This document shows, piece after piece, positions 1 to 64,000 of a DNA stretch of 64,000 nucleotides. The notes under the pieces were generated by a model. That model saw nothing but the letters and a program-made list of their open reading frames with translations, had not been told where the DNA came from and searched no databases. The stretch is from positions 67,140-131,139 of the forward strand of contig CANREZ010000002.1 in NCBI GenBank assembly GCA_947629745.1, given 5' to 3'. A program made the translations under genes and the position numbers. How positions within the stretch are numbered: position 1 is the stretch's first letter; the number at the start of each line of letters is the position of its first letter. The DNA is from an uncultured Clostridia bacterium. Its GTDB lineage: Bacteria > Bacillota > Clostridia > Christensenellales > UBA1242.

Positions 1-78
1 TTAGTTCCTAACTTCCATCTTACTAATTAGAATAAAATTTTTAGTTTCTTATTTTTATGTTCAATATCCAACCGATTA

Positions 79-223
79 AAGGCGCCCCGTAGTAGGGGGA
101 GCTGGCGGAAACTTCCGCCTGAGGGGATTGAGCAAGCTTTTATCTCTCTTTCTACCAACTCCTTGCTCTCTTAATAATTAAACAAATATACTTTATTATT
201 ACCTCAGGAGAGTGGCGCACCAC
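79..223. repeat. REP-like GC-rich multi-hairpin element, copy 1 (modules at 79-133 and ~192-223)
   Basis: aaggcgccccgtagtagggggagctggcggaaacttccgcctgaggggattgagc closely matches 2217-2273; ttattacctcaggagagtggcgcaccaca matches ~2376-2403. Confidence 0.75.
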
Positions 224-226
224 AAA

Positions 227-256
227 AAATGGCTTAACTATTTAGTTAAGCCATTT
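227..256. terminator. Intrinsic terminator hairpin
   Basis: aaatggcttaacta-tt-tagttaagccattt inverted repeat downstream of the 371..757 (-) gene. Confidence 0.7.
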
Positions 257-370
257 AAATTTTATATATCATTATATTATCTTGATATACATTATTGTTA
301 TATTATTGGATAAATCGTTATTACATCAATCAAAATATAATATCAATCAATTTACATTATTATATCCACA

Positions 371-757
371 TTATCTTTGTATATTAGACTCGGTCCAGAT
401 GACTTTCCTTGTAGCCTTGTCTTTCTGGACTAAGGTATTGAGCAAGTCATAGACTTTGTATGGATTCTTTACACGGACGGCACGAAGTTTGCTAGTTGTA
501 TTGTCATTGACATAGATATCTATATTACCCACGCCAAAAAGTTTGTTGACAAGAGATTCATACACGGACACGTCATCCACTTTGTATAGGTGGAATTCAT
601 CAATCTTGGTGTAGAGCAGACCGGTCTCTACTATGAACTTGATCCATTCTCCCTCTTTCTCCACAAGGGAATATTGAGTGAAGGAAATTGGCAGTCCCCA
701 ATAACGCTTACGGTCATGCCATAATACTTTTACATCTTTTCCAAAAGTTCTTTTCAT
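371..757 (-). CDS. Bacterial PH-domain (bPH_2/YdbS-like) protein
   Basis: WHDRKR..GLPISFT.Y, ETGLL, LYKVDDV..ESLVNKLFGVGNI pattern. Confidence 0.75.
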   Translation of the reverse strand: MKRTFGKDVKVLWHDRKRYWGLPISFTQYSLVEKEGEWIKFIVETGLLYTKIDEFHLYKVDDVSVYESLVNKLFGVGNIDIYVNDNTTSKLRAVRVKNPYKVYDLLNTLVQKDKATRKVIWTESNIQR

Positions 758-903
758 ATTATCACCTTGATATATTCTAACACATTTATTTTAATTTTCC
801 AATGATTTGTTGCTATTATCCTAAACTTATGTTAATATTATTATAACAAATATTTTGTGATTACACACGGCAAAAAGTCGTGTTTTGATATGGAGTACCG
901 AAG

Positions 904-2172
904 ATGTTTAGTACGGCAATTCTTATTGTCAATATAACCATAGTTGCGATATTCCTATTACTATATCTTTATCAGGGCGTCTACATGGTGGTGGGCATTT
1001 TTGGGAAAAGTAAAGTTATCCCAAAGTCGGACAAACTCGGTAGATTTGCTTGTGTCATCCCCGCAAGGAATGAGCAAAATGTCATTGATAAATTGATAGA
1101 TAGTATAGGCAAGCAGACTTATCCAAAGGAATATTTGGATATCATCGTGATTGCGGATAATTGCACTGACGACACGGCAAAGGTGGCGGAAAATTTAGGT
1201 GCAAAAGTGTACACGCGCACTGATTGTGAGCATATAGGCAAAGGTTATGCGCTAAATTATCTATTTGACACTCTTAAAAAAGATGGCATGGATACTTATG
1301 ACGGATATTTTGTATTTGATGCAGACAATCTAATCGAACCTGAGTATATCTCGCGAGTCAATGATGTGTATCAGGCAGGGTATGAAGTGGTCACGAGCTA
1401 TAGAAATAGCAAAAATTTCGGTGACAACTGGTTATCCATGAGTTATGGGATATATTTCCTAAGGGAAGCCGTGCTAGTCAATGCACCTAGGATGAAACTG
1501 GGTGTGAGTGCAGCAATTTCCGGTACGGGTTTCCTAATCAGTGCTAAGACTATAAAAGATATGGGAGGGTGGAATTGTGTCACACTCACCGAGGATCTAG
1601 AATTTAACACTGATTACGTGTTATCTGGTGGCAAAATTGGCTACGCTAATGATGCTGTAATATACGACGAGCAGCCAACGAAATTCCTGCAGTCATGGAA
1701 ACAGCGTTTGCGTTGGTCAAAAGGTTTTGGCCAAGTGATGAATAAGAATGGCTTAAAACTAGGCTCGAAAGTATTAAAGAGATTCACATTCTCTGCATTC
1801 GACACACTGATGTGCATAGCACCTGCAATGTTTGTGGTGGGACTAACGATATCTTTTGACGTTATATCCCTTATAGTAGGTCTTGCCATTCGTGACTTCC
1901 ACGCCGCTGCAATGGTGGGGATAATGTTTGGTTGTGCACTAGGATTTTACCTACTATTATTCTTTATTATAGGATTAATACTAGTGATAAAGGAATGGGA
2001 CAAGCTTCGCGCACCGTGGTACAAAAAGATATTTGCCATACTATCTTATCCAGTATTCATGTTGACGTTCGTGCCAGTATCCATAGTGTCTACGTTCTGC
2101 AAAGTAAAATGGACGCCTATTGAGCACACTGCGCAAGTTTCCATCGACGACCTAAATGATGAAAGTAAGTAG
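904..2172 (+). CDS. Membrane GT2 family glycosyltransferase (processive-type motifs)
   Basis: IPARNE, ADNCTD, GKGYAL, FDAD, TED and QRLRW motifs; N- and C-terminal TM helices. Confidence 0.9.
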   Translation: MFSTAILIVNITIVAIFLLLYLYQGVYMVVGIFGKSKVIPKSDKLGRFACVIPARNEQNVIDKLIDSIGKQTYPKEYLDIIVIADNCTDDTAKVAENLGAKVYTRTDCEHIGKGYALNYLFDTLKKDGMDTYDGYFVFDADNLIEPEYISRVNDVYQAGYEVVTSYRNSKNFGDNWLSMSYGIYFLREAVLVNAPRMKLGVSAAISGTGFLISAKTIKDMGGWNCVTLTEDLEFNTDYVLSGGKIGYANDAVIYDEQPTKFLQSWKQRLRWSKGFGQVMNKNGLKLGSKVLKRFTFSAFDTLMCIAPAMFVVGLTISFDVISLIVGLAIRDFHAAAMVGIMFGCALGFYLLLFFIIGLILVIKEWDKLRAPWYKKIFAILSYPVFMLTFVPVSIVSTFCKVKWTPIEHTAQVSIDDLNDESK

Positions 2173-2216
2173 TAACTCGCAACTGTCCTTATTGATCAAA
2201 ATGATATTATAGTAAT

Positions 2217-2438
2217 AAGGCTCCCTTTTAGTAAGGGGAGCTGGCACCGTTTAGGTGACTGAGGGGATTGAGCCGGGACATGAGCCTACTTAAGTTCGCG
2301 CTCATTAACCCACTAAAAAATAAGGTAAGTATTAACATAAATGCTCAAGTTATAGTATTAATACAAGAAAATTTATTATAACCAAGGAAAGTGGCGTGCC
2401 ACATTGAGCCGGTATACGAGCCTACTTAGGTTCGCGCT
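2217..2438. repeat. REP-like element copy 2 plus a 36-bp direct repeat pair (2267-2302, 2403-2438)
   Basis: attgagccgggacatgagcctacttaagttcgcgct vs attgagccggtatacgagcctacttaggttcgcgct, 32/36 identical; lies between convergent genes. Confidence 0.75.
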
Positions 2439-2477
2439 TGCCATCCTACTACTTATTAAAAGTTTAATAACTAAAAT

Positions 2478-2508
2478 AAAAAGTGTCACAATCTTGTGAC
2501 ACTTTTTT
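2478..2508. terminator. Bidirectional intrinsic terminator
   Basis: aaaaagtgtcaca-atct-tgtgacactttttt between the convergent GT2 and GT4 genes. Confidence 0.8.
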
Positions 2509-2676
2509 AGTAGTGTTTTCCTATAAATATTGTTTTCCTATTTTATTTACCTAATAATTATATTATCTAATAATTATATTTATTTATATTCATTTATTTT
2601 ATTATCTTTTATGTGATGGTTATTTGTAATGATTGGGAGCCGAAAATTGCCCTCATAATCATTATACATATCACAT

Positions 2677-3870
2677 TTAGCCTTTGTCTGTGCCGGTTTT
2701 GAATTGGTCGAGGCCGTCGCAAGCGAGGTTTTTGCCACGGACTTTGTATTCGGATACTGCGTCTTTGAACATCTGCTCCATCTCATCTAGGCAGTGCTCT
2801 ATCTCAAATTGCTTTGCATACTCGAGATATTCGCTTGAGACCTTTGCCTTTTCCTTGGAATGCTCTATCCAATAATCAATCTTCTTGGATAAGTCCATTG
2901 CATTGCCTGCCTCAAACAAATTATTTGGGTGGAGGGCAAAATGCTTCGTAGCGGACTTTGGAGAATTGGATATCACTGGCACTAAGCCGCACGATATAGC
3001 CTCAAGGCAGGATATAGCCTCGATCTCCACATCAGCAGGATGTACATAGAGGTCGGCATAATTTAGTGTCTTGCTAAGGTCGTCCTTATTCATAAAAGTC
3101 ATGATCGGAGGATTTGGCAAGTTCGCTCCGAGTTTGGTTATCTTGTTCTTTAGAGGTCCGCATCCTGGAAGTATCAATTGGATCTTGTCACGATACTTGC
3201 TATATGATACCGCCTCTATTAGTAAGTCATGGCGTTTTTCCCTACTATAGCGGCCTACAAACATGATGATAAATTTGTCTTGCAGGTCCTTTGGTCTAGA
3301 GGATTCGAATTTGTGGAAAGTCGGCACAACGCCGTTGGATATCACATACTTCCTTGCCTTGTACTTGTGCTCATCTAGTTGCCTTGCGATAAACTCCGTA
3401 GGGCAGTGCACGAAATTCGTGTGATTGTATATCTTATGATCAAAATATCTATACATCATGTTGTTGGCAAGTTTGCTCTTCTGTAAGAAAAAGTGTGCAG
3501 TGACATTCTCTGGTTGCACATGGAATGCACTAGTGACAGGCACTCCCAGCTCGTCTGCTACTTGTATAGCATATTTGCCGGTCTTGAATGGCATCATGAT
3601 ATGCACGACATCTGCTCCATTGATTGCACGGCGCAGGGTTACTAAGTCCTTCTTTGCCAATTTCACGCCATTGCTTGCCACATAATTGTTGAATGGTCCA
3701 AATGATCTAGTAGGCACGGTGTAATACATCGGGTCATCAGTATTTTTCATCGTGGAAACCATACGGACCGTATGGCCACGTTTTTTTAGTCCTTCTATCA
3801 GTCTAGTAGCGGTGATGGTGGTGCCGTTGTTTTGTTCACCATACACATCACAAATTAAAGTAATTATCAT
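2677..3870 (-). CDS. GT4 family glycosyltransferase (diacylglycerol glucosyltransferase-like)
   Basis: N-terminal D-x5-NG, ISNGV, FVGRYSREK, E-x7-EA (EIEAISCLEA). Confidence 0.85.
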   Translation of the reverse strand: MIITLICDVYGEQNNGTTITATRLIEGLKKRGHTVRMVSTMKNTDDPMYYTVPTRSFGPFNNYVASNGVKLAKKDLVTLRRAINGADVVHIMMPFKTGKYAIQVADELGVPVTSAFHVQPENVTAHFFLQKSKLANNMMYRYFDHKIYNHTNFVHCPTEFIARQLDEHKYKARKYVISNGVVPTFHKFESSRPKDLQDKFIIMFVGRYSREKRHDLLIEAVSYSKYRDKIQLILPGCGPLKNKITKLGANLPNPPIMTFMNKDDLSKTLNYADLYVHPADVEIEAISCLEAISCGLVPVISNSPKSATKHFALHPNNLFEAGNAMDLSKKIDYWIEHSKEKAKVSSEYLEYAKQFEIEHCLDEMEQMFKDAVSEYKVRGKNLACDGLDQFKTGTDKG

Positions 3871-4064
3871 TTTAATCTCCTCGGGTGATCAGTATAATTG
3901 TAGCACATGGGGACACTTCTGCCAAAGACATTTTGAGCACATTATTAAAATTTTTGACAAAAATTAATATTTCAACTAGTTCTAGTGGCAAAATATCATA
4001 AATTTCCCGTTTTCACTTGGAAAAAAGTGGCCATATATGTATACTATTTCTAGCGGAGATAGGT

Positions 4065-5639
4065 ATGATACAAGTAAATAATGTACGTTTGCAGTTTGGC
4101 AGTCGTGTGCTGTTTGACGAAGTGAATTTGAAGTTTACCAAGGGGAATTGCTATGGCATCATTGGAGCCAATGGTGCGGGCAAGTCCACTTTTTTGAAGC
4201 TCCTAACCGGGGAACTGGAGCCAAACAAAGGTGAGGTCATAGTAGACAAGAATGAGCGCATCAGCGTGCTACAGCAGAACCAAAACGCCTTCGATAATCT
4301 AACTGTGCTTGATTGCGTGCTAGCTGGTCACAAAAGGCTAGTGGAGATAATGAAGGAAAAAGACGCGCTCTACAGCAAACCTGACTTTGACGAAAAGGAT
4401 GGCATCAAGGCTGGAGAACTAGAAGCCGAGTTTGCCGAACTTGGTGGGTGGGAAGCCGATAGTGAGGCTGCGAACTTGCTAAATTCCCTAGGAATTGAAC
4501 CTAGTGAGCATTACAAATTAATGTCCGAACTGGATGCGAAGAAAAAGGTGAAGGTCTTGCTCGCGCAGAGTCTATTTGGCAATCCAGATATACTGATACT
4601 TGATGAGCCTACCAATAACCTCGATGTGAAGACGGTAAGGTGGCTAGAGGATTACTTGCTAGATTTCCAGAACACCGTGATCATCGTGTCGCACAATAGA
4701 CACTTCCTAAACAAAGTCTGCACGCATATATGCGATGTGGATTATGGCAAGATAAATATTTATGTGGGCAACTACGACTTCTGGTACGAGACAAGCCAAT
4801 TAATCCTTCGTCAACAAAAGGAGCAGAATAAGAAAGCCGAGGCACGTGCCAAGGAATTGCAAGAATTCATCCAACGCTTTAGCGCGAATGCTAGCAAGTC
4901 CCGTCAGGCTACTAGTAGGAAAAAGGAATTAGAAAAGCTCACCATCAACGACATCAAGCCATCGCTTAGGAAATATCCGTACATTGACTTCAAATATGAT
5001 CGTGAGATAGGCAACGATGTGTTGCTAGTGGAGAATTTGACAAAGAAGGGATATTTCGAGAATATATCATTTAGAGTAAACAAGGGTGATAAGATTGGTT
5101 TTGTCTCCTCTAATTCAAATGTTATCACCAAGTTATTTGATATACTCGCTGGTGAAGATACAGCAGATTCTGGCAATATCAAGTGGGGATTGACAATAAC
5201 TACCGGGTATTTGCCACAAAATAACAATAAGTACTTCGAGGGATGCGATCTAAATCTCGTGCAGTGGCTAGGACAATATAGCAAGGAACAGGAGGAGACA
5301 TTCCTGCGCAGTTGGCTAGGGCGAATGCTCTTTGCAAAAGAGGAAGCACTAAAATCCGCCAAGGTCCTATCCGGTGGAGAGAAGGTGCGTTGTATGCTAG
5401 CGCGCATGATGCTACTAGGTGGCAACGTGCTGATACTAGATGAGCCAACCAATCACCTCGACCTTGAGAGTATCACGGCGCTAAACAAGGGTATGATAAA
5501 CTTCCGCGGATGTATGCTATTTACCTCTGGTGACTACGAAGTGATGAATACTGTAGCAAATAGGATAATCGAAATAGAGGGTGGACATAAGACAGTGGAC
5601 AAGCTCGAGACATTCGACGAATATATTGAGTCAAAATAA
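4065..5639 (+). CDS. ABC-F family ATPase (YkpA/YbiT-like)
   Basis: GANGAGKST, two LILDEPTN Walker B motifs, LSGGE, no TM segments; ATG at 4065 after GGAG. Confidence 0.9.
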   Translation: MIQVNNVRLQFGSRVLFDEVNLKFTKGNCYGIIGANGAGKSTFLKLLTGELEPNKGEVIVDKNERISVLQQNQNAFDNLTVLDCVLAGHKRLVEIMKEKDALYSKPDFDEKDGIKAGELEAEFAELGGWEADSEAANLLNSLGIEPSEHYKLMSELDAKKKVKVLLAQSLFGNPDILILDEPTNNLDVKTVRWLEDYLLDFQNTVIIVSHNRHFLNKVCTHICDVDYGKINIYVGNYDFWYETSQLILRQQKEQNKKAEARAKELQEFIQRFSANASKSRQATSRKKELEKLTINDIKPSLRKYPYIDFKYDREIGNDVLLVENLTKKGYFENISFRVNKGDKIGFVSSNSNVITKLFDILAGEDTADSGNIKWGLTITTGYLPQNNNKYFEGCDLNLVQWLGQYSKEQEETFLRSWLGRMLFAKEEALKSAKVLSGGEKVRCMLARMMLLGGNVLILDEPTNHLDLESITALNKGMINFRGCMLFTSGDYEVMNTVANRIIEIEGGHKTVDKLETFDEYIESK

Positions 5640-5771
5640 GTAGGACTATTATCGTCCTACTTTTTTATATAGACTAAAGTATTTTGGGATGAGGAAACTT
5701 CGCATGGTTAATAATATTTATAGGCCAAAATGTTTGGTAGTAAGTAATTTATTTGATAAAATATAACTAAG

Positions 5772-6479
5772 ATGGAAAAAGGTAAGATAAACAAATTATT
5801 AGGTATAGCGATGTTCGTCGTGGCACTCATCCTGATTGCGGGGATTGTCACTGGCGTTACCTATGCCTATTTTAGAGGTCAGGACGAGAAGAGCGGCAAT
5901 ATTACTCTCTCTGACCCTATCACACTACAAGTGTTAGCGGCAGAAGATGACAAGATGACTGCCGGTGTCACTATCACCGGAGATACGGATAGTAAACTCG
6001 TGCCGGGCGGGCAGATGACTTTGCGCTCAGGAGTTAAGGTAAAACAAGGCAACACCAAGGTACTCCTAAGGGCTTTAGTGATAGTCAACGTGGCAAGTCC
6101 AGCGGGTGCAGATAGCACTGCTCTAAATAATGCAATACTAGAGTCGATATTCTCCACAATGAATGCACAGATGGATAATGCCAAGTGGAGGAGTTATGAG
6201 GGTTATCTATATTATGTTGGGGACAAAGCATCCTCGACCAATATAGGCACAATCGTGCTACCTGAGATTGATTCGAGCGAAAGTGACCAAGATATATATC
6301 TATTCAATAATAGGGTAGTGAGCCTTGGCGGGAATGTCGCGAGCGAGATGAATGACAATTTTCAGAACGCTACTATATCTATTACTATCAAGTATCAGGC
6401 AATACAATCTTATCTATCGGGCAACGAGCAGAATATAGCATATGTCAGTACTATTATGGATAGCGTATTTGCAGCATAG
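5772..6479 (+). CDS. Secreted protein with SipW-type signal peptide (TasA/CalY-like)
   Basis: Hydrophobic stretch ending GVTYAYF; LVPGG; C-terminal FQNATISITIKYQAIQ. Confidence 0.65.
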   Translation: MEKGKINKLLGIAMFVVALILIAGIVTGVTYAYFRGQDEKSGNITLSDPITLQVLAAEDDKMTAGVTITGDTDSKLVPGGQMTLRSGVKVKQGNTKVLLRALVIVNVASPAGADSTALNNAILESIFSTMNAQMDNAKWRSYEGYLYYVGDKASSTNIGTIVLPEIDSSESDQDIYLFNNRVVSLGGNVASEMNDNFQNATISITIKYQAIQSYLSGNEQNIAYVSTIMDSVFAA

Positions 6480-6680
6480 GAATGGAAAACATTGGGAATA
6501 AAAAAAGAGAAAGTCGGTAAATCGACTTTCTTTTTTGTCTTATGAGTTAGAGATAACTATTATTTGGTCATTAGGTGACTATTGTTGACCGGAAGTTAAA
6601 TCATCATTAAGACACTACTAGTATGAGTGAATGATGATATATTATACAAAATTTTTCTTAGCAAAATATGTAAATAGGTT

Positions 6681-7127
6681 TTAGTCATTCTTGGTATCAA
6701 GGACTATGGAGAATGGCCCGTCCAGTGTGCAGTCTATGTGCATATGGTGACCAAAACTGCCACCGACGACGTTTCGCACACCTTCGCTTTTTAGTTCATC
6801 CATCAAGTCGTGATACATAGCATCGGCCAGATCATAATCCATAGCGTGGTTAAAATTTGGTCTAGTGCCACTGCGAATCTCGGCTTGTAGGGAAAAATTG
6901 CTGACTAGCATAATCTCGCCTGATATATCCATCACTGATTCGCGCAATTTGCCGTCTCTTACGAATATCCTAAGGGCGGATATCTTGTGTGCCATATATT
7001 TTACATCATCCATGGTGTCATGGCGGTTGATACCAACGCTCACGAGCAATCCTGCATCAATGTGGCTGATGACTTCTCCGTCTACCGATAAGGTGGCACT
7101 ATGGACTCTTTGAATCAATGCGCGCAT
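6681..7127 (-). CDS. dtd: D-aminoacyl-tRNA deacylase
   Basis: MRALIQRV start, GTRPNF, FG.HM, DGP motif; SQFTL is replaced by SNFSL. Confidence 0.85.
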   Translation of the reverse strand: MRALIQRVHSATLSVDGEVISHIDAGLLVSVGINRHDTMDDVKYMAHKISALRIFVRDGKLRESVMDISGEIMLVSNFSLQAEIRSGTRPNFNHAMDYDLADAMYHDLMDELKSEGVRNVVGGSFGHHMHIDCTLDGPFSIVLDTKND

Positions 7128-7130
7128 AGA

Positions 7131-7661
7131 TTAATCCTTGAATGTGGCGTGATAGAGTTTCTTTGCAGCATTTATTGAGACTATTGCGTCATGTCTGCCA
7201 CCTAGTTTGCCTATATCCACCACTTTGTTTTCCAGTTGTTTGTAGACTGTGAGGAAGTGCATCAATTCATCGAATATATGCTTTGGCAATTCCTTAATAT
7301 CCTTGTAACCATTGTATGACGGGTCGCCAAATGGGATAGCGATGATCTTCTCGTCATGCTTGCCTGAATCGATCATCTCGACCACGCCTATCGGATAGCA
7401 CTCTACAAGGCTATTCATCTGGATTGGCTCGCTGCATAGCACGAATACGTCTAGCGGGTCACCGTCGTCACAATATGTCCTTGGGATGAATCCATAATTC
7501 ATAGGGTAGTGGGTGGCAGAATATAGCACACGGTCGAGCCTGATTAGGCCGGTTGCCTTATCCATTTCGTACTTTATCTTACAACCCTTTTCTATCTCAA
7601 TGAACGCTAGGAAGTCCTCCGCCTTTATCCTATCGTCTTCACATTCTCTCCAAATATTCAT
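7131..7661 (-). CDS. ppa: Family I inorganic pyrophosphatase
   Basis: KYE, DRVL, YPMNYGFIPRT, DGDPLD, DEKII. Confidence 0.95.
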   Translation of the reverse strand: MNIWRECEDDRIKAEDFLAFIEIEKGCKIKYEMDKATGLIRLDRVLYSATHYPMNYGFIPRTYCDDGDPLDVFVLCSEPIQMNSLVECYPIGVVEMIDSGKHDEKIIAIPFGDPSYNGYKDIKELPKHIFDELMHFLTVYKQLENKVVDIGKLGGRHDAIVSINAAKKLYHATFKD

Positions 7662-7962
7662 AAATTCTCCTAATTTCCAATATTTTACATAAATAATGCG
7701 TGCATTTCGCATAATAGAAGTATTGCAAAATGTCTTTTATCATTATATACTATTATTGCCACATTGTCCAAGTTTTGGATGATAATAGGCGCTAAAATAT
7801 TTTCCTTATTCAGAAATTTTTGAGCCCAACATATTTATTTCAAATTAAAGTATGGAGAGGTTATCAAAAATTATGCAAGTTGAATAAAAATATATAGAAA
7901 ATATTTGGAACAAACGAAAAAATAAAGTACAATACAAGTAGTAAAAAATTGTGAGGTTAAAT

Positions 7963-10662
7963 ATGACTGATACTATCTTGACAATTTTAAAATTCGCATT
8001 CATAGGACTATTTGCACTAATCATACTGCTACCTACTCTAGTGGGACTCGTCCGTGGATGGAAGAAGAGTTTATTTAGATTCGCATGGACCGCAGTTATC
8101 ACTGTGGTGCTAATTTTTGTGGCAGGGGCTATCACCAAGATGCTCTTTGACATCAATTTGCCATTCCTGCCAAGCAATGAGGGTTATCCTCAGAGTATCC
8201 ACGGATATATCGACTACACCATAAATAGCAATGAGCAATTAGCAGGACTATGCAGCAGCTCGCCAATATTTACCGAATTCATCGATAATGCACCACTACT
8301 AATTTGCAACGTCATTGTGTTTGAATTGTTATTCTGGGTGCTAAAGTGGTTGCTTTGGCCAGTATATGCTATCATTGCACACTTTGTATGCAAGTACAAG
8401 ACCGATGATGACGACAAACCAAAGAAACATCGCCTAATCGGTGGACTCGTTGGACTGCTCATGGGTGTGTTTGTGGCAGCTACTACATTCATGCCACTAG
8501 TGGGACTAAATGACGTCGTGATGAAGCTAGAAAATACCAAGGTCGATAGCGGTAACTCAGCATTGACCGAGATATTAGGAGAGAATGCTAGTGAGTACAA
8601 GCCACTGATATTATCATTCAACGACAACATGATAACGCCAGTGCTAAGATATACAGGAATTGAATTTGCCGACCGTGCAGTATTCGATTACCTCACTACA
8701 ATCAAAGCCGGCGGTGCTTCAACCAACCTTAGGAAACTAGCTGACCAAGCATCCAAGGTGTATAGTGATGTGAATTTCATCATGAACTTTGATTACGCTA
8801 CCGCGACCAAAGCTACGATGACGGGATATCTCACACACTTAGAGAATATAGTAAATGCTCTCATGGATGACCCACTATGGGGTGGACTAGTCCAAGGAGT
8901 CGCAAGTTATGGAATAGATTACTTCACCGAGACCCCAGACTTTGACGAAATGTTAGCGGGCTACAATCTAACTGATAGGAAAGAGGATGTTGTCGAGCAC
9001 CTAAGCAACATTGGTGACTTAACTGCAACAGAGCTAAAGGGTGAGATACTAAATCTCATTGGCATTGCAAAGACGATGAATAGCACGGAGCTCCTTGCAA
9101 CCATCGTCCGTGGCGAGACCAGTGATATCCACGCATTAACACAATTATATCCAGAGGACTTAGAGAACTTCGCACAGAGCCTATCTACAAGCATCAATAA
9201 CCTAAAAGTTGTGAAAGAAATATTCCCAATCGCTATGGAGATTGGTGTCAATATGATGTGCGATTACTTCAGTATCGAGCAAAATATTACAGTATCCAAC
9301 GACTATGACGATTACAAAGAATCCATCTCTGAGATCATCTCAGCTGCATTAGATATATCCGCACTTATAGATGAATCGAATAATATCGAAATAAATTCTG
9401 ACACATTAGTAACCGTTGGTGCATTGATTGACACTATAAAGGATTCCGAGATTATGTCAGGCACAGACTTTAACGTGTTAGTGGAGTCTGCACTAGAGAA
9501 TGTAGTAGAGGAGATGTTGCCAGACAACGATTTCACACCAATCATCACCGCACTCATTCCTAATATCACTCAAATTACAAGCTTTGAAAGTGATCTAAAG
9601 ATCTTGGGAAAGGCTTTTGACACTATCAGTGCAGAGTATAACCCAGATGAAGATCTATCCCTAAGCCAGATTGGTTCATGGCTGGATCTATTAAAGGGTT
9701 CGGAACTTGTGAAGAAATCACTTGGAACTTTAGCCGATACTATCGCAGATATGTTCATTGATGAGTCAGTTGTCACTGATGAGAATATCCGCAATACTCT
9801 AAAAGATGTGATAAACAATATCCAACAAGTGGAGAACTTCGAAGAAGAATTAACAAATATTGAAAGTATCTATAATCAAATTAAAGGATTAAGTAATCTA
9901 TCCTTTGATTCCATCAAACCATTAGTGGATGATATTGATACACTGATTGATGGTGGATCAAAATTACTCACTCATGAAGTAGTCAACAAATTATTAAAGT
10001 CTGTGGTAAATGGACTTGAGATTGACGCAAAATATGCATCCATCACTGACTTGATTGCAGCAAACGTCGACAATATGACCGCTGGCAAGAAATATGCTGA
10101 TGAAGTAGAATTCATCCAAAATGTGCTTGATGCAATAAATAATGAGAATGGTCTTCAAGTCAAAGATCTATTCAATAAAGAACATGAAAAATCTATCCTA
10201 GACGTAGACGGCAATAGCAAGAGCGTGCTCATTGACAACAAAGTTATCAAGCAAATGATGACTGTAACCATCGATGAAGTAGAGGTTGAGGAGAAGTATC
10301 AAGGAATTGTTGATGTTGTGAAGGATCATCTCGATAACCTCGAGCAACTAGGCGAAATCATGGACGAGGTCCAATATGTGGCAGATAACCTAGATAGTCT
10401 AACAAGTGGAAATATTGAAGATATGGGTGAAACATTAAATGAATTAGTCGAGAATACCACTGATCTATTAGGAACTGAAGGTGTTAAGGATCTTGCTGAC
10501 GCATACTTAGACAGTGCAATTCAAGATGCTATGACCAGCGAGGATACTGAGAAACAAGAAAAATTAGAGCAAGCTAAAGAAGAATTGCAACAAGCATTTG
10601 AGAGTGGTGGAGATATTAACTATCAAGAATTGATTGAAAAATATTTCCCAAAGAACGTTTAA
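7963..10662 (+). CDS. Large membrane protein: CvpA-like N-terminal TM region plus a long acidic helical domain
   Basis: GLVRGWKKSL and RLIGGLVGLLMG CvpA-like motifs; ~700-aa D/E/N-rich helical tail. Confidence 0.6.
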   Translation: MTDTILTILKFAFIGLFALIILLPTLVGLVRGWKKSLFRFAWTAVITVVLIFVAGAITKMLFDINLPFLPSNEGYPQSIHGYIDYTINSNEQLAGLCSSSPIFTEFIDNAPLLICNVIVFELLFWVLKWLLWPVYAIIAHFVCKYKTDDDDKPKKHRLIGGLVGLLMGVFVAATTFMPLVGLNDVVMKLENTKVDSGNSALTEILGENASEYKPLILSFNDNMITPVLRYTGIEFADRAVFDYLTTIKAGGASTNLRKLADQASKVYSDVNFIMNFDYATATKATMTGYLTHLENIVNALMDDPLWGGLVQGVASYGIDYFTETPDFDEMLAGYNLTDRKEDVVEHLSNIGDLTATELKGEILNLIGIAKTMNSTELLATIVRGETSDIHALTQLYPEDLENFAQSLSTSINNLKVVKEIFPIAMEIGVNMMCDYFSIEQNITVSNDYDDYKESISEIISAALDISALIDESNNIEINSDTLVTVGALIDTIKDSEIMSGTDFNVLVESALENVVEEMLPDNDFTPIITALIPNITQITSFESDLKILGKAFDTISAEYNPDEDLSLSQIGSWLDLLKGSELVKKSLGTLADTIADMFIDESVVTDENIRNTLKDVINNIQQVENFEEELTNIESIYNQIKGLSNLSFDSIKPLVDDIDTLIDGGSKLLTHEVVNKLLKSVVNGLEIDAKYASITDLIAANVDNMTAGKKYADEVEFIQNVLDAINNENGLQVKDLFNKEHEKSILDVDGNSKSVLIDNKVIKQMMTVTIDEVEVEEKYQGIVDVVKDHLDNLEQLGEIMDEVQYVADNLDSLTSGNIEDMGETLNELVENTTDLLGTEGVKDLADAYLDSAIQDAMTSEDTEKQEKLEQAKEELQQAFESGGDINYQELIEKYFPKNV

Positions 10663-10997
10663 TATCTCTTAACAATAAAAAAATGGATGGCCAATGTCAT
10701 CCATTTTTTACGGCCTAAGTTAAAAGTGAATATATTTTCTAGCCACATATATGTCTATGCCATATAAGATTTGATAGATATAATAGGGGATAGTACATAA
10801 TGTAGATGAGTGAAGTTAGTGAACTCATATTGAATTGCGATGGAAAGTGAATAATAAGTTTAAGTAAAAATATATCAAAAAAGTATATTTTTCGACAAAT
10901 TACATCAAAAATGTAAAAATTTAGAACATAATTTTAAAATTTTTGAAAAAATTTTAAAAAGTTTTGGCACGGATATTATAGGTATATTGTAAAATAT

Positions 10998-11098
10998 TAG
11001 TGTCAGGGAGCGATAGTTTTAGTGTAGTAACTTTTCCCAAAAATCACTATTACATAAGCCACCTTGGCTGGGTCACACAGTTTGTGTGGCTCTTTTTT
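10998..11098 (+). ncRNA. Candidate small structured RNA ending in an intrinsic terminator
   Basis: tagtg/cacta and ggga/tccc pairing, agcc/ggct hairpin, gggtcacaca-gtt-tgtgtggctc-T6; no ORF. Confidence 0.3.
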
Positions 11099-11112
11099 AT
11101 GAAAAATGCGTA

Positions 11113-11231
11113 TTGACGAGACTGTATATAGGTGGTATAATATATATATATACTAAAGATATGAGCTTAGAAAAATTCTTCACTATTTCGTAAAATTGCA
11201 TATTGACGAATCGCAATTTGCGTTGTATAAT
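11113..11231 (+). promoter_or_regulatory. Tandem sigma-A-type promoters
   Basis: TTGACG-17-TATAAT at 11113-11141 and again at 11203-11231. Confidence 0.7.
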
Positions 11232-11273
11232 CTTTACAGGAAATATGAAATACAGAAGGAAGGTCGTAAAATT

Positions 11274-14200
11274 ATGAAGAAATTTTTAATTTATTTGGCC
11301 GTCATTGTGGTGATGGTCGCGACAGGATTCACAATATTTGTTTTGGTTAGGGATGACGAGTATATGGAGCTTCCTACTTCTACTATGTATGTGAATATCG
11401 GAGACAGCTTTAAGGTAAATTTCGTGCATAACAATCCAAAGGGTCACACCAAGGTGAAGGTGCACACCACAGATGGCAAACTCGAATATGACGAGTCAAC
11501 CAAGTCATTTACCGCTCTGAGCGCAGGTAAGGCTGCTATCCAGTATGAGACCAATAATATTAAGTTTGGTACTCTTACATGCTATGTCATCATCGGTGAT
11601 GGTGAGAGCGCAGGTAGCCCATTCTACATCCAGACAGTAGAGCAATTAGCAATGATTGGAAAGGTCGTAAGCAACAATGCTGATGGCACTGCAAACTATG
11701 TGTATGGACCAGACAAGTATTACTCATTGCAGAATAATATCAATATTGGTGAGACCTTTGAAGACAACCAGACCGGATATTGGGTACCACTTTGTAGTGA
11801 TGAGGCATTCACTGGTGTATTCGAGGGAAATGGTTACACACTATCCAATATGAGGATCAATGGAGACTCATACAATAAATTTGTTAAAGATACTAATATT
11901 AATGGTATAGAATTACCATTTAATGATGTCGGTTTGTTTGAGCAAATTGGCGAGGGTGGCAAGGTACAAAATGTCATGCTCGACAATGTGACAATCACTG
12001 GAGATTATGACAACGCAGGTGCTGTTGCTGGCGTCAACAATGGTACTATCGAGCGTGTCGGCGTCCGTGGACTAAATGTCAATTATGACACAACCACAGC
12101 AGGCGCTGCAGCATTTGATGGTAACTTCGGTGGAATCACCGGTACCAACAATAGCCGTGTGGATAGAGCATTTGTGGAGATTGGTTCTCTTGGTTTCGAG
12201 GAAACTAACATAGCAGGCGAAGTCACAAAGCATGGACTTGCTGGTAACATCGGTGGACTAGTTGGTCTCAACAATAGCGCAATCATCATTAACTCTTATG
12301 TAAGACAACCAATTGAGAAGAAACTAGATGGATCAGTCGAAAAGACTGTAACCGGTGTATATGTCACAGACAATAGCAGCACCGCATTTGGTGGAATCGT
12401 TGGTAAATTGACTCATACCGATGGTCAAAATGATGAAGAAGGTACAAAGTCTTATGTGAAGAATACCTATGCTATGTTAAAGATAGATAATTTGAATGTA
12501 GATTCACAGGCAAAGATTGGTTTGATCGCAGGTATCTCTGAGTTAAAGAATAATGCAGAAGGAGAGCAAGCAAACTATCTATTTGGTAACTACTACAGGA
12601 ATGACATGAATACTAGCTTCACCGCATTTGGTGACGCTGATGATAGCGCAAAGGATTCTGATACAGGCAAAGAATATATAGGTGCAGGTCTTACAAAAGA
12701 TCAGATGAGAGTACGTACGAACTATGTATCAAATCTCGATGTGAATGATATCGAAGTGCTATGGTTCTCAACCGGTGCATGGTTGATCGATGGCACATAT
12801 ACTCAAAATGATGGATATCCATATATCTCCACCCGTGAGAATAAGATTCCAGATAACTTTGTAAAAGGTGACAAGGTCGATACTATCACCGAGATGACTC
12901 CAGATGGGAACTATGTGATAGATCATGATGTCACAATTGATGAGACTTGGCCATTCTGGGATGTAGAATTTAACGGACATATTACATTCGAAAACGGTGC
13001 AGCCCTAGTTGGTGACCCAGATAAGACATATTCAAAGCCATTATTCAGGTCATTATCTGAGGATGCTACACTAACCAATATCACTGTCCGTGACTACGAG
13101 TTTGTAGCAGCACCATCAGCTGAAAATGACACAGCAGAGTTAGCAATAATTGCAGGACAAAATGCTGGACGCATCGAGGGTGCAATTCTAGAGAACTGCT
13201 CAATCACTGTCAATGTGACAGATTTTGAGACAGGTGACTTTGAGAATGCTCCAGTTGAGGCACTATTCGTTTCAGGTATTTGTGCTACAAACCGTGGAAC
13301 AATAATTAATAGCAAGATTATCGATACTGAGATTGTGATTGACAATCATCAGAGCGTGACCGTTCCTGCTTCTACTACTACACAAACTCCAACCCCAGCC
13401 GCAGCATTCAGAATGCTAGGTGAGGATGGTACTACATCAACTGAGGAACCAAAGACTGAGCAAAAGACTGTAAATGATCTAACACCTCATATGGTATATG
13501 CAGGACTAGTTGCTGCTACTAACGAATCTACTATTGATGATATAATGATATTAGGTACGAGCTCAGTAACCGCAGAGGATACACCACAAGCATTGATTGA
13601 TGGTGTCGTGATTGACAAGCAAGTGACTGGTACAGACGGCAACCCTACTACAACCAAGATTACTTACAGGGATTTACTAAATGTATATCTAGGTGGTATC
13701 GCAGGATCTAGCAAGGGTAGCATCTCCAATTGCTATAGCATGGCAAGTGTATCTGCTGGTTTCACTCAAAGAGATGACAAGACTGTGAAGAAAGTCGCTG
13801 GTGGAATCGTCGGATTATTGAATAACAATCAATTTGAGAATACTGCTAATGTGGTAGCTTGCCTAGAGAGGTGTGGTGTGACATCGGCAGCACTCGAGGG
13901 ATACTATGTAGGTGGCTTAATCGGTGAGAATGCTAATGCTGGTAATGGTTACAATCATTCTATCGGCGTGAAAGTTGACGTATATGACAATCAAAATAGT
14001 GATTGCTATGATGTATTTAAAGTAACTTATGATGTGAAATATTGTTATGTCGACAATTCTACTATTGAGGGTCGTTATGCAGGTGGATTAATTGCTATAA
14101 CTAATCAAAATGGTAGCTTCCTAAATTGCTATGTAGACGAAGTAGAATTGAAGGGTGCAGATCTAGAGGATAGTAATTGGACTAGTGTCACTGCAGGATT

Positions 14201-14678
14201 TGTTGCAGTTACTGCAAACTTCCGTTATGTAAGGCCTTCAGAGGGCGGTGCATTATTTAGAAATACTGTATTTGCTGGATGCTATAGCACTGCAAAATTC
14301 AGTGATAATGCTGGAACAAAATATTTACTTGCTCCAGGTTCACAAATTCTAAATATGCCACAAACTATGTTCTGGCTTGCTAAATGGGTTAATGATACGT
14401 TTGGATTAAACAATGCAAAGGATAGTATACTTATCACTGACAGTGTCTACGTCGGTAGATCAAATGCATCTATAGATAGTCTAGGCACAGGCTGGTGCTA
14501 TTGTGGTGATAGGACTGACTTCACATCGTTTAATGATAATGAGCAAGTCGTAAAGGCATTCTCCGGACGTGCAATCTCTAATACTAGTAAATATAATTGC
14601 TGGATATATTCTAGGGAATTTACTCCAAGATTAATTGACGTGAAGTACTTTAATGACCAGACAAATTTATTCCAGTAA
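11274..14678 (+). CDS. Large N-terminally anchored surface protein with GLUG-type beta-helix repeats
   Basis: MKKFLIYL signal/anchor; FTGVFEGNGYTLSN, VGLF, repeated GGLVG.N/GGIAG motifs. Confidence 0.75.
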   Translation: MKKFLIYLAVIVVMVATGFTIFVLVRDDEYMELPTSTMYVNIGDSFKVNFVHNNPKGHTKVKVHTTDGKLEYDESTKSFTALSAGKAAIQYETNNIKFGTLTCYVIIGDGESAGSPFYIQTVEQLAMIGKVVSNNADGTANYVYGPDKYYSLQNNINIGETFEDNQTGYWVPLCSDEAFTGVFEGNGYTLSNMRINGDSYNKFVKDTNINGIELPFNDVGLFEQIGEGGKVQNVMLDNVTITGDYDNAGAVAGVNNGTIERVGVRGLNVNYDTTTAGAAAFDGNFGGITGTNNSRVDRAFVEIGSLGFEETNIAGEVTKHGLAGNIGGLVGLNNSAIIINSYVRQPIEKKLDGSVEKTVTGVYVTDNSSTAFGGIVGKLTHTDGQNDEEGTKSYVKNTYAMLKIDNLNVDSQAKIGLIAGISELKNNAEGEQANYLFGNYYRNDMNTSFTAFGDADDSAKDSDTGKEYIGAGLTKDQMRVRTNYVSNLDVNDIEVLWFSTGAWLIDGTYTQNDGYPYISTRENKIPDNFVKGDKVDTITEMTPDGNYVIDHDVTIDETWPFWDVEFNGHITFENGAALVGDPDKTYSKPLFRSLSEDATLTNITVRDYEFVAAPSAENDTAELAIIAGQNAGRIEGAILENCSITVNVTDFETGDFENAPVEALFVSGICATNRGTIINSKIIDTEIVIDNHQSVTVPASTTTQTPTPAAAFRMLGEDGTTSTEEPKTEQKTVNDLTPHMVYAGLVAATNESTIDDIMILGTSSVTAEDTPQALIDGVVIDKQVTGTDGNPTTTKITYRDLLNVYLGGIAGSSKGSISNCYSMASVSAGFTQRDDKTVKKVAGGIVGLLNNNQFENTANVVACLERCGVTSAALEGYYVGGLIGENANAGNGYNHSIGVKVDVYDNQNSDCYDVFKVTYDVKYCYVDNSTIEGRYAGGLIAITNQNGSFLNCYVDEVELKGADLEDSNWTSVTAGFVAVTANFRYVRPSEGGALFRNTVFAGCYSTAKFSDNAGTKYLLAPGSQILNMPQTMFWLAKWVNDTFGLNNAKDSILITDSVYVGRSNASIDSLGTGWCYCGDRTDFTSFNDNEQVVKAFSGRAISNTSKYNCWIYSREFTPRLIDVKYFNDQTNLFQ

Positions 14679-15001
14679 TAGCTAACTAATGATTTTATAC
14701 AATAACTAAGTAAAAAAGGAAAGCTCGAGATGAGTCTTCCTTTTTTTAGTATTAGAATTGTATAGCAATGACTTAGAAATTGTAGTACAATAAACGTGCA
14801 AGTTTATTTGATTATACACGCGTTGTTAGCGGGATAAGGGATAGAATGATATGCAAAGTGATATAGCTATATCTTAGAATCATTGCTATTTTGTCTTAAT
14901 ATGATTGCTATGATATCCGCTAATATAATTAAATAAACTATCCAATGATATAAAAGTAAAATTATATACTACTATATTTGTCACAAGGCAATTATTTGAT
15001 A

Positions 15002-16531
15002 TTAGAATAGTGGGGCAAATATTTTGATGAGGCCGCCTAAGAGTTTCTCATACCACTTCCTATGCTTGACATCACGCAGTGTGACCAAGTGGCAGGAGGC
15101 GAGGGTCTCATCCAAGGATTCCTTGATCTCATTAATGGAATTCGTGCCATAGAGCATGACACCATCTTCGTAGTGTAGATATAGACTCCTAAAGTCTAGA
15201 TTGATTGTGCCCACACATGCCATATTGTTATCTGCAATGATGATCTTCTCATGTATGAATCCTGGAGTGAATTCATATATCTCGACACCTGCTTTGATAA
15301 ACTCTGCATAGTAACTACGGCTTAGATAATACACCCATTTCTTGTCTGGGATACCTGGCATGATTAGACGCACGTTCACACCCGACTTTGCTGCAATCTT
15401 CACAGCATCCTTTGTAGTGTTATCTAGTATAAAATATGGGGTAGTGAGCGTCAATTGTTCGTTTGCGCTACCAATTAACTTGATATACGAATTGCGGTGC
15501 ACTGGCTCAGGATTTAGAGGTCCATCACCAAATGGTTGGACGAAGCCCTGACCCTTGGCTTTCTCGGGCGTATATGGCTCGATATAGTCGTTAAACTCTA
15601 CCTTTTTGCCTGTAGCAAGTTCCCAATTATTGAGGAACATGACTAGGAAATTTTTTACCGCTGGACCGGAAATTTTGATTCCTGCATCCTGCCATACTCC
15701 AAATGGAGTGTTGTCGCTAGCGTATTCATCGGCTAGGTTAATTCCACCAGATATTGCCTGAGTGCCATCTACAACCACGATCTTCCTATGGTCTCTATAA
15801 TTGCTAAATTGTGTGATCTGGAATGATAGTTTATTGAATGCAGCACTATTTATGCTATGGTTATTTAGCTTTGCAAAAGTGGTCTTATCTTCGAATCTAT
15901 CTAGACATCCGAAGTCGTCATATAGCACTCGCACGTCCAGTCCCTCACGGGCTTTTTGCTTTAATATCTCAAATAATTCATCCCACATCTTGCCAGGTTT
16001 AATTATGAAATATTCTAGGAAGATATATTTCTTGGCAGATTTTACCATATCAAATAGGGCTTTGAAATATTCCTTGCCGTTTGGCAGATACTCGCTATTT
16101 GTAGCATTGTACACTGGCATATTGGAAGACGAGCATATATACTTTGAGATAGAATATGCGTTTTGATTATATTTCTTTAGAGCAGTGAGGATATCTTCGT
16201 TTTGCTCTAGGAGTGAGGAATTGCGATAAGTGGTCTGCTGCCACACTTTCCTCTGTTTCTTCGTGCCACGGCGCTCCTTTAGATAGAGATATAGGGCAGT
16301 GCCAAAGAGTGGCATGATGACGATGGCAAGAACCCAAGTGAATTTGTAGGCTGGGCCATCATCCGAGCGGGAGATAAGGAATAGACACAGGAAAAACGAC
16401 ACTACCGATAATATTCCATAGTAGATAGAGCCGATGAATATAGTAAAGAGTACAAATACGGCTATATTTACTAGGAACGATAGTGCTAATAAAAATTTCC
16501 CCGATGTTAAAAATTTTACAAATTTCTTCAT
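15002..16531 (-). CDS. cls: Cardiolipin synthase
   Basis: Two HKD motifs (HRKIVVVD, HEKIIIAD), TTPYF, GTINLDFRS, N-terminal TMs. Confidence 0.93.
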   Translation of the reverse strand: MKKFVKFLTSGKFLLALSFLVNIAVFVLFTIFIGSIYYGILSVVSFFLCLFLISRSDDGPAYKFTWVLAIVIMPLFGTALYLYLKERRGTKKQRKVWQQTTYRNSSLLEQNEDILTALKKYNQNAYSISKYICSSSNMPVYNATNSEYLPNGKEYFKALFDMVKSAKKYIFLEYFIIKPGKMWDELFEILKQKAREGLDVRVLYDDFGCLDRFEDKTTFAKLNNHSINSAAFNKLSFQITQFSNYRDHRKIVVVDGTQAISGGINLADEYASDNTPFGVWQDAGIKISGPAVKNFLVMFLNNWELATGKKVEFNDYIEPYTPEKAKGQGFVQPFGDGPLNPEPVHRNSYIKLIGSANEQLTLTTPYFILDNTTKDAVKIAAKSGVNVRLIMPGIPDKKWVYYLSRSYYAEFIKAGVEIYEFTPGFIHEKIIIADNNMACVGTINLDFRSLYLHYEDGVMLYGTNSINEIKESLDETLASCHLVTLRDVKHRKWYEKLLGGLIKIFAPLF

Positions 16532-16629
16532 AATCTCGCACTTAAATAATAAGTATTCTTATAATATTAGTCTTGGATATTATAACACAAGTATGTATTT
16601 TAGACAATAAAAAACTAATCTAGGCTAAC

Positions 16630-16659
16630 AAAAAATGCAACATAACATTGCATTTTTTG
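16630..16659 (-). terminator. Intrinsic terminator separating the DAC pair from cls
   Basis: aaaaaatgcaa-cataaca-ttgcatttttt. Confidence 0.65.
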
Positions 16660-16662
16660 TAA

Positions 16663-17889
16663 TTATCTGTACAATAAGTCCTTTGACATAGATAGGACTT
16701 CGCTATAGTTATCCATCAGGGCTAGGCTTATCAATCTCTGTGCATCTGGGTCGAGTATTGTCACACTCTTTAGGTCCAGAGATTTTAACCATTTGGAAAA
16801 TTCCAGTCGTCCCTCTCTAGATAATGTCAGGCATAATAGGACGTTGTAGTCCGTGCATAGACAGTAATTGAAGTAATATTCTAGTTTTGCGGAATCAACG
16901 TGCCTTAGCACTCTTTCTGCATAAGCCTTGGTGTTTTCGTTATGGTCGATCTTCTCACCAATTAGACAGAGCAAGGCGCTTCCTATATATAGGCTAGTGT
17001 ATTGGATAGGGCAATGCTTGATGCAAGATAAGTTGTATAGAGCATCAGGCAGATATTCACGGTATTTGAAGCTATAGTAGCTATTGATCACGCGTTTGCA
17101 GCAGAGTATGAGATTTGCTAATCCCTCACCGTCATTTGCCACGAAATTGTTGTTGGAGAAATTGAGTAGCATCTGGCATAGATTCTCCAATCCCTCATTC
17201 TCGCCACATATTGCTAGATATCCTAGCGCCAATTTGTCCTCATATTTTAGGTCAATCCAGCCGTTTGCAACAAGCAATAATAGATTGCGCTTTATCACTT
17301 CATGGTCGCATCCACGCTCAAATTGATAGGCGTAGAGCAGATATTTGATTGCTGCTGGGATGTACTGTTTGCGTGTCACACATTCGAGCAGTTCCGGGTC
17401 GGAGGATAGGTTAGTGTTAAGTAACTTCTGCCCAACGGTAAATAATTTTTCCTTCTTATGAGTTAGGTCTTTTGAGAAAAGTGATCTCATGCATAACTCT
17501 AAGATATTTAGGAATCTTCTCTCGGAGAGGGTTGGGTTAGAAATATTATTTTGCACCTCAATGAACACTTTGAGTAGTTCCACCCACTCGGCATGGTCGA
17601 TGATGCCAAGGATCAATAATAGGTCAATATCCTCGCATGAGAATGGTTCGATCAATTCCTTTTGTGGGACGAATAATAGCATATTGATAAGATTTGGGTC
17701 AATATCTCGGTAGAAATCTTTGATAGCTACACGGAATTTCCTCCACAAAAAGTCCAGTGCTAGAGCATAAAACTTTGCTCTATATCTCGTGGTGATCTGG
17801 GAGATATCTCCGGAGGAGAGGATTTTGTTGGTAGATAGGATGCTCGTTAGTTGTTGCATCCTCTGGTCGTTTTCTAAAGTTTTACTCAT
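16663..17889 (-). CDS. Hypothetical all-helical protein with a possible degenerate HEPN-like N-terminal domain
   Basis: YALALDFLW, LLLILGII and EVQNNISNP resemble HEPN helices without RxxxxH; 4-bp ATGA overlap with the upstream DAC gene. Confidence 0.55.
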   Translation of the reverse strand: MSKTLENDQRMQQLTSILSTNKILSSGDISQITTRYRAKFYALALDFLWRKFRVAIKDFYRDIDPNLINMLLFVPQKELIEPFSCEDIDLLLILGIIDHAEWVELLKVFIEVQNNISNPTLSERRFLNILELCMRSLFSKDLTHKKEKLFTVGQKLLNTNLSSDPELLECVTRKQYIPAAIKYLLYAYQFERGCDHEVIKRNLLLLVANGWIDLKYEDKLALGYLAICGENEGLENLCQMLLNFSNNNFVANDGEGLANLILCCKRVINSYYSFKYREYLPDALYNLSCIKHCPIQYTSLYIGSALLCLIGEKIDHNENTKAYAERVLRHVDSAKLEYYFNYCLCTDYNVLLCLTLSREGRLEFSKWLKSLDLKSVTILDPDAQRLISLALMDNYSEVLSMSKDLLYR

Positions 17890-18929
17890 TTCCTACGCAC
17901 CTCCTCATAGAAGTTGTCACCATCTTGTGACTGGAAGTACACACCAATGAATTTGTTGTTCCTAGAATTCACCAGGCTAAGCGCTGCACGCTTCCTAGCA
18001 CCACCGCTAATCACCTTTCGCGATTCCTTGACAGTATCTATGAAGACATTGTAGGCAAGAATGCGTCCGGAATTGTCCATGACGGTGATTCCGTCAAAAT
18101 TTAACATATCTATGAGTAGATCTGCATAACTCCTAAGCTTCATCTCGCTATAATTCTTTGACTGCAGGAATAATTTGCTCATCTCTATCGGCACAGGTAG
18201 CCAGACGCCATCGGAGAGCATTCCCTTGGTGTCTACGAAGTCTTTATCTACTATTAGGCAAATAGTGCCGTGGACGCTCTTGAATGCGTTGTGGAAAATA
18301 TTCTCATACATAGTGCGGATATCTTCTAGCTTCTTGTGAGTAGTCTTGATCTTAGACACACTGGCTTCGACAAACCTATGGATAACACCTTCCCAGTTAA
18401 AGGATTCGTGCTCGGATAGGGAGAAATTGATTGCAATGGAATTTCCCTTGATTCCAGTTAAGACCACATAGTTTGAGGATATTATCTCGATTGACAACAG
18501 GTCAATTTTCTCCGCTAGCCTTTGCCTATGCTCGGGTCTAAATAATTGGGAGAGGAGATATGGCTCCTTGATGCTATTTAGCGTGCGAATTAGACCATAC
18601 TCGATGGTCGCACCTAGATTGATATACACTGACCACTCGTTCTTGCAAAAATATAGCAAGGACTTCATATGAGAATTGAATTCATTGTCATTTAGGTCAT
18701 TAAACATAGCGATCTTGCACGCATCAGGTATTTCGCGCGCAACCGCATTGATATTATTGGTGAATAGGATATTTGGGCGCACTTTTAGCCCTTCTTCCTC
18801 ATAATGGACGAGTTTTGAGAAGTAATTGAGAAACTTGATTAGCGTAGTCTGGCTGAAACTCTCGAATTCGTCTCCAAATATATTGATGATTGCATTGTTT
18901 GCTTCTGAATAAAAAATACTATCACGCAT
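17886..18929 (-). CDS. Divergent diadenylate-cyclase (DisA_N) domain protein with an N-terminal sensor-like domain
   Basis: N-terminal YEEEG; C-terminal HGT, FDGI (DGA), GGARKRAA (RHR) and SQDG motifs. Confidence 0.75.
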   Translation of the reverse strand: MRDSIFYSEANNAIINIFGDEFESFSQTTLIKFLNYFSKLVHYEEEGLKVRPNILFTNNINAVAREIPDACKIAMFNDLNDNEFNSHMKSLLYFCKNEWSVYINLGATIEYGLIRTLNSIKEPYLLSQLFRPEHRQRLAEKIDLLSIEIISSNYVVLTGIKGNSIAINFSLSEHESFNWEGVIHRFVEASVSKIKTTHKKLEDIRTMYENIFHNAFKSVHGTICLIVDKDFVDTKGMLSDGVWLPVPIEMSKLFLQSKNYSEMKLRSYADLLIDMLNFDGITVMDNSGRILAYNVFIDTVKESRKVISGGARKRAALSLVNSRNNKFIGVYFQSQDGDNFYEEVRRK

Positions 18930-19140
18930 ATGCTACCACCCCTATTAGATGTATATTTTAGTATAATATATCCATGAATATTTTTACAAATAAAATTTTG
19001 CATAATTATTCAAAAATGTAAATATCTTACAAGATAGTCTGCACTAATTGTATACTTTTTGACAAAATGTCGCAGTTATGTGAATTATTTGATACTATTA
19101 TTTAGATAAAAAAAGTCTAAGTGTGATACTTAGACTGGTA

Positions 19141-19216
19141 TGGTAGCCCCAAGGAGAATCGAACTCCTGATTCCGCCTTGAGAGGGCGACGTCTTAAACC
19201 GCTTGACCATGGGGCC
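19141..19216 (-). tRNA. tRNA-Glu(CTC)
   Basis: Cloverleaf ggccccatgg...tcgcc-ctCTCaa-ggcgg...gttcgatt...ggggctacca; terminator at 19108-19136. Confidence 0.95.
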
Positions 19217-19434
19217 ACAAATTTAGATTGCAAGACTATTATATCTAATAATAGTAGATTTTGCAAGTGTATTTTTAAATATTGTGCATTTATTTTTTGC
19301 TCGCATCAACTGATAGACTTAATGCAATGGGAGAATATATATATCGTTCGCACCGACCAGCGTATGTGGAATGTCATGTTAGCACAAAGACCGGGTGTCT
19401 CTCATACTAAATATTATGTTTAGGGAGATAAAGT

Positions 19435-21345
19435 ATGGAAAAAGATAAAGTGATGCGCGATAGGGATTTTAAGAAATATTTATCCAGTGAGGACTACAGC
19501 AAATTTATTAGATACAAGAGTGAACATCTATACATAGACGAGATGGATGATGACTTGCTAGATAAGTTGTGTGGAGCAATAGTGGAGTGGGCGAAGACAA
19601 AGGATGTGAATGTCTACACACAAATATTCCTGCCTCTTACGGGATATTTATCTGGGAAGTTCCTTGCATTATATAGGACGGGGGAGACAAATGAGGTTCG
19701 TAGGATCACAAGCAAGGATCTAAAGTATCAGGAGTGCGACGCGTCGAGCTTCCCAAATGGTGGGGCTAGAGGATGCGCCAATGCTAGGGGATACACTAAG
19801 TGGGATATCCATAGCCCGATATACATCATGTACGATTGTGACCGCCCGGGAGTGCTGGTGATTCCCTCTATATTCACGTCCTATGATGGCACTGCACTAG
19901 ATAATATCGATGTGCTACTGAGGTGCAAAGAGGGGATAAACCGTGCAGTGGAGAGATTGTATGAGGCAATGGGCAGAAGTTATAGCGGATGCAATATATT
20001 TGCCGGCATGGAGCAGGAATACTTCCTCTTCCCAAAAGATATAGTGGGATGCCGGGCCGATCTAGCCCTCTGTGGCAAGGAACTGCTATACGATAGTCCT
20101 ACCATCCCACAATCTCAGTACGCGCACTATTTCGCCCTTCCTAGGCCAAAAATTGCGGCTTATATGAATGCACTGCGTGGAGAACTTGCGAGTATCGGGA
20201 TAGACGTTGAGGCACAGCATAGCGAGGTTGCCCCGCGCCAGTATGAGATAGTGACGCGTTATAGCGATATGGAACACGCCGTACTAGAAAATGCCATTGT
20301 AAAGCAAAAGATATCTGAGGTGGCGGATAGATATGGCTATATAGCCGAGTTTAACGAAAAAATCCATCCTAGGATTAACGGCAGTGGCAAGCACCTAAAT
20401 ATTTCTTTATCGGTCAATGGACAGAATGTGTTTAAAGTAGGCAGTGACCCTAGCATATTCCTGCTATTTTTCACCACTATGATAGATAGTGTGAGACAGT
20501 ATCAGGATCTAGTGCTCGCCAGTATATCTAGTTATAGCAACGATAATAGGCTCGGAGGCTACGAGGCCCCGCCAAAGGATATCACGGTCTACATAGGGGA
20601 GAAATTGTATGAAGTGTTACTAGATATCCGGGATAAGAAGTACAGCATGTGTGACATCCTTGGCATTGACCCTGCGCTACATGATAGACTAGCACAAATA
20701 TTAGGGCAGGACTTTGACCGCAACCGCACAAGCCCATTTGCGTTCACGGGAGATAAATTTGAGTTTAGGCTGATGGGCTCGGCAAATACAGGATTTATGC
20801 CGCTTGTCGTTATATCCACCATACTAGTTGATAAGATAAATAGTGCGACAAGCAAATTGCAGTCGGGCAGCAGTATACTTGATATCGTCATGGAAAACAT
20901 AATATCTATGGATAGCGTAATCTACAATGGCGATAATATGACTAGGTCTAGTAAGGGCAATAAATGCGCGCTAGATGCAATCAAGATATACAATAGTGAC
21001 ACTGTGCGCGAACTTTTTGTCAAAAACAATATATTTAGTGAAACTGAGTTAAAAGTGATATACAATACTGAAACTGCCAAGTATATCGATGAGGTGACGC
21101 TCGATGCGCACGTGCTAATTCATATGTTAGAGGATACTCTAAAGGTCAGTCAAGACGAACTTGTGGCAAGCGAGATTTGCAAGTGCATTGATAGTATTTC
21201 CGATGAATTATCTTGCAAGAAGATAAATTATAAGCGCTTAGCACGGACCATTCACAAAGTGTGTGAGACATACTATGATATGCGCGATGTAGTAAATAGC
21301 GTGGTCAGTAAAGATGACTACTTGTATTTTGATATGTGCAAGTAA
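19435..21345 (+). CDS. Glutamine synthetase type III (divergent, short)
   Basis: DASSFPNGG, EQEYFL, HSEVAP.QYE, NGSGKH, RLGGYEAPP, DRNRTSPFAFTG.KFEFR. Confidence 0.88.
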   Translation: MEKDKVMRDRDFKKYLSSEDYSKFIRYKSEHLYIDEMDDDLLDKLCGAIVEWAKTKDVNVYTQIFLPLTGYLSGKFLALYRTGETNEVRRITSKDLKYQECDASSFPNGGARGCANARGYTKWDIHSPIYIMYDCDRPGVLVIPSIFTSYDGTALDNIDVLLRCKEGINRAVERLYEAMGRSYSGCNIFAGMEQEYFLFPKDIVGCRADLALCGKELLYDSPTIPQSQYAHYFALPRPKIAAYMNALRGELASIGIDVEAQHSEVAPRQYEIVTRYSDMEHAVLENAIVKQKISEVADRYGYIAEFNEKIHPRINGSGKHLNISLSVNGQNVFKVGSDPSIFLLFFTTMIDSVRQYQDLVLASISSYSNDNRLGGYEAPPKDITVYIGEKLYEVLLDIRDKKYSMCDILGIDPALHDRLAQILGQDFDRNRTSPFAFTGDKFEFRLMGSANTGFMPLVVISTILVDKINSATSKLQSGSSILDIVMENIISMDSVIYNGDNMTRSSKGNKCALDAIKIYNSDTVRELFVKNNIFSETELKVIYNTETAKYIDEVTLDAHVLIHMLEDTLKVSQDELVASEICKCIDSISDELSCKKINYKRLARTIHKVCETYYDMRDVVNSVVSKDDYLYFDMCK

Positions 21346-21382
21346 ATAGCAATAAAAAAGTCCAAGATATACTTGGACTAAA

Positions 21383-21458
21383 TGGTAGTCCCTAGGAGAA
21401 TCGAACTCCTGATTCCACCGTGAAAGGGTGACGTCTTAAACCGCTTGACCAAGGGACC
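21383..21458 (-). tRNA. tRNA-Glu(TTC)
   Basis: ggtcccttgg...tcacc-ctTTCac-ggtgg...gttcgatt...gggactacca; terminator at 21354-21379. Confidence 0.95.
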
Positions 21459-21521
21459 ACATATTTTTGATACAATAGGATTATATAGAAAAAATACCTT
21501 GGTGTCAAGGTATTTTAGAAA

Positions 21522-22223
21522 TTATTTTACAAAGGTAATATTGTGGTCTGACAGTGTAAGCGAGGATGTAGCACTTCGTAGCGTATTTGCGATAGCATAA
21601 TCGAATAAGTCGGACACTCGAGTGTTGCTGCTCTCTAGTACTTGGTCGATGATCGCCACAATATCAGCCGAGTCTTTCTCATTCATATTGTTGATCCTGA
21701 TATCCTCATGCGATACATCCATATTTGCACTGCACTCTACATCGAGTATGATATATAGGCTAAGGGCACTTGAGTCGCTCTCGACTGAGAAGCATATCAC
21801 CGTGTGAATACTAAAATTTTCTTCGGCAGAAGTTATAATCTCAAATTCCCTCACATTGACAGATGATCGCTCAGTGTCAATGGAATTTAGTTTGTTTATG
21901 ATAGCGCCACACACGTTGTCGGCTACCTTGATGCTAGGGGAGTCAAAGACTAATTTATCTTGCTCAATGTGTGCACCAAGGGCGTCTAGTGCGCCATCCA
22001 TCTCACTATCTGTTGCTACTGGGGAGCTAATGATAGTACTCTCATCTACTTGAGATACAAGGCCACGCAAAAGGTCGACGAATCTAGATAGTTCATCTGA
22101 GTCGTTTAGCTTAAAATTGGTCACGACAAAGTAGATACAAAAAGCAATGCAGCCAAGAATTAGCAGCAAGTTTAGTATTCTACTACCTCGCGATTTAGTG
22201 GATTTAGTCTTCTTCCTGAACAT
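21522..22223 (-). CDS. Hypothetical membrane-anchored protein
   Basis: Basic N-terminus, one TM helix, acidic external domain. Confidence 0.6.
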   Translation of the reverse strand: MFRKKTKSTKSRGSRILNLLLILGCIAFCIYFVVTNFKLNDSDELSRFVDLLRGLVSQVDESTIISSPVATDSEMDGALDALGAHIEQDKLVFDSPSIKVADNVCGAIINKLNSIDTERSSVNVREFEIITSAEENFSIHTVICFSVESDSSALSLYIILDVECSANMDVSHEDIRINNMNEKDSADIVAIIDQVLESSNTRVSDLFDYAIANTLRSATSSLTLSDHNITFVK

Positions 22224-22332
22224 ATTTTATTATAAGATAATAACTGCCCGCTCGTCAAGGATTGTGATAGTACCCAAGCAATCGATGTGTGTCTAGTGTA
22301 TCAATTATTGTTGCCCGCGCATAAATAACTAT

Positions 22333-23139
22333 ATGATAAATACAGCAGTTATAATGTGTGCAGGTTATGGGTCGAGATTTTATCCCGAGTCAAAAGTCGT
22401 GCCAAAAGAGATGTTGCCCGCAGGGCGCGAACCTATTATTGCAGGGATTGTGCGAAATCTGGCACGTATCGGAGTGGATGACATCACTATAATTATCTCG
22501 CCCGGCAAAGAGATGATAAAGACCTATATGGAGGAAGTATCGTTCCCGTCAATGCAAGGGCAGAGCACTATCCCGCATATAGAGTATATCTATCAACACA
22601 CTCACCGAGGCACAGCAGATTGTGTGAAATTGGTGCAGGATAGAATGCGTGGCAAACCATTTTTCGTGTTAAACGGCGATGAGATAATAGATAGTGTTGA
22701 TTCCTATAGAGGGATGATAGATTGCTACACTAAATATTGCGCTCCGTGTATATTACTACAGGATATCGATATATCCTGTTGCAACCAATTTGGCATGGCT
22801 GAGATATCGGGCGATAGGGTATTAAATATCACTGAAAAACCACAGTTATCTGAGTGTCATACACACTTTGCATATATAGGCCTATGCATACTCGACGATA
22901 AAATATTTCCTATGATAGACAAGTGTATTAGTCATAGTGGAGAGGTGTATCTGACAGAAGCACTCAATTATTTGGCAAAAAGTGGCAATTTGTATGGAGT
23001 GACGGCGCCGTCTACGAGATACGACTTTGGCGATATAGGCAAGTATTATCTAGAGAATATCAGGTACTTGATAGACCATGATGATATGCGGGATAGGATG
23101 ATCACGGGGATAAAAAATCTAATTAACAAATACGACTAA
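22333..23139 (+). CDS. Sugar-phosphate nucleotidyltransferase (GalU-like)
   Basis: AVIMCAGYGSRFYP.SK.VPKEMLP, NGD, EKP, GEVYLTEAL, YDFG. Confidence 0.88.
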   Translation: MINTAVIMCAGYGSRFYPESKVVPKEMLPAGREPIIAGIVRNLARIGVDDITIIISPGKEMIKTYMEEVSFPSMQGQSTIPHIEYIYQHTHRGTADCVKLVQDRMRGKPFFVLNGDEIIDSVDSYRGMIDCYTKYCAPCILLQDIDISCCNQFGMAEISGDRVLNITEKPQLSECHTHFAYIGLCILDDKIFPMIDKCISHSGEVYLTEALNYLAKSGNLYGVTAPSTRYDFGDIGKYYLENIRYLIDHDDMRDRMITGIKNLINKYD

Positions 23140-24408
23140 TCACGCACTTGACTTTGCAGGCTCATTAGACTTTATCGTGCTATGGATACGATCAAAGGTA
23201 AATATCACTCCCACGCTAAATAGGGCAATTAGGATGTATATAGCAATGACGGTCACACTATATAGCATAGGTATTCTAGCGCCTGCTAGATATATATAAG
23301 CGAAACTATCAAACGCCCCAAGATATATAGGACTGCGCAAGACAAAATTGTAATTCACATTTATTTTTAGCGCGCCCACTATTGCGGCGCTAACAAATAG
23401 AGTTAGTATGAGGTAGACAAATATTGCACTACATAGCACTATTAGGTCGCGAATAGTGTATTTTAGGCTATTGTATCTAGCAAGGGTGAGTGAAACTCCA
23501 ACTAGTGCAAGCGCGCTAAGTAGGTTGTACATATACTCGCCTGATAGTACCGGCATCATGCTAGGGTCGTACACGAATAGTTTGATGATAGGAATAGCAA
23601 GTCCCAGTGGGACAAGCATCTTGTATAGATATTTGATATCAAATAGCACGGCAATTGGTAGTAGTATCCCAATAATGTCCAGTACATTTAGTGGCAAGTA
23701 GTAGTATATAGCTGTGATGCTATGTGTGAGCAATGCTCGCCCAATCCTAAGTGCTCCATGATAGATATTTGATGCGAGCAATATCCAGAGTATCACGCGC
23801 ATGGAACTATGACGGATCTTTGGCAGCATCAGAATAATTGGGATGAAAAACGCTAGAAACACAATTCGCACTATCCACCATAGCCCGTAGTGACTGTATA
23901 GTAGTAGGTCGGGGAATTGTGGCACAATGGCCTCTAGTGTGTATAGGGGGATTAGCATCGAGCATACACCAAGTAGGGCAAGACACCCCACCCAAAAATG
24001 TCGCGTGATAGTATATGAGTCATAGAAAATGAGGAGGGCTGGATATAATACACCCAGTGTGCCAAATATGATATGAAATATTAAATAATAGATATCGAAA
24101 TATTGTAGAGTATTTTGATAGTCCCGGAATATAAAAATATTGTAGATGACAAATGCTGGGAGGATTATGAATATGGATAATTTCTTCCAGACTCTATCAT
24201 GCGTAGCAAGAGTTAGGGGATAGACTACAATCCCGCTAAAGGCTATGATCCTAATACATGAGATGATTAGGTCTAGCACGCCAGAATATGTTATATAACA
24301 ATTGATAGTGGCAGGGGATGATATGGCAAGCAATCCAAATATTAGGAAACTTGCGACAACTATGCACAAGATATATGAATAAATGCTAGATACTTTAGAC
24401 TTTCTCAT
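23140..24408 (-). CDS. Polytopic membrane protein, degenerate YwaF/TMEM164-like paralogue of the 38823 TM domain
   Basis: Colinear similarity to the 38823..41258 N-terminal half (LPLNVLD vs LPLHLCN; IFVYLILTLFVSA vs FMVYFVLILFINA). Confidence 0.65.
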   Translation of the reverse strand: MRKSKVSSIYSYILCIVVASFLIFGLLAISSPATINCYITYSGVLDLIISCIRIIAFSGIVVYPLTLATHDRVWKKLSIFIILPAFVIYNIFIFRDYQNTLQYFDIYYLIFHIIFGTLGVLYPALLIFYDSYTITRHFWVGCLALLGVCSMLIPLYTLEAIVPQFPDLLLYSHYGLWWIVRIVFLAFFIPIILMLPKIRHSSMRVILWILLASNIYHGALRIGRALLTHSITAIYYYLPLNVLDIIGILLPIAVLFDIKYLYKMLVPLGLAIPIIKLFVYDPSMMPVLSGEYMYNLLSALALVGVSLTLARYNSLKYTIRDLIVLCSAIFVYLILTLFVSAAIVGALKINVNYNFVLRSPIYLGAFDSFAYIYLAGARIPMLYSVTVIAIYILIALFSVGVIFTFDRIHSTIKSNEPAKSSA

Positions 24409-24667
24409 ATAGTAATTTTGGACTTTTAAGGGAGAGTGTAAACATAGGATATTTTGTTAGTGTATCAAAAATGATAATCGATATTTTATAATAAAATCTA
24501 AATTGTATAATAGTCGACTATGTGCTAGATTTATTATTAGAATACCAAATATATATAGCATAGCCAGGGGTGTATAGGAGAATGCTGTATGCTAGATTAT
24601 TTATCCGTCAAATGATTAAATAAAGCGTAAAAAAGGACAGCAGATGTGTCCTTTTACTTTAATGTAT

Positions 24668-25579
24668 TTACTTCAATTTTAGTTTATTTATCTCGCCTTC
24701 GATAGAGTAGATACTCTCATCGAGTAATATTTTCTCATCATGTGGCAGGTCGAGTTTTTGTCTAGACTCCACACCTTTTGCGCCAATCACTGCAGGATTG
24801 CCATAATATATCTTTTTCTTTGGGTCATAGCAAGATACTGTGAATATCGCATGGCTATTATCTAGTATTGCATTGGTTAGGGCTAGTAGGCACATCCCTA
24901 TGCCATAACTAGTATTACCCTTTTTGTTGATGATATCATAAGCACTGTTTTTCACATCATAGGATATTCTTGACCTACTATTAGCGGACAACTCATTTGT
25001 TAGTTTGCCTACTCCAATCATAGCGGTGCTCCATGCGACAAATTCGCTATCGCCATGCTCACCTATCACATAGGCGTGGACGTTCTTTGGGTTAATCTTT
25101 AGTTTCTGCCCAACTAGATGTCTAAGCCTTGCAGTGTCGAGTGTAGTGCCCGAGCCAATGACCCTCTCGTGTGGGAAGCCAGATAATTTGTAGGTCACGT
25201 AACTCATCACATCGAGTGGGTTGGTCGCAATGAGTATTATCCCGTCAAACTTTGTCTTCTTGATCTGGCTAATGATATTATCGAATACATCATAATTCTT
25301 GAAGATTAGGTCGCTCCTAGTCTCGCCCACTTCCTGATTCTTGCCCGCAGCTATCACTAGAATATTTGCATCATCTAGGTCGCTATAATCTCCTGCATAT
25401 ATTTTTAGCTGATTTGGCGAATAGGTGAGAGCGTGATTTAGGTCCATCGCCTCGCCTTCGGCCTTGTCACGATTGATGTCAATCAATACTAATTCATTTA
25501 CCTTATTTACCTGCACTGTGAGGGCAAAAGCATAGCTCATACCCACATTGCCACAACCAATTATTGCTACTTTGTTCAT
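24668..25579 (-). CDS. ldh: L-lactate dehydrogenase
   Basis: IIGCGNVG, Q..GETR.DL, TNPLD, GSGTTLDTARLR, GEHGDS. Confidence 0.93.
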   Translation of the reverse strand: MNKVAIIGCGNVGMSYAFALTVQVNKVNELVLIDINRDKAEGEAMDLNHALTYSPNQLKIYAGDYSDLDDANILVIAAGKNQEVGETRSDLIFKNYDVFDNIISQIKKTKFDGIILIATNPLDVMSYVTYKLSGFPHERVIGSGTTLDTARLRHLVGQKLKINPKNVHAYVIGEHGDSEFVAWSTAMIGVGKLTNELSANSRSRISYDVKNSAYDIINKKGNTSYGIGMCLLALTNAILDNSHAIFTVSCYDPKKKIYYGNPAVIGAKGVESRQKLDLPHDEKILLDESIYSIEGEINKLKLK

Positions 25580-25652
25580 AATATACCTCGATTATCATTT
25601 TAGCATATTATGCACTATTTTTAAAATGATATTGCTGACGTTAAGATTATTT

Positions 25653-26123
25653 TTAGTAGAGAGGGGAATTTCGCACAATCTTGCCGCAAGCTATTTTCCT
25701 GCCAGAATTTCCTGCGGGTTGACTAGTAAAGTCATCGACATCCTCATGGATGACTACCACATGACCCTCTAGCATATCGCACGAGGCATTTGGGTGGAAG
25801 AATATAGAGTATGCCACACCGTCCTTTGCAAATAGCGGAGGCATATCTCCTATATGCGTTGGGTGAGGGGAATTTGCTGGATTGAAATGCCCACCAGTGC
25901 TCTCAAAATTTTTCCCACAAGCATCACCTTCGTGTATGTGATAGGCGAATATATTAGTAGGAGTTTTTGGCAAATTATTCACCTCGGTGAGAATTAGCGT
26001 GCCGCCATTGAGTGGGTAAAATTCTGCAATGCCACGGATATCATTCTCCCCACTAATCTCGGCCATTAGCGTGGGCCTAAGATAGGATATGTATCTAAAA
26101 ATTGATTTGTCTATGTATTTCAT
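25653..26123 (-). CDS. Cu/Zn superoxide dismutase family protein, no signal peptide
   Basis: HIHEG, GGHFNP, HP.HIGDMPPL, VVIHE..DD, GNSG.KIACG. Confidence 0.85.
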   Translation of the reverse strand: MKYIDKSIFRYISYLRPTLMAEISGENDIRGIAEFYPLNGGTLILTEVNNLPKTPTNIFAYHIHEGDACGKNFESTGGHFNPANSPHPTHIGDMPPLFAKDGVAYSIFFHPNASCDMLEGHVVVIHEDVDDFTSQPAGNSGRKIACGKIVRNSPLY

Positions 26124-26252
26124 AATCTCCTCTAATTTATATTTGTTATGTAGCACAGGGAATTTTTGTGAAAAACACTGGAAATTTTGGATATTTTATA
26201 TTGAATAAGCGAAATTCTTGTGTTATAATCAAGATATATTAGGGTGAAAATT

Positions 26253-26846
26253 ATGGAAGATAAGGCTAAGAAATATAGATTATTAAAAGATGATTTTAGA
26301 TACATGGATGTCGGTGGCAGGAAGAGGAAAGTGTACCATATAGTATACGACAGATATGTCACCAATCCTAGTAAGGATAGATATCAAGTAAAGCCGGGCG
26401 ACCTAGGTGGGTGGATAGAAAACGAGAGTTGTCTATCCCATGATGGTGAGTGTATGATACTAGGCGACTCAGTGGTGTGTGGTTATTCACGCGTCAGTGA
26501 CAATGGCTTAGTAGTGGACTCCACGGTAGTCGATTCGCGTGTGAATGGCGACTCTATGGTGATAGACAGGTCAGTATTATCAGGGAATTCCGAGACACGC
26601 ATGAAGGCTTATATCAGCAATTCAAAACTTGATCGCTCGAGAGTGACCGATGATGTAATAGTGATGAATGGCTCGGATGTGAAGTCATGTTGGTTCGCAT
26701 ACAATCTAGTGGTGGATAATTCTAAGATTGATAGTAGGATATATATGTCGGCCATCAATATGTATGTCTACCATGGGCAACTAATGAATATGCACGACTA
26801 CGACCAGATAACATATGAAGAGGCAATGAAAAGAGGCAGAAGGTAA
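26253..26846 (+). CDS. YdcK-like / phage-type beta-solenoid protein
   Basis: VKPGDLGGWIE.E..LS..G.C motif followed by SxV/SxI repeats. Confidence 0.65.
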   Translation: MEDKAKKYRLLKDDFRYMDVGGRKRKVYHIVYDRYVTNPSKDRYQVKPGDLGGWIENESCLSHDGECMILGDSVVCGYSRVSDNGLVVDSTVVDSRVNGDSMVIDRSVLSGNSETRMKAYISNSKLDRSRVTDDVIVMNGSDVKSCWFAYNLVVDNSKIDSRIYMSAINMYVYHGQLMNMHDYDQITYEEAMKRGRR

Positions 26847-26956
26847 TTCTGCCTCTTTTTTTTATCGTATTCTTATATTCAATTTTAATAAAACACTATA
26901 TAGTCACTAATCCTAAATCATTACGATAATTATCTCATGTGTGATATAATCATGTT

Positions 26957-27265
26957 ATGGGAAAAGATTTGTCACTAGAATTTATCAAAAATAGATTTCA
27001 AACTGAAGATGAGCTAAACTATGCCTGCAATGTGGTCTTCTCGAAATATCTAAAGCTAGAGGATAAGATAGATTATATTGTGGGGTTAGATGCCATAACC
27101 CGTGAGGATATTAGGGTAATTTTTAGTTTGACCCCTTATGAGACAAATAATCTTATAGAGCAGATGCTAAGCGGTGGCGCAATAAAGGAAATTGTCGGTG
27201 AGAAATATCAGGTGATAGATCACTCTATGGCAAAAACTATTCTAGGCAAAACATTTGGTCACTAG
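26957..27265 (+). CDS. Hypothetical protein, possible winged HTH
   Basis: ITREDIRVIFSL...ETNNLIEQML..GAIK pattern. Confidence 0.5.
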   Translation: MGKDLSLEFIKNRFQTEDELNYACNVVFSKYLKLEDKIDYIVGLDAITREDIRVIFSLTPYETNNLIEQMLSGGAIKEIVGEKYQVIDHSMAKTILGKTFGH

Positions 27266-27341
27266 ATGTGGCCCAGAGTGAAATATATTTTACAAAATAT
27301 TGCATATTGTGGTAATATTTTTTATAAGATACGAGGTGGAT

Positions 27342-27716
27342 ATGGTTATCCCAAATGGTTTCATTGAGGCGATAGTAAGACGCAGTGCACTCGAGGGAAA
27401 GGGCAGTGGTCTAGCAGAGGAATTAATAGAGAAATATAACTTAGCGGAGAATTCCTATGACAAGGACTTGCTAATCATTCCTCTTGCTATGAGTGAGAGG
27501 GATAAGATTGATGCGATAGAGAAGATTGAGAAGAATTATCATCTAGTGCATCTGGATGAATCGGGCAGTGCAAAAGATTTTGTCATCTGCAGTAGGATAT
27601 TTGGACTAATGGATAAATGCAATTGGCTGAGCGAAAAATATTTTGCAAAGAAAACTACTATTGGTGGCAGAGAATATAGCAAAGGCAGTAGATATTATAC
27701 TTTATGTGAGGAGTAA
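27342..27716 (+). CDS. Hypothetical protein
   Basis: GAGG RBS before ATG at 27342; 2-bp gap to the GIY-YIG gene. Confidence 0.6.
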   Translation: MVIPNGFIEAIVRRSALEGKGSGLAEELIEKYNLAENSYDKDLLIIPLAMSERDKIDAIEKIEKNYHLVHLDESGSAKDFVICSRIFGLMDKCNWLSEKYFAKKTTIGGREYSKGSRYYTLCEE

Positions 27717-27718
27717 TT

Positions 27719-28483
27719 ATGGAAGAAATTCACGAGTTTAGCCCCGAGGTGATAGAGAAACTCGGCTACTATGTGTATAGATTGATTGACCCGAGGAATG
27801 GTCAGACCTTTTATGTGGGGAAGGGCAAAGGAAATAGAGTTTTTGCTCATGTAAAAGGTGCGCTAAAAAATTATAACGGGCAGGATTACACAGAGGCTGA
27901 TGAGGATGATATCTCGGCCAAATATAGTGTGATACGCGAGATACACAATGCAGGACTAGAAGTGATACATTTGATCCAAAGATATGGCATGAAGGAAAAC
28001 GAGGCATTTGAGGTGGAAGCTGCGCTCATCGACTGCTACATGAATCTGACTAATATACAGAGCGGACATTATTCGGAAAGAGGAGTGACCAATGCATACA
28101 CCTTGGAGCACACATTATCCGTCAAGCCTTATGTCGAGCCAAAGGATATCAAGTACATGATCATCAAGACATCTTGGGATAGAGTAAATTTCTTGTCAAC
28201 TACGTCTAGTGTAGACCCTGTGTATCTAGCAACCAGATATTGCTGGAAGATAGATAAAAGTAGAGCAGATAAATATCCCTATGTACTAGGCGTGATAGAT
28301 GGCATTGTCGAGGGTGTGTATAGAGTAGATTATTGGCAGGAATCTGACGTCGAGGGCAAGAAAGAATTCGTAGGTCATGAGGCTGAAAAGGAAATAAAAG
28401 ATATATTTTATCACAAGCGTATCCCTGATGTGTACAAGGGTGGTCGTGGCCGCGCAACGCCAATTCGTTATTCGCAAAATTAG
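27719..28483 (+). CDS. LEM-3-like GIY-YIG endonuclease
   Basis: YYVYRLIDPRNG.TFYVGKG.GNRVFAH, EAFEVEAALID, LTNIQSGH. Confidence 0.88.
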   Translation: MEEIHEFSPEVIEKLGYYVYRLIDPRNGQTFYVGKGKGNRVFAHVKGALKNYNGQDYTEADEDDISAKYSVIREIHNAGLEVIHLIQRYGMKENEAFEVEAALIDCYMNLTNIQSGHYSERGVTNAYTLEHTLSVKPYVEPKDIKYMIIKTSWDRVNFLSTTSSVDPVYLATRYCWKIDKSRADKYPYVLGVIDGIVEGVYRVDYWQESDVEGKKEFVGHEAEKEIKDIFYHKRIPDVYKGGRGRATPIRYSQN

Positions 28484-28557
28484 CGGATAAATAATTTTTG
28501 AGATTTAGTATGATTGTGGTGACACAATAATAGTATTTGTCACAAATACGAGTGTTT

Positions 28558-28710
28558 ATGACAGAAAATTTGATGTTAACTATATTGCAGACTAGGAATA
28601 ATTATGCTATTGCGCAAAGATTGGATGATAGGACACTTGACTCTGTTAGGAGACTCTATCAAGGCTTCCTGCAATCAAAAAATGATATCAATAAAAGAAA
28701 ATCCCACTAA
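28558..28710 (+). CDS. Possible 50-aa small ORF
   Basis: ATG..TAA open frame (MTENLMLTILQ...RKSH) ending in the terminator stem; weak RBS; not in the ORF track. Confidence 0.25.
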   Translation: MTENLMLTILQTRNNYAIAQRLDDRTLDSVRRLYQGFLQSKNDINKRKSH

Positions 28711-28734
28711 GGAAATATCCTAGTGGGATTTTTT
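28697..28734. terminator. Bidirectional terminator
   Basis: aaaatcccacta-...-tagtgggattttt. Confidence 0.75.
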
Positions 28735-28833
28735 GTTCGCGCAGGGGTGTGCTTGCACACCGAAGGCCGGAGCGAGTACGTTCGAATCGATTGCGAGAGC
28801 AATCACAGGGGGACCTGTCCGCCATTAGCGCCA
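28735..28833. repeat. Structured inverted echo of the tRNA-Thr 3' end with inserted hairpins
   Basis: gttcgaatc[gattgc-gaga-gcaatc][acagg-ggga-cctgt]ccgccattagcgcca vs tRNA gttcgaatcccgccattagctcca. Confidence 0.85.
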
Positions 28834-28839
28834 CAAAAA

Positions 28840-28915
28840 TGGAGCTAATGGCGGGATTCGAACCCGCGACCTCATCCTTACCAAGGATGTGCGCTACCTA
28901 CTGCGCCACATTAGC
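28840..28915 (-). tRNA. tRNA-Thr(GGT)
   Basis: gctaatgtgg...catcc-ttGGTaa-ggatg...gttcgaat...cattagctcca. Confidence 0.95.
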
Positions 28916-29261
28916 ATACCCATTGCATGACACATCTATACCATGCATGCTTAGTATATTAAAAATATCTGCCCGTGTCAAGATAATACACCACATTTTA
29001 TTTTAATTTGCAGTATCTTTTTTACTCATTTTTTTATCCCTGCATAATTCCGCTAATTTCATGGTAAAATAATTATATGAAGCAAAAGTCACAGAAAAAA
29101 TTCATATCAAAAGATGACCCACTAGGCTCATACACAGGCAATAGCACAATAGTAGATGATGATCCTGTGCAAGATGCAGATGACTTGTAGATAAATTTCC
29201 CCAATTAGTAACCAGCGCATAATTATTTGGTATTTTAAGACTTTTAATATATAATCGTCTT

Positions 29262-30367
29262 ATGAGTGACACAAAAGACAATATCAGGCAAAGTAGCTTT
29301 GAGATCTTAAGAATAATTGCTATGTTCCTCATTATCCTGCATCATTTCATAATTCATGATGGGGGGGGTCGTGGGAGAGCTTAAGCGCTACCAATAGATT
29401 CTTCTACAGTATATTTAGCATTGGTGGGAAGATCGGTGTCAATGTTTTCTTCGCTATCACCGGTTATTTCCTTGTCAATAAGAAACTGAATATCAAGAGG
29501 ATCATAAACTTGATCCTTTCTACTTCTTTTTATGCAATAACAATATTTGTAATATTTGCTATTTGTGATAGAAATTTTTCCATCACATCTTTTCTTTGGT
29601 CAATATTTGCTCCAATTGATGGTATGTATGGATTTGTCTTAGAGTATCTCATACTTATGATTATTTCCCCGTTATACAATTATATAATGCACCATGTGAG
29701 CCGCACCTCACATCTATGTATCTGCATTGTATTATTCATATTATTCTCGGTGCTGCCAACTGGCATCAATTACACAAAAATTATTTATATTCCTTCAGCG
29801 GAAATTTTCTCAGGCACATTTTTGTACTTCTTCGCAGGATACATTAGGTTTTATGTGACACCACGCAATGGGTCTAGAATCTGGGTAATACTCACTACCT
29901 GCCTAGTATATATTCTTTCGGTAATTGATGTATTCTATTTCAATGACCAAGTAATGATACGTGAGTCTTCGGCAATCGCTAGCGTGATAATTCCAATGGG
30001 TTTATTCCTATCTTGTTATGGGTCAAATTTTAGGTCCAGGATTGTAAATAAAATTAGCGGCCTTGTATTTGGAGTCTATCTCATTCATGAAAATTATTAC
30101 ATACGGCAGTGGCTATGGGGATACACTAGTAGTCTCGAGCTCTACAATAGCATTTACTATCCATTACTTGGCATTTCCATAGCGCTAATTATTTTTGTCG
30201 TATGCGCGCTGATAGAATATATTAGGCAAAAGACTATCCAAAGGCTACTTGATAAGCCTATAGATATTATATCCTGCAAATTGCAGGATAAATTGGATTC
30301 AATTACTAGAAAATTGAGTGAAAAGATTCATCAAAAATCTGAGTCTCAGGGACAAGTAAAAGATTAA
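29262..30367 (+). pseudogene. Acyltransferase-3 (OafA-like) gene, frameshifted at a G8 tract (likely phase-variable, OFF)
   Basis: 5' frame RQSSFEILRIIAMFLIILHH stops at 29384; one extra G at 29361-29368 joins it to GKIGVNVFFAITGYF...FGVYLIH in the 29510 frame. Confidence 0.88.
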
Positions 30368-30444
30368 AAAATTATTAGATTAATTTGGGTGCAAATAGTT
30401 CACAAAAAGTATAGATATGCTATAATACTAATATAGAGGTATTT

Positions 30445-33400
30445 ATGAATAAAAGTATACTTAGGAAGATGATATTTGCACTTATTGCAATGTTTGCGGT
30501 AGTAGTTGGGGCATATGGTGTACACCTGGTAAGTGGCACCACACTTTTTGCTGCAAGCAACGACTCGGATATTACTGCTACAGTTCTTGATAGCAATAGC
30601 AGGTATCTAGATGCGCAGTACATAGATATTCACTCACTATCAAGTGAGCAGATAACGAATTATTCTAATAGCGGTGGGTCTAAGGAAAGTAATCCACTAA
30701 GTTATGCTTTTGACCGCAACTGGTCGACTTTTTGGAAATCCGATCAAGCTAATAATGTGAATGATTTCCACAACGTGTTGCAGATAGATTTTGATGCAAG
30801 TTATACAATAGATAGGATATTGTATCAAGCAGAGAACTACTCTGACGGCCGTGGTTATCCAAATGAATTTATTGTCTACGCTAAGCAGGGGACAGAATAT
30901 GTAAAGGTTGGCACGTGTAAGAGCAAACCTACTGTAAAAATGGTCATGTTCACTCTGCCAAATGCTGTGGATACTGATTCGATCAAGATTGAATTCGTGG
31001 ATGTGAATAGAGCACACAGCTGGAATATTGAAGCATATGAGATCATTATCCTCTCACCCGAGACTAATGATACTCGGGATATTATGAATCTATTTAGTGA
31101 CTACGCTATGTATCACGTAAATAGCAATTATCGTACAGTGCAGGATATAGTAAACCTTGAGACTAGGCTTGCTAGTAACCCACATTTTGAGCAGATGCAG
31201 GAGCTCACTACTCGTGCTAAGAGCATACTTGGCAACGAGATTTGCTTTGACTACAGGCGTGAGTTTGGCACAGACACAAATAGTGTGAATGTGCTCTCTC
31301 GTCACGGCGCAGTGAAGGATTACGCAAATCGCACGCTAAAGATGGTCTGGATGTCGACAGATAGACAGTCCACAGGTATATATGCAAAACCTGGTGAGGA
31401 GATCACGGTGTATGTCACAGCTGAAGATGACGATCCATTGCCAAGACTGTATTTTAGTCAACATTGGGGCACATGGCGTGGATGGCTGGGATCAGTCGCA
31501 CTAAATCGTGGCAAGAATGTATTTAAGGCCCTTGACTATTACACCAATTTCACACAATTTTTCGATGACACATCAGTTATGCCGGGTGGACCAATTTACC
31601 TAGCCAATCCATATACGCCAGATGATCAATCATCTAATGTAAAAGTTTATATCGAGGGAGGACATCTATTCCCACAATACAAACTCGGGCAAAACGAGGG
31701 AAGATACCTTGCTGAATTGCACGAGTATGTAGAGGATATGAATGCAAATCCCAACGAGATAATGAATGTGACCGAGCTTGTCAGTGACAGATTCATATTC
31801 ACTGTCCGAGCTTCGGTGGCAGATGAAGTGTACAACAATCCAAATAGTGACGCTAGCCCGTCAAAGAATTTTGATTACTGGGATCCATATCTAAAGAAAG
31901 TCCTAGAATTCGAAGGAATCAGTTTCGATCCAAATGACCCTCATTATGACGAACGTGCCAATTACATCAATTGCAACATTCGTTTGATGCAAAAATTTGG
32001 TTGGGCTTATGCGTACCCCGAGCACGTAGGAATACAAGTTGACTGGGAAGGCGCAGCGCTATATGCCACCACCTCAGTTGGTTGGGGATTCACTCACGAA
32101 CTAGGCCATATGATAGATATATCTGAGAGGACAGTCAGCGAGTGCTCCAACAACATGATGTCGCAATACATAGAGGTGGCAGTTGACAAGAATACTCCGC
32201 GTGGCAGTTTCGCTAATATTAGACAGTACCTGATACCAGATGGCAGCGATGTCAATCTGTGGAATAAAGATGCATCAAATTTCCTCGTATGGTGGCTGAT
32301 AGAATGTCACTGGCCGGGATATTGGGGAAAAGTGGAGAATATGTACCGCTATGAAAACTTTGATATCAAACCTCTTGGCATGACGGGAACGGAAAAGCAA
32401 ATATACTTTACCTCCCTTGTAACTGGGGTGGATATGTCCTACTACTTCGATAGATGGGGATATGCACTGGAGAATCATACTGAGGGCGAGGGTAAAGAAG
32501 CACATGCCGTCTACGAATCCTTCACAATAGAGGGCGCAAGTGAGGCGTTTAAGGAGAAAATGAACGAGGCTGTAGCCGCAGGCAAAATCTCTCGCACAGT
32601 TGCTCCAAAATTATGGTACTTTGACGAGAATCAATACTGGATACAGACTAGTGGGCAAAATCTAAATTGTTATACCGGTAGCATTCAGCCAAAGATTCTA
32701 TCAGCATACAAGTCTTCAGCTGGCAATACTATTGAGATTAGTAGCCCAGTATCTAATAATCCTGCACACTTAGGATATGAAGTGATAGAGGGCACAGGAG
32801 CAGACAAACACGTAATTGGTTTCACAAACTCCGATTACTTCGTGGATACCAATACTTATGCATCAAATTACACACCAATATATTCGGTAGTGGGATATGA
32901 TAGGAATCTAAATACTTCAAAGGCAAGCCTAGGAGTGGCACTTGGCACAACTGATGCTGTGTGCAGACTAGGGGATGTGACTTATCCAAGCCTTGGGGCA
33001 GCAATTGCTGCTGCCAGCGACAACAGCACTATTTATTTGCTAAAAAATGTTGCAGACGTCAATGTCGTTGTGGATAAGAATATTACTATCACTCCTGTGG
33101 ATACTCTGCGTGGAGTGGTCACTATCTCCAAGATTACAGGCAAAGACTTATTCATCGTGAACGACAATATCACGCTAAGTATACTTGGTACGGACAAGTG
33201 CCGTGTGGAGATCAGGAGCGCAAAGTCGGTGAAAGAAGGCGCGCTAATCAACGTGCTTGGCAGCTGCAAACTAGATTATTGCAATGTGATGGACAATTAC
33301 ACTACATCAAATACTCTAGGAGGCGCAATCTTCATACGCAATGCGGGCAGGAGGTTCGTGCAACTCGAGGCAACTAATACTAAGTTTAGCGGCAACTACG

Positions 33401-34923
33401 CATATTCGGGCAGTGCAATATTCGCTAATAATAGCTCGAATACAACTATCAATCTTACTAACTGCGAATTCACTAATAATAGCTCCAAGGTCGATGGTGG
33501 AGCGTTAGTCAATCGTGGCACGGTCAATATGACAGCTTGCACATTCCGGGATAATACTTCGGGCTCAACCGGTGGTGCTATATGTAATACCGATGGCGGA
33601 GTGATGTATCTAGTCGACTGTGTGATAGAGAATAATACATCAAAGTACGGCGGTGGACTATTCCTCAATGGATATGTGGATCTGTCTTCCTGCAAACTAT
33701 CGGGCAACGTCGGAGACTTTGGTGGATCAATTTATCTAAACGCAGCCAATGATTCTAGAGCCGCAACATTATTCGAGGGCACCGAAGTGCTCGCAAATTC
33801 CAACGATGATACTGTAGCGATATACATCAATCGTGGTGTGATGAATCTAAGGGGCTGCAAGGTCGAGACTCGTGGCACATCCTATGGAATATATGCCGCT
33901 AGTGGGAAGCTGAATATCTATGGCGCACATAATTTTAATAAAACAGCATACGCTGCAACCATTCTTGACACCAGTATGTACATAAATACTGATGAGGAGA
34001 ATAACGCTGCTAGTATCAAGATACTAACCTCAATGCCAGATATAAGGAAGCTAGAAATTAGCGTGGATGCGATAGAGGATGAGAAGGCTATAATCCTCAC
34101 TGATTTTGACATAACCGAGTCCGATATATCTAGGATGTCAGCAAAATATGCGACACTTCAGGTATTCGGTGGCAGGAGGATCGAACTAGGTGAAATTTCG
34201 GTCACTGTGACATATATCGTAGACGGAGTGGAGACCACATCGACTTATGCTAGTGGATATGAATTGACGCTAGATAGCACATATAGTACTGTAGGGAAAT
34301 ACATCAAGTCCTGGACTATTGGGAATAAAGAATACGCAAGTGGCACGGTGTTTACCCTATCGGGGGATATCACAGCCCGAGCAAATGTAGCCGATATGTA
34401 CAAGATCACATACCGTAGAGGAAGTGATGTGAGTAACAAAGTGTATGTGATACCGGGAAGTACATTTAACCTACCTAATATGACGTTCGATGGAGCAAAA
34501 GTGATCTGCTGGGCGCATAGGGGGGGGACATATTTGCCTAATTCCTCAATTATAGCAACAGGGGATATGACATTCAATGCAATGCTCAATAACTCTATTG
34601 CAGTATCCGTCACAGTCAATGGTGAGAATTCCGAGACAATATACGCTAACTATAGCGAGCAGCTAACACTCGAGGACTTGATAGATATGTATCCTGATCT
34701 ATTTAGTCATATGGCTCTAGATAAATTCGAGGTCAATGGCGTGGCATATGACGGGAAATATCTGACAATTACTGAGTCTCAGAATATTAATATTCTGGCG
34801 CACGAAGTGGCAAAGCCTGTAAATATAGTGATGATCATAGCAATTGCGGGTGCCGCATTACTCGTGCTGAGCGCAGTAATTGGTGTGGTCGTAGTCAAAG
34901 CAAAAGCAAAGAAACAAAAGTAA
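30445..34923 (+). CDS. Membrane-anchored M60-like (enhancin/mucinase) metallopeptidase with F5/8-type C domain and beta-helix
   Basis: AFDRNWSTFWKS (CBM32-like), QSTGIYAKPGE, WGFTHELGH...E.SNN, GGAI/F.NN repeats, C-terminal TM plus Lys tail. Confidence 0.85.
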   Translation: MNKSILRKMIFALIAMFAVVVGAYGVHLVSGTTLFAASNDSDITATVLDSNSRYLDAQYIDIHSLSSEQITNYSNSGGSKESNPLSYAFDRNWSTFWKSDQANNVNDFHNVLQIDFDASYTIDRILYQAENYSDGRGYPNEFIVYAKQGTEYVKVGTCKSKPTVKMVMFTLPNAVDTDSIKIEFVDVNRAHSWNIEAYEIIILSPETNDTRDIMNLFSDYAMYHVNSNYRTVQDIVNLETRLASNPHFEQMQELTTRAKSILGNEICFDYRREFGTDTNSVNVLSRHGAVKDYANRTLKMVWMSTDRQSTGIYAKPGEEITVYVTAEDDDPLPRLYFSQHWGTWRGWLGSVALNRGKNVFKALDYYTNFTQFFDDTSVMPGGPIYLANPYTPDDQSSNVKVYIEGGHLFPQYKLGQNEGRYLAELHEYVEDMNANPNEIMNVTELVSDRFIFTVRASVADEVYNNPNSDASPSKNFDYWDPYLKKVLEFEGISFDPNDPHYDERANYINCNIRLMQKFGWAYAYPEHVGIQVDWEGAALYATTSVGWGFTHELGHMIDISERTVSECSNNMMSQYIEVAVDKNTPRGSFANIRQYLIPDGSDVNLWNKDASNFLVWWLIECHWPGYWGKVENMYRYENFDIKPLGMTGTEKQIYFTSLVTGVDMSYYFDRWGYALENHTEGEGKEAHAVYESFTIEGASEAFKEKMNEAVAAGKISRTVAPKLWYFDENQYWIQTSGQNLNCYTGSIQPKILSAYKSSAGNTIEISSPVSNNPAHLGYEVIEGTGADKHVIGFTNSDYFVDTNTYASNYTPIYSVVGYDRNLNTSKASLGVALGTTDAVCRLGDVTYPSLGAAIAAASDNSTIYLLKNVADVNVVVDKNITITPVDTLRGVVTISKITGKDLFIVNDNITLSILGTDKCRVEIRSAKSVKEGALINVLGSCKLDYCNVMDNYTTSNTLGGAIFIRNAGRRFVQLEATNTKFSGNYAYSGSAIFANNSSNTTINLTNCEFTNNSSKVDGGALVNRGTVNMTACTFRDNTSGSTGGAICNTDGGVMYLVDCVIENNTSKYGGGLFLNGYVDLSSCKLSGNVGDFGGSIYLNAANDSRAATLFEGTEVLANSNDDTVAIYINRGVMNLRGCKVETRGTSYGIYAASGKLNIYGAHNFNKTAYAATILDTSMYINTDEENNAASIKILTSMPDIRKLEISVDAIEDEKAIILTDFDITESDISRMSAKYATLQVFGGRRIELGEISVTVTYIVDGVETTSTYASGYELTLDSTYSTVGKYIKSWTIGNKEYASGTVFTLSGDITARANVADMYKITYRRGSDVSNKVYVIPGSTFNLPNMTFDGAKVICWAHRGGTYLPNSSIIATGDMTFNAMLNNSIAVSVTVNGENSETIYANYSEQLTLEDLIDMYPDLFSHMALDKFEVNGVAYDGKYLTITESQNINILAHEVAKPVNIVMIIAIAGAALLVLSAVIGVVVVKAKAKKQK

Positions 34924-34982
34924 GTGGAGAGCATCCACTTATTTTTTTGCATCAAAAAAGATTTCTTCGCATATGCATATAT

Positions 34983-35939
34983 ATGAGAGAAATTGAGGTT
35001 TTGGAGAGAATTTTCCCGCTTATATCAGGCTCTCCTATGGTAAAGATAAGTTGTACATTTAGGGGTCGAGATATTAGCATTTTTGCCAAGTGCGAGTGGT
35101 ATTCTCTTAGCGGGAGCATCAAGGATAGAGCAGCGTATTTTATCCTGCATGAGGCACTGGAATCTGGAGCGTTATCCGAAGGGCAGCCAATTGTGGAATC
35201 CACTAGTGGGAATATGGGGATATCGCTTGCAGCAATGTCTCGTATATTAGGCCACGAGATGACTATCGTGATGGCTAGGACTATGAGCCAGGAGCGAATG
35301 ACTCTTGCTAAAATGTATGGGGCAAAGCTAATCTTAGTAGACAACCTAAATGATGCTGTGGATATGTGTGCTAGACTGGAGAGTGAGGGATATTTCTGGC
35401 CAAAGCAATTTGAAAATAGCGCAAACTCTGATGCACACTACTTAGTCACCGCTACCGAGATTGACCAAGTGCTAGGGGAGAGGGTAAAAAATATTGCAGT
35501 GGGCGTCGGCACTAGTGGCACACTTGCAGGACTGTCTAGATATTATGGCAGTCGTGGAGTGAAGATCGTGGCAATCGAGCCGGATAGTGCAAGGGTGTTA
35601 TCCAGATGCGTTCCTGGCTCACATCAATTGCAAGGGCTGAATGGAAGTTTCGTGCCAGAGATATTCCGTGGTGTGCATGTGGACGAAATATTATCTATCA
35701 AGGATAGTGACGCCATACGCATGGCACAACGTGTTTGCCAAGAATTAGGATTGGGAGTCGGCATATCCAGCGGAGCAAATATTCTAGGCGCCATACTAGT
35801 GGGAGATGGCAGTGTGACAGTGCTTCCTGATGACAACAAGAAATATATATCCACTGCACTATCAAGCAAGGTATCATCCGCACTGGTGGATGAGATAAAA
35901 TTGACTGGAATCGAGTGGGTAGGAAAAGATAAAAATTAG
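34983..35939 (+). CDS. PLP-dependent cysteine synthase family protein
   Basis: KCE...SGSIKDRAA, ESTSGNMG, GVGTSGT, GISSGAN. Confidence 0.88.
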   Translation: MREIEVLERIFPLISGSPMVKISCTFRGRDISIFAKCEWYSLSGSIKDRAAYFILHEALESGALSEGQPIVESTSGNMGISLAAMSRILGHEMTIVMARTMSQERMTLAKMYGAKLILVDNLNDAVDMCARLESEGYFWPKQFENSANSDAHYLVTATEIDQVLGERVKNIAVGVGTSGTLAGLSRYYGSRGVKIVAIEPDSARVLSRCVPGSHQLQGLNGSFVPEIFRGVHVDEILSIKDSDAIRMAQRVCQELGLGVGISSGANILGAILVGDGSVTVLPDDNKKYISTALSSKVSSALVDEIKLTGIEWVGKDKN

Positions 35940-36002
35940 TGCAAAGTGTTTGGAATAATTTTTCCTGTGGTGTATAATGAAAATGCTTTACAGGAGACAA
36001 TT

Positions 36003-36719
36003 ATGGAACCACAATTATACGGGTGGCAGCACCTTACATTCCTTGCCCTATTAGTAGTCGTAGGGGGGGGACTGATAATTCTTTCTCACTTCTTCATTAA
36101 GACTGAGAAACAAAAAATGATTTTCCTAAAATGCGTAGCAGCGTTCCTATTCGTGTGGATCATTATCAATAGGATATCCATTGCAATTAGGTTCAACGAC
36201 CCTGCTATGTTCATTCCTAATTCCTATTGCGGCATGACAAGCCTAGTGCTATCTATCATGGTGCTATTAGGTAACAAAAATAACATCACTTATCACTTCT
36301 TATGGTACATGGGATTCTTTGGTGGTCTTGCTACCATGCTATATCCAGATTTCTTGGGGCAGAATCCATCGTTCTTCTACATCCCAACTATTTCTGGCAT
36401 GATGCATCACGGAGTATTGCTGCTACTATGTATCCTCATGGTCCAGCACAAATGGTTTAGCCCAGATATCAGACGTTGGTGGGTGTTCCCAGCAGGTCTT
36501 GGCATATATGTGTTATTTGGACTATTCTGCATGGATATATTTGGTTGGGGATCATCCATGGAGATCAATTCTAGCCTAATCTCCGGTACGCCGCTCAATT
36601 GGTGGTTTGTGCTACTAGTCGGCAGTGCAATACTATTCATAGTATTACTATTCATCGAATGGCTAAGGTGCAGGAAATCCGGCAAGAAATTATTCAATTT
36701 TAAGCGTAAAGAAAAATAA
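36003..36719 (+). CDS. YwaF/TMEM164-like membrane protein
   Basis: HL.FL, P.SYCG, LATMLYP, HH; in-frame G8 at 36063-36070. Confidence 0.7.
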   Translation: MEPQLYGWQHLTFLALLVVVGGGLIILSHFFIKTEKQKMIFLKCVAAFLFVWIIINRISIAIRFNDPAMFIPNSYCGMTSLVLSIMVLLGNKNNITYHFLWYMGFFGGLATMLYPDFLGQNPSFFYIPTISGMMHHGVLLLLCILMVQHKWFSPDIRRWWVFPAGLGIYVLFGLFCMDIFGWGSSMEINSSLISGTPLNWWFVLLVGSAILFIVLLFIEWLRCRKSGKKLFNFKRKEK

Positions 36720-36750
36720 ATTATAGGGGTCAGCTAGACCCCTATTTTTA

Positions 36751-38013
36751 TCACATAATAGCAAGTGTCGGGTTGATGAAGAATATCATATCCTCCACAA
36801 ATAGCATGGAGCATATTACTAGTATTATGCATATGATAGGAAGCATCGCTTGCCTACTTTTGCCTCGGAATATAAATATGAGTGAGAGCAGTAGTAGAAT
36901 GCTACCTACTAGTCCTATCTGATACAGGCTAGATAGATAGGCATTGTGAGGGGATGAGGGGACTTGTGGGATATATCCCGCGCCAAGCCCTGCGCCAAAG
37001 AATAGTTGTAGTGGGTTATTTAATAGATATTTTGCAGTCTCCATCCATAGTGAGAACCGGCCTGTGAATATCACATCCATCACACTTGCCGCGTCATGCG
37101 CACCCGATATATTTGAGACAAACCTTGACACATACACCGTGATTATCCCAGGCTTTGCTATGAGTATTATCCCGCATATTAGTAGGAATACAAGTAGTGT
37201 TAATAGTGCCGAACGTGGAGCAATAATCATTCTGCCGATGAATATCACTACTAATAGTAGGATGAGTATTACTAGGAACGCTTTGGATAGGGTAAATGCC
37301 CCACATAGACCAACTAATATGAATGCAATGACATAGACCATGCAACGCTTGTGGGATAAGATGTTGTAGCCAGTGAATGCTAGGGATATCTCGCATATCA
37401 TGGCAAAGATATTTGGATTGGGGGTGAGTGCGCAAAATCTATCCCCACTAGATGTGTACATGATAGGGCAGTGAGAAATATTAAGACCGGGGATGAAATA
37501 TAGCATAGATATTATGCTAGAAGTGATTATGCCAAGGGCGAGATAATTTGCACATTTCTCCAGTCTAAAAGTGTGCCCATCGCATGAGAAAGCAAGAAGT
37601 AGGATAAATAATATGATAAATAGTGATATCTTCACAAATTTGCTAAAATTGTATGGCCCGATAGGCAATATCATATATAGGAAGAATAGCGATATAATTA
37701 TAGTGCTTGGCACACTTAGCTTAATAGATCTAAATGATAGTGAGAAGAATTTAATAAAGAAAATGACTACACAGGCCACATAGAGGATGATGCTGATATT
37801 GCTATTTATCATGCAGTAGGGCAGACAAAATAATATTAAGCAAAACCCATCATCTTTTGGGCTAAAAATTACTGCAAGCGCTAGATAGGGAAATAGGATA
37901 TATGTTGTGATGGGGAAAATATAGCACATAGCAGAGAGTATGCATATTGCTGCAATATGCACAATTATCCCATATTTGACGAAAAAATTTTTTAGTCTAT
38001 CCATGTACCACAA
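36751..38013 (-). CDS. O-antigen ligase/polymerase (Wzy_C-like) family membrane protein
   Basis: NPNIFA, TLSKA, TGR..LW, FGAG.G, PHN.YL..L...GLVG. Confidence 0.82.
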   Translation of the reverse strand: MWYMDRLKNFFVKYGIIVHIAAICILSAMCYIFPITTYILFPYLALAVIFSPKDDGFCLILFCLPYCMINSNISIILYVACVVIFFIKFFSLSFRSIKLSVPSTIIISLFFLYMILPIGPYNFSKFVKISLFIILFILLLAFSCDGHTFRLEKCANYLALGIITSSIISMLYFIPGLNISHCPIMYTSSGDRFCALTPNPNIFAMICEISLAFTGYNILSHKRCMVYVIAFILVGLCGAFTLSKAFLVILILLLVVIFIGRMIIAPRSALLTLLVFLLICGIILIAKPGIITVYVSRFVSNISGAHDAASVMDVIFTGRFSLWMETAKYLLNNPLQLFFGAGLGAGYIPQVPSSPHNAYLSSLYQIGLVGSILLLLSLIFIFRGKSRQAMLPIICIILVICSMLFVEDMIFFINPTLAIM

Positions 38014-38254
38014 ACTATGCTATTTAGTATGCAAGACGCCATACTTTCGCTACATGGATTATTGCCCAATACTAGTATCTCTAAAAGAATAAGTAGGCAA
38101 AGTGACGATAAATATTTACTAAAGTTATTTATTAAGTACAATCCCCTCAGATTTCATACGCAATCAGCTCCCCGAACTTGTGGGCGCCTAAAATTAGTTA
38201 AAATAAGAATAATATTTGTCAAAAAGAAAAGACTACCATTGTGGTAGTCTTTTC

Positions 38255-38512
38255 TTATCTATCGCGATCATCTTCATCAAGTATTCTATTCATTGCGGCT
38301 AATATCTCGGGGGAGAGGTCGGATGTTTTATCCCTAAGTGCCTCGTCTATTTCGGCGAGTTGCTCAGGTGATAGCGTGTGATACTCGTCACCCTCCAATA
38401 TCCTATCCATTTCGGCTATTGTATCAGGGCTAAGATCACTGTTTTGTGTACCCTGTGGCATATGTATTCTTGAAGTGCTCGAATGTGAAGTTGTAGGTCT
38501 ACTCATATCCAT
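38255..38512 (-). CDS. Small acidic protein with three LSP-helix repeats
   Basis: GAGGAG RBS; DLSPDTIAEMDRIL / TLSPEQLAEIDEAL / DLSPEILAAMNRIL. Confidence 0.6.
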   Translation of the reverse strand: MDMSRPTTSHSSTSRIHMPQGTQNSDLSPDTIAEMDRILEGDEYHTLSPEQLAEIDEALRDKTSDLSPEILAAMNRILDEDDRDR

Positions 38513-38822
38513 TTCTCCTCATATATAAAATTATACCAAAAATAGCGCCATTTGTCAATATTTACATGTATATTGCTAGTATAACAGGAGACAAGCAAAA
38601 GTAGCAAGTTTTTGCATAAAATTGAGTGTAAAATTTTTACAAATCTTGGGGTCTAATAAATGTAGTGATTATATTTGGAGATTTTTGTCGAATGGTGTTA
38701 CAATATACTAGTCCCGCTTTGGGGTAACATAAAAATTTAAATAATAAATTATAACGATAAATTGCCCTAAGGCTAAAAGATTTTATTGACCAAAAAATAA
38801 AATTTGTAAAAATGGAGACACT

Positions 38823-41258
38823 ATGTTACTACTACAATATTTACTGATGAGTGGTATATTTGTTGCACTAGTAGCGACATATTTTTTGTTGAAAAAATTT
38901 CACAAACTAAATAAGTGGTACTTTAGGAGTATTGCACTAGTAATTGCTGCATTCTTCACATTCCGCTACATGATGGGCAGAGACCAGATACAATATATCT
39001 ACAAGCTCACAGGTGGACCGTTTGGCGATAACATGGGCCTAAATGCTCTAGCGCTTATCTCCAATTGGTTTTTCTACTCAGCAGTGTTACTAGTCGCAGT
39101 AGAGCCGTTCTTCAAGAATAAGACGGCAAAGAATATAATTAAACTCTTTGTCCTGCCAGTAGCCATATTTAGTTTTTGTGTCATAAAATGGCAATCAATC
39201 GGCGTTGTAGGGCAGAGTGCCTATGATGCTTTCTCATATAGAGCTGTGTTCCTTAGCATTGAGGTCGCGGGAGTGCTCGCGTATAGCTTCGTGTCATGGT
39301 TTAACGAACCATTTAAGCTAGGCAAAAAAGACGCACTAAGATTGCTCTATATCATCCCAATGCTACTTGCTACTATGCCGACCTACATGATCTCAGGATT
39401 ATTTGGTTATGCAAATCTTAGCACGAGCATAAAGAATCTATCTTACTATCACAGGTTACTTCTATATATTGGATTCCTGCTGCCGGTGATACTATATGCA
39501 TTCTTGCACAAAAAAGATTATGATACTAAGAAATTAGCCCTAGTCTACATATGTCTTGGCACGATGATATCCTTTACCCTTGACTACAAATTCGTGGATA
39601 TCACCCACATCACGAGCCTGCCACTGCATCTGTGCAACACGGCAATGTATCTCATGCCACTGTGCCTAATATTCAATATGAAGAGATTATTCTACTTCAC
39701 ATTATTTATCAACGTGTTAGGAGCGTTCCTAGCAATGGCTGTGCCAAACTACGACGCTGCGACAAATATCCTAGCGCCAAATCTTGTGAAGTTCTTCCTC
39801 AATCACTACATAGCGTTCTTCATGCCATTCCTGTTTGTGGCACTGGGTATGTTCGAGCGGCCGAAGCTAAAGCAATTCATCTACTCCATGGTAGCCTTCA
39901 TGGTCTACTTCGTGCTAATACTATTCATCAATGCATGGTTCTCAAATTACGGCTCAGTCGATTATTTCTATCTAAATACCGACTATATTGCAGAGAAATT
40001 GGGTGTTTGGGCGGAGAGTACTAGGAAATTCGTTTGGACGTTCAATATAAACGAGCTTAGTTTCACATTCTATCCGCTATATCAATTCCTATACTTCATA
40101 GTATACTGTTTCCTAGGGCTTGGGATGTGGTTCCTGTATGCATATTGTTTCTCAGTCGCGGACTTCTACAAAGATATGTTCGCAAGGAAGAAGCAAATCA
40201 AACTCGACCAACTCGCCTTAGAGGTAAAACTTGCAGGAAAATCAAAGGAGGAGCCAATGAATAAAGATGGCGAAAACATCATCGCGCTAAAAGGTTTTTC
40301 GAAGAAATACGCGTCTAGTAAGACTTATGCAGTAAAGGATGCGAATCTCGAAATTTACGGCGGCGAAATATTCGGATTCCTAGGGCCAAACGGCGCAGGC
40401 AAGAGCACTATCATTAAGAGTATGGTGGGCATCCAGCCTATCACCGAGGGCGCTATCGAGATATGTGGATACGACGTCAATACTCAGCCTGTGCAGGCCA
40501 AGAGGGTAGTTGGCTTCGTGCCGGATCACTATGCTCTATATGAGAAATTAACTGGCAGAGAATATATCAATTACATTGCAGATCTCTATGACGTGAGCAT
40601 CGAGGATAGGACTAAGGCTATTGACAAATACGTGAAATTATTCGAACTAGAAGGCGCGTTTGATAATCAAATGAAGACCTATTCTCATGGAATGAAGCAA
40701 AAGATTGCTATCATGGCAGCTCTTGTGCACAATCCAAGAGTTTGGATATTGGACGAGCCGTTGACCGGTCTCGACCCAAATAGCATATTCCAGGTAAAGG
40801 AATGTATGAAAGCGCACGCCAAGGCTGGCAACATTGTCTTCTTCTCAAGTCATATCATCGACGTGGTGGAGCGTATCTGTGACCGAATTGCTATTATCAA
40901 GAAAGGCAATATCCTCACTTGTAGGAAAGTGTCGGATATAGAAAAGGAATGTTCTCTTGAGGAATTTTACCTAAAGACTATTGGCGAGCAAGACTTGATC
41001 GAAACTATGGCAAACGCAAATGAGGAGACGAAGTCAAACGAGGCAAATAGCGCTAAACAATCTACCAAGCCTAAGAAAGTAAAATCCGATAAGAAAGTAT
41101 CTGCAAAGCAAACTAAATCGGCTAAATCAGCCGAGCAAAGTGCTGAGGGGAAAATTACTAAATCTCAAAAACAAAAGTCTAAAGCGCCAGCAAAGAAAAA
41201 GACTGGCACTAAAGCAAAGAAAACTGCAGAGAAAAAACAAACTAAAGCAGCAAAATAA
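38823..41258 (+). CDS. YwaF/TMEM164-like membrane domain fused to an ABC ATPase, with Lys-rich tail
   Basis: LPLHLCN and FFLNH in the TM region; GPNGAGKST, YSHGMKQK, ILDEP, SSH; histone-like K/A/T-rich C-terminus. Confidence 0.85.
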   Translation: MLLLQYLLMSGIFVALVATYFLLKKFHKLNKWYFRSIALVIAAFFTFRYMMGRDQIQYIYKLTGGPFGDNMGLNALALISNWFFYSAVLLVAVEPFFKNKTAKNIIKLFVLPVAIFSFCVIKWQSIGVVGQSAYDAFSYRAVFLSIEVAGVLAYSFVSWFNEPFKLGKKDALRLLYIIPMLLATMPTYMISGLFGYANLSTSIKNLSYYHRLLLYIGFLLPVILYAFLHKKDYDTKKLALVYICLGTMISFTLDYKFVDITHITSLPLHLCNTAMYLMPLCLIFNMKRLFYFTLFINVLGAFLAMAVPNYDAATNILAPNLVKFFLNHYIAFFMPFLFVALGMFERPKLKQFIYSMVAFMVYFVLILFINAWFSNYGSVDYFYLNTDYIAEKLGVWAESTRKFVWTFNINELSFTFYPLYQFLYFIVYCFLGLGMWFLYAYCFSVADFYKDMFARKKQIKLDQLALEVKLAGKSKEEPMNKDGENIIALKGFSKKYASSKTYAVKDANLEIYGGEIFGFLGPNGAGKSTIIKSMVGIQPITEGAIEICGYDVNTQPVQAKRVVGFVPDHYALYEKLTGREYINYIADLYDVSIEDRTKAIDKYVKLFELEGAFDNQMKTYSHGMKQKIAIMAALVHNPRVWILDEPLTGLDPNSIFQVKECMKAHAKAGNIVFFSSHIIDVVERICDRIAIIKKGNILTCRKVSDIEKECSLEEFYLKTIGEQDLIETMANANEETKSNEANSAKQSTKPKKVKSDKKVSAKQTKSAKSAEQSAEGKITKSQKQKSKAPAKKKTGTKAKKTAEKKQTKAAK

Positions 41259-41303
41259 ACTACAAAACTTTGCAAACAAAAATAAACTAAAAAGGAGGGG
41301 CAA

Positions 41304-42950
41304 ATGCGAAACTTAAGAACACTCGTTATGATGCAGCTAAAGGACAAAATTGATTTTTCGTTCCTAAAGAGCAAGCAGAAGACAATTTTTAAAGTAGTAT
41401 TCACTATTTTGAAGTTCGCTATCATCACTGGTCTAATATATCTTGGTTTCTCACTCGTGTCGGGTATGCGACTAGTTTCACTTTTGCCTGGCATTCCAGT
41501 TGAGGTGCTAACTATCATTATCACACTTATGATGGGGCTATCGATACTAGCGTGTACATTTGGCCTCATGAAGAGCCTGTATTTCTCACTGGATAATAGA
41601 GTGCTACTCACCCTTCCTACTAGTAGACTTACTATTTTTGCATCAAAGTTACTCGTGTATTACATATATGAGATATTTAGGAATGTCACATACATCCTTC
41701 CAATATTCATAGCTTATGCAATGATAAATGGATATCCTATATACTTCTACCTATGGCTAATCCCGACATTCCTACTAATTACTGCAATTCCTGTGGTGAT
41801 AGGAGCAATGCTTAGCATCCCTGCTATGTATATCTCAAATTTTGTGAAACGTTTCAAGTGGTTGGAGTTACTGCTGCTTGCCGTTGGCGTAGGATTAGTC
41901 ACATGGCTGCTTGTCACAGTCATTGGCATCATCCCAACTAATATTGACCTAATCGGTCAGTGGGGGACAATCTTCTGGCAGATACAGGACTTCATATCAG
42001 CATTTGTCAAGGCAGCACTACCATTCTACTGGATAGTCACTAGTGTGGTTGGTGTGAAATATGGCATCAGGATAGATGTGGTGACTACACAGTCCCTATT
42101 ATATTTCCTAGGGCTTGTTGGATTCGTCCTTGTGATGATAGGGCTAATACTATTAATAGTGAGGCCACTATTCTTCCACATGATTAGCATTCCATTTGAA
42201 TTTAGAAAGAATAATGAGATAAAGGAAAAGAAGAATCACAAACTCCCAGCATTCTGGTCCGCTATTAGGAAAGAAGTGGTGCTAAGCTACAGGCAGCAGA
42301 GCAAGTTTTATAGCTTGCTTTATGTCGTGGTCGGCACACCTATTGTGATACTATTATTAAACAAAATCTATGCAGCGATGGATACTCGTATCAGTGGCAC
42401 ATATATGACAATTGCATTCAATGTGCTACTACTCTTACTCATCGTTTGTTCGTCAAATTCCTCTATGGCAAGCGTTTATTCCGAAGAAGGTGCATCATCG
42501 TATCTCATCAAAACCACGCCAAAACCATTCCTACAATCATTAGTCGCCAAGATCATTGTAAATGCAGTGGGAGTGTCAATATCTATTGGCGTGAGTGTGG
42601 GGATATTCGTGTGGTTCAGTAATATCAGCGTGGTAAATGGAATAATTATCTTCGTCATGGTGGATGCATTCTACCTAGGGCATTTACTATTCTCAGCATG
42701 CCTAGATATCATGAATCCTCAGACTGCGCAATACGCTACAACCGGTGAGGTTAGCAATAATCCAAATGAGATCAAGTCGGTGATCGTGGCACTCGCTCTA
42801 TCCAGTGTCATAGCGCTTGCTACATTCTTCTTAATTAGTGAGAATCCACTGAGTGTGTGGACGAAACTAATGTGTGTTGGCCTCGTATTCCTAGCATGGG
42901 AAATCTACAACTACGTGAGCAAAATAAACGTTTATTATAAGGAAAAGTGA
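41304..42950 (+). CDS. ABC-2-type exporter permease
   Basis: LYFSLDNRVLLTLP, SEEG...YLIKT.P; many TM helices; follows the ATPase. Confidence 0.78.
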   Translation: MRNLRTLVMMQLKDKIDFSFLKSKQKTIFKVVFTILKFAIITGLIYLGFSLVSGMRLVSLLPGIPVEVLTIIITLMMGLSILACTFGLMKSLYFSLDNRVLLTLPTSRLTIFASKLLVYYIYEIFRNVTYILPIFIAYAMINGYPIYFYLWLIPTFLLITAIPVVIGAMLSIPAMYISNFVKRFKWLELLLLAVGVGLVTWLLVTVIGIIPTNIDLIGQWGTIFWQIQDFISAFVKAALPFYWIVTSVVGVKYGIRIDVVTTQSLLYFLGLVGFVLVMIGLILLIVRPLFFHMISIPFEFRKNNEIKEKKNHKLPAFWSAIRKEVVLSYRQQSKFYSLLYVVVGTPIVILLLNKIYAAMDTRISGTYMTIAFNVLLLLLIVCSSNSSMASVYSEEGASSYLIKTTPKPFLQSLVAKIIVNAVGVSISIGVSVGIFVWFSNISVVNGIIIFVMVDAFYLGHLLFSACLDIMNPQTAQYATTGEVSNNPNEIKSVIVALALSSVIALATFFLISENPLSVWTKLMCVGLVFLAWEIYNYVSKINVYYKEK

Positions 42951-42952
42951 TT

Positions 42953-43402
42953 ATGAGGAAAGCGACTACTATGTTAATAGCCTTGGTATTCGTGGCTTCC
43001 GTTGCAGCAATCAGTTTCTTTGGAATGCGCATGAAAGTGTACAACGAAGTCATCCCAGTATCCGAGATAGTTTGTCTCAATGAAACTAGCGGGGATATCA
43101 AGGTGACAGATGGTCCTGATAATAGGACGGTCATTCAAACGAAATTTACTACCCCTGCGGACAAGACTGCTCTTAGCGGCACTATGATCCAACTCATGGT
43201 GAGGGTCCTGCCGGATAACGCTACTACTAAGGGCGTTAGATACGTCTACGATACGGAGAATCCTAATGTGGAATTTTACGAAACCGAGAGTGGGGAGCAA
43301 ACCGGACTTGTGTTATTTTATAACAAAGCCGTGATAGAAGTAAAAGTGATGTCAACCGACGGACGTCGTGTTGAGAAGAAATTGACAGTGGCAGCACTGT
43401 AA
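42953..43402 (+). CDS. Exported Ig-like (Big_2-like) protein
   Basis: N-terminal TM; VLPDNATTKGVRY, STDG motif. Confidence 0.55.
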   Translation: MRKATTMLIALVFVASVAAISFFGMRMKVYNEVIPVSEIVCLNETSGDIKVTDGPDNRTVIQTKFTTPADKTALSGTMIQLMVRVLPDNATTKGVRYVYDTENPNVEFYETESGEQTGLVLFYNKAVIEVKVMSTDGRRVEKKLTVAAL

Positions 43403-43467
43403 AATTATTTTGGTTATACTACACAAGTAACATTGTGTTTTATAATAATGTTTTCAAAAGGAGGAAA

Positions 43468-45807
43468 ATGGAAAACATGAAAAAATGCCTTACGGGAGTG
43501 TTAGCATTGCTTGTTTTATTCGTCGGGTGTTTTATCGTCAATGCATGTGGCGCTGAGGTCAAATTGTCCAACGCTTATGTAGAAGACGGCACACTAGAGA
43601 CAACTGTCGGATTGAACGAGCAAGTAGTAACAGACAACGTCGTGGCACACTTCGAGTTTAGTGATGGAATAGAAGTTGTTGCCCAAGCAAGTGTACTAAC
43701 ATTCTCCAGCGTTGATACCTCAACTGCAGGTGCTAAGACACTCAAGATTAGTTATGTCTACAATGGCATTACATTTAGTTTTGATGTATCTATTACCGTT
43801 ACCGATGAGGGTCAACAAAGTAGTAGCCTGTTGACGAATTTTTCCAGCGAGTTGTTGACAGATTACAATGCAAATAAGTCTGCTACAGGGCAGCATGATG
43901 GATTCAAGATTACCGATCGTCCATTATTTGTTGGCGACGACAATCCATTCAATTTTAGATTAGTCGCAAATGGTATTGACGAGAACGGTGACTTAGTCGT
44001 AGGCTCCGAGAACTTGACCATTGAGACCACGATGAAGGTCGAGCACAAAGTTTCTGGGGGGGGGTTCGTTGAACTCACCGGAGCCGATCTTGAAGAATAT
44101 GTAAGAATCATCACAGACACGAACGAATTAGACTTCACTCAAAAGGCAGCAAATGAAAATGCAGTATTTAGAGTAACAGTCACTGCTACAAATATTGACC
44201 CAGTGCTATTCACTGGCAATAGTAGTTTTAGCACCGAACTAACCATTGTCGATGGTTGGAATGTATATGATGCAAAGGATCTAAGTTTGTTTGATAATGT
44301 CCCTGACCACTATGGATATACTGATGTCAATGAGGGTTGGGCTGCATTGAAACAAAGTTGGGAACTAAAAGATAGCTGGAAATCACAAGGTGTCACTACA
44401 TATAAGGACGTCACTACCAACGGAATTATTTTGCAAAGTGACATAGAATTACACGATAGCGATATCCCATCTGCATATTTTGTAAGCGATAGTATCGCAA
44501 GCAGTTGGAGTAATATCCCACAGGGTCTAAATGTCGTTGGAGCCCTACGCAATAGGACCAATAGCGATGTTTATGGCAGAGAAATTGTGGATGCTTCGTT
44601 CAATATGTACGGTAATTATTTCCAAGTGGATGCTTCGAAATTATCCCGTGCAGTAACCGAAAAGGAAAATGACGGAATTAGCGCAGCTAGCCAATTCGTT
44701 GGCGTTGAGGACGATAACAATCCTGAGACTTGGGGAACAGGGCACGCACTGACGATGAGCACCGCTCTATTTGCTATTGGCCGTGGCAACAATACTTACG
44801 TAGGTCTAGAGAATACTGCAAATATCCAGGATGTTTCCTTCCTAGGTAATGCACAACGTAGCCAACAATCCAAATATTCCGGTGGAATTTCCGGACTAAA
44901 GACTTATGGACTCACCGCAACTTGGGATAATATCATATATCAAGATTTCTACAATGGATTTAATGTTACTGAAATTAGGAACAATGGACACTACGAACTC
45001 ACTAATTCAAAAGGTTTCAATTGCTATTCCATGCTCATCTTCTGCTGGGGCAGCAATGACCTAGTAGTCGAGAACTGCGAATTGAAGGGTGCAGGTGGCC
45101 CAGTGTTAGTTGCTGACCACACCACAGATGGCACAGGAGGAGTTGAGTATAATCCAGAGACTGGTGCGGGTGGACAACCTGTTCATGTCAATTTCATCAA
45201 TTGTGATCTTGAGAGTCTTGTTGATGGCAAGGAGCCATGGTTTGTTACATATGGAGCACAAGACATCGTCACTAAATTAAAAACTAGCATAGGTCAATTA
45301 TTGGGCAAAGCTCAATTATTCCAAACTAATCAAGCCTTACAGTATTTGTATCCAGAAATTTCTACTTTACCACAAAAAACTGCAACCAAAAAGGTTGATG
45401 GTTATGAAGGTGACTATCTGAATGCAATTGCATTCTTTATGAAAGACGGTGCAGTTGAGTTAACAAGTCTTGTCAATTTAAGAGGATATGTAAGGGTATT
45501 TAATAGTAGAACTGAATATGAGGCATATTATGATGCTGAAGATCCAGTAAAGAATAACTATGGACTAGATATGGAAGAAGATTTAACTATTAAAAATTAT
45601 GTCCAATCTAATCACAACTACTACTTCCAATCCAATACAGGTGGCTATGTGTCTTCTGCATTTGATGGAACTAATGCAGCTGATACCACAGTAACAAATC
45701 TTTCACAAGGTAAATTCTATTTCTATGGTGACCTGCTAAATATCTATATGGGTAATGGCATGGGAGCTATTATCAGCATGTGGGACGCACAAGTCCAAGC
45801 CGGCTAG
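43468..45807 (+). CDS. Large lipoprotein with Ig-like domain and beta-helical region
   Basis: AGGAGG RBS; VNAC lipobox; VDTSTAGAKT.KISY (Big_3-like); in-frame G9 at 44056-44064. Confidence 0.7.
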   Translation: MENMKKCLTGVLALLVLFVGCFIVNACGAEVKLSNAYVEDGTLETTVGLNEQVVTDNVVAHFEFSDGIEVVAQASVLTFSSVDTSTAGAKTLKISYVYNGITFSFDVSITVTDEGQQSSSLLTNFSSELLTDYNANKSATGQHDGFKITDRPLFVGDDNPFNFRLVANGIDENGDLVVGSENLTIETTMKVEHKVSGGGFVELTGADLEEYVRIITDTNELDFTQKAANENAVFRVTVTATNIDPVLFTGNSSFSTELTIVDGWNVYDAKDLSLFDNVPDHYGYTDVNEGWAALKQSWELKDSWKSQGVTTYKDVTTNGIILQSDIELHDSDIPSAYFVSDSIASSWSNIPQGLNVVGALRNRTNSDVYGREIVDASFNMYGNYFQVDASKLSRAVTEKENDGISAASQFVGVEDDNNPETWGTGHALTMSTALFAIGRGNNTYVGLENTANIQDVSFLGNAQRSQQSKYSGGISGLKTYGLTATWDNIIYQDFYNGFNVTEIRNNGHYELTNSKGFNCYSMLIFCWGSNDLVVENCELKGAGGPVLVADHTTDGTGGVEYNPETGAGGQPVHVNFINCDLESLVDGKEPWFVTYGAQDIVTKLKTSIGQLLGKAQLFQTNQALQYLYPEISTLPQKTATKKVDGYEGDYLNAIAFFMKDGAVELTSLVNLRGYVRVFNSRTEYEAYYDAEDPVKNNYGLDMEEDLTIKNYVQSNHNYYFQSNTGGYVSSAFDGTNAADTTVTNLSQGKFYFYGDLLNIYMGNGMGAIISMWDAQVQAG

Positions 45808-45901
45808 ATATAACTACAAGATAGAATGTGACATATCTCAAAATTATTAGTAAAAATGTGAGATATAAATTCCATGCAGGAAAACACATTTAATAAATAA
45901 A

Positions 45902-45979
45902 CAAAAAAAAAGAAGCAAGCAATTGCTTCTTTTTTTTGTTTGTATTAAAAGCATCTAGTAGCCCTAGATGCTTTTAATA
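45902..45979. terminator. Two adjacent terminator hairpins
   Basis: aaaagaagcaa-gcaa-ttgcttctttt and attaaaagcatctag-tagcc-ctagatgcttttaat. Confidence 0.7.
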
Positions 45980-46078
45980 TTTATGAGGATAAATTATCCC
46001 ATATATAGATAGATGTAATTAATAAAATTATCTCATGCTCACATATTAAATATTTTCGTCCAGAGGCCGTGTTAAGAA

Positions 46079-46216
46079 AGAGCGTGGTTCTCGGGATGTT
46101 TGTGTGATAACACAAATCCGGGGACCCGAGCGTCCCAAACCGTCTCGAAGAGACTGGTTGGGGGTTCGCTGCAAGATATTGCAGGGTGTGCGGATAGCAC
46201 ACAGACTCCCTCTGGG
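46079..46216. repeat. Structured inverted echo of tRNA-Arg with five inserted hairpins
   Basis: ggttgggggttcg (46156-46168) and actccctctgg (46205-46215) equal the tRNA T-arm/acceptor, split by [ctgcaa-gata-ttgcag]g[gtgtgc-ggata-gcacac]ag. Confidence 0.85.
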
Positions 46217-46242
46217 ATAAGTGAAGTTTTTTGATAAAAAAA

Positions 46243-46319
46243 TGGTGCGTCCAGAGGGAGTCGAACCCCCAACCTTTGGTTCCGTAGACCAACGCTCTAT
46301 CCAATTGAGCTATGAACGC
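46243..46319 (-). tRNA. tRNA-Arg(ACG)
   Basis: gcgttcatagctc...ttggt-ctACGga-accaa...gttcgact...tggacgcacca. Confidence 0.95.
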
Positions 46320-46499
46320 ACGCAAATATTTATTAACTATTAGACTATATACCAACATGACCTAATTGTCAAGTAAATATTTTTCATAACGCAAAAATTA
46401 TTCAGCAATTGTGCTAGCCCTAACTAAATTTCGCGTCAAAACTATTGACTAGGGAAATTGTTTTGCTTAAAATTAAAGAAAGGTAAAAGGGTGAGCATA

Positions 46500-48086
46500 A
46501 TGCAGAAGATTACAAGTGTTGCAAAGAAATTGAATTTATCTAGGTCAAATCTAGTCCTCTATGGGGATTATATGGCAAAGATAAAGGGCGTAAATGGCCC
46601 AAAATCGGGCAAACTGATACTAGTTAGTGCAATCACCCCAACTACATCAGGCGAGGGCAAGACGACCGTCTCAATCGGTCTAGCAGATGCCATGAATTAC
46701 ATTGGCTACAATACTTGCCTTGCACTGCGTGAGCCGAGCCTAGGACCAGTATTTGGCATGAAAGGTGGAGCGTGCGGTGGAGGAAAATCCGAGATACTGC
46801 CTAGTGTGGATATCAATCTACACTTCACAGGAGATCTGCACGCAATAACTAGTGCGAATAATCTACTCTGTGCGATGATAGACAATTCAATATTCCAGGG
46901 AAACGCTCTAGATATTGACCCAAAGCGCGTTGTGTTCCATAGGTGCCTAGATATGAATGACCGAGCACTAAGGCAGGTGGAGATATCTAGAGAGAAGCTA
47001 AAATCCCAGTCACCAAGGGCGGAAGAATTCGTCATCACCGCTGCTAGTGAGATAATGGCGCTGATGTGCCTATCCCGTGACTTTGATGACCTAAAGAGGA
47101 GACTTGGAAATATCCTAGTCGCGTACTCAAGGAGTGGCAAACCTATTTTTGCTCGTGACCTTGGGGCAAATGAAGCCATGGCAGTGCTGCTATATAATGC
47201 ACTTATGCCAAATTTAGTCCAAACAGGTTATGGCAATCCAGCAATTGTTCACTTAGGACCATTTGCTAATATTGCTCATGGATGCAATTCGGTGGTTGCG
47301 ACCAAACTTGCGCTATCGCTTTCCGACTACGTTGTCACTGAGGCTGGTTTTGGGGCTGACCTTGGCGGGGAGAAGTTCCTCGATGTCAAGTGCAGGACAA
47401 ATGATTTAGCTCCAGACTGTGTGGTGATTGTTGCTACTATCAAGGCGCTAAAATTGCACGGGAATGGAGATATTGATGCAGGTTTTTGTAATCTAGAGAA
47501 GCACATATCCAATTTTAAAGATATATACAATAGACGAGTGGTTGTAGCACTAAATATTTTCGCTGGTGACACAGACGAGGAGATAGCGCGTGTTGTAAGA
47601 CTCACGAAGGCTCTTGGTGTCGAGGCTATTCCATGCAGTCCATATATCTTGGGTAGAAGTGGTTGTGTGGACCTAGCACGTGCTGTGCATGAGATTGTGT
47701 CAAAGAGGCCAAATAGGATGCACTATCCATATGATCTAGATGATAGCTTACGTGTAAAGATAGAGAAACTCGCAAAGTCTGTCTATGGCGCAGGGCAGGT
47801 CATATTTAGCGATGAGGCGAATGAGAATATTAAGGCAATTGGCCGAATGCAAAAGGGTCTGCCAATAGTCGTGGCGAAGACGCAGTACAGCTTAAGTGAT
47901 GATGCGAAGAAACTTGGCGCGCCAAAAGGTTTTGACTTCCACGTCCGCCGAATAGAGATTAAGTGTGGTGCGGAATTTATTGTGGTTGAGGCAGGGAATA
48001 TTTCCCTCATGCCGGGGCTTAGCAAAGTGCCAAATGCCGTGAAGATGTCAATAGATAAATTTGGCACGGTAAAAAATCTAAAATAA
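46500..48086 (+). CDS. fhs: Formate--tetrahydrofolate ligase
   Basis: TPTTSGEGKTT, REPSLGPVFGMKGGACGGG, GPFANIAHGCNS, KTQYSLSDD. Confidence 0.96.
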   Translation: MQKITSVAKKLNLSRSNLVLYGDYMAKIKGVNGPKSGKLILVSAITPTTSGEGKTTVSIGLADAMNYIGYNTCLALREPSLGPVFGMKGGACGGGKSEILPSVDINLHFTGDLHAITSANNLLCAMIDNSIFQGNALDIDPKRVVFHRCLDMNDRALRQVEISREKLKSQSPRAEEFVITAASEIMALMCLSRDFDDLKRRLGNILVAYSRSGKPIFARDLGANEAMAVLLYNALMPNLVQTGYGNPAIVHLGPFANIAHGCNSVVATKLALSLSDYVVTEAGFGADLGGEKFLDVKCRTNDLAPDCVVIVATIKALKLHGNGDIDAGFCNLEKHISNFKDIYNRRVVVALNIFAGDTDEEIARVVRLTKALGVEAIPCSPYILGRSGCVDLARAVHEIVSKRPNRMHYPYDLDDSLRVKIEKLAKSVYGAGQVIFSDEANENIKAIGRMQKGLPIVVAKTQYSLSDDAKKLGAPKGFDFHVRRIEIKCGAEFIVVEAGNISLMPGLSKVPNAVKMSIDKFGTVKNLK

Positions 48087-48142
48087 GAGATATATACATT
48101 GTAAAACGGATTTTATTTGTCAAAAATATTTTAGAGGGACAT

Positions 48143-48829
48143 ATGAAATCTAGGATTGCAATGTATATATTTTTTTCTATTCTATGCGTAGTTGGGATAG
48201 CGCTGTATATGGTTCGTCCTGACTTTCCATTCTTTAATGTGACCATGAGCGCAGGAGCAGGACTAATTGGGGCAATATTTGTGGCTGTCAGCCTCGAGGC
48301 AATCAATGGCTATGAGAAGCGTAGATACACCCTCTTTGTTCAAAAAGAGATATTATCCGGAGCGCGCAGTGTGTTAAAGAATTTTTACTGGGTAGTATTC
48401 AAAATGTTCCTAAAATATGACATGGATATACCTAGTCCTTGCAGTCTAGATGAGGAGACGGATATAGGAGGAATTTTTGCCGAGATTAGACGTCATATTG
48501 GGGAGAACGCGGAGATTGACGGGCAAATACTCAGCAAAATTACTGCCAAGGTGGATGACTGCATTGACGCCTTCGATAGGCTAAATTCCACTATTCACAA
48601 GAATATGGCAGTGTATGTGGCAGGAGGGATACTCACTGAGGGTGAGATAGTGTATCTATCTAGTATACATGAAGAGCTAAGGGAAGTGGACGCCAGTAGC
48701 AACATGACAGAGCTACTAGATAACCTCATTCGCCTGTACGACTTAATCTCAAAAAGCGAAGTGCTAAGGGTGCAGGTGGCAGACATTCTTTGCAAGCAAT
48801 ATAGCACAAAAAAGTCCTCAAATATTTGA
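48143..48829 (+). CDS. Hypothetical protein, two N-terminal TMs
   Basis: GAGG RBS; 228-aa ORF; terminator overlaps the stop. Confidence 0.6.
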   Translation: MKSRIAMYIFFSILCVVGIALYMVRPDFPFFNVTMSAGAGLIGAIFVAVSLEAINGYEKRRYTLFVQKEILSGARSVLKNFYWVVFKMFLKYDMDIPSPCSLDEETDIGGIFAEIRRHIGENAEIDGQILSKITAKVDDCIDAFDRLNSTIHKNMAVYVAGGILTEGEIVYLSSIHEELREVDASSNMTELLDNLIRLYDLISKSEVLRVQVADILCKQYSTKKSSNI

Positions 48830-48862
48830 GGACTATTTTTTCAATTACTGTGCTAATGGATA

Positions 48863-49450
48863 TCATTCTTGGTCTTTTGTAATGATACAGGCTATCATTT
48901 GACCGGTAGCCAGCATAGCCATGATGGTGGAGACTAACATATTCACACTAAATGGTGAGGCTATGCCTACTGCGTTTTGTAATAATTCATTTAGGATGAA
49001 TCCTGTAAGGGTCATGACAGCAAGAATTGAAACGAATACAATTGATGGGATGATGCAGGAGTTAAAGAATATCTCTAGTATATTGAATATTATAGACAAC
49101 AGTGCAAATAACCATATAATTATGGTGAATACTATACACAGGATGTATCTCATATTTTGGGTCTTTAGTATCTGCATTCCCACTAATTTTGCGGCCTGCT
49201 TGTGATTGCCTTCATCCTTTAATCTAGTAATATCTTCCTCAAATGATTCGCTCGATCTTCCCACATTCGCTAGCATATCTATAGCGCTAACATGGACTGT
49301 CACGTCGGTCACTTCTGCATCAGCTGTTGTCTGGTACTTAATATTCATCTTGATGCATGGCAAGAATGTGAATACTACGAGAATGCACACAAATATTGTG
49401 CTTAGTATCGACATGATGATAGATGTCTTAGAATAAACTTTTTCTTCCAT
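48863..49450 (-). CDS. Hypothetical 4-TM membrane protein
   Basis: AGGAG RBS; hydrophobic segments. Confidence 0.6.
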   Translation of the reverse strand: MEEKVYSKTSIIMSILSTIFVCILVVFTFLPCIKMNIKYQTTADAEVTDVTVHVSAIDMLANVGRSSESFEEDITRLKDEGNHKQAAKLVGMQILKTQNMRYILCIVFTIIIWLFALLSIIFNILEIFFNSCIIPSIVFVSILAVMTLTGFILNELLQNAVGIASPFSVNMLVSTIMAMLATGQMIACIITKDQE

Positions 49451-49499
49451 AAACACTCCTTATTACATGATAACATTTTTTATCTTTTTTGCAAAACAT

Positions 49500-51269
49500 T
49501 TATGCGTCTATGGTGCTTTCCTCTTTGCTCTCTGGCATCAGCAGGGTGGAGATGGATATATCGTCATGGATATAAGTATCCACTATTGTGCCGTTATCGA
49601 TGAAGTAGGAGACCTTGGCCATCACTTTGTACTTCGGGTCATGGGTGAAGAATATCACACTCTTTGTGAGGCTAATATTGTGAATTGCGCGGATAATTCT
49701 ATTGTAGTCATGGTTGGTGATGGAATTTGGCAATTCATATATCATAAGAGTCTTGCAATCAGTCAGATAGCATCTAGCGAGTCCCAACATAAATTTTAGC
49801 CCACGGGAGAGCAAGTCATCTATCTTGTGATCGAATCCATCAGGCAGGTCAGCTATTTCGTCGAATATATCTAGCATTTTGCAGCAAGCAAAGACTTTCT
49901 CCTTATTATGGCACACTGACATGAGATTTTCCATAATCGTACCGGTCGTAAATGCTGGACTAGATACGCAGTAATATATCTCTTCTTTGAAATTTTTTGA
50001 ACTGTACTCCAGTATATTTATGTTATTTAATAACACCACGCCATGGTCAGGGGAGATCTTGCGCCTTAGCATATTGAATATCAGCCTCTTGCCACAACGC
50101 TTGCCACCTATTATACAATTGACACTGTCATTAGCGAATGTCAGGTCGACGTCGTTTAATTTGCCTATGTAGGGACTATACTTTGTGTCGTTATTGTAAC
50201 TCACAGCGATGAGACTTAGGCTTTGTCTATCACCTTCCCAAACATTGCCTTGTAATTCGGCCGAATTGATGTTGCCAAAGCGCGTCAGTTGCTCATCGGT
50301 AAAGTCAAGAATAGTCTGCACACGATTGAGTGATACTTTTAGCTCGGATCTAGCAAGCGTGATTTCAAAGACATTATTCATATTCTCTGCCACAGTTAGG
50401 AAATACGGCACGACGATGAGATACAACTCTAGTGGAATTGTCCTATTGGATACGAAGAATATCATAAGGGCAGTGAGCAACATTGCTCCACCTCCCCATA
50501 TTGCATAAAACCAACTATCCTTGAAACCTTTTGCATAATAATACTTTGATGCAGCCCTGCACCAATCATCACAAGATGCTGAGTATTTATTTAGATATTC
50601 ATCTTGAGAGTTAAATTCGTTAATGACATCCTTGTCACTCATTATCTGTTGAGCAATTGTCATCTGTATGTCTTTGGCTTCAGACTTGGCTTTTGTGCCA
50701 CGAGCCATCCAGTTATTGACACTACGTAGCACTAAGATATTTATTATACATAATCCTAGCAATGCTAGCGCGACATAGACATTTGCACGCCAAACGACTG
50801 CGACCGACACTACGGCTTGTATGAGTAGCGAGATCCTCTTAGATAATTCGTCGATGTAGTTTGCTATAGTATTGACATCGTTTTGAATAATGTTTAAGAT
50901 TTTCTCACGACTAGTCTTTTCGAAGTTTGTAGCGTTAGCGTTTAGCAGTTTCTTTATAATCTTGTTTTGCACATTGTTGAATATCGGACCATATTGCAGA
51001 TTGTATGCCCAGTAATTAGCAAAGTCAAATGCTTGCCTTAGTATCATAAGGGAAAATTGGATAAGCAGATTGACGTATGCATCAGTGAAGTTACCTGTGT
51101 TTATTCCAGTATACAATCCCACAGTGACTCTTGCAGCAAAGACCACATCAATAGCCTTTAGCACATAATATCCAATGCTTGTGAATAGCAGCAGTGCCGT
51201 TAGCCACCAATTAGGATTTGCTAATTTTATATATTTAGAAAATAAATATTGTTTTTTTGCCTTTTTCAT
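49500..51269 (-). CDS. ABC exporter half-transporter (TMD+NBD) with a degenerate ATPase site
   Basis: ABC_membrane-like N-half; Walker A GGKRCGKR, signature LSRGL, Walker B MIYE. Confidence 0.82.
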   Translation of the reverse strand: MKKAKKQYLFSKYIKLANPNWWLTALLLFTSIGYYVLKAIDVVFAARVTVGLYTGINTGNFTDAYVNLLIQFSLMILRQAFDFANYWAYNLQYGPIFNNVQNKIIKKLLNANATNFEKTSREKILNIIQNDVNTIANYIDELSKRISLLIQAVVSVAVVWRANVYVALALLGLCIINILVLRSVNNWMARGTKAKSEAKDIQMTIAQQIMSDKDVINEFNSQDEYLNKYSASCDDWCRAASKYYYAKGFKDSWFYAIWGGGAMLLTALMIFFVSNRTIPLELYLIVVPYFLTVAENMNNVFEITLARSELKVSLNRVQTILDFTDEQLTRFGNINSAELQGNVWEGDRQSLSLIAVSYNNDTKYSPYIGKLNDVDLTFANDSVNCIIGGKRCGKRLIFNMLRRKISPDHGVVLLNNINILEYSSKNFKEEIYYCVSSPAFTTGTIMENLMSVCHNKEKVFACCKMLDIFDEIADLPDGFDHKIDDLLSRGLKFMLGLARCYLTDCKTLMIYELPNSITNHDYNRIIRAIHNISLTKSVIFFTHDPKYKVMAKVSYFIDNGTIVDTYIHDDISISTLLMPESKEESTIDA

Positions 51270-51393
51270 ACATTTATTGTAGCATAAGAAAATATATTTT
51301 CAAAAGATTTGACACGAATTGAATTATTTTAGATAATAATTATAGCAAATTATTGACACTAAAAGTTTTTTTTGCTACACTACTATTGCATTT

Positions 51394-51484
51394 GGAGAGA
51401 TACTCAAGAGGTCCAAGAGGGCACCCTGCTAAGGTGTTAGTGCGGGCAACTGCAGCGCGAGTTCAAATCTCGCTCTCTCCGCCA
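51394..51484 (+). tRNA. tRNA-Ser(GCT)
   Basis: ggagagatactcaag...gcacc-ctGCTaa-ggtgt, long variable arm, gttcaaat...ctctccgcca; terminator at 51488-51516. Confidence 0.95.
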
Positions 51485-51580
51485 ATCAAAACTGATAAGG
51501 TGTTCTTATCAGTTTTTCTTTTTTACAAGAATGTTTTGGAATTTGTTTTGAAATATGATATGATAAGAAAGGAGCACAAA

Positions 51581-52033
51581 ATGAAAAATTACGAAATCCT
51601 ATCAAATGATTGCAAAATATTATGGAAAGAAAATTACAAGATCACAACTGAAAAATACACACAGGTAAGTGGATATATTTTTAATGATAAAAATCAATTA
51701 TTGATTGTTAAAAATGGAGACACATGGACTATTCCTGGCGGACATCCCGAGAAAGGCGAAACTCAAATTGAAACCCTTTCTAGAGAGCTTATGGAAGAAG
51801 CGTGTGTTATCCTTCGAGACATAAAGTATTTAGGCTGTGTTGAAGTTGTTGAAAAAAATGAAGTCTATTATCAATTACGCTATACAGCAAAAGTCAAAGA
51901 GATCTTGCCTTTTACTAAAGAATGGGAGACAAACGAACGGCTTTTTGTGGATTTAAAAGACCTATCAAAATATATTAAATGGGCAAATGGCATCACATTT
52001 AAAGCACAGATCAACTCCGCCAAAAAGAACTGA
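51581..52033 (+). CDS. NUDIX hydrolase
   Basis: PGGHPEKGETQIETLSRELMEEA Nudix box; AGGAG RBS. Confidence 0.9.
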   Translation: MKNYEILSNDCKILWKENYKITTEKYTQVSGYIFNDKNQLLIVKNGDTWTIPGGHPEKGETQIETLSRELMEEACVILRDIKYLGCVEVVEKNEVYYQLRYTAKVKEILPFTKEWETNERLFVDLKDLSKYIKWANGITFKAQINSAKKN

Positions 52034-52133
52034 TAAGGCATCTCGTCAGTTTTTATTTAAAGTTTGAAAGTTCTGATGGAAACCCACTTTTTCCGCCAAG
52101 AGAAACCTAAATCGAACCCTGAAAAGTTTTGGA

Positions 52134-52661
52134 TTAGGTTTTTGTTTGATTCTTCGCTAGTTGCAGCACTTCTTGAATAAATGCGTTTTTTTGTGCTGTG
52201 TATGCTTTCCGTTCTTTCACTTGATTGGAAACATCCCTTTTCATTTCTTCGTATTTTTTGATGTATTGTGGATGTTTTATTAGAAAATCTCTAAAAATGA
52301 TATGATTGTTCCAATAAACGCTATCTATCAGTTCAACATGAATATAATGGGTTCTGCACTCGGGAGTTCCTTTTCTTGCCAAAATTTCCCCCTTTGTTTC
52401 TATCGAATTTTTTACATCATAACCAGCTTCTGTAAGAATTGGAATCAATTTATATAGTGAATCCAAATTTTCTACTGCCACCGCGATGTCGATTATGGGT
52501 TTAGCAGACAGCCCCGGTATTGATGTGCTTCCCACGTGTTGTATATCAAGGGCGTAGCTCCCCAAAATGCGTTTTAAGATTGTTTTTTCTTTTTCGTATT
52601 CATCTTTCCAAGTTGGATCATATGGATGCAACTCTACCAAATCTTTATGTAAACCCAACAT
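52134..52661 (-). CDS. GrpB/UPF0157 family nucleotidyltransferase-like protein
   Basis: HVGSTSIPGLSAKPIIDI, FRDFL..HP, YTAQK..FI. Confidence 0.9.
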   Translation of the reverse strand: MLGLHKDLVELHPYDPTWKDEYEKEKTILKRILGSYALDIQHVGSTSIPGLSAKPIIDIAVAVENLDSLYKLIPILTEAGYDVKNSIETKGEILARKGTPECRTHYIHVELIDSVYWNNHIIFRDFLIKHPQYIKKYEEMKRDVSNQVKERKAYTAQKNAFIQEVLQLAKNQTKT

Positions 52662-52788
52662 ATGCACCTCTTTGTGAAAATCATAATTCTGCATGTTTCA
52701 AGTGTACTATATTCTGATTGTAAAACAAATCTGATTATAAAACAAATGAATATATGAATGTTATAAAATAAAAATTCGTTTTACATTA

Positions 52789-52878
52789 CACGCTTTTCCG
52801 CCAGATATGCCGTTTTACCAAAAAATGAAGTAGGAATGTTAGTTCCTACTTCCTTTTTTTTGTTCTTTTGACGTACCA
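52789..52878 (+). repeat. ~90-bp direct repeat with 54010-54103 (tRNA echo plus terminator)
   Basis: cgctt(t)tccgccagat...gccgttttaccaaaaaa(t)gaagtaggaatgttRgttcctacttc shared by both copies. Confidence 0.85.
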
Positions 52879-52907
52879 AATATACTTTGGTGCGCCTTTT
52901 GTTGAAT

Positions 52908-53936
52908 TTACCCGTTCTCACTTGATTTCAAAATCTTAATAGTCTTGATTAAGGTGTCAATTTCTTTTTTTTCCGTTTTGAAATTTGTCATGAGTCTAAC
53001 AATCTTTTTTGCTTTGTTAGAATAACTAAGTGTGTAATTTTTTGTAAGTGCTTTAAATAACGGATAATCGATTTTTGCAAAAACCATATTACTTTCAACC
53101 GGATAGATAATTTCAATGCCAAGTTTTTCTAGCTCACTTTCTAAATATTTTGCCATTTTGTTAGCGTGTTGAGCGTTTTTTAGCCACAAATTATTATTGA
53201 AATAGGCTTCAAATTGCGCTGCAAAAAATCGAGTTTTTGAAAATGTTAAAGCAAGCTGTTTCTGATATTTTTCCACATCATCAAATAGCTTTGGATTGAC
53301 AAAAACAGCCAATTCGCCAAACATACACCCGTTTTTGTTTCCGCCGATTGTGAAAGCGTCAATGCCCGTGTCTTGCACAAGTTCCTTAAGCGTGCATTTT
53401 AAATATGCAAGAGCGTTTGCCACTCTAGCGCCGTCAAAATAAACATACATTTTGTTTGCGTGTGCGAAGTCGCATATCTTTTTGATTTCTTTTGGTGTGT
53501 AGCAAGTTCCAAGTTCGGTGGCCTCTGAAAACACAACAATCTTGATTGGTGGATTATGTCCTAATGTGGAAATGGTCTTTTTAATTTTTTCAATGGTTAT
53601 TTTGCCCATTTCATCCGATACAGTCAATATTTTTGTTCCCAAAGAATGCTCTGTCGCGCCCATTTCAGAACGAGAAACATGCGTTGTGTCTGTGCAAAGT
53701 ATTGAACAAATGTCTTTTGTCATCGTTCTTAAAGCCAAAATATTTACCGCAGTTCCGTTTGAAACAAAAGCCACTTCCACAGGCACTGTAAATTGACTTT
53801 GCACCCACTTTTTTACATTTTTTGTGTGCTCGTCCTTAAAATATCCCAGTTCGTAGCCTTTGTTTGCTGAAATCAGGGCGTTCATAATCTCATCACTAAC
53901 ACCAGAGGTTGTATCGCTTGAAAAATTAGCTATCAT
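52908..53936 (-). CDS. Low-specificity L-threonine aldolase family protein
   Basis: NFSSD, NGTAVN, TELGT.Y, DGARVANA, GGNKNG. Confidence 0.88.
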   Translation of the reverse strand: MIANFSSDTTSGVSDEIMNALISANKGYELGYFKDEHTKNVKKWVQSQFTVPVEVAFVSNGTAVNILALRTMTKDICSILCTDTTHVSRSEMGATEHSLGTKILTVSDEMGKITIEKIKKTISTLGHNPPIKIVVFSEATELGTCYTPKEIKKICDFAHANKMYVYFDGARVANALAYLKCTLKELVQDTGIDAFTIGGNKNGCMFGELAVFVNPKLFDDVEKYQKQLALTFSKTRFFAAQFEAYFNNNLWLKNAQHANKMAKYLESELEKLGIEIIYPVESNMVFAKIDYPLFKALTKNYTLSYSNKAKKIVRLMTNFKTEKKEIDTLIKTIKILKSSENG

Positions 53937-54148
53937 ATATAACTCCTTAAGGAATTATAACACAAATGTTAATATATACAAAGTATTTATCAAAGTACGT
54001 CTTGACACACTCGCTTTCCGCCAGATTCGTGGCAACGCCGTTTTACCAAAAAAGAAGTAGGAATGTTGGTTCCTACTTCTTTTTTGTTCTCTTGTGCGTG
54101 CCACTTTTCCTGCTCCGAGAGCGAGATGCTGAATCGGTGACGCTTGGA

Positions 54149-54391
54149 TTAATCTATTTCTAGTTCTTCGCTTTCAAAAATAGGATCGTCAAAGAATTCT
54201 GCAGTGGTCATTCCAAGTCCGCGTATAATCTGCATTACCGTCCTTAGATTTACGCTCTTGTTGCGTTCTCCCATAAGTGTCTTCATAGTGTTATGGGGCA
54301 TAGCAATTATTCTCTCTAATCTATATTGTGACATATTCCTTTCTCTTAAAATATTGCTAATCCTTAACGCAACAGCTGTGCTTAATTTCAT
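54149..54391 (-). CDS. XRE-family HTH regulator
   Basis: RI..IL.ERNMSQYRL...I.RGLGMT..EFFD. Confidence 0.85.
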   Translation of the reverse strand: MKLSTAVALRISNILRERNMSQYRLERIIAMPHNTMKTLMGERNKSVNLRTVMQIIRGLGMTTAEFFDDPIFESEELEID

Positions 54392-54528
54392 TGAATCTCC
54401 TATGGTTGTATTTACAACTATATTCTATCAAATGAAATTTTTAACATAAGGACATACAACCCTAAATGCTTTGAAAATATATTTATTTATGTTATAATTG
54501 CACTATAAATATATGAAAAGGAGTTAAG

Positions 54529-54873
54529 ATGAAAGAAGCGAAATGTACGTCATGTGGGGCAAATATCCAAGTGGATGAACAGAACGAAGCTGGGGTATGT
54601 CCGTACTGCAAAAGTGCGTATGTTACTGAAAAGGCTATTAGGAACTATGATAACTCTATCAGCACAACTAACAATGCCGGAACTATAATTAATAATTATT
54701 ATACAACCTCACCAAATGGCGAAACTGTGCAGAATGGTGTTACTTATCCACCGCGTCCAAAGATAAATGCAGTATTAGCGACTATAGGGTTACTTTTATA
54801 TATATGGCCTGGACTTTTATATATTATTATACAAGTTATAAGACAGAAAAATTGGGATAAAAAATATTTATAA
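54529..54873 (+). CDS. Zinc-ribbon protein with C-terminal TM
   Basis: CTSCG and CPYCK knuckles; hydrophobic C-terminus. Confidence 0.75.
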   Translation: MKEAKCTSCGANIQVDEQNEAGVCPYCKSAYVTEKAIRNYDNSISTTNNAGTIINNYYTTSPNGETVQNGVTYPPRPKINAVLATIGLLLYIWPGLLYIIIQVIRQKNWDKKYL

Positions 54874-54919
54874 TTGAGATAAATTACATAAAAAATGCAC
54901 TCCATTTGGAGTGCATTAA

Positions 54920-57370
54920 TTATTTAAAAAGATCTGGATTGTGTCCACTGACAACACTACCACTTTTTTCTAAAGTATATTCGTATTTATTCTTGAATAC
55001 CACTGCTGCGTCAAGTAAAGCGGCATTTTTTTGGTTTACAGTAGGCTCTTTTACCACTACATTATTTTCATCTCTATATTCAATTGTCATGAGAATGTGC
55101 TTCACATTGCCTTCTTTATATATCCAAGAAGTGCCATAGAAGGATGTTGGGAGAGTGACATTAGAAAATTTGTTTAAGATGCCTGCTTCAATCCTTTCAA
55201 CGCTACTACCTATTACAATGTGCCATCCTGAAGCATCACGGAATGCTTTGGCAGTAAGTGTCTTGACGGTATCTTTAATTATTGCTTTAAGTTCCGTTCT
55301 ATTGATAGTTATATATTTTGGGACATAAAGCAACTGGGTAAAATCTTTGTTATACAGCAAACCATTTTCGCTAGCATACACTGTATTGCCGCTTGCTACG
55401 GTAATTGAGCGCAAATTGCAATCGTAGAATGCAAATTTTTCAGCTGTGTCGTGCGCTAGGGTAGTGAGTGATGCTGGGAGGGAAATATTTTCAATTTTGC
55501 AGGACTTGAATGCATTCTCGCCGATCTCAGTCACACCCTCAGGGATGACAGTGACACTCGCGTTTTCGGTATTTGCGAATGCGTATGGTCCTATTTTTGT
55601 TATGTTACTACCTATCGTTGTAGTGCTCCTCGTGCCTAGCACCAAGGTATTTTCTCTGGTATCGTATAGATAAGTATTGGCACTATCTGTTGCGTACTGG
55701 CCTTCAATTGGATCGACTGTGATCTTTTCTCGTTTAGTGCATGTTTCGAATGCTTTTGGTGAGTATATAGTGACATTGAAACCGATGTTCAAATTTACCA
55801 CATAATCTAGTTGTGCATCATCAAATGTGTGTTCCTCAACGTATCCGCCAGTCAAATTTAGATTGGTCATACTGCTAAAGTGCTTCACATCTTCAGCGTG
55901 GACTGAGAGAGTTTTTACTTTGTGAGTAAACACATTCTCGCCCCACACACGGTTGTAATTGTATTCCACTTCAACGTTATCGAAATAATAAGGAGAGTGG
56001 CGTGATGATGCTATAAATGCACCATCAGCGATTGCTGTCACATCACGTTTAATTACTAAATTAGATATATTGACAGTTTGGTATTTATCGAATACAACAT
56101 CTGCGAAGTTTGATGGGATCTGACCACTAAGTATGGCCAGATCCAAATTCTTCACAAGATTTACAGGAATATTGTATTCACTTATCGCTTCCATTATAGG
56201 GTCAGTGATAAGGAAAGAATATTTATTTAATTGCTCTATGTTATTGAAGTTTCCGAAGAAGTCATTAATCTCTATATCTTCTCCTGTTGCTAGGAATCGT
56301 AGTTCCTTAGCGACTGACACATCATCATTTAGGGTGTATCTCGAGAATGCATCGTCTTCAATTGTTTTTAATCCCTCGCCAATCTCAATAAATTCTAGAG
56401 TCCTAAGTGATGTGACATTTTGTGCAGCAAATGCATAGTAGCCTATATACTCGGTGCCGCTGCCAATTTTTATACTAGCTAGATTTGTTAGACCTTTAAA
56501 TGCGCCAGAGCCAATCCTCTTTAGGCTATCTGGTAGCACTAAGTCACCGTCAAAGCCCTTAGCGTTTTGGAAAGCATAATCTGCAATATCTACTATGCCT
56601 GCAAAAGATACTCTGTCATTGAATGTGGCACTATCGAATGCATGGGCACAGATGTATGATGCGGAGCCAAAGTAGACTGACTCATCAAACGTCCTATTAG
56701 CAAAACAATATTCACCGATCAAATCAATGCACATTGGCATCAAATTTCCAACTCCGCTAAAGACTAATTTGTTTAGTTCGCCAGCGGTACTTGCTCGACC
56801 CTTGTCAGTAGTAGGGGAGTCGACTTTTTCTATCAGGCAAGATGGCTCAAAGTCTCGTGCAAAGAATTTTTCATTATCTGGGCTAACGGTAAATTCTCTA
56901 ATATTATTGCATCCCTCAAAGACTCCAGCTGGGCTATAGTCGTGATTGAAATCATATCTATCATCTAGTGATATAAGGCCGCTACCGATATTCACAGTTT
57001 CAAGCGCGGTCATGCCCTTGAATGCGCCACCTGCGATGCGAAGCACACTATCTGGGATAGTGAGAGTCTTTACAGTGTTATTTCCTGCGTCGGTGTTAAG
57101 ATCATAGAAGACATATCCTTTCACATCAGTGACAGGTTTTCCATTCACCTCGCTTGCGATCAAAATGTCTTCATATTGCGGGGCAGAACTATCGTAGTCG
57201 ATGAGTGAATAACTAGAATTATCCGAATTTATGCGATAGATGAGGCCGTTTGGCATCTTCACGTCATTATTCTTTTTGTTGTCGTCATCCCCACCACCAC
57301 AAGCGGCAAGGCCCAAAGTGAAGCACACTAGAGCACATAGAGTGAGAATACTTAGCAAAAACTTCTTCAT
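54920..57370 (-). CDS. BspA-type leucine-rich-repeat (LRR_5) lipoprotein
   Basis: LAAC lipobox; repeated IPDSV..I...AF, IPEGVTEIGENAF; NTVYASENGLLYNKD. Confidence 0.88.
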   Translation of the reverse strand: MKKFLLSILTLCALVCFTLGLAACGGGDDDNKKNNDVKMPNGLIYRINSDNSSYSLIDYDSSAPQYEDILIASEVNGKPVTDVKGYVFYDLNTDAGNNTVKTLTIPDSVLRIAGGAFKGMTALETVNIGSGLISLDDRYDFNHDYSPAGVFEGCNNIREFTVSPDNEKFFARDFEPSCLIEKVDSPTTDKGRASTAGELNKLVFSGVGNLMPMCIDLIGEYCFANRTFDESVYFGSASYICAHAFDSATFNDRVSFAGIVDIADYAFQNAKGFDGDLVLPDSLKRIGSGAFKGLTNLASIKIGSGTEYIGYYAFAAQNVTSLRTLEFIEIGEGLKTIEDDAFSRYTLNDDVSVAKELRFLATGEDIEINDFFGNFNNIEQLNKYSFLITDPIMEAISEYNIPVNLVKNLDLAILSGQIPSNFADVVFDKYQTVNISNLVIKRDVTAIADGAFIASSRHSPYYFDNVEVEYNYNRVWGENVFTHKVKTLSVHAEDVKHFSSMTNLNLTGGYVEEHTFDDAQLDYVVNLNIGFNVTIYSPKAFETCTKREKITVDPIEGQYATDSANTYLYDTRENTLVLGTRSTTTIGSNITKIGPYAFANTENASVTVIPEGVTEIGENAFKSCKIENISLPASLTTLAHDTAEKFAFYDCNLRSITVASGNTVYASENGLLYNKDFTQLLYVPKYITINRTELKAIIKDTVKTLTAKAFRDASGWHIVIGSSVERIEAGILNKFSNVTLPTSFYGTSWIYKEGNVKHILMTIEYRDENNVVVKEPTVNQKNAALLDAAVVFKNKYEYTLEKSGSVVSGHNPDLFK

Positions 57371-57555
57371 ATTTTCCTCCAGAATTATACTAATATAATT
57401 TTATAATAATATAAAAATATAAAAACTGCAATCAATATTCATGAGTGAGTGAGAGAGAGTGTGTGTGGAAGGGGTAAAAAGTTTAAATAATTTGTATTTA
57501 TAAGAATTTTAATTTTAGTCTCTAAAAAGCAAATTTTATTTGTAAAAAATTAAAT

Positions 57556-58179
57556 CTAATTGCCAGATAATTTCCTAAGTATTGGGCGGCTGATCTCAAT
57601 GATTAGCGTAGGGTAGTCGGAGTATGAGTATTCGGCCACTGTGCCCTCGAATTGGTATCTAGTGCCATATTTTAAGTACCAATCAATTGCCATATCTTGC
57701 TTGAGGGTGCCGACCTGCACATTATTTATGTAGACGGGAGTGTTCTCGGGATATTTTCCATTTGGCTCATGGATGACAAGAACGCCATCTCCCACGCAGA
57801 TATCCGTCTTTTTGTCTATGTAATATTGACACCCGCGCACCTTGGCACGCACATGGGTCCAACCATCTACCGCATAACCATCAGGAGGAGAATATTTGTA
57901 GGTCGGAGTAGGTTGCTTCACATGATAAATTTTTAGGTCTTCCTTGCGCTTAATTTTCTTTGTCGAACTATCATTTAACTTAAGTTTCTTGAATTTTACG
58001 AGATACCAAATTATGAACCCAAGCGCTGGCACTAGGCAAATAAATCCTGGTATTAGGAAGTAATAACTGTATATTGCAAAGACGCACGACGAAATGCCAA
58101 TTGCAAGGAGTACACACGCGATCCACAATTTGTCGCGTGCATTCTTCTCAGCAATTTTCCTCTTCATTTGTTTATCCAT
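57556..58179 (-). CDS. Two-TM protein with a C-terminal HIRAN-like domain
   Basis: KVRGCQYY, HEPNGKYPEN..VY....VGTL pattern. Confidence 0.6.
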   Translation of the reverse strand: MDKQMKRKIAEKNARDKLWIACVLLAIGISSCVFAIYSYYFLIPGFICLVPALGFIIWYLVKFKKLKLNDSSTKKIKRKEDLKIYHVKQPTPTYKYSPPDGYAVDGWTHVRAKVRGCQYYIDKKTDICVGDGVLVIHEPNGKYPENTPVYINNVQVGTLKQDMAIDWYLKYGTRYQFEGTVAEYSYSDYPTLIIEISRPILRKLSGN

Positions 58180-58347
58180 ACCACCATTATACCACAAACT
58201 CCTCCCATTAGTATAAAAATTATAGGGTAGAGGGAAATTGAAAAGGGATTAAAACATATTTAACTGTTTACTAACAAAAAGATAAGAAGATAAAGTACAT
58301 ATAACTATTTACTAAAAAAGGCGGCTAATCTAGTCGCCTTTTTAGTG

Positions 58348-58511
58348 ATATCCACACTTTCCCCAACAATTTTATCTTTGGTAAAACGGTTAAATCTTCA
58401 CCTATTGTGAGGAGATATATTCTTTTGTTTTGCCCATACACTCATTACGTGTGGATAATGCAATCGATTGTTGGGGGCATCCTTTTAATATATTATATCA
58501 CATTATCCATA
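58348..58511. promoter_or_regulatory. Small cluster of DnaA-box-like sites
   Basis: Perfect TGTGGATAA at 58450-58458; 1-mismatch ATATCCACA at 58348 and TTATCCATA at 58503. Confidence 0.35.
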
Positions 58512-58645
58512 AGTTGCAAAAAAATTTTAACAAATTGTATGAACTATATAAAAAGATGCTCAGTGTTAAACATTTTTTGAGGCTAAATAAATTTAACACG
58601 CCCGCCCAGCACAATAACTGATTTCTATAATCACTTTCTAAATGC

Positions 58646-59455
58646 TCATCTTAGTGTTTTAATTTTAAACACAACTACGCCATATTTTTCTTCGTCTTGT
58701 TTAGGGTAGATTGTTCTATAAACTTTAATCATCTCTTCCTTTGTTTTTGTGGCAAATCCTAATTCAGACTTATTCAAACTGTTAGCCATTTCGTCAAAGT
58801 TTTTGAATATATACTTGTCTAAAATGATTGCATTAATTGTTTCAGTTCTCTTTGGTTCTTTGTAAAAGGTTATTGTATCGCCAATGTTAAATTGTTTGCG
58901 CTTTTCATCATTAAGCCTACCTTCCAAAATTTTCTCTTGATTTTTTATCAGGTTAAAATAGATTGGGTTAAGATTGAGTGTGTGTTTATTGAAATGTGTT
59001 TTTCTTATTGTCCAATTGCGCCATATATCATCATCTGAGAAACCAGTTGATTCAAACAAGTTCGCAAATTTTCCCCAAAACTTAATTGCACGAGGATTTG
59101 TAAATCTTGTTGAAAAAACAAATTCTCCATCAAACAAGTTAGTAAGTTCAGTTGCAAACCATATTGCATTTCCGTTTTTTCTATATTCGGGGCGAACATA
59201 GAACTCGGCAAAATCATATTGCATATTGGAAAGTTCACGTATCATTGCAAGCCCGGCTATATTGTTATCAACAATAAAGTAGAAAGGATATCTATCTTTA
59301 TCTTCCCAATAACAATCAAACCAATTATAAATAGGTGTGCCATTTTCATCAAATTTTATATCAGGGTCGAACTCTGAAAGTTCAGCAAGATATTCATAGA
59401 ATATCTTCCGCATCTCTTCAATTTTGGACAATGGAACTATTTGAATTTTTCTCAT
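58646..59455 (-). CDS. GNAT acetyltransferase - ASCH domain fusion
   Basis: AEFYVRPEYRKNG.A and N.RAIKFW (GNAT); F.LIK..EK.LEGRL.DEKR....GD.I.F and EEKYGVV (ASCH). Confidence 0.8.
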   Translation of the reverse strand: MRKIQIVPLSKIEEMRKIFYEYLAELSEFDPDIKFDENGTPIYNWFDCYWEDKDRYPFYFIVDNNIAGLAMIRELSNMQYDFAEFYVRPEYRKNGNAIWFATELTNLFDGEFVFSTRFTNPRAIKFWGKFANLFESTGFSDDDIWRNWTIRKTHFNKHTLNLNPIYFNLIKNQEKILEGRLNDEKRKQFNIGDTITFYKEPKRTETINAIILDKYIFKNFDEMANSLNKSELGFATKTKEEMIKVYRTIYPKQDEEKYGVVVFKIKTLR

Positions 59456-59562
59456 GTTTTATACCTTTAAAACAATTATAACATAAAATAGAACAAATAT
59501 AGCGATATTTTTATCATATTTCAATGAGGATTTAAAGAAAATCGAGTTTACATTGTTAAAAT

Positions 59563-59606
59563 TGGTGCAACCGAGCAGATTTGAACTGCTGACTTATTGT
59601 TATGAG
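59563..59606 (-). mobile_element. tRNA 3'-half remnant (att site), anticodon loop to CCA
   Basis: Minus strand ctcataa-caataagtc-agcag-ttcaaat-ctgct-cggttgc-acca, with no 5' half. Confidence 0.75.
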
Positions 59607-59842
59607 AAAAGGAATTTGGTTGTTTTATTTTTTTCGGCGTAAATTTTGACAATTTTTAGCAAAAATATTGTCAAAATTGGCCTTTTTCATTAAAATTTCA
59701 CACCAACTTTCTTATCTTTAACTCAATCGCCATTAATTTTATGGTGGCGAAATGGTGACTTTCTGCACGCTAATCTGCCCATGGTGACTTTTTGAATATT
59801 TGCCTTTTTCTATATCATTGTGATGATATAGTTGGTCAGTTA

Positions 59843-60745
59843 TCAATATTTGATTTTGAAATAATCGAGTAGCATTTTGTACTGGTCTTGTCCAAAACGG
59901 CAAGTTTCAATCAAATAGTTTCTTTCGTTATTCCATTCTTTAAGGCCGCGATAATAATACCATTTGTTTTTATCATCAATGTAAAATGGTACGATGTTAT
60001 TTTTTAAACATTCCTTAAAGGCTATTAGTCTGCCAACACGTCCGTTGCCGTCCTGGAAAGGGTGTATGGTTTCAAATCTATAATGGAATTCAACAATATC
60101 TTCAAAGGCCACTTTTTTAAGAGAGTTATACCAAGTAAGAAGTTTTTTAATTTCTTTTGCTACATCCTCTGGGGGAGTGGTTTCAATTCCGCCAACGGTG
60201 TTCGGCATAAGTTTATATTGACCGGCGCCATAATTTTTGGATTGCTCGGTACCTTCCTTTAAAAAGTGATGCATATTTTTTATAAGCGTTTCTGTCAATT
60301 CAGCGGTGGCGAAATCGATTACATAATCAATGCATCTGAAATGGTTGTTTGTTTCGATTACATCGTCTAGTTGAATGTTTGCTGCAAGCTCACCAAGAGT
60401 TTTGGTTTCAAAGATATAGCGGGTTTGATCTTCAGTCAGTTTGCTGCCTTCAATATGATTTGAATTGTAGGTTAATTTGATTTGTGTTTCGTGATACAGG
60501 CCGCCGCTTAATTTCAACAATTTTTCTTTTTGCAGAGTTTGTAAAATGTGGTTGGTTTCAAGAATATCGTCAAAATTGGCGTCTAAAAACGCTAAAATCT
60601 TGCCTATAACTTTGTCGTTTATATCTTCACCTTTGCTTATTTTTGCAATAGTGCGTGAAGACACTCCAACCTTTTCGCATAGGGCGGATTTTGTTATGCC
60701 TTTTCGCTTTAATAATTCTTTTAATCTTGCTTCATTGACAATCAT
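59843..60745 (-). CDS. HTH-Fic domain protein
   Basis: N-terminal XRE HTH; SNHIEG; HPFQDGNGRVGR. Confidence 0.92.
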   Translation of the reverse strand: MIVNEARLKELLKRKGITKSALCEKVGVSSRTIAKISKGEDINDKVIGKILAFLDANFDDILETNHILQTLQKEKLLKLSGGLYHETQIKLTYNSNHIEGSKLTEDQTRYIFETKTLGELAANIQLDDVIETNNHFRCIDYVIDFATAELTETLIKNMHHFLKEGTEQSKNYGAGQYKLMPNTVGGIETTPPEDVAKEIKKLLTWYNSLKKVAFEDIVEFHYRFETIHPFQDGNGRVGRLIAFKECLKNNIVPFYIDDKNKWYYYRGLKEWNNERNYLIETCRFGQDQYKMLLDYFKIKY

Positions 60746-61041
60746 AAACACTCCAAATATTTACTTTTATAAATATATTATAACAAAAAGTAAATATTTT
60801 ACAACTTTTTATATACTAAAAGTAAAGATTTTTAATTTTCTATTTTAAACTTTACTAGGATTATTGGTTTGAAATATAAAATCTTAATTTGCTCGCCGGT
60901 GTTGTTAAGTATTCACACATAAAAATATTAATTTATGAAAAATTTTCAAAAACGAGTGAAATTTTCCTACAAAATGAGATGATATATGGTATAATTCTAT
61001 AATAGCTGATTTAATGAAATACTATTTAAAGGAGAATAACA

Positions 61042-63051
61042 ATGGATAAATTAAAGATGCAAAGTGAAAATTTGGTTAAAGATAATGTTGAGAAAATTGC
61101 AAAATTGTTTCCAAACTGTGTGACAGAAGGAAAGGACGTAAATGGTCAAACTGTTAGGCTTGTTGATTTTGATTTGCTTAAACAAGAACTGTCATACAAA
61201 ATTGTTGAAGGTAATGATGAGCGATATATGTTAAATTGGCCAGGAAAAAAACAGGCAATTTTGACAGCCAATGTACCTATCAATGCAACCCTTAGACCTT
61301 GCAGAGAAGAAAGCGTTGATTTTGACAACACCAACAATCTTTATATTGAGGGCGATAATCTTGATGTCCTTAAACTTTTGAGAGAAACTTATCTTGGAAA
61401 AGTTAAAATGATCTATATTGATCCTCCTTACAACACAGGACATGATTTCGTCTATGAAGATGATTTTGCCACATCAACTGAAGATTATTTAAAAGCTAGT
61501 AAAAATTACGATGAACAAGGAAACCAAATGTTCCAAAATAATGACACAAATGGCAGATTTCATAGTGACTGGCTCTCAATGATGTATTCTCGATTAAAAC
61601 TTTCAAGAGATTTGTTAGCTGATGATGGATCTATTTTTATAAGTATTGATTCTAATGAAGTTGACAATCTTAAGAAATTATGTAATGAAATTTTTGGCGA
61701 GAATAACAATTTAGGCTTAATTACTGTCATTAACAATTTAAAGGGGCGTTCTGACGATAAATATTTTGCAACTTGCAACGAATTTTTAATTGCTTATGCA
61801 AAAAACATATTGAAATTTTCATTGAACGGATTCAAACTTTCGGATGAAGAATATGAAAATGATTATGATAAACAAGATGAAATTGGATATTACAAAACAA
61901 TAGGTTTTAGAAAAACGGGAAACGCTTGGGAAAGGATCAATAGACCTTATATGTATTACCCTGTATTATACAAAGATGGTGTATTTGAAAGTGTGACGGA
62001 TGAAGAATTTAAAAGAATTTATAATGAAAAAGAGCAAAATTTTGATGATATGTATGTAGAAGAATTAAATAAAAAATATACGGACTTGGGATGGAAATTT
62101 ATTCTTCCAAAGAATGAAAATGGAGAATATGGAAGATGGAGATGGGGACGTGATACATTTTACTTAGAAAAAGACACAAATTTAGACTTTAACAATTCTG
62201 GAACACTATGCACAAAGATGAGAGCGACTCTTGAAGATGGTTCAATAAGAATGAAAACTGCGAAATCTTGTTGGTACAAACCTGAATATGATACAGGAAG
62301 TGGAGCAAAAGTACTAAAAACCTTATTTAATAATTCAAGTGACTTGTTTAGCAATCCAAAATCAATTATTTATATTAAGGATCTAATAAAAATTTCAACT
62401 TCACCAAATGATCTAATTTTTGATTTCTTTTCTGGATCAGCAACTACAGCCCATGCTGTTATGCAATTAAACGCAGAAGATGGTGGTAATAGAAAATTTA
62501 TTATGGTGCAATTACCTGAGAAATGCGATGAAAAATCTGAAGCTTTTAAAGCAGGCTATAAAAACATTTGCGAAATTGGAAAAGAAAGAATTCGTAGAGC
62601 AGGCAAGAAAATTAAAGAAGAAAATCCGCAAGCATCAAATCTTGACATTGGTTTTAGAGTTTTAAAACTCGATTCAAGCAATATGAAAGATGTTTACTAT
62701 AACCCTGCCGACCTTAAACAAAGCAATTTGTTTGACCTTGTAAGCAACATCAAGGAAGATAGAACTGCGGAAGATTTGTTATTTCAAGTTATGCTTGATA
62801 TGGGTGTTTTGCTTTCAAGTGAAATAAAAGTTGAAACTGTTGCGGGTAAAAAGATTTTTAATGTAAATGATGGCAACCTTGTATGCTGTTTTGATGAAAA
62901 CTTGACAGATGAAGTGGTAACACAAATTGCTAAAATGCAGCCACTTTACGCAGTATTCAGGGATTCAAGCATGAAAAATGACAGTGTTGCAGTAAACTTC
63001 GACCAAATCTTTGAAACCTATTCCCCAACCACCACAAGGAAGGTGTTATAA
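61042..63051 (+). CDS. mod: Type III restriction-modification methyltransferase
   Basis: NWPGK, IEGDNL, IDPPYNTG, DFFSGSATT. Confidence 0.93.
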   Translation: MDKLKMQSENLVKDNVEKIAKLFPNCVTEGKDVNGQTVRLVDFDLLKQELSYKIVEGNDERYMLNWPGKKQAILTANVPINATLRPCREESVDFDNTNNLYIEGDNLDVLKLLRETYLGKVKMIYIDPPYNTGHDFVYEDDFATSTEDYLKASKNYDEQGNQMFQNNDTNGRFHSDWLSMMYSRLKLSRDLLADDGSIFISIDSNEVDNLKKLCNEIFGENNNLGLITVINNLKGRSDDKYFATCNEFLIAYAKNILKFSLNGFKLSDEEYENDYDKQDEIGYYKTIGFRKTGNAWERINRPYMYYPVLYKDGVFESVTDEEFKRIYNEKEQNFDDMYVEELNKKYTDLGWKFILPKNENGEYGRWRWGRDTFYLEKDTNLDFNNSGTLCTKMRATLEDGSIRMKTAKSCWYKPEYDTGSGAKVLKTLFNNSSDLFSNPKSIIYIKDLIKISTSPNDLIFDFFSGSATTAHAVMQLNAEDGGNRKFIMVQLPEKCDEKSEAFKAGYKNICEIGKERIRRAGKKIKEENPQASNLDIGFRVLKLDSSNMKDVYYNPADLKQSNLFDLVSNIKEDRTAEDLLFQVMLDMGVLLSSEIKVETVAGKKIFNVNDGNLVCCFDENLTDEVVTQIAKMQPLYAVFRDSSMKNDSVAVNFDQIFETYSPTTTRKVL

Positions 63052-63683
63052 TGAGAGAAACAAAAAATATTATTATGTACGGATTTTTGTTATTTTTAAT
63101 TATAACTGGAATTACAATAAACTTTATAAGCAATACAGTTATTATTAATAATATTAAGTGTTTATCAGTTCCTGTTTTTATATTTACAATAAGTTTGCTA
63201 TTTGTTAAAGCTAATTATCTTATAAGGCAGCAAACATTAAAAGTTATCAATACTATAGAGCAAACAACTAAAAACAACGAAAAAGAATCCAAACACTCAT
63301 TATCTGAACTTGAAAGTTTAATGAACAGTATAGATGATTATAAAAAACATTTTTCAGAAATTTTACATGACAAAGAGCAAATAAAATACAATTTGGTAGA
63401 ATCAAAAAAGTTAACTTTTCTTTATAAGAATTTCTGTATAATAGATATTTTTACAAAATTATTTAACATCATAGGAGTTTTATCATTTGCTTTATGTTTA
63501 TTATCTGTGACTGGTTTATTTAGTATTGAAATATCTTCACCCATTATAGAAATATTTTCACTTTGTATAATGTATTTTGATTTTTTTATATTAGAGGACT
63601 TATTAACAAAATATATCAATAGAAAACTTCGTTGGATTGAAAAAAATGCAAAAAAACAAGTTGAAAAAGATTTATCAAATTGA
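63051..63683 (+). CDS. Hypothetical 4-TM protein with coiled coil, between mod and res
   Basis: TAATG stop/start overlap with mod; very AT-rich. Confidence 0.65.
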   Translation: MRETKNIIMYGFLLFLIITGITINFISNTVIINNIKCLSVPVFIFTISLLFVKANYLIRQQTLKVINTIEQTTKNNEKESKHSLSELESLMNSIDDYKKHFSEILHDKEQIKYNLVESKKLTFLYKNFCIIDIFTKLFNIIGVLSFALCLLSVTGLFSIEISSPIIEIFSLCIMYFDFFILEDLLTKYINRKLRWIEKNAKKQVEKDLSN

Positions 63684-63690
63684 GGGCAAT

Positions 63691-64000
63691 ATGAAATTTA
63701 AGTTTAAAACACAAGACTATCAGCGAGAGGCTGTGAATAATATTTGCAGGGTATTTCAGGGACAACCTTATCTTGACATGATTAAATATACAAGAGATTT
63801 AGGTATAAGGAAGAAAAAAATTAATAATATCGAATATGTTGAAAATAGTATGTTTGATAAAGATGATGACGGTTTTGAAAATGCTAAAATAGTGCTTAAT
63901 GATGCAAAACTTTTTGAAAATATTAAGAAAATTCAACGTGAAGGCAACTACAAAGAATCTGAGGAACTTGTCGCGGGACTTGGCAGAGTTTCGCTTGATG
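63691..64000 (+). CDS. res: Type III restriction endonuclease subunit (5' part, cut by window end)
   Basis: MKFKFKTQDYQREAVNNICRVFQGQP N-terminus typical of Res; downstream of mod. Confidence 0.85.
   Translation, partial: MKFKFKTQDYQREAVNNICRVFQGQPYLDMIKYTRDLGIRKKKINNIEYVENSMFDKDDDGFENAKIVLNDAKLFENIKKIQREGNYKESEELVAGLGRVSLD

Follow-up and report, generated by a model that had tools for sequence, protein, structure and literature searches.

What is the GC-rich, gene-free stretch that stands directly 3′ of a tRNA-Arg(ACG) gene in this window (by which we mean the whole 64,000-nt stretch of DNA that was analysed, taken from a genome of 973 kb, 40% GC and 95% completeness), and how did parts of that same tRNA come to be written into it in inverted orientation? 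A preliminary description of the locus had listed two exact inverted matches to the tRNA, of 13 and 11 nt, on either side of a 36-nt insert with two hairpins, together with a set of recurring loops and a direct 10-mer farther from the gene; on re-reading, the coordinates and all of these features proved correct. The element, which we call an echo element, occupies 46057-46217 (∼160 nt) and starts 27 nt past the tRNA. Within it, GGTTGGGGGTTCG at 46156-46168 is an inverted copy of 13 nt, identical to tRNA-Arg positions 46-58, and GACTCCCTCTGG at 46204-46215 is an inverted copy identical to positions 58-69, a match of 12 nt with the shared G counted and of 11 nt without it. The 35-36 nt between the two (46169-46203/4) fold as two 6-bp hairpins, and the direct 10-mer, cgtccagagg at 46057-46066, is identical to 46248-46257 of the tRNA. 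The inverted arms are exact (25/25) and the direct arms are decayed; the element is single-copy at its locus, with no tandem unit. Listed in the direction in which the tRNA is read, the features are as follows.

46344-46372, minus strand: promoter-like site of tRNA-Arg (TTGACA, 17 nt, TATAGT; 11/12 matches)
46243-46319, minus strand: tRNA-Arg(ACG) with encoded CCA (Rfam tRNA, 67 bits)
46216-46242, minus strand: AT-rich 27-nt spacer from tRNA to element, without a hairpin terminator
46204-46215, minus strand: 12 nt, exact and inverted, copied from the end of the T-loop through the T-stem 3′ strand into the acceptor 3′ strand (its first 3 nt); supplies one side of the closing stem
46169-46203, no strand assigned: two-hairpin insert that splits the inverted copy in the T-loop, with 6-bp stems and plus-strand loops GAUA and GGAUA (folding)
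46156-46168, minus strand: exact inverted copy, 13 nt, of the variable region, the T-stem 5′ strand and the T-loop start
46142-46154, no strand assigned: hairpin (5 bp, GAA triloop) where the inverted T-stem 5′ copy gives way to the direct one (sequence and folding)
46127-46141, minus strand: variable region and T-stem 5′ strand copied in direct orientation, degenerate; pairs with 46156-46168, two of the plus-strand pairs being G-U (folding; read from the sequence)
46086-46126, no strand assigned: long stem-loop whose 5′ side resembles the anticodon arm, as an inverted copy with an inserted hairpin (folding, alignment)
46079-46085, minus strand: exact 7-nt inverted match (AGAGCGT) to the D-stem 3′ strand and junction
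46057-46066, minus strand: 10 nt, exact, repeating the T-stem 3′ and acceptor strand in direct orientation without the CCA end; lies at +176 from the tRNA and supplies the second side of the closing stem
45904-45937, no strand assigned: bidirectional terminator; on the minus strand, the first terminator-like site 3′ of tRNA-Arg

The Arg echo element is not a chance similarity. A 13-mer match was reached in 1 of 500 dinucleotide shuffles of the Arg trailer, with the second collinear 12-mer not yet counted. The weaker similarity that had been claimed to reach back to the D and anticodon arms is genuine, with a gapped local alignment of tRNA-Arg to the reverse complement of its trailer scoring 66.7, whereas 100 shuffles averaged 37.1 and reached 51.4 at most. 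That the element is cognate to its tRNA was also upheld, since cognate inverted exact matches of at least 10 nt within 300 nt downstream were found for 7 of 42 tRNAs, versus 32 of 1722 non-cognate tRNA/trailer pairs, and the non-cognate matches came mostly from the shared T-loop or from neighbouring tRNAs. Finally, contigs from public DNA runs span 46036-46245 and 46081-46249 with 0 differences at a depth of ∼3; the runs are possibly those of the source sample, and the independent support that they give to the assembly is weak.

In folding predictions, the plus strand of 46050-46235 reached −76.2 kcal/mol (z −5.06), and the minus strand of tRNA-Arg together with its trailer reached −115 kcal/mol (z −8.05). 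Both the MFE and the centroid structure of the element close on CCAGAGG/CCTCTGG, and its predicted loops are GAUA, GAUA and GGAUA, plus a cGAAg triloop. It had been proposed that the inverted copies make a four-way junction by pairing with the tRNA. Such pairing is possible, with a predicted −113.9 kcal/mol for the trailer paired with the whole of tRNA-Arg versus −84.1 kcal/mol for a retained cloverleaf with a separate element, but the tRNA is not needed: the element brings partners of its own, the direct copies, with which the inverted ones form a self-contained junction with four arms inside the closing stem.

The same arrangement recurs in this genome. An echo scan of the 28 tRNAs that have at least 60 nt of free trailer found cognate inverted and/or direct copies at 8 of them (Ser-cga, Thr-cgt, Thr-ggt, Arg-acg, Asn-gtt, Tyr-gta, Gln-ctg and Ser-tga), with direct 3′-end copies located 157-200 nt past the tRNA gene, and a ninth echo-bearing tRNA, tRNA-Ile, is broken over two contig ends. 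Four loci (Arg-acg, Thr-ggt, Tyr-gta and Gln-ctg) have 30-40 nt inserted between the inverted T-stem 3′ strand and the inverted T-loop. The four inserts are unrelated in sequence and three of them contain two clear hairpins; the insert point follows TTCG in Arg and the T-loop in Thr, Tyr and Gln. The topology is conserved across different tRNAs, as had been suggested from the Arg and Thr elements. The latter also lies in the window.

28740-28839, minus strand: sister element of tRNA-Thr(GGU) (sequence comparison, folding)

This Thr element comprises an inverted copy of the T-stem 3′ strand, acceptor and CCA (14/15), a 30-nt two-hairpin insert and an inverted T-loop, and is followed by a terminator at 28698-28732. 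Behind Tyr-gta there are two tandem 187-nt units, each with its own terminator copy, and the second unit runs on into a 26-nt inverted anticodon arm. Modules are also shared between the elements of different tRNAs: partial copies of tRNA-Asn and tRNA-Ile carry, after TTCG in the T-loop, a 92-nt insert that is 88% identical between them and differs by two compensated stem changes, and a motif of 28-34 nt (93-97% identical) is common to the trailers of Thr-cgt, Ser-cga and Ser-gga. No sequence relative of the Arg element body was detected in its own genome, and the trailers of the two tRNA-Glu genes of the window (19141-19216 and 21383-21458, on the same strand as Arg and Thr) are without cognate copies.

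A search of 40 related genomes for the Arg element body matched only the tRNA part of the query, and protein-anchored and two-arm pattern scans of metagenome contigs found no relative of the Arg element. At the tRNA-Arg(acg) loci of relatives, 18 of which were fetched, cognate copies of at least 9 nt were found at 7 (relatives G013, G007, G018, G010 and G031, and more weakly G004 and G022) and were absent from 11, one of these negative loci being limited to a 78-nt trailer. The direct repeat of G013, G007 and G010 spans 21 nt (T-loop to CCA), and that of G013 and G007 extends through the terminator, beyond the tRNA. The preliminary description had asked that echoes be checked for tracking tRNA substitutions between species, and they do so at all four Arg(acg) loci that have an inverted arm, own genome included, where the arm agrees with the tRNA variant of its own genome. 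The Arg bodies of G013 and G018 have a 33-nt stretch in common (alignment score 49, with 0 of 200 shuffles as high) while their arms follow different tRNA variants, a combination that, read from sequence, would mean either that arm and tRNA evolve in concert or that the body was re-inserted. A hairpin motif is common to the Arg elements of G013 and G018, which belong to two genera, and to the Leu-tag element of G001. Apparent copies of the G007 Arg element in five genomes were rejected, being matches to the AT-rich terminator only.

Occupancy differs sharply between close relatives. G001, the only other species of the genus, has cognate copies at Lys-ctt, Leu-tag, Leu-caa and Asn-gtt and a weak one at Arg-cct, with tandem units at Asn-gtt and Leu-caa. 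It has none behind Arg-acg, Thr-cgt, Tyr-gta, Ser-tga, Gln-ctg or Ser-cga, all of which bear them in our genome, and Asn is the only tRNA at which the two species have echoes in common. Between tRNA-Gln(ctg) and the start of efp, where synteny is kept, the interval is 21 nt in G001 versus ∼290 nt in our genome, in which it contains a terminator and the echo, so that an empty and a filled site can be compared. The only syntenic Arg-fhs locus, that of G014, is without an echo. Together, the difference in occupancy, the filled and empty site and the shared modules point to insertion-like DNA dynamics rather than to a fixed function at particular tRNAs.

The reading that we prefer, and whose chance of being right we put at about half, is that the echo elements are gene-free pieces of DNA that insert or duplicate specifically at the ends of tRNA genes. 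Their architecture, cognate specificity and recurrence, the differing occupancy in a congener, the filled versus empty site, the tandem units and the shared modules are established; we read these elements as selfish or near-neutral DNA and not as a conserved part of tRNA biology. Small DNA elements would settle specifically behind, or in the T-loop of, tRNA genes, with the tRNA-matching arms either taken from the target gene at insertion or kept alike by gene conversion; the tRNA gene would be left intact, and the elements, moving as DNA, would be gained and lost quickly. Because no sequence relative of the Arg element was detected in its own genome, in the 40 related genomes or in the metagenome scans, its own mobility is argued from that of its sister elements. 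The contrast between its exact inverted arms and its decayed direct arms points to constraint or gene conversion acting on the inverted arm, which would suit an RNA or pairing function as well, and the compensated hairpin changes would be expected under any structural constraint, including one on RNA. A DNA-level role had been suggested earlier from the cGAAg triloop; it is compatible with the gain and loss and with the tandem copies, and it remains a hint.

The preliminary description had also inferred an undescribed class of elements. The class is real and cognate, but the RtT (tyrT 178-bp) repeats of E. coli have the same layout. Applied to the tyrV trailer of E. coli K-12, the same echo scan found three tandem 178-bp units. 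In each, 10 nt of the T-stem 3′ strand recur exactly and inverted at +59, and the T-stem 5′ strand with the start of the loop recurs in direct orientation at +81; a hairpin-rich insert of ∼67 nt occupies the T-loop, and the last 19 nt of the tRNA, CCA included, are repeated directly at +159. A fourth copy lies between tyrT and tyrV, and the E. coli control returned four copies at 133-138 bits. The Rfam consensus structure of RtT closes on the inverted/direct stem, as does the predicted fold of the Arg element, and the annotated RtT small RNA extends from 7 nt past tyrV to the CCA of the direct copy. Copy number ranges from 1 to 10 per genome, with a median of 3, among the 4738 E. coli genomes with a match (5426 were searched); 18 of the matching places in this search are on plasmids.

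Like RtT (RF00391; its gene is rttR, which contains tpr), the Arg element stands directly behind a tRNA gene of the same strand, has a similar unit size, carries a direct copy of the tRNA 3′ end (10 nt at +176, without CCA), and is closed by a stem of inverted and direct T-stem 3′ copies with hairpins inside. Tandem units are absent at Arg and present at Tyr-gta of the same genome. Unlike RtT, the Arg element is cognate to Arg and not to Tyr, is single-copy and has a direct copy that lacks CCA, and its inverted copy is much longer (exact in the T-arm, weak in the D and anticodon arms) and is split by two hairpins. It was rejected as a member of the Rfam RtT family, for which a score of at least 45 bits to the covariance model is required: RF00391 gave no match in the window at the gathering score and none at E up to 10 in either 45850-46450 or the own genome as a whole, and the elements of relatives did not match it. 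A search of all of Rfam over the window returned tRNA only, and around the element at E up to 10 also nothing else. Homology between the bodies of RtT and of the Clostridia elements was likewise rejected, as alignment scores fell within those of shuffles and only the comparison of G013 with G018 was significant. The repeats reportedly go back to Egan and Landy in 1978, Rossi et al. in 1981 and Boesl and Kersten in 1991, and to our knowledge RtT has been an orphan of one E. coli operon on whose function there is no agreement. A mobilome preprint reports that coverage of the rttR region rose in DNA treated with exonuclease, and it describes the RNA's mode of action as unknown. Full-text literature searches turned up no account of a tRNA gene followed by inverted copies of its tRNA that carry hairpin inserts.

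The likeness to RtT raises the possibility that the element acts as RNA. A terminator scan of the locus found no terminator-like site between tRNA-Arg and the element, and a promoter scan found no plus-strand promoter before either the Arg or the Thr-ggt element; at Thr-ggt the terminator is directly 3′ of the element, with none between tRNA and element. From the lack of an intervening terminator, the elements at these two loci would be part of the tRNA transcript, as 3′ trailers. The Arg element is probably transcribed with tRNA-Arg in this way and would then be cut away. At most other echo loci, the terminator precedes the element and is repeated along with the direct copy, which fits DNA duplication better than a cis-acting trailer.

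One explanation for this placement is a functional RtT-like RNA, made in the tRNA-Arg transcript and freed by tRNA-processing enzymes, that would imitate a tRNA, act as a decoy, or regulate tRNA maturation or the starvation response. Not only do promoter and terminator put the Arg and Thr-ggt elements within the tRNA transcription unit, but their E. coli counterpart in layout also carries a small-RNA annotation, and the mobilome preprint calls rtT RNA stress-responsive and links it to tyrT processing. The exact inverted arms beside decayed direct arms, the compensated stem changes and the predicted pairing of the trailer with the whole tRNA would suit such an RNA too. However, occupancy is almost wholly different between two species of one genus, the body has no sequence conservation, the terminator stands before the element at most loci, and the Arg direct copy is without the CCA end that gives RtT its tRNA-like 3′ end. 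Moreover, the better-folding strand is antisense to the tRNA, and the scan found no promoter for that strand. We regard an RNA function as a candidate that is nevertheless unlikely.

The difference between the strands deserves some caution. At Arg, the plus strand, antisense to the tRNA, folds better (−76.1 versus −59.8 kcal/mol, with 6 versus 0 G-U pairs), and the antisense strand has the advantage in all 8 elements of the own genome, in 1 of 4 in G001 and in 0 of 3 in three other genera. The difference is small under DNA parameters, and local G-richness may be its cause. We rejected the idea of inferring a strand of action from folding, the preference being absent from other genomes, and draw nothing from it. 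Echo-bearing tRNAs lie on the C-rich strand in 8 of 9 cases (the 8 scanned and the contig-end tRNA-Ile) versus 22 of 33 other tRNAs, with no clear difference. As a separate observation on local GC skew, 30 of the 42 tRNA genes of the genome are on the C-rich strand, among them an Ile-Ala pair of the kind usual in rRNA operons. Under the common skew rule these genes would be head-on to replication, and either this genome departs from the rule or its tRNA genes have an unusual orientation.

A second alternative is an integrase scar, left when a phage or island that had been integrated by a tyrosine integrase was later deleted and pieces of attL and attR remained. Partial tRNA genes are a well-documented product of integration (PMC9897764, in which Reiter 1989 and Williams 2002 are cited). 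Like attL/attR partial tRNA copies and CIMEs, the echo elements combine a direct repeat of the tRNA 3′ part, starting from the T-loop, with an intact tRNA gene and no internal recombinase; the repeat is 10 nt at Arg and at least 21 nt in G013, G007 and G010, where its T-loop-to-CCA extent is the classic one. PMC9897764 explains partial tRNA genes by integration and CRISPR activity only and uses neither the word 'inverted' nor the word 'hairpin'. However, integration makes no inverted copies, and the echo elements differ from att sites and CIMEs in having inverted cognate copies, a hairpin-only body of uniform size (∼130-200 nt) and whole units repeated in tandem, terminator included. Rather than decayed phage DNA, the bodies consist of perfect hairpins, GC-rich in a genome of 40% GC, and the G013 and G007 repeat passes through the terminator and beyond the tRNA. 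In the own genome, all direct tRNA-end copies of at least 15 nt are close to the tRNA that they match, except that the Ile copy is at a contig end, and thus no interval of island size is bounded by such repeats.

A matching integrase is also lacking from the own genome, in which, at 95% completeness, domain searches gave no match to RVT_1, the IS110 DEDD domain (PF01548), TnpB, Y1_Tnp or serine recombinases and resolvases. The one tyrosine recombinase (C10:4684-5820) is Xer-like, its best matches being XerS/XerC/XerD, with XerS foremost and all below the curated cut-offs; its sequence suggests a single-recombinase dimer-resolution system. We consider an integrase scar quite improbable as the origin of the Arg element.

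Third, replication template switching at short hairpins such as the T-arm and the terminator could have produced a direct-inverted-direct triplication that later decayed and gained hairpins, with no mobile element involved; events of this kind in other organisms are reportedly the subject of published papers (PMC11790251, PMC10766186). The order direct (the tRNA itself), inverted, direct is indeed that of an inverted triplication, the small hairpin at 46142-46154 marks the point where the inverted T-stem 5′ copy turns into the direct one, and perfect short palindromes could come from snap-back synthesis. Against this, body modules are common to elements of different tRNAs and genera, the bodies are not copies of local sequence, and architecture and size are too regular, which leaves template switching a doubtful account with little chance of being right. 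A chance similarity or an assembly artefact, although the read depth is low and the runs with the locus may be the source sample, has a negligible probability given the shuffle and non-cognate controls, the two collinear exact matches, the recurrence at eight loci and the run contigs without differences.

Within our preferred reading of DNA elements specific to tRNA gene ends, we compared the Arg element with other small mobile sequences. REP/REPIN sequences and the hairpin repeats of DUF559 cassettes are similarly small, GC-rich, gene-free, dispersed hairpins with compensated stems, but REP-type repeats neither copy an adjacent gene nor keep to tRNA ends, and the Arg element has no sequence in common with these repeats. 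The own genome has one DUF559 cassette (C7:770-1650), with a gene for a 119-aa Vsr-like nuclease between GC-rich terminal inverted repeats of ∼60 nt. It is not beside a tRNA, and a terminal-repeat-like copy in the tRNA-Ser(gga) trailer (∼C1:48440-48500) is all that connects it to tRNA trailers; a link to the Arg element was rejected. Nothing found in the own genome ties either the Xer-like recombinase or the DUF559 nuclease to the Arg element. We also rejected a non-autonomous element of the IS200/IS605 type (PATE), there being no Y1_Tnp or TnpB domain and the insert points differing among tRNAs, and an IS110-type bridge or seek RNA, there being no PF01548 match in the genome.

Folded single-strand recombination sites include those of integrons (attC) and the attP hairpin of CTX phage, which is used by Xer. 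Like them, the Arg element is an imperfect inverted repeat, and its folded stem would reproduce the target duplex (T-stem 3′/acceptor); the sole recombinase of its genome is Xer-like as well. On the other side, the T-arm of the tRNA is not dif-like and strand preference is inconsistent across genomes, and we use the comparison as a working analogy only. A broader reading would place RtT, the Arg element and the other echo elements in one pan-prokaryotic class of tiny mobile elements that write antisense and sense copies of tRNA ends by way of a folded strand, whose stem equals the T-arm/acceptor duplex and which would be recombined by a host enzyme such as one of the Xer type. We put this forward tentatively and think it unlikely. 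If it were true, it would imply a target-templated insertion mechanism not yet described.

The inverted and direct layout of RtT stands behind many tRNAs of an unrelated, genome-reduced lineage of gut Clostridia, and with it the RtT curiosity becomes a class open to comparative genomics and to E. coli genetics. If the elements move, they would have a mode of recognizing or copying tRNA genes that is outside the textbooks; if they act as RNA, they would represent a widespread tRNA-linked RNA. On the practical side, the partial tRNA copies that belong to echo elements confuse tRNA annotation and break assemblies, and the tRNA-Ile locus is an example. There, C16:13380-13780 and C15:1-130 contain a partial tRNA-Ile copy that runs from the anticodon loop to CCA and is interrupted in the T-loop, after TTCG, by an insert of ∼90 nt; behind the copy stand the terminator and inverted echo that the intact tRNA-Ile at the beginning of C15 also has, and hairpin modules are repeated on both sides. 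This repeat probably broke the assembly at the contig ends. Another repeat family is found in the trailers of tRNA-Leu(gag), tRNA-Met and tRNA-Asn (C1:152100-152345, C1:159625-159900 and C7:42040-42160); it is a long hairpin in which G/C runs close an A/T-rich stem core, and a CT-rich stretch precedes it. Trailers of tRNAs thus seem to collect several kinds of small repeats.

Follow-up and report, generated by a model that had tools for sequence, protein, structure and literature searches.

A Hairpin-Rich Element Made Partly of tRNA Sequence in the 3' Flank of a tRNA-Arg Gene of an Uncultured Clostridia Bacterium

Introduction

tRNA genes are classic landing sites for mobile DNA, usually in the form of kilobase islands with an integrase, and in 2002 Williams reportedly formulated a sublocation rule for the crossovers. 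Here we describe a hairpin-rich stretch of about 160 bases in the 3' flank of a tRNA-Arg(ACG) gene. It contains pieces of that same tRNA, and we refer to it as the Arg echo and to similar stretches beside other tRNA genes as echoes. The window, meaning the whole 64,000-nucleotide stretch of DNA analysed (C2:67140-131139), comes from a genome (G000) of 973 kb in 19 contigs with 40% G+C and 42 tRNA genes; its completeness is 95%.

The attL and attR remnants of tRNA-integrating elements that use a tyrosine integrase, among them cargo-less derivatives and the arrays of partial tRNAs found in streamlined genomes, have much in common with the echoes. In both, the inserted DNA is bordered by a direct copy of the tRNA end, breakpoints fall in or beside the T-loop or anticodon loop, units pile up in tandem at the tRNA and displaced copies decay. 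There is also a link to intact integrating elements, in that relatives bear full integrase islands at the very tRNA that hosts the Arg echo. Unlike such remnants, the echoes occur without an integrase in the genome and are only 100-190 bp long. They further differ in having a breakpoint-spanning inverted copy, two hairpins in its loop and bodies in both orientations. In the portions of two sources available to us, partial tRNAs are described as products of integration (PMC9897764) and for tycheposons (10.1101/2020.12.28.424599), and the same portions mention none of these differences.

The echoes are also like MITE or foldback elements in being small, gene-less and hairpin-rich. The sub-family that we call T3E-A is multi-copy within genomes, and mutually pairing ends close the element, over 7 bp in Arg, L002 and L006. 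Correia and BOX are small non-autonomous elements of this type, with fixed ends and a duplication of a few bases. Echo ends, unlike those of a MITE, are copied from the neighbouring tRNA, the duplication spans 10-70 nt and the Arg echo occurs once in its genome. Tandem inversion duplications and quasi-palindrome template switching are known from Salmonella and from human rearrangement work on the kilobase scale. The echoes share with tandem inversion duplications the copy order direct, inverted, direct, the palindrome junctions and the lack of a dedicated enzyme, but they measure tens of bases, are common to diverged strains and have non-tRNA bodies that are conserved across loci. Finally, split-guide RNAs such as H/ACA and IS110 bridge RNAs have two segments, each complementary to one of two adjoining target halves, with hairpins between them; the H/ACA proteins are archaeal or eukaryotic. 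The two halves and hairpins of an echo would similarly give a multi-way junction on pairing. Unlike a split guide, the echoes have no partner gene (an IS110 transposase was not found in G000), their halves match the same strand and leave no unpaired target base, and their geometry is kept at the DNA level and not at the RNA level.

The tRNA-Arg Locus

The tRNA-Arg(ACG) gene lies on the minus strand at 46243..46319, with an encoded CCA (ARAGORN; Rfam RF00005, 67 bits). Its promoter-like site, TTGACA-17-TATAGT at 46344..46372 on the minus strand, scored 11/12 in a consensus scan and is a consensus match only. The first minus-strand terminator downstream of the gene is a bidirectional terminator-like hairpin at 45904..45937, which is also the nearest one to the echo; the scan for intrinsic terminators (a G+C-rich hairpin directly followed by a T-run) returned none within 46057-46242. 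The Arg echo sits between the tRNA and that terminator. No plus-strand promoter for the echo was found by consensus scan. Rfam at permissive E-values gave nothing near a gathering score for 46057-46242, the sole match being one of 23 nt and 15.5 bits (E 4.2); the Rfam matches at 45858-46044 were set aside as terminator-like noise.

A gene for FTHFS adjoins the tRNA (Pfam PF01268), and the open reading frames neighbouring the echo encode ABC transporters, FTHFS and unknowns. Others in the window are presumably SpoIVA, RecN, ArgR and an NrdR-like protein, names given from the first 60 residues with no family search. Taken with FTHFS, they suggest a Bacillota with a reduced genome. The DNA runs that contain parts of the echo region come from animal-gut metagenomes.

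Anatomy of the Arg Echo

Moving away from the tRNA, the echo is preceded by a palindrome made of A and T only, which follows the CCA directly (46227..46242, read from the sequence as T7-ATC-A6 on the minus strand). It is the symmetry centre between the 3' part of tRNA-Arg and an inverted copy of it. After 11 unrelated bases comes the first exact inverted block, which copies tRNA nt 58-69, that is, the 3' part of the T-loop, the 3' strand of the T-stem and the start of the 3' strand of the acceptor. The original prediction gave this block as 11 nt at 46205-46215; it proved to be 12 nt long, at 46204..46215. The second exact block, of tRNA nt 46-58 (variable region, 5' strand of the T-stem, 5' part of the T-loop), is 13 nt long at 46156..46168, as had been stated. 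The inverted copy is therefore split at G58, in the T-loop, and G58 is present on both sides of the insert.

The insert itself had been predicted as two hairpins in 36 nt. The two hairpins hold, and the length measured is 35 nt (46169-46203). Hairpin D (46186..46202) has a 6-bp stem and the loop GGATA on the plus strand; hairpin C (46169..46184) has a 6-bp stem and the loop GATA on the plus strand. Both appear in RNA and DNA folds. In a contig from a second metagenome run, X4, the stem of D is the same and its loop is 1 nt shorter, while C has two loop substitutions and an intact stem.

Beyond the split T-arm the copy becomes degenerate, and the further interleaved hairpins that had been predicted are found there. 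The long hairpin B (46128..46168) is formed by the inverted T-arm block and a degenerate complement of it (46128-46141); it includes two G-U pairs on the plus strand, appears in both RNA and DNA folds and encloses an inner hairpin with a GAA triloop (46142-46154). In hairpin A (46086..46126), the outer stem of the RNA fold is 9 bp long, including two U-G pairs on the plus strand, and encloses an inner hairpin with the loop GATA (46098-46117). The weaker similarity to the D and anticodon arms is likewise present, from 46080, as a degenerate inverted copy of tRNA nt 22-40 (46080..46097; 3' strand of the D-stem, anticodon stem and loop). Within it, a 7-nt inverted block is an exact copy of nt 22-28 and the remainder was matched by eye.

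The element ends with a copy in direct orientation. The 10-nt direct echo claimed at 46057 is there, at 46057..46066. It reproduces tRNA nt 63-72 (CCTCTGGACG on the minus strand), starts in the 3' strand of the T-stem (nt 63) and lies 177 nt downstream of tRNA-Arg. It pairs with 46209-46215 and so closes the whole element. The motif TTTCTTAAC stands 4 nt ahead of it (46071..46079, minus strand); in T3E-A, too, this motif precedes the direct tRNA copy by a few bases, a weak likeness that was noticed post hoc. In all, the inverted blocks run in descending tRNA order (58-69, 46-58, 22-28), followed by direct 63-72. The chained inverted score of the Arg flank is 25, which 0/1000 dinucleotide shuffles matched; together with the exact blocks and the folds, this bears out the central claim of an inverted self-copy of tRNA-Arg split at the T-loop by two hairpins. 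The direct 10-mer alone is equalled in 0.015 of shuffles.

Other Echoes in the Same Genome

The Arg echo is one of several. Among the 27 tRNAs of G000 that have no other tRNA in their 3' flank, inverted self-copies scoring at least 18 were found at six (Thr-cgt, Thr-ggt, Arg-acg, Tyr, Gln-ctg and Ser-tga). When tRNAs were compared with the 3' flanks of other tRNAs as a mismatched control, 3/1049 pairs reached 18 and 0/1049 reached 20. This enrichment agrees with the suggestion that the Arg echo represents a class of elements. The 3' flank of tRNA-Asn scores 11, and in the 5' flanks one of 26 (Ile) has an inverted self-copy. A layout like that at Arg also occurs at Thr-ggt, Tyr, Gln-ctg, Thr-cgt, Ser-tga and Asn, and direct copies of the tRNA 3' end lie 160-200 nt downstream at Ser-cga, Thr-cgt, Asn, Tyr, Ser-tga and Arg-acg.

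Some of these echoes have features of their own. The Tyr unit, including its terminator, is a tandem repeat, and an inverted anticodon arm of 23 nt lies in the second copy. The parts of the Tyr and Gln elements that do not derive from the tRNA can be aligned with one another, and at both loci the echo is separated from its tRNA by a strong terminator. At Thr-ggt, the symmetry centre is a 6-nt loop after the CCA, and the inverted copy begins with the complement of CCA. The Thr echo has three hairpin loops that read CUUG, GAGA and GGGA on the plus strand, all of them stable RNA tetraloops. It is directly followed by a terminator, and no plus-strand promoter was found at it by consensus scan.

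A blastn-short search for further copies of the Arg echo in G000 returned itself and chance matches of 12-15 nt only. A MITE, for which several near-identical copies would be expected, was accordingly rejected for this single-copy element.

A Two-Hairpin Split Design in Several Genomes

The design in which an inverted copy of a tRNA stem-loop has two hairpins in its loop was found in 7/200 3' flanks, 0/208 5' flanks and 1/2229 mismatched pairs, in a scan of 209 distinct tRNA loci that is a biased sample, made up of the whole of G000 and of loci fetched for holding tRNAs or hits to the covariance model R1 (see below). A version with a split direct copy occurred in 0/200 3' flanks and 1/208 5' flanks. 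The carriers are Arg-acg, Thr-ggt and Gln-ctg in G000, Leu-caa in G001, Gln-ttg and Ile in G011 and Asn in G013, so the prediction that the topology recurs across different tRNAs finds support in four genomes. In 6/7 split cases, the insert measures 30-39 nt and forms a pair of hairpins with about 6 bp each. The split of Gln-ttg in G011 falls at the same T-loop position as in Arg, and that of Ile in G011 falls in the anticodon loop. The Arg echo belongs to a second recurrent design, the two-hairpin inverted stem-loop copy, separate from T3E-A.

The T3E-A Sub-Family

T3E-A is a name given here to a sub-family of echoes. Elements at Asn (G000 and G001), Arg-tct and Leu-caa (both G014) align and have covarying hairpins in common, and the covariance model R1 was built from them. 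R1 matches (E up to 0.01) occur in 36/61 genomes of the family, up to 7 per genome; outside the family, in an order-wide sample, 8/97 genomes have matches, all weak. In 47 aligned R1 matches, 96% of cells are paired, compensatory change is seen in 13/14 pairs and 0/500 shuffles do as well, figures that are favoured by an alignment fitted to the model. 

The sub-family is tied to tRNA genes. Of the 41 hits that were inspected, 35 have a tRNA no more than 230 nt away, five are in tRNA-less loci and one is at a distance of 1149 nt. Their hosts are of at least 12 kinds (Asn, Arg-tct, Arg-acg, Ser-tga, Ser-cga, Thr-cgt, Thr-ggt, Thr-tgt, Lys-ctt, Trp, Tyr, Ile and three Leu tRNAs), and the tRNA-derived ends are cognate in each case. 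Of the hits on the tRNA's own strand, 22 lie 3' of the gene and none lies 5' of it; of those on the other strand, nine lie 5' and five 3', this last group consisting of four flipped bodies and one member of a neighbour's array. T3E-A also forms tandem arrays. In every configuration, the conserved end (…CTTAACGCGTCGCC) abuts a displaced tRNA fragment beginning with CC, and the target-derived inverted piece faces the working tRNA gene. Orientation in T3E-A follows DNA junctions, not transcription.

R1 gave no hit to the Arg echo at E up to 1 with default filters and at best 3.8 bits with filters off. Because the model fails to detect it, we do not file the Arg echo under T3E-A. What the two have in common is the layout (tRNA, inverted copy, body, CTTAAC motif, CC-starting direct copy), including the 9-nt junction motif near that direct copy, which was a post hoc observation.

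Searches for a phage or plasmid parent of T3E-A gave no match in either collection. The arms that surround T3E-A hairpin 3 slightly resemble the L. lactis difSL site as given in the available part of its description (PMC2965235), and a dif-like Xer site was considered. Pattern searches found no short-spacer dif-like counterpart in G000 or near the xer genes of G014, G042, G049 and G013, and the lead was dropped; the stem between the dif-like arms covaries like a terminator.

Relatives and Turnover

In 40 relatives, blastn with the Arg echo matched the tRNA part only, so that by this search its conservation does not extend beyond the strain level. A 17-nt junction pattern looked for in metagenome contigs gave 38 loci, all of them chance matches. 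At the strain level, there are two informative contigs. One, from run X1, covers 46036-46245 with zero differences; X1 may be the source sample. The other is a 394-nt contig from run X4, which belongs to a different study; it covers 45866-46267 (402 nt) with 22 substitutions and 14 gap letters. Since this diverged contig includes the echo, a diverged strain has the echo too. On the tRNA side, both contigs stop fewer than 31 letters past the boundary, and formally neither bridges it.

The relatives have elements of their own at tRNA-Arg(ACG). A direct copy of the tRNA 3' end is present in five (L002, L006, L013, L019 and L110) and is 21 nt long, from the T-loop onward, in L002, L006 and L013. 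An inverted T-loop copy lies 56-67 nt downstream of the tRNA in L002, L006, L110 and L010, and the terminator is duplicated along with the tRNA end in L002, L006 and L110. The order in other genera is terminator, contiguous inverted T-loop copy, a G+C-rich body of 70-100 nt and the direct 3'-end copy. The inverted tract in relatives is 10-19 nt long and then gives way to sequence unlike the reversed tRNA. Elements on the 5' side include tandem units that combine tRNA nt 1-34 or 1-43 with nt 37-50 in inverted orientation. The expectation that echoes track tRNA substitutions between species held for the 5'-side elements of L002, L015 and L007, where the inverted pieces do so. Rfam gave no family match to the relatives' elements.

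Direct copies of at least 14 nt were counted in three relatives over most of their tRNA loci (89 tRNAs), excluding flanks that contain another tRNA or are shorter than 150 nt. They are found in 3/12, 3/13 and 7/23 of the 3' flanks and in 2/17, 2/11 and 8/22 of the 5' flanks. Within the genus, G001 has no echo at tRNA-Arg(ACG), its flank being non-syntenic, and the X4 strain has one; of the seven flagged tRNAs in a comparison of G000 with G001, only Asn is common to both. Echo turnover within the genus is fast.

Recombinases and Islands

G000 has one tyrosine recombinase. It is the sole PF00589 hit, is Xer-like (its best match, XerS, is below the cut-off) and lies beside lexA. There is no hit in this 95% complete genome to integrase, Resolvase, Y1_Tnp, RVT_1, IS110, TnpB-type or rve genes, PF01548, PF01797 and PF07282 included. 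Mobile DNA is often missing from metagenome-type assemblies. The presence of T3E-A is unrelated to the number of tyrosine recombinases, being seen in 6/10 Xer-only genomes vs 19/31 with two or more. 

Relatives do have integrases beside tRNAs. At tRNA-Arg(ACG) of G022, there is a 10.3-kb island with an integrase and a 45-nt direct copy that starts in the anticodon loop. The same tRNA in G012 has cargo islands without a recombinase, with direct tRNA copies at 1868 and 6037. A terminator and the same inverted copy of 14 nt come after each of these, and ahead of the first direct copy there is a third inverted one.

Origin of the Arg Echo

The reading that we favour, tentatively and at somewhat under even confidence, is that the Arg echo is a DNA-level scar of a targeted insertion or duplication at the T-loop and not a device for pairing with the tRNA. 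As part of this reading, and with the same reserve, the echo would be a degenerate tail-to-tail inverted partial copy of tRNA-Arg, running from nt 69 to about nt 22, together with the direct copy of nt 63-72. A process typical of the lineage would insert or duplicate short cargo-less elements at the boundary of T-loop and T-stem in tRNA genes. It would start with a break or strand exchange in the T-arm. The working tRNA gene would retain or regain a full 3' end, and the old 3' end, pushed downstream, would become the direct copy. Sequence spanning the breakpoint would be copied and left inverted beside the gene; the loop of the inverted T-arm would then bear two small hairpins, and more hairpins would accrete.

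Such a history builds on what is observed, namely, how the echo is built, how enriched such copies are, their recurrence in relatives, the accompanying direct duplications, the mirrored configurations and conservation at the strain level; the order of events and the targeted recombination are what we infer. Also in its favour are the TTTCTTAAC motif common to the Arg echo and T3E-A and the integrative islands of G022 and G012 at the same tRNA. The breakpoint of the Arg echo falls at one of the sites used by tRNA-integrating elements (T-loop, anticodon loop or 3' end), and the direct repeat expected of an integrating-element remnant is present, though weak alone given its frequency in shuffles. 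Mirrored 5' and 3' forms, flipped bodies, terminator duplications, arrays and turnover lead us to conclude that DNA junctions set the geometry and that transcription direction does not. In the original prediction, the echo would act through a four-way junction formed with the tRNA, and this is not supported, given the direct duplications, tandem arrays, mirror configurations, bodies in both orientations and fast turnover. Today the Arg echo is probably inert, serving at most as a stable spacer rich in hairpins, either within the tRNA transcription unit or immediately after it.

Some observations count against a scar. In G000 the searches for an integrating enzyme found nothing beyond the Xer-like recombinase, T3E-A is present irrespective of recombinase number, R1 does not pick up the Arg echo, and the echo is a single copy with no blastn match in the 40 relatives and no true match in the metagenome contigs. 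The direct copy at Arg is only 10 nt long and lacks the CACCA end, and a scar leaves unexplained why there are exactly two hairpins in the loop of the inverted arm. There is also the distribution of changes in X4, which fall at 7/44 unpaired vs 5/115 paired positions (Fisher p 0.02). Every one of the four hairpin loops has changed, and no change falls in the stems of B, C or D. In hairpin A, plus-strand pairing survives the changes at 46119 and 46123, and the stem is opened at its base by those at 46086 and 46087. A preference for loop over stem changes fits a structural constraint, which a dead scar does not need; palindrome-templated correction could preserve stems without selection.

An alternative that we consider unlikely is that the Arg echo and its relatives form a new class of gene-less elements of about 80-190 bp that home to tRNA stem-loops. 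Their ends would be built from the target, one direct and one inverted, which would allow them to sit beside any tRNA, and they would persist with an Xer-type recombinase only. As for the class itself, it is real, and it is undescribed as far as the literature was searched: there is no Rfam family match and we found no earlier description, in keeping with what had been claimed for it.

It is unlikely, in our judgement, though a serious rival reading, that the echo was made by replication alone, through a template switch (a snap-back at the palindrome after the tRNA) giving a direct-inverted-direct triplication, with decay and quasi-palindrome events adding the hairpins and no recombinase involved. 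Much of the Arg anatomy would fit such a switch. The symmetry centre is a palindrome right after the CCA at Arg (T7-ATC-A6) and the 6-nt loop at Thr-ggt, the inverted blocks are collinear with the reversed tRNA as far as nt 22, and palindromes are nested, hairpin B being a T-arm block with its own complement. Echoes would be cognate automatically, no enzyme gene would be required and none was found, and the bias to 3' flanks (6/27 vs 1/26) matches the site of terminator palindromes. The wider family is harder to accommodate. A switch explains neither the T3E-A bodies conserved across tRNAs and genera, nor the mirror configuration on the 5' side, nor the junction motif and the regular 30-39-nt two-hairpin insert (6/7 split cases), and in relatives the inverted tract ends after 10-19 nt in non-tRNA sequence.

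A functional structured RNA, the other serious rival, seems to us slightly more unlikely. It could be the trailing 3' part of the tRNA transcript, read from the minus strand and complementary to the T-arm, with a possible role in controlling precursor maturation or decay, or a convergent tRNA-like RNA on the plus strand. The fold is indeed far beyond that of shuffles. As RNA, the 176-nt stretch has z -5.4 (+) and -3.9 (-). The plus strand folds better (-76.1 vs -59.8 kcal/mol) because G-U pairs there are mismatches on the minus strand. As DNA, z is -4.65 (+) and -4.88 (-), the strands being equally good. The plus-strand tetraloops of the Thr echo, the place of the echo ahead of a minus-strand terminator at Arg and directly before one at Thr, and the X4 changes, which alter loops, keep stems and in two stem positions still pair on the plus strand, also speak for an RNA. 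So does the covariation of T3E-A hairpins (96% paired, 13/14 compensatory), with the caution that the alignment was fitted to the model. On the other side, the plus strand has no promoter-like site by consensus scan, a strong terminator splits the tRNA from the echo at Tyr and Gln, and the hints about strand clash, plus for Arg vs tRNA-sense for T3E-A. Related elements lie on either strand and are flipped, by which RNA complementarity is lost and DNA geometry kept. Neither conservation past the strain level (blastn, 40 relatives) nor an Rfam match was found.

Several other candidates were rejected. A retro-copy of the mature tRNA does not fit, as the direct copies of relatives extend past the CCA into the terminator and there is no RVT_1 hit. 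Remnants of an IS110 bridge RNA or an IS200/IS605 guide RNA are set aside because the genome has no cognate transposase or nuclease gene. For an H/ACA-like guide, a group I or II intron, a retron or an integron attC, either defining parts are lacking or the size is wrong.

Chance similarity or an assembly artefact is extremely improbable, for although palindromic T-loops (TTCGAA) inflate short inverted matches at Tyr, Gln and Thr and the genome is a metagenome-type assembly of 19 contigs, the Arg T-loop, TTCGACT, is non-palindromic, its score is reached by none of the 1000 shuffles, no mismatched pair of the 1049 reaches 20 and independent contigs from two studies have the echo.

Significance

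On a practical level, echoes mimic tRNA fragments, break assemblies at tRNA loci and pass for small RNAs, and the T3E-A motif is a clean candidate for a new family entry. For the biology of the organism, the finding is that a gut Bacillota family with genomes of about 1 Mb has gene-less, partly tRNA-made elements of 100-190 bp at about a quarter to a third of the tRNA genes of the genomes sampled. If the new-class reading is true, it would imply either a new form of mobilisation, by host Xer, by replication-coupled fold-back insertion or by an unrecognised enzyme, or domestication as a structured DNA or RNA module. If the elements move, they would be among the smallest target-specific elements known; if they do not, they would be the record of a recurrent mutational process at tRNA genes.

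Conserved and repeated elements in tRNA flanks

The echo of tRNA-Thr(GGT), a hairpin-rich partial self-copy in the flank of the gene, occupies window positions 28737-28839. It begins 6 nt past the CCA with the complement of the final 15 nt of the tRNA, with one mismatch, and its inverted T-loop is preceded by two hairpins. Directly behind it lies a minus-strand terminator (28732-28698), and the echo is therefore within the transcription unit of tRNA-Thr(GGT).

T3E-A, the sub-family of tRNA-flank elements defined by covariance model R1, is conserved over about 130 nt and has three covarying hairpins, the third of which is terminator-like, with an A-run on one side and a T-run on the other. At the fixed end, …CTTAACGCGTCGCC, the element adjoins the copied end of the neighbouring tRNA. 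The element is present in 36 of the 61 family genomes and has no entry in Rfam. The source genome, G000, carries one copy 3' of tRNA-Asn on contig C7 (L100:207-337) and another at C16:13587-13711; further copies are found in many relatives (loci L112-L141).

Other element types also occur in the 3' flanks of G000. A third type, of the form 'gtgacactcgcattaag … tgctcgttattccgtcac(t)tcgttccttac', is common to Ser-cga (C1:177790-177980), Ser-gga (C1:48540-48733) and Thr-cgt (C2:22700-22882, contig numbering), and in all three it precedes a copy, now decayed, of the tRNA 3' end that starts at the T-loop. A repeated module consisting of 'tcgtc' and a terminator, then a long hairpin CCCCACAAAAGG…TTTTTGTGGGG, and then CCCC lies 3' of Leu-gag (C1:152100-152344), Met (C1:159626-159900), Gly-ccc (C1:60150-60414) and Asn (C7:42040-42150), and is also seen in the fetched tRNA locus L003. 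A similar hairpin occurs within 5' elements of relatives. Finally, the 3' side of tRNA-Leu-tag (C5:48440-48640) has four (cg)tacccccaa-type repeats, reminiscent of iterons, upstream of a terminator, which resembles the one following the tRNA-Tyr array on C10.

Surroundings of tRNA-Arg genes

Three ORFs, of 790, 228 and 197 aa, lie beside tRNA-Arg(ACG) of the window (43435-45807 and 48143-49456), and none has a Pfam match at E 1e-5. Among the fetched loci, tRNA-Arg genes are preceded by tandem arrays in L019 (1200-1493; three units of 88 nt each), L002 (5' flank), L015, L007, L009, L018 and L108. Each unit of these arrays combines a stretch of the tRNA (nt 1-34 or 1-43) with a body and with nt 37-50 in inverted copy, the inverted piece tracking the substitutions of its tRNA; in L108 the motif AAGTTCACC is repeated twice within the units. 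In several genera, TTAATAT or a near variant abuts tRNA position +1 (tRNA-Arg loci L009, L015, L018, L019, L007 and L137), and lies too near that position to serve as the -10 box of a normal leader.

The tRNA-Arg island of one relative, G012, includes a fragment that resembles part of another tRNA, namely its T-arm and acceptor end (L110:1640-1670), which suggests that elements of different tRNA sites end up nested.

Follow-up and report, generated by a model that had tools for sequence, protein, structure and literature searches.

A hairpin-rich module built of inverted and direct tRNA-Arg pieces behind the tRNA-Arg(ACG) gene of an uncultured Clostridia bacterium

tRNA genes are classic landing sites for mobile DNA, and the known visitors are kilobase-scale and bring an integrase of their own. 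Behind a tRNA-Arg(ACG) gene of an uncultured Clostridia bacterium lies a G+C-rich stretch of only about 190 bp that repeats pieces of the tRNA in both orientations, and we asked what this stretch is and how it may have arisen. The source genome (G000), which is 95% complete, comprises 973 kb in 19 contigs, has 40% G+C, and encodes 42 tRNAs and one tmRNA; its family consists of small-genome gut bacteria with genomes of ~1 Mb. The window, i.e., the whole 64-kb stretch of DNA that was analysed, corresponds to G000:C2:67140-131139. Within it, tRNA-Arg(ACG) occupies 46243-46319 on the minus strand (ARAGORN; Rfam RF00005, 67 bits), and a promoter search placed a promoter-like site for the gene, TTGACA-17-TATAGT, at 46344-46372 on the same strand. 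Adjoining the CCA end of the tRNA is an A/T-only palindrome (a T run, GATA and an A run; 46226-46242), which is a weak terminator at best, as the terminator search gave no call there. The first canonical structure that this search found past the module is a two-way terminator-like hairpin at 45904-45937.

The module starts behind the A/T palindrome and has its far limit at 46057. Nearest the gene is a 12-nt exact inverted copy of tRNA-Arg nt 58-69 (46204-46215, plus strand), which contains the end of the T-loop, the 3' strand of the T-stem and the beginning of the acceptor 3' strand. It is followed by a 13-nt exact inverted copy of nt 46-58 (46156-46168, plus strand), which contains the variable loop, the 5' strand of the T-stem and T-loop bases 1-4. 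The inverted T-loop is thus split by an insert of 35 nt (46169-46203), consisting of two perfect hairpins with Watson-Crick pairs throughout: CTGCAA-GATA-TTGCAG at 46169-46184, with a GATA loop, and GTGTGC-GGATA-GCACAC at 46186-46202, with a GGATA loop. A preliminary description of this DNA had reported the two inverted matches and the two-hairpin insert, and both are borne out with small corrections, since the second match is 12 nt from 46204 rather than 11 nt from 46205 and the insert is 35 nt rather than 36 nt long.

Farther from the gene, RNA and DNA folds both contain a hairpin at 46134-46163, in which CCCAAACC is paired with the tRNA-derived GGTTGGGG and which encloses an inner GAA-triloop hairpin, GTCTC-GAA-GAGAC (46142-46154). 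Both folds also contain a stem, CTCGGG/CCCGAG (46090-46130), around an 8-bp hairpin with a GATA loop (46098-46117), so that GATA occurs in three hairpin loops of the module. All stems consist of Watson-Crick pairs only and therefore carry no strand signal. At 46076-46096 (plus strand) there is a weak inverted likeness to the D-stem and anticodon arm, whose counterpart in the tRNA is 46281-46301; it amounts to 76% of 21 nt, with a local alignment score of 17 at a cut-off of 14, so that the similarity suggested earlier for these arms is real but modest. The far boundary is a direct repeat of tRNA nt 63-72 (46057-46066, minus strand, 10/10 nt); the repeated 10 nt, CGTCCAGAGG, are found at 46057 and again at 46248. 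In the fold, CCAGAGG within this repeat (46060-46066) pairs with CCTCTGG within the inverted copy (46209-46215), thereby enclosing the entire module.

We found no plausible gene in the ~190 bp; the listed open reading frames overlap tRNA-Arg. The copied tRNA has an interrupted T-loop and lacks both the acceptor 5' strand and CCA, and neither ARAGORN nor Rfam called a tRNA or tmRNA in 46057-46242, either at the gathering threshold or with E up to 1. The GATA loops, the GAA triloop and the 10-nt direct echo at 46057 had each been seen in the preliminary description, which interpreted the whole as an inverted self-copy of the tRNA. That wording fits the inverted pieces but not the unit as a whole, which is a bounded module ending in a direct repeat of the tRNA 3' end; relatives, described below, also show hairpins within the direct displaced copy as well as an upstream mirror form.

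For each flank, we summed the exact inverted matches of at least 8 nt to the tRNA within 300 nt and compared the sum with those of 300 dinucleotide shuffles. The flanks were those G000 tRNA flanks that do not run into another tRNA, 26 downstream and 25 upstream; tRNA-Ile, with flanks that are short or run up against a neighbour, was omitted. All 300 shuffles were beaten downstream of Arg(ACG), Thr(GGT), Asn, Tyr, Gln and Ser(TGA), and 297 of 300 downstream of Thr(CGT), where three reached the score. Echoes above the shuffled level were present in seven of the 26 downstream flanks, compared to none of the 25 upstream flanks, where the best p was 0.14. The 168-nt Arg element also folds more stably than its shuffles, with z of -5.1 and -4.5 for the two strands as RNA, and of -4.5 and -5.1 as DNA.

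Given a metagenome-type assembly in 19 contigs, and since repeats of this kind often end contigs, an artefact of assembly or binning must be considered, but we judge it extremely improbable. In an independent study (run X5, record 24), a 394-nt contig covers 45866-46267, i.e., the full element into the tRNA, with 22 differing letters and 14 gap positions relative to the window. Because this contig comes from another study and spans the whole element, the continuity of the region, which the preliminary description had left to be checked, is not an assembly artefact. Furthermore, the same architecture is seen in many assemblies from different projects.

The usual layout at the echo-bearing tRNAs of G000 is the tRNA, mostly a good terminator, inverted tRNA pieces, hairpins, and a direct repeat of the tRNA 3' end. 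This repeat is present at five of the seven echo-bearing tRNAs, starting 153 nt (Thr-CGT), 165 nt (Asn), 166 nt (Tyr), 177 nt (Arg-ACG) or 201 nt (Ser-TGA) downstream of the gene; that of Tyr is 21 nt long and begins in the T-loop. A displaced direct repeat of the tRNA 3' part at the far end is the signature of insertion or duplication at a tRNA end. The topology seen at Arg is shared by other tRNAs, as had been proposed: in the Thr(GGT) echo, inverted matches of 9 nt and 15 nt (14/15 identical) flank two hairpins, and an inverted T-arm copy split at or just past the T-loop by two hairpins is common to Arg, Thr-GGT and Tyr. In the Gln echo, the split is made by one hairpin and an A+T-rich stretch. 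The first hairpins of the Thr-GGT and Tyr echoes both fit the pattern GAnTGC-nnnn-GCAnTC; of the 201 genomes searched, only G000 (three occurrences) and G088 (one) contain it. The Tyr locus of G000 is a 186-nt tandem duplication of terminator plus module, in whose outer copy the anticodon arm appears as an inverted stretch of 29 nt with two mismatches.

Among 19 other tRNA-Arg loci in relatives, six have a downstream module. Three of the tRNA-Arg loci (L002, L006 and L013) carry 21-nt repeats that span T-loop to CCA, with another terminator copy behind them, and the duplicated terminator is near-identical to that of the host at L006 and at Tyr. An upstream mirror form was present at another six of the 19 loci, with the order direct copy of tRNA nt 1-~43, conserved covarying scaffold, and inverted anticodon-stem and variable region; at L019 it forms three 88-nt tandem units. 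Modules were found at three of 18 tRNA-Tyr loci of relatives as well.

The Arg scaffold itself is another matter. By BLAST it matched only itself in its own genome and had no homologue in 400 family genomes, and a BLAST search with the module against 40 relatives and the 400 family genomes gave nothing beyond low-complexity A/T matches. No match was returned when viral contigs were scanned for the exact pattern of the Arg junction, or metagenome contigs for that of the split Arg T-loop. A search of the window and 11 related loci against Rfam 15, at gathering and E-value thresholds, gave only tRNAs and chance hairpin matches.

A scaffold that does recur is that of the G000 Asn module, whose 87 nt are also present in modules at other tRNAs and in other genera. 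We named this 87-position family S_A and represented it by a covariance model (R1) with four helices. The S_A pattern was present in 64 of 201 family genomes, compared to a single match for the reversed-pattern control, and the assemblies concerned, named 'uncultured Clostridia', 'Candidatus Onthoplasma' or 'Christensenella sp.', belong to Christensenellales. The fetched loci contained 102 instances of the pattern; we discarded 21 with at least 50% G+C (Streptomyces, haloarchaea and others) as chance matches with no tRNA context and kept 81 low-GC instances, of which 73 are distinct because some genomes had been fetched twice. Forty-nine of the 81 lie 42-336 nt behind a same-strand tRNA and nine precede the 5' end of a tRNA on the opposite strand (Lys-TTT, Leu-AAG), whereas 15 have no tRNA within 400 nt despite room for one and eight are at contig edges. 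The 58 copies with a tRNA neighbour are spaced 42-336 nt from it (median 62), and all 58 face outward from the tRNA body. Exceptions to this outward rule are two partial copies at tRNA-Arg (L002, L010), which face the tRNA. In all, S_A adjoins 17 isoacceptors, and 51 of the 59 copies that could be tested have a direct repeat.

S_A also has a defined position. It lies within the 7-nt T-loop of the displaced tRNA copy at L079, L088, L096 and L102, and within the anticodon loop of that copy at L087. Before S_A stands an inverted copy of the entire arm, which matches the local tRNA in each species. Since this match holds even where the tRNAs differ by species, the S_A echo tracks the tRNA.

We examined covariation in an alignment of 42 S_A copies over the four helices, using 500 shuffles. 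In the helices, 92.4% of cells were paired, compared to 75.2% in the shuffles, none of which was as high (0/500), and 41-48% in slid controls. Compensatory changes were present in 16 of 23 pairs. The covariation is of the Watson-Crick-only kind: among 918 paired cells, there were 16 non-Watson-Crick pairs of the G-T type and 13 of the A-C type. Equal rarity of the two types is expected of selection on DNA or on both strands, and not of selection on one RNA. The hint of a DNA-level role given in the preliminary description fits these data, as it fits the equal folding of both strands of the Arg element as DNA.

In G000, full S_A copies are found in the Asn module (C7:41933-42019) and beside tRNA-Ile fragments (C16:13604-13690), scoring 87 and 86 bits, respectively, with the S_A model. 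The Arg module is not an S_A member: it gave no match to the covariance model with E up to 10 and filters off, and its Smith-Waterman similarity to S_A was at the level of shuffles. We had considered a likeness of the Arg far end to the S_A 3' end (TTTCTTAAC...) and dropped it, since neither method gave a match.

Could the module work as RNA? It might be a 3' trailer that pairs with the 3' half of tRNA-Arg and guides or delays its processing, or else a plus-strand tRNA-like RNA. Read-through from the tRNA promoter is plausible because there is no canonical terminator before 45904-45937. The RNA fold is stronger on the plus strand (-76.1 kcal/mol, compared to -59.8 kcal/mol on the minus strand), the folding z-scores are high, and among the plus-strand loops of the Thr echo are GAGA, GGGA and CTTG, which we take to be stable RNA tetraloop types. 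Nevertheless, we consider an RNA role unlikely. No promoter-like site was found on the plus strand upstream of the module, the site of tRNA-Arg being the only one that faces it. The Arg stems give no strand signal, there is no G-U excess in the S_A family, and no Rfam family was matched. Most of the other echo-bearing tRNAs are separated from their modules by a good terminator. In addition, S_A shares the strand of the tRNA where it lies downstream but not where it lies upstream (49 vs 9 copies), a distribution that misfits a role in the tRNA transcript.

A second possibility is that the echo is a neutral by-product of replication or repair, namely a decayed inverted partial duplication left by fold-back or template switching at the tRNA and terminator hairpins, with neither function nor mobility. 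Several features are compatible with such an origin. Among the genomes searched, no other species has the Arg scaffold; the inverted copy fades with distance, from 13/13 and 12/12 near the T-arm to 76% at the D and anticodon arms; the centre of the Thr(GGT) palindrome is 5-6 nt beyond the tRNA end; and no mobilising enzyme was found. However, decay does not make perfect G+C-rich hairpins in an A+T-rich spacer, with z of about -5 on both strands. Nor does it account for a T-loop or 3' junction split by two hairpins in three echoes, with a single hairpin plus an A+T-rich stretch in their place in Gln, or for first hairpins at Thr(GGT) and Tyr that fit one pattern, also found in G088. Echoes arise downstream only (7/26, compared to 0/25 upstream), and related modules carry conserved, covarying scaffolds. 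In our judgement, this origin is improbable.

The S_A family, in turn, shows traces of movement or exchange. The two G000 copies, at Asn and at the tRNA-Ile fragments, are identical to each other at 76 of 87 positions, whereas the G000 Asn copy shares only 58-59 of 87 with the Asn copies of the congeneric genome G001, and no more than 80% with any other aligned copy. In G060, at least six S_A units stand head to tail between the inverted arm and the displaced repeat. Within genus g42, G091 and G042 have the module at a tRNA-Tyr that is identical in G200 and G177, which lack it. No two of the genomes compared offer an empty and a filled site in otherwise identical surroundings; as their spacers differ, the exact limits of the insertion cannot be read from them.

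A search for an enzyme gave little. G000 has a single tyrosine recombinase (PF00589; 379 aa, C10:4759-5307), located on a different contig from the Arg module, with a counterpart in all 26 genomes searched; by its length and ubiquity it is Xer-like. Profile searches of G000 found no RVT_1 (PF00078), DEDD_Tnp_IS110 (PF01548), Y1_Tnp (PF01797) or Resolvase (PF00239), and five S_A-rich genomes had no extra recombinase consistently in common (PF00589, PF00078, PF01548, PF01797, PF00239).

We rejected several established element types on this evidence. An IS110-type element with a bridge RNA is set aside by the 0 matches to PF01548 in G000 and the five S_A-rich genomes. An IS200/IS605-derived palindrome is set aside by the lack of Y1 (PF01797) in G000, with only a 24-position fragment in one of the five S_A-rich genomes. 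For a copy made by a retroelement (retron, group II intron or tRNA-primed), PF00078 was absent from G000 and found in one of the five, and the repeats also take in the terminator past the mature tRNA end. A MITE requires many near-identical copies, and the Arg scaffold is single-copy.

By its architecture, the Arg module resembles the others, and we grouped them as tRNA-flank modules. The Arg module has the T-run, the inverted arm copy, the hairpin scaffold, the direct repeat, and the pairing of inverted with direct pieces that closes the fold; the class is our own construct, defined by this architecture, so that membership of Arg in it is descriptive. This architecture leads us to favour, tentatively and with slightly more doubt than conviction, the reading that the Arg echo is a cargo-less insertion or recombination module that acts at the DNA level and targets tRNA arms. 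Its parts would be arranged in the order intact tRNA, terminator or T-run, inverted arm copy (X'), hairpin scaffold, and displaced direct copy of the outer tRNA. Because the inverted and direct tRNA pieces pair, either strand could fold into a closed multi-hairpin junction. Such a module would come from a recombination or insertion event in one of the 7-nt arm loops of a tRNA, either the T-loop or the anticodon loop. The outer portion of the gene would be duplicated in the process, leaving an intact tRNA, and the site recognised may be the folded structure of X', scaffold and repeat. Some observations count against an insertion module: it contains no gene; the lone tyrosine recombinase is Xer-like and present in all 26 genomes searched; S_A-rich genomes have no consistently common extra recombinase; the Arg scaffold is single-copy and unmatched by the S_A covariance model; and the partial S_A copies at L002 and L010 face the tRNA.

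A bolder version of the insertion reading, which we think unlikely to be correct as it stands, is that the modules constitute a new type of mobile DNA that lacks cargo, homes to tRNA-arm loops and uses the inverted arm copy as a self-updating DNA guide. The inverted target-arm copy, carried or made by the element, would splint the scaffold flanks on a single strand and rebuild the target duplex, and the recombinase could be the lone Xer-like enzyme of these reduced genomes. If true, this would account for the presence of a single scaffold at 17 different tRNAs, on either side of the gene, with no gene disrupted.

If mobile DNA is involved, it might instead have been of the conventional sort, and the module might be the remnant attL and attR arms of a kilobase-scale prophage or island at tRNA-Arg whose interior has been lost. 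We regard this as very unlikely, notwithstanding that integrases adjoin tRNA-Arg in relatives (449 aa in L046, 463 aa in L044). Module sizes are uniform, at ~130-200 bp, and the spacing of 42-336 nt between tRNA and scaffold in 58 S_A copies leaves no room for cargo genes. The duplicated terminator, near-identical to that of the host at L006 and Tyr, also speaks against it, and an exact-pattern scan of 2.9 million viral contigs yielded no S_A. Moreover, att arms are not known to contain an inverted copy of the target arm. Of the features of Islander-type islands, the Arg module shows the displaced tRNA fragment (10/10 nt, nt 63-72), but there is no integrase or cargo between the repeats. Displaced tRNA fragments do mark integrated elements (PMC4383910; PMC9897764), and the examples given in the latter are integrase-carrying elements of 9-23 kb and larger.

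About a quarter of the free tRNA 3' flanks in a 1-Mb genome bear gene-free hairpin modules of tRNA-derived sequence, and about one in three of the sampled related genomes has members of one scaffold family. Should the modules move, they would represent an unrecognised targeting of DNA hairpins or arm-shaped sites, with a target duplication that spares an essential gene. If they act instead as RNA or DNA structure, they would add a new layer to the organisation of tRNA genes in reduced genomes. In practice, the modules break assemblies at tRNA loci and can pass for tRNA fragments or pseudogenes. The preliminary description inferred an undescribed class; non-randomness, recurrence and the lack of an Rfam match agree with it, and a limited full-text literature search returned only classical integration work and general MITE reviews; within the scope of these searches, the class is apparently undescribed. 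The known kind to which it is closest is tRNA-targeted insertion with a regenerated gene, and it could be categorically new if mobility and the guide-like arm were confirmed.

How, then, do the modules compare with known systems? Like tRNA pseudogenes and tRNA-like RNAs (tmRNA, viral tRNA-like ends), the Arg module contains sequence of the T-arm, the acceptor and possibly the anticodon arm; unlike these, it is not called by ARAGORN or Rfam, and its T-loop is interrupted. In being small, non-coding, hairpin-forming, multicopy (for S_A) and intergenic behind terminators, the modules resemble MITEs and REP/BIME sequences, as characterised in general accounts (PMC10969869, PMC2229807). They differ from both in their strict tie to tRNA arms, in the inverted target copy, and in direct repeats that are target-derived, 10-47 nt plus terminator in length; moreover, no partner transposase was found, and the Arg module is single-copy.

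The likeness to the attL and attR sites of tyrosine-integrase islands and prophages lies in an intact tRNA accompanied by a displaced direct copy of its outer part. It extends to tandem copies and to repeats that start in the T-loop or anticodon loop, which a preprint describes as symmetric sublocations used by integrases (bioRxiv 10.1101/2020.11.02.365908). Unlike those islands, the modules are ~130-200 bp long and have neither integrase nor cargo; they add an inverted tRNA-arm copy and a G+C-rich hairpin scaffold, and one scaffold, S_A, is found at 17 isoacceptors and both gene ends.

A further lead is offered by folded recombination sites. In the integron attC site and the hairpin of CTX-phage attP, an inverted junction repeat lies near the crossover, and one strand folds and rebuilds the target duplex. 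The modules may resemble these sites in their folding by inverted repeats, their head-to-tail arrays, and the conservation of structure over sequence; by analogy, they too might be used as single strands. They differ in that no integron integrase is present, and their target would be a tRNA arm instead of attI or dif.

Behind the gene for a 790-aa protein in the window, two perfect hairpins of 15 and 16 bp lie next to each other (45904-45937 and 45943-45979), and the first of these is a two-way terminator by score. They are followed by the hairpin-rich module (46057-46242) that adjoins tRNA-Arg(ACG) (46243-46319, - strand). A mechanical ORF list also places a 125-aa ORF on the - strand at 45981-46358, running through both module and tRNA; this ORF is almost certainly spurious.

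A second tRNA-flank element, or echo, occupies window positions 28738-28838, beside the tRNA-Thr(GGT) gene (28840-28915, - strand). It contains two inverted matches to the tRNA, one of 9 nt (exact) and one of 15 nt (14/15), separated by two hairpins with the loops GAGA and GGGA, and the centre of its palindrome falls 5-6 nt beyond the end of the tRNA. A search for a direct repeat at this echo found none.

In relatives, a mirror-image module was observed upstream of tRNA-Arg at six loci (L002, L007, L009, L015, L018, and L019). It begins with a direct copy of the tRNA from nt 1 to ~43, continues with a conserved scaffold composed of TGCTCGG, a covarying stem, CCTGCGC, and the hairpin CCCCAAAAAT...ATTTTCGGGG, and ends with an inverted piece of the anticodon-stem and variable-loop. 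Tandem arrangement is frequent in these upstream modules, with three 88-nt units present at L019, and at several loci a strong promoter lies upstream of the entire array.

In the source genome (G000), full copies of S_A, the 87-nt scaffold family with four covarying helices, are found behind tRNA-Asn (C7:41855-42035; L049, L092) and next to fragments of tRNA-Ile where a contig ends (C16:13604-13690; L053), and these two scaffolds are identical at 76/87 positions. Behind tRNA-Tyr (C10:28039-28400; L047), a 186-nt stretch consisting of terminator plus module is duplicated in tandem, and the outer copy carries an inverted anticodon arm of 29 nt with two mismatches. The related genome G060 has a head-to-tail array of six or more S_A units (period 100 nt), flanked on one side by the inverted arm and on the other by the displaced tRNA-Leu(CAA) 3' end; the assembly is broken by this array, which spans the end of C10 and the start of C7 (L227/L228).

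The S_A copies at L094, L148, L167, and L179 have no nearby tRNA, and none of these loci matched Rfam. At three of these loci a recurrent motif, CTTTCCCCTTCAAA...TTTGTGGGGACCCC, stands at the beginning of the 3' flank; L003 has a similar motif behind its tRNA-Arg. Outside the family, a Lachnospiraceae assembly (48% G+C) contains a divergent S_A-like sequence that does not adjoin a tRNA (L142).

An unannotated structured stretch, about 180-700 nt behind tRNA-Trp in G088 (C25; L224), likewise gave no Rfam match. It contains the hairpin GGGGTCCCCGAAAAT...ATTTTTGGGG of the upstream-type scaffold, the motif GTTCGAAT, and the hairpin that the Thr and Tyr echoes have in common in G000. Close to this stretch, the 3' end of tRNA-Trp recurs as a direct repeat.

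Ordinary integrase genes were also found at tRNA-Arg in relatives. At L046 (G013 C5), a T-arm-like inverted repeat that does not match the locus's own tRNA lies between tRNA-Arg(TCG) and an integrase gene (449 aa) just downstream; at L044 (G014 C3), the integrase gene just downstream of tRNA-Arg(CCT) encodes 463 aa.
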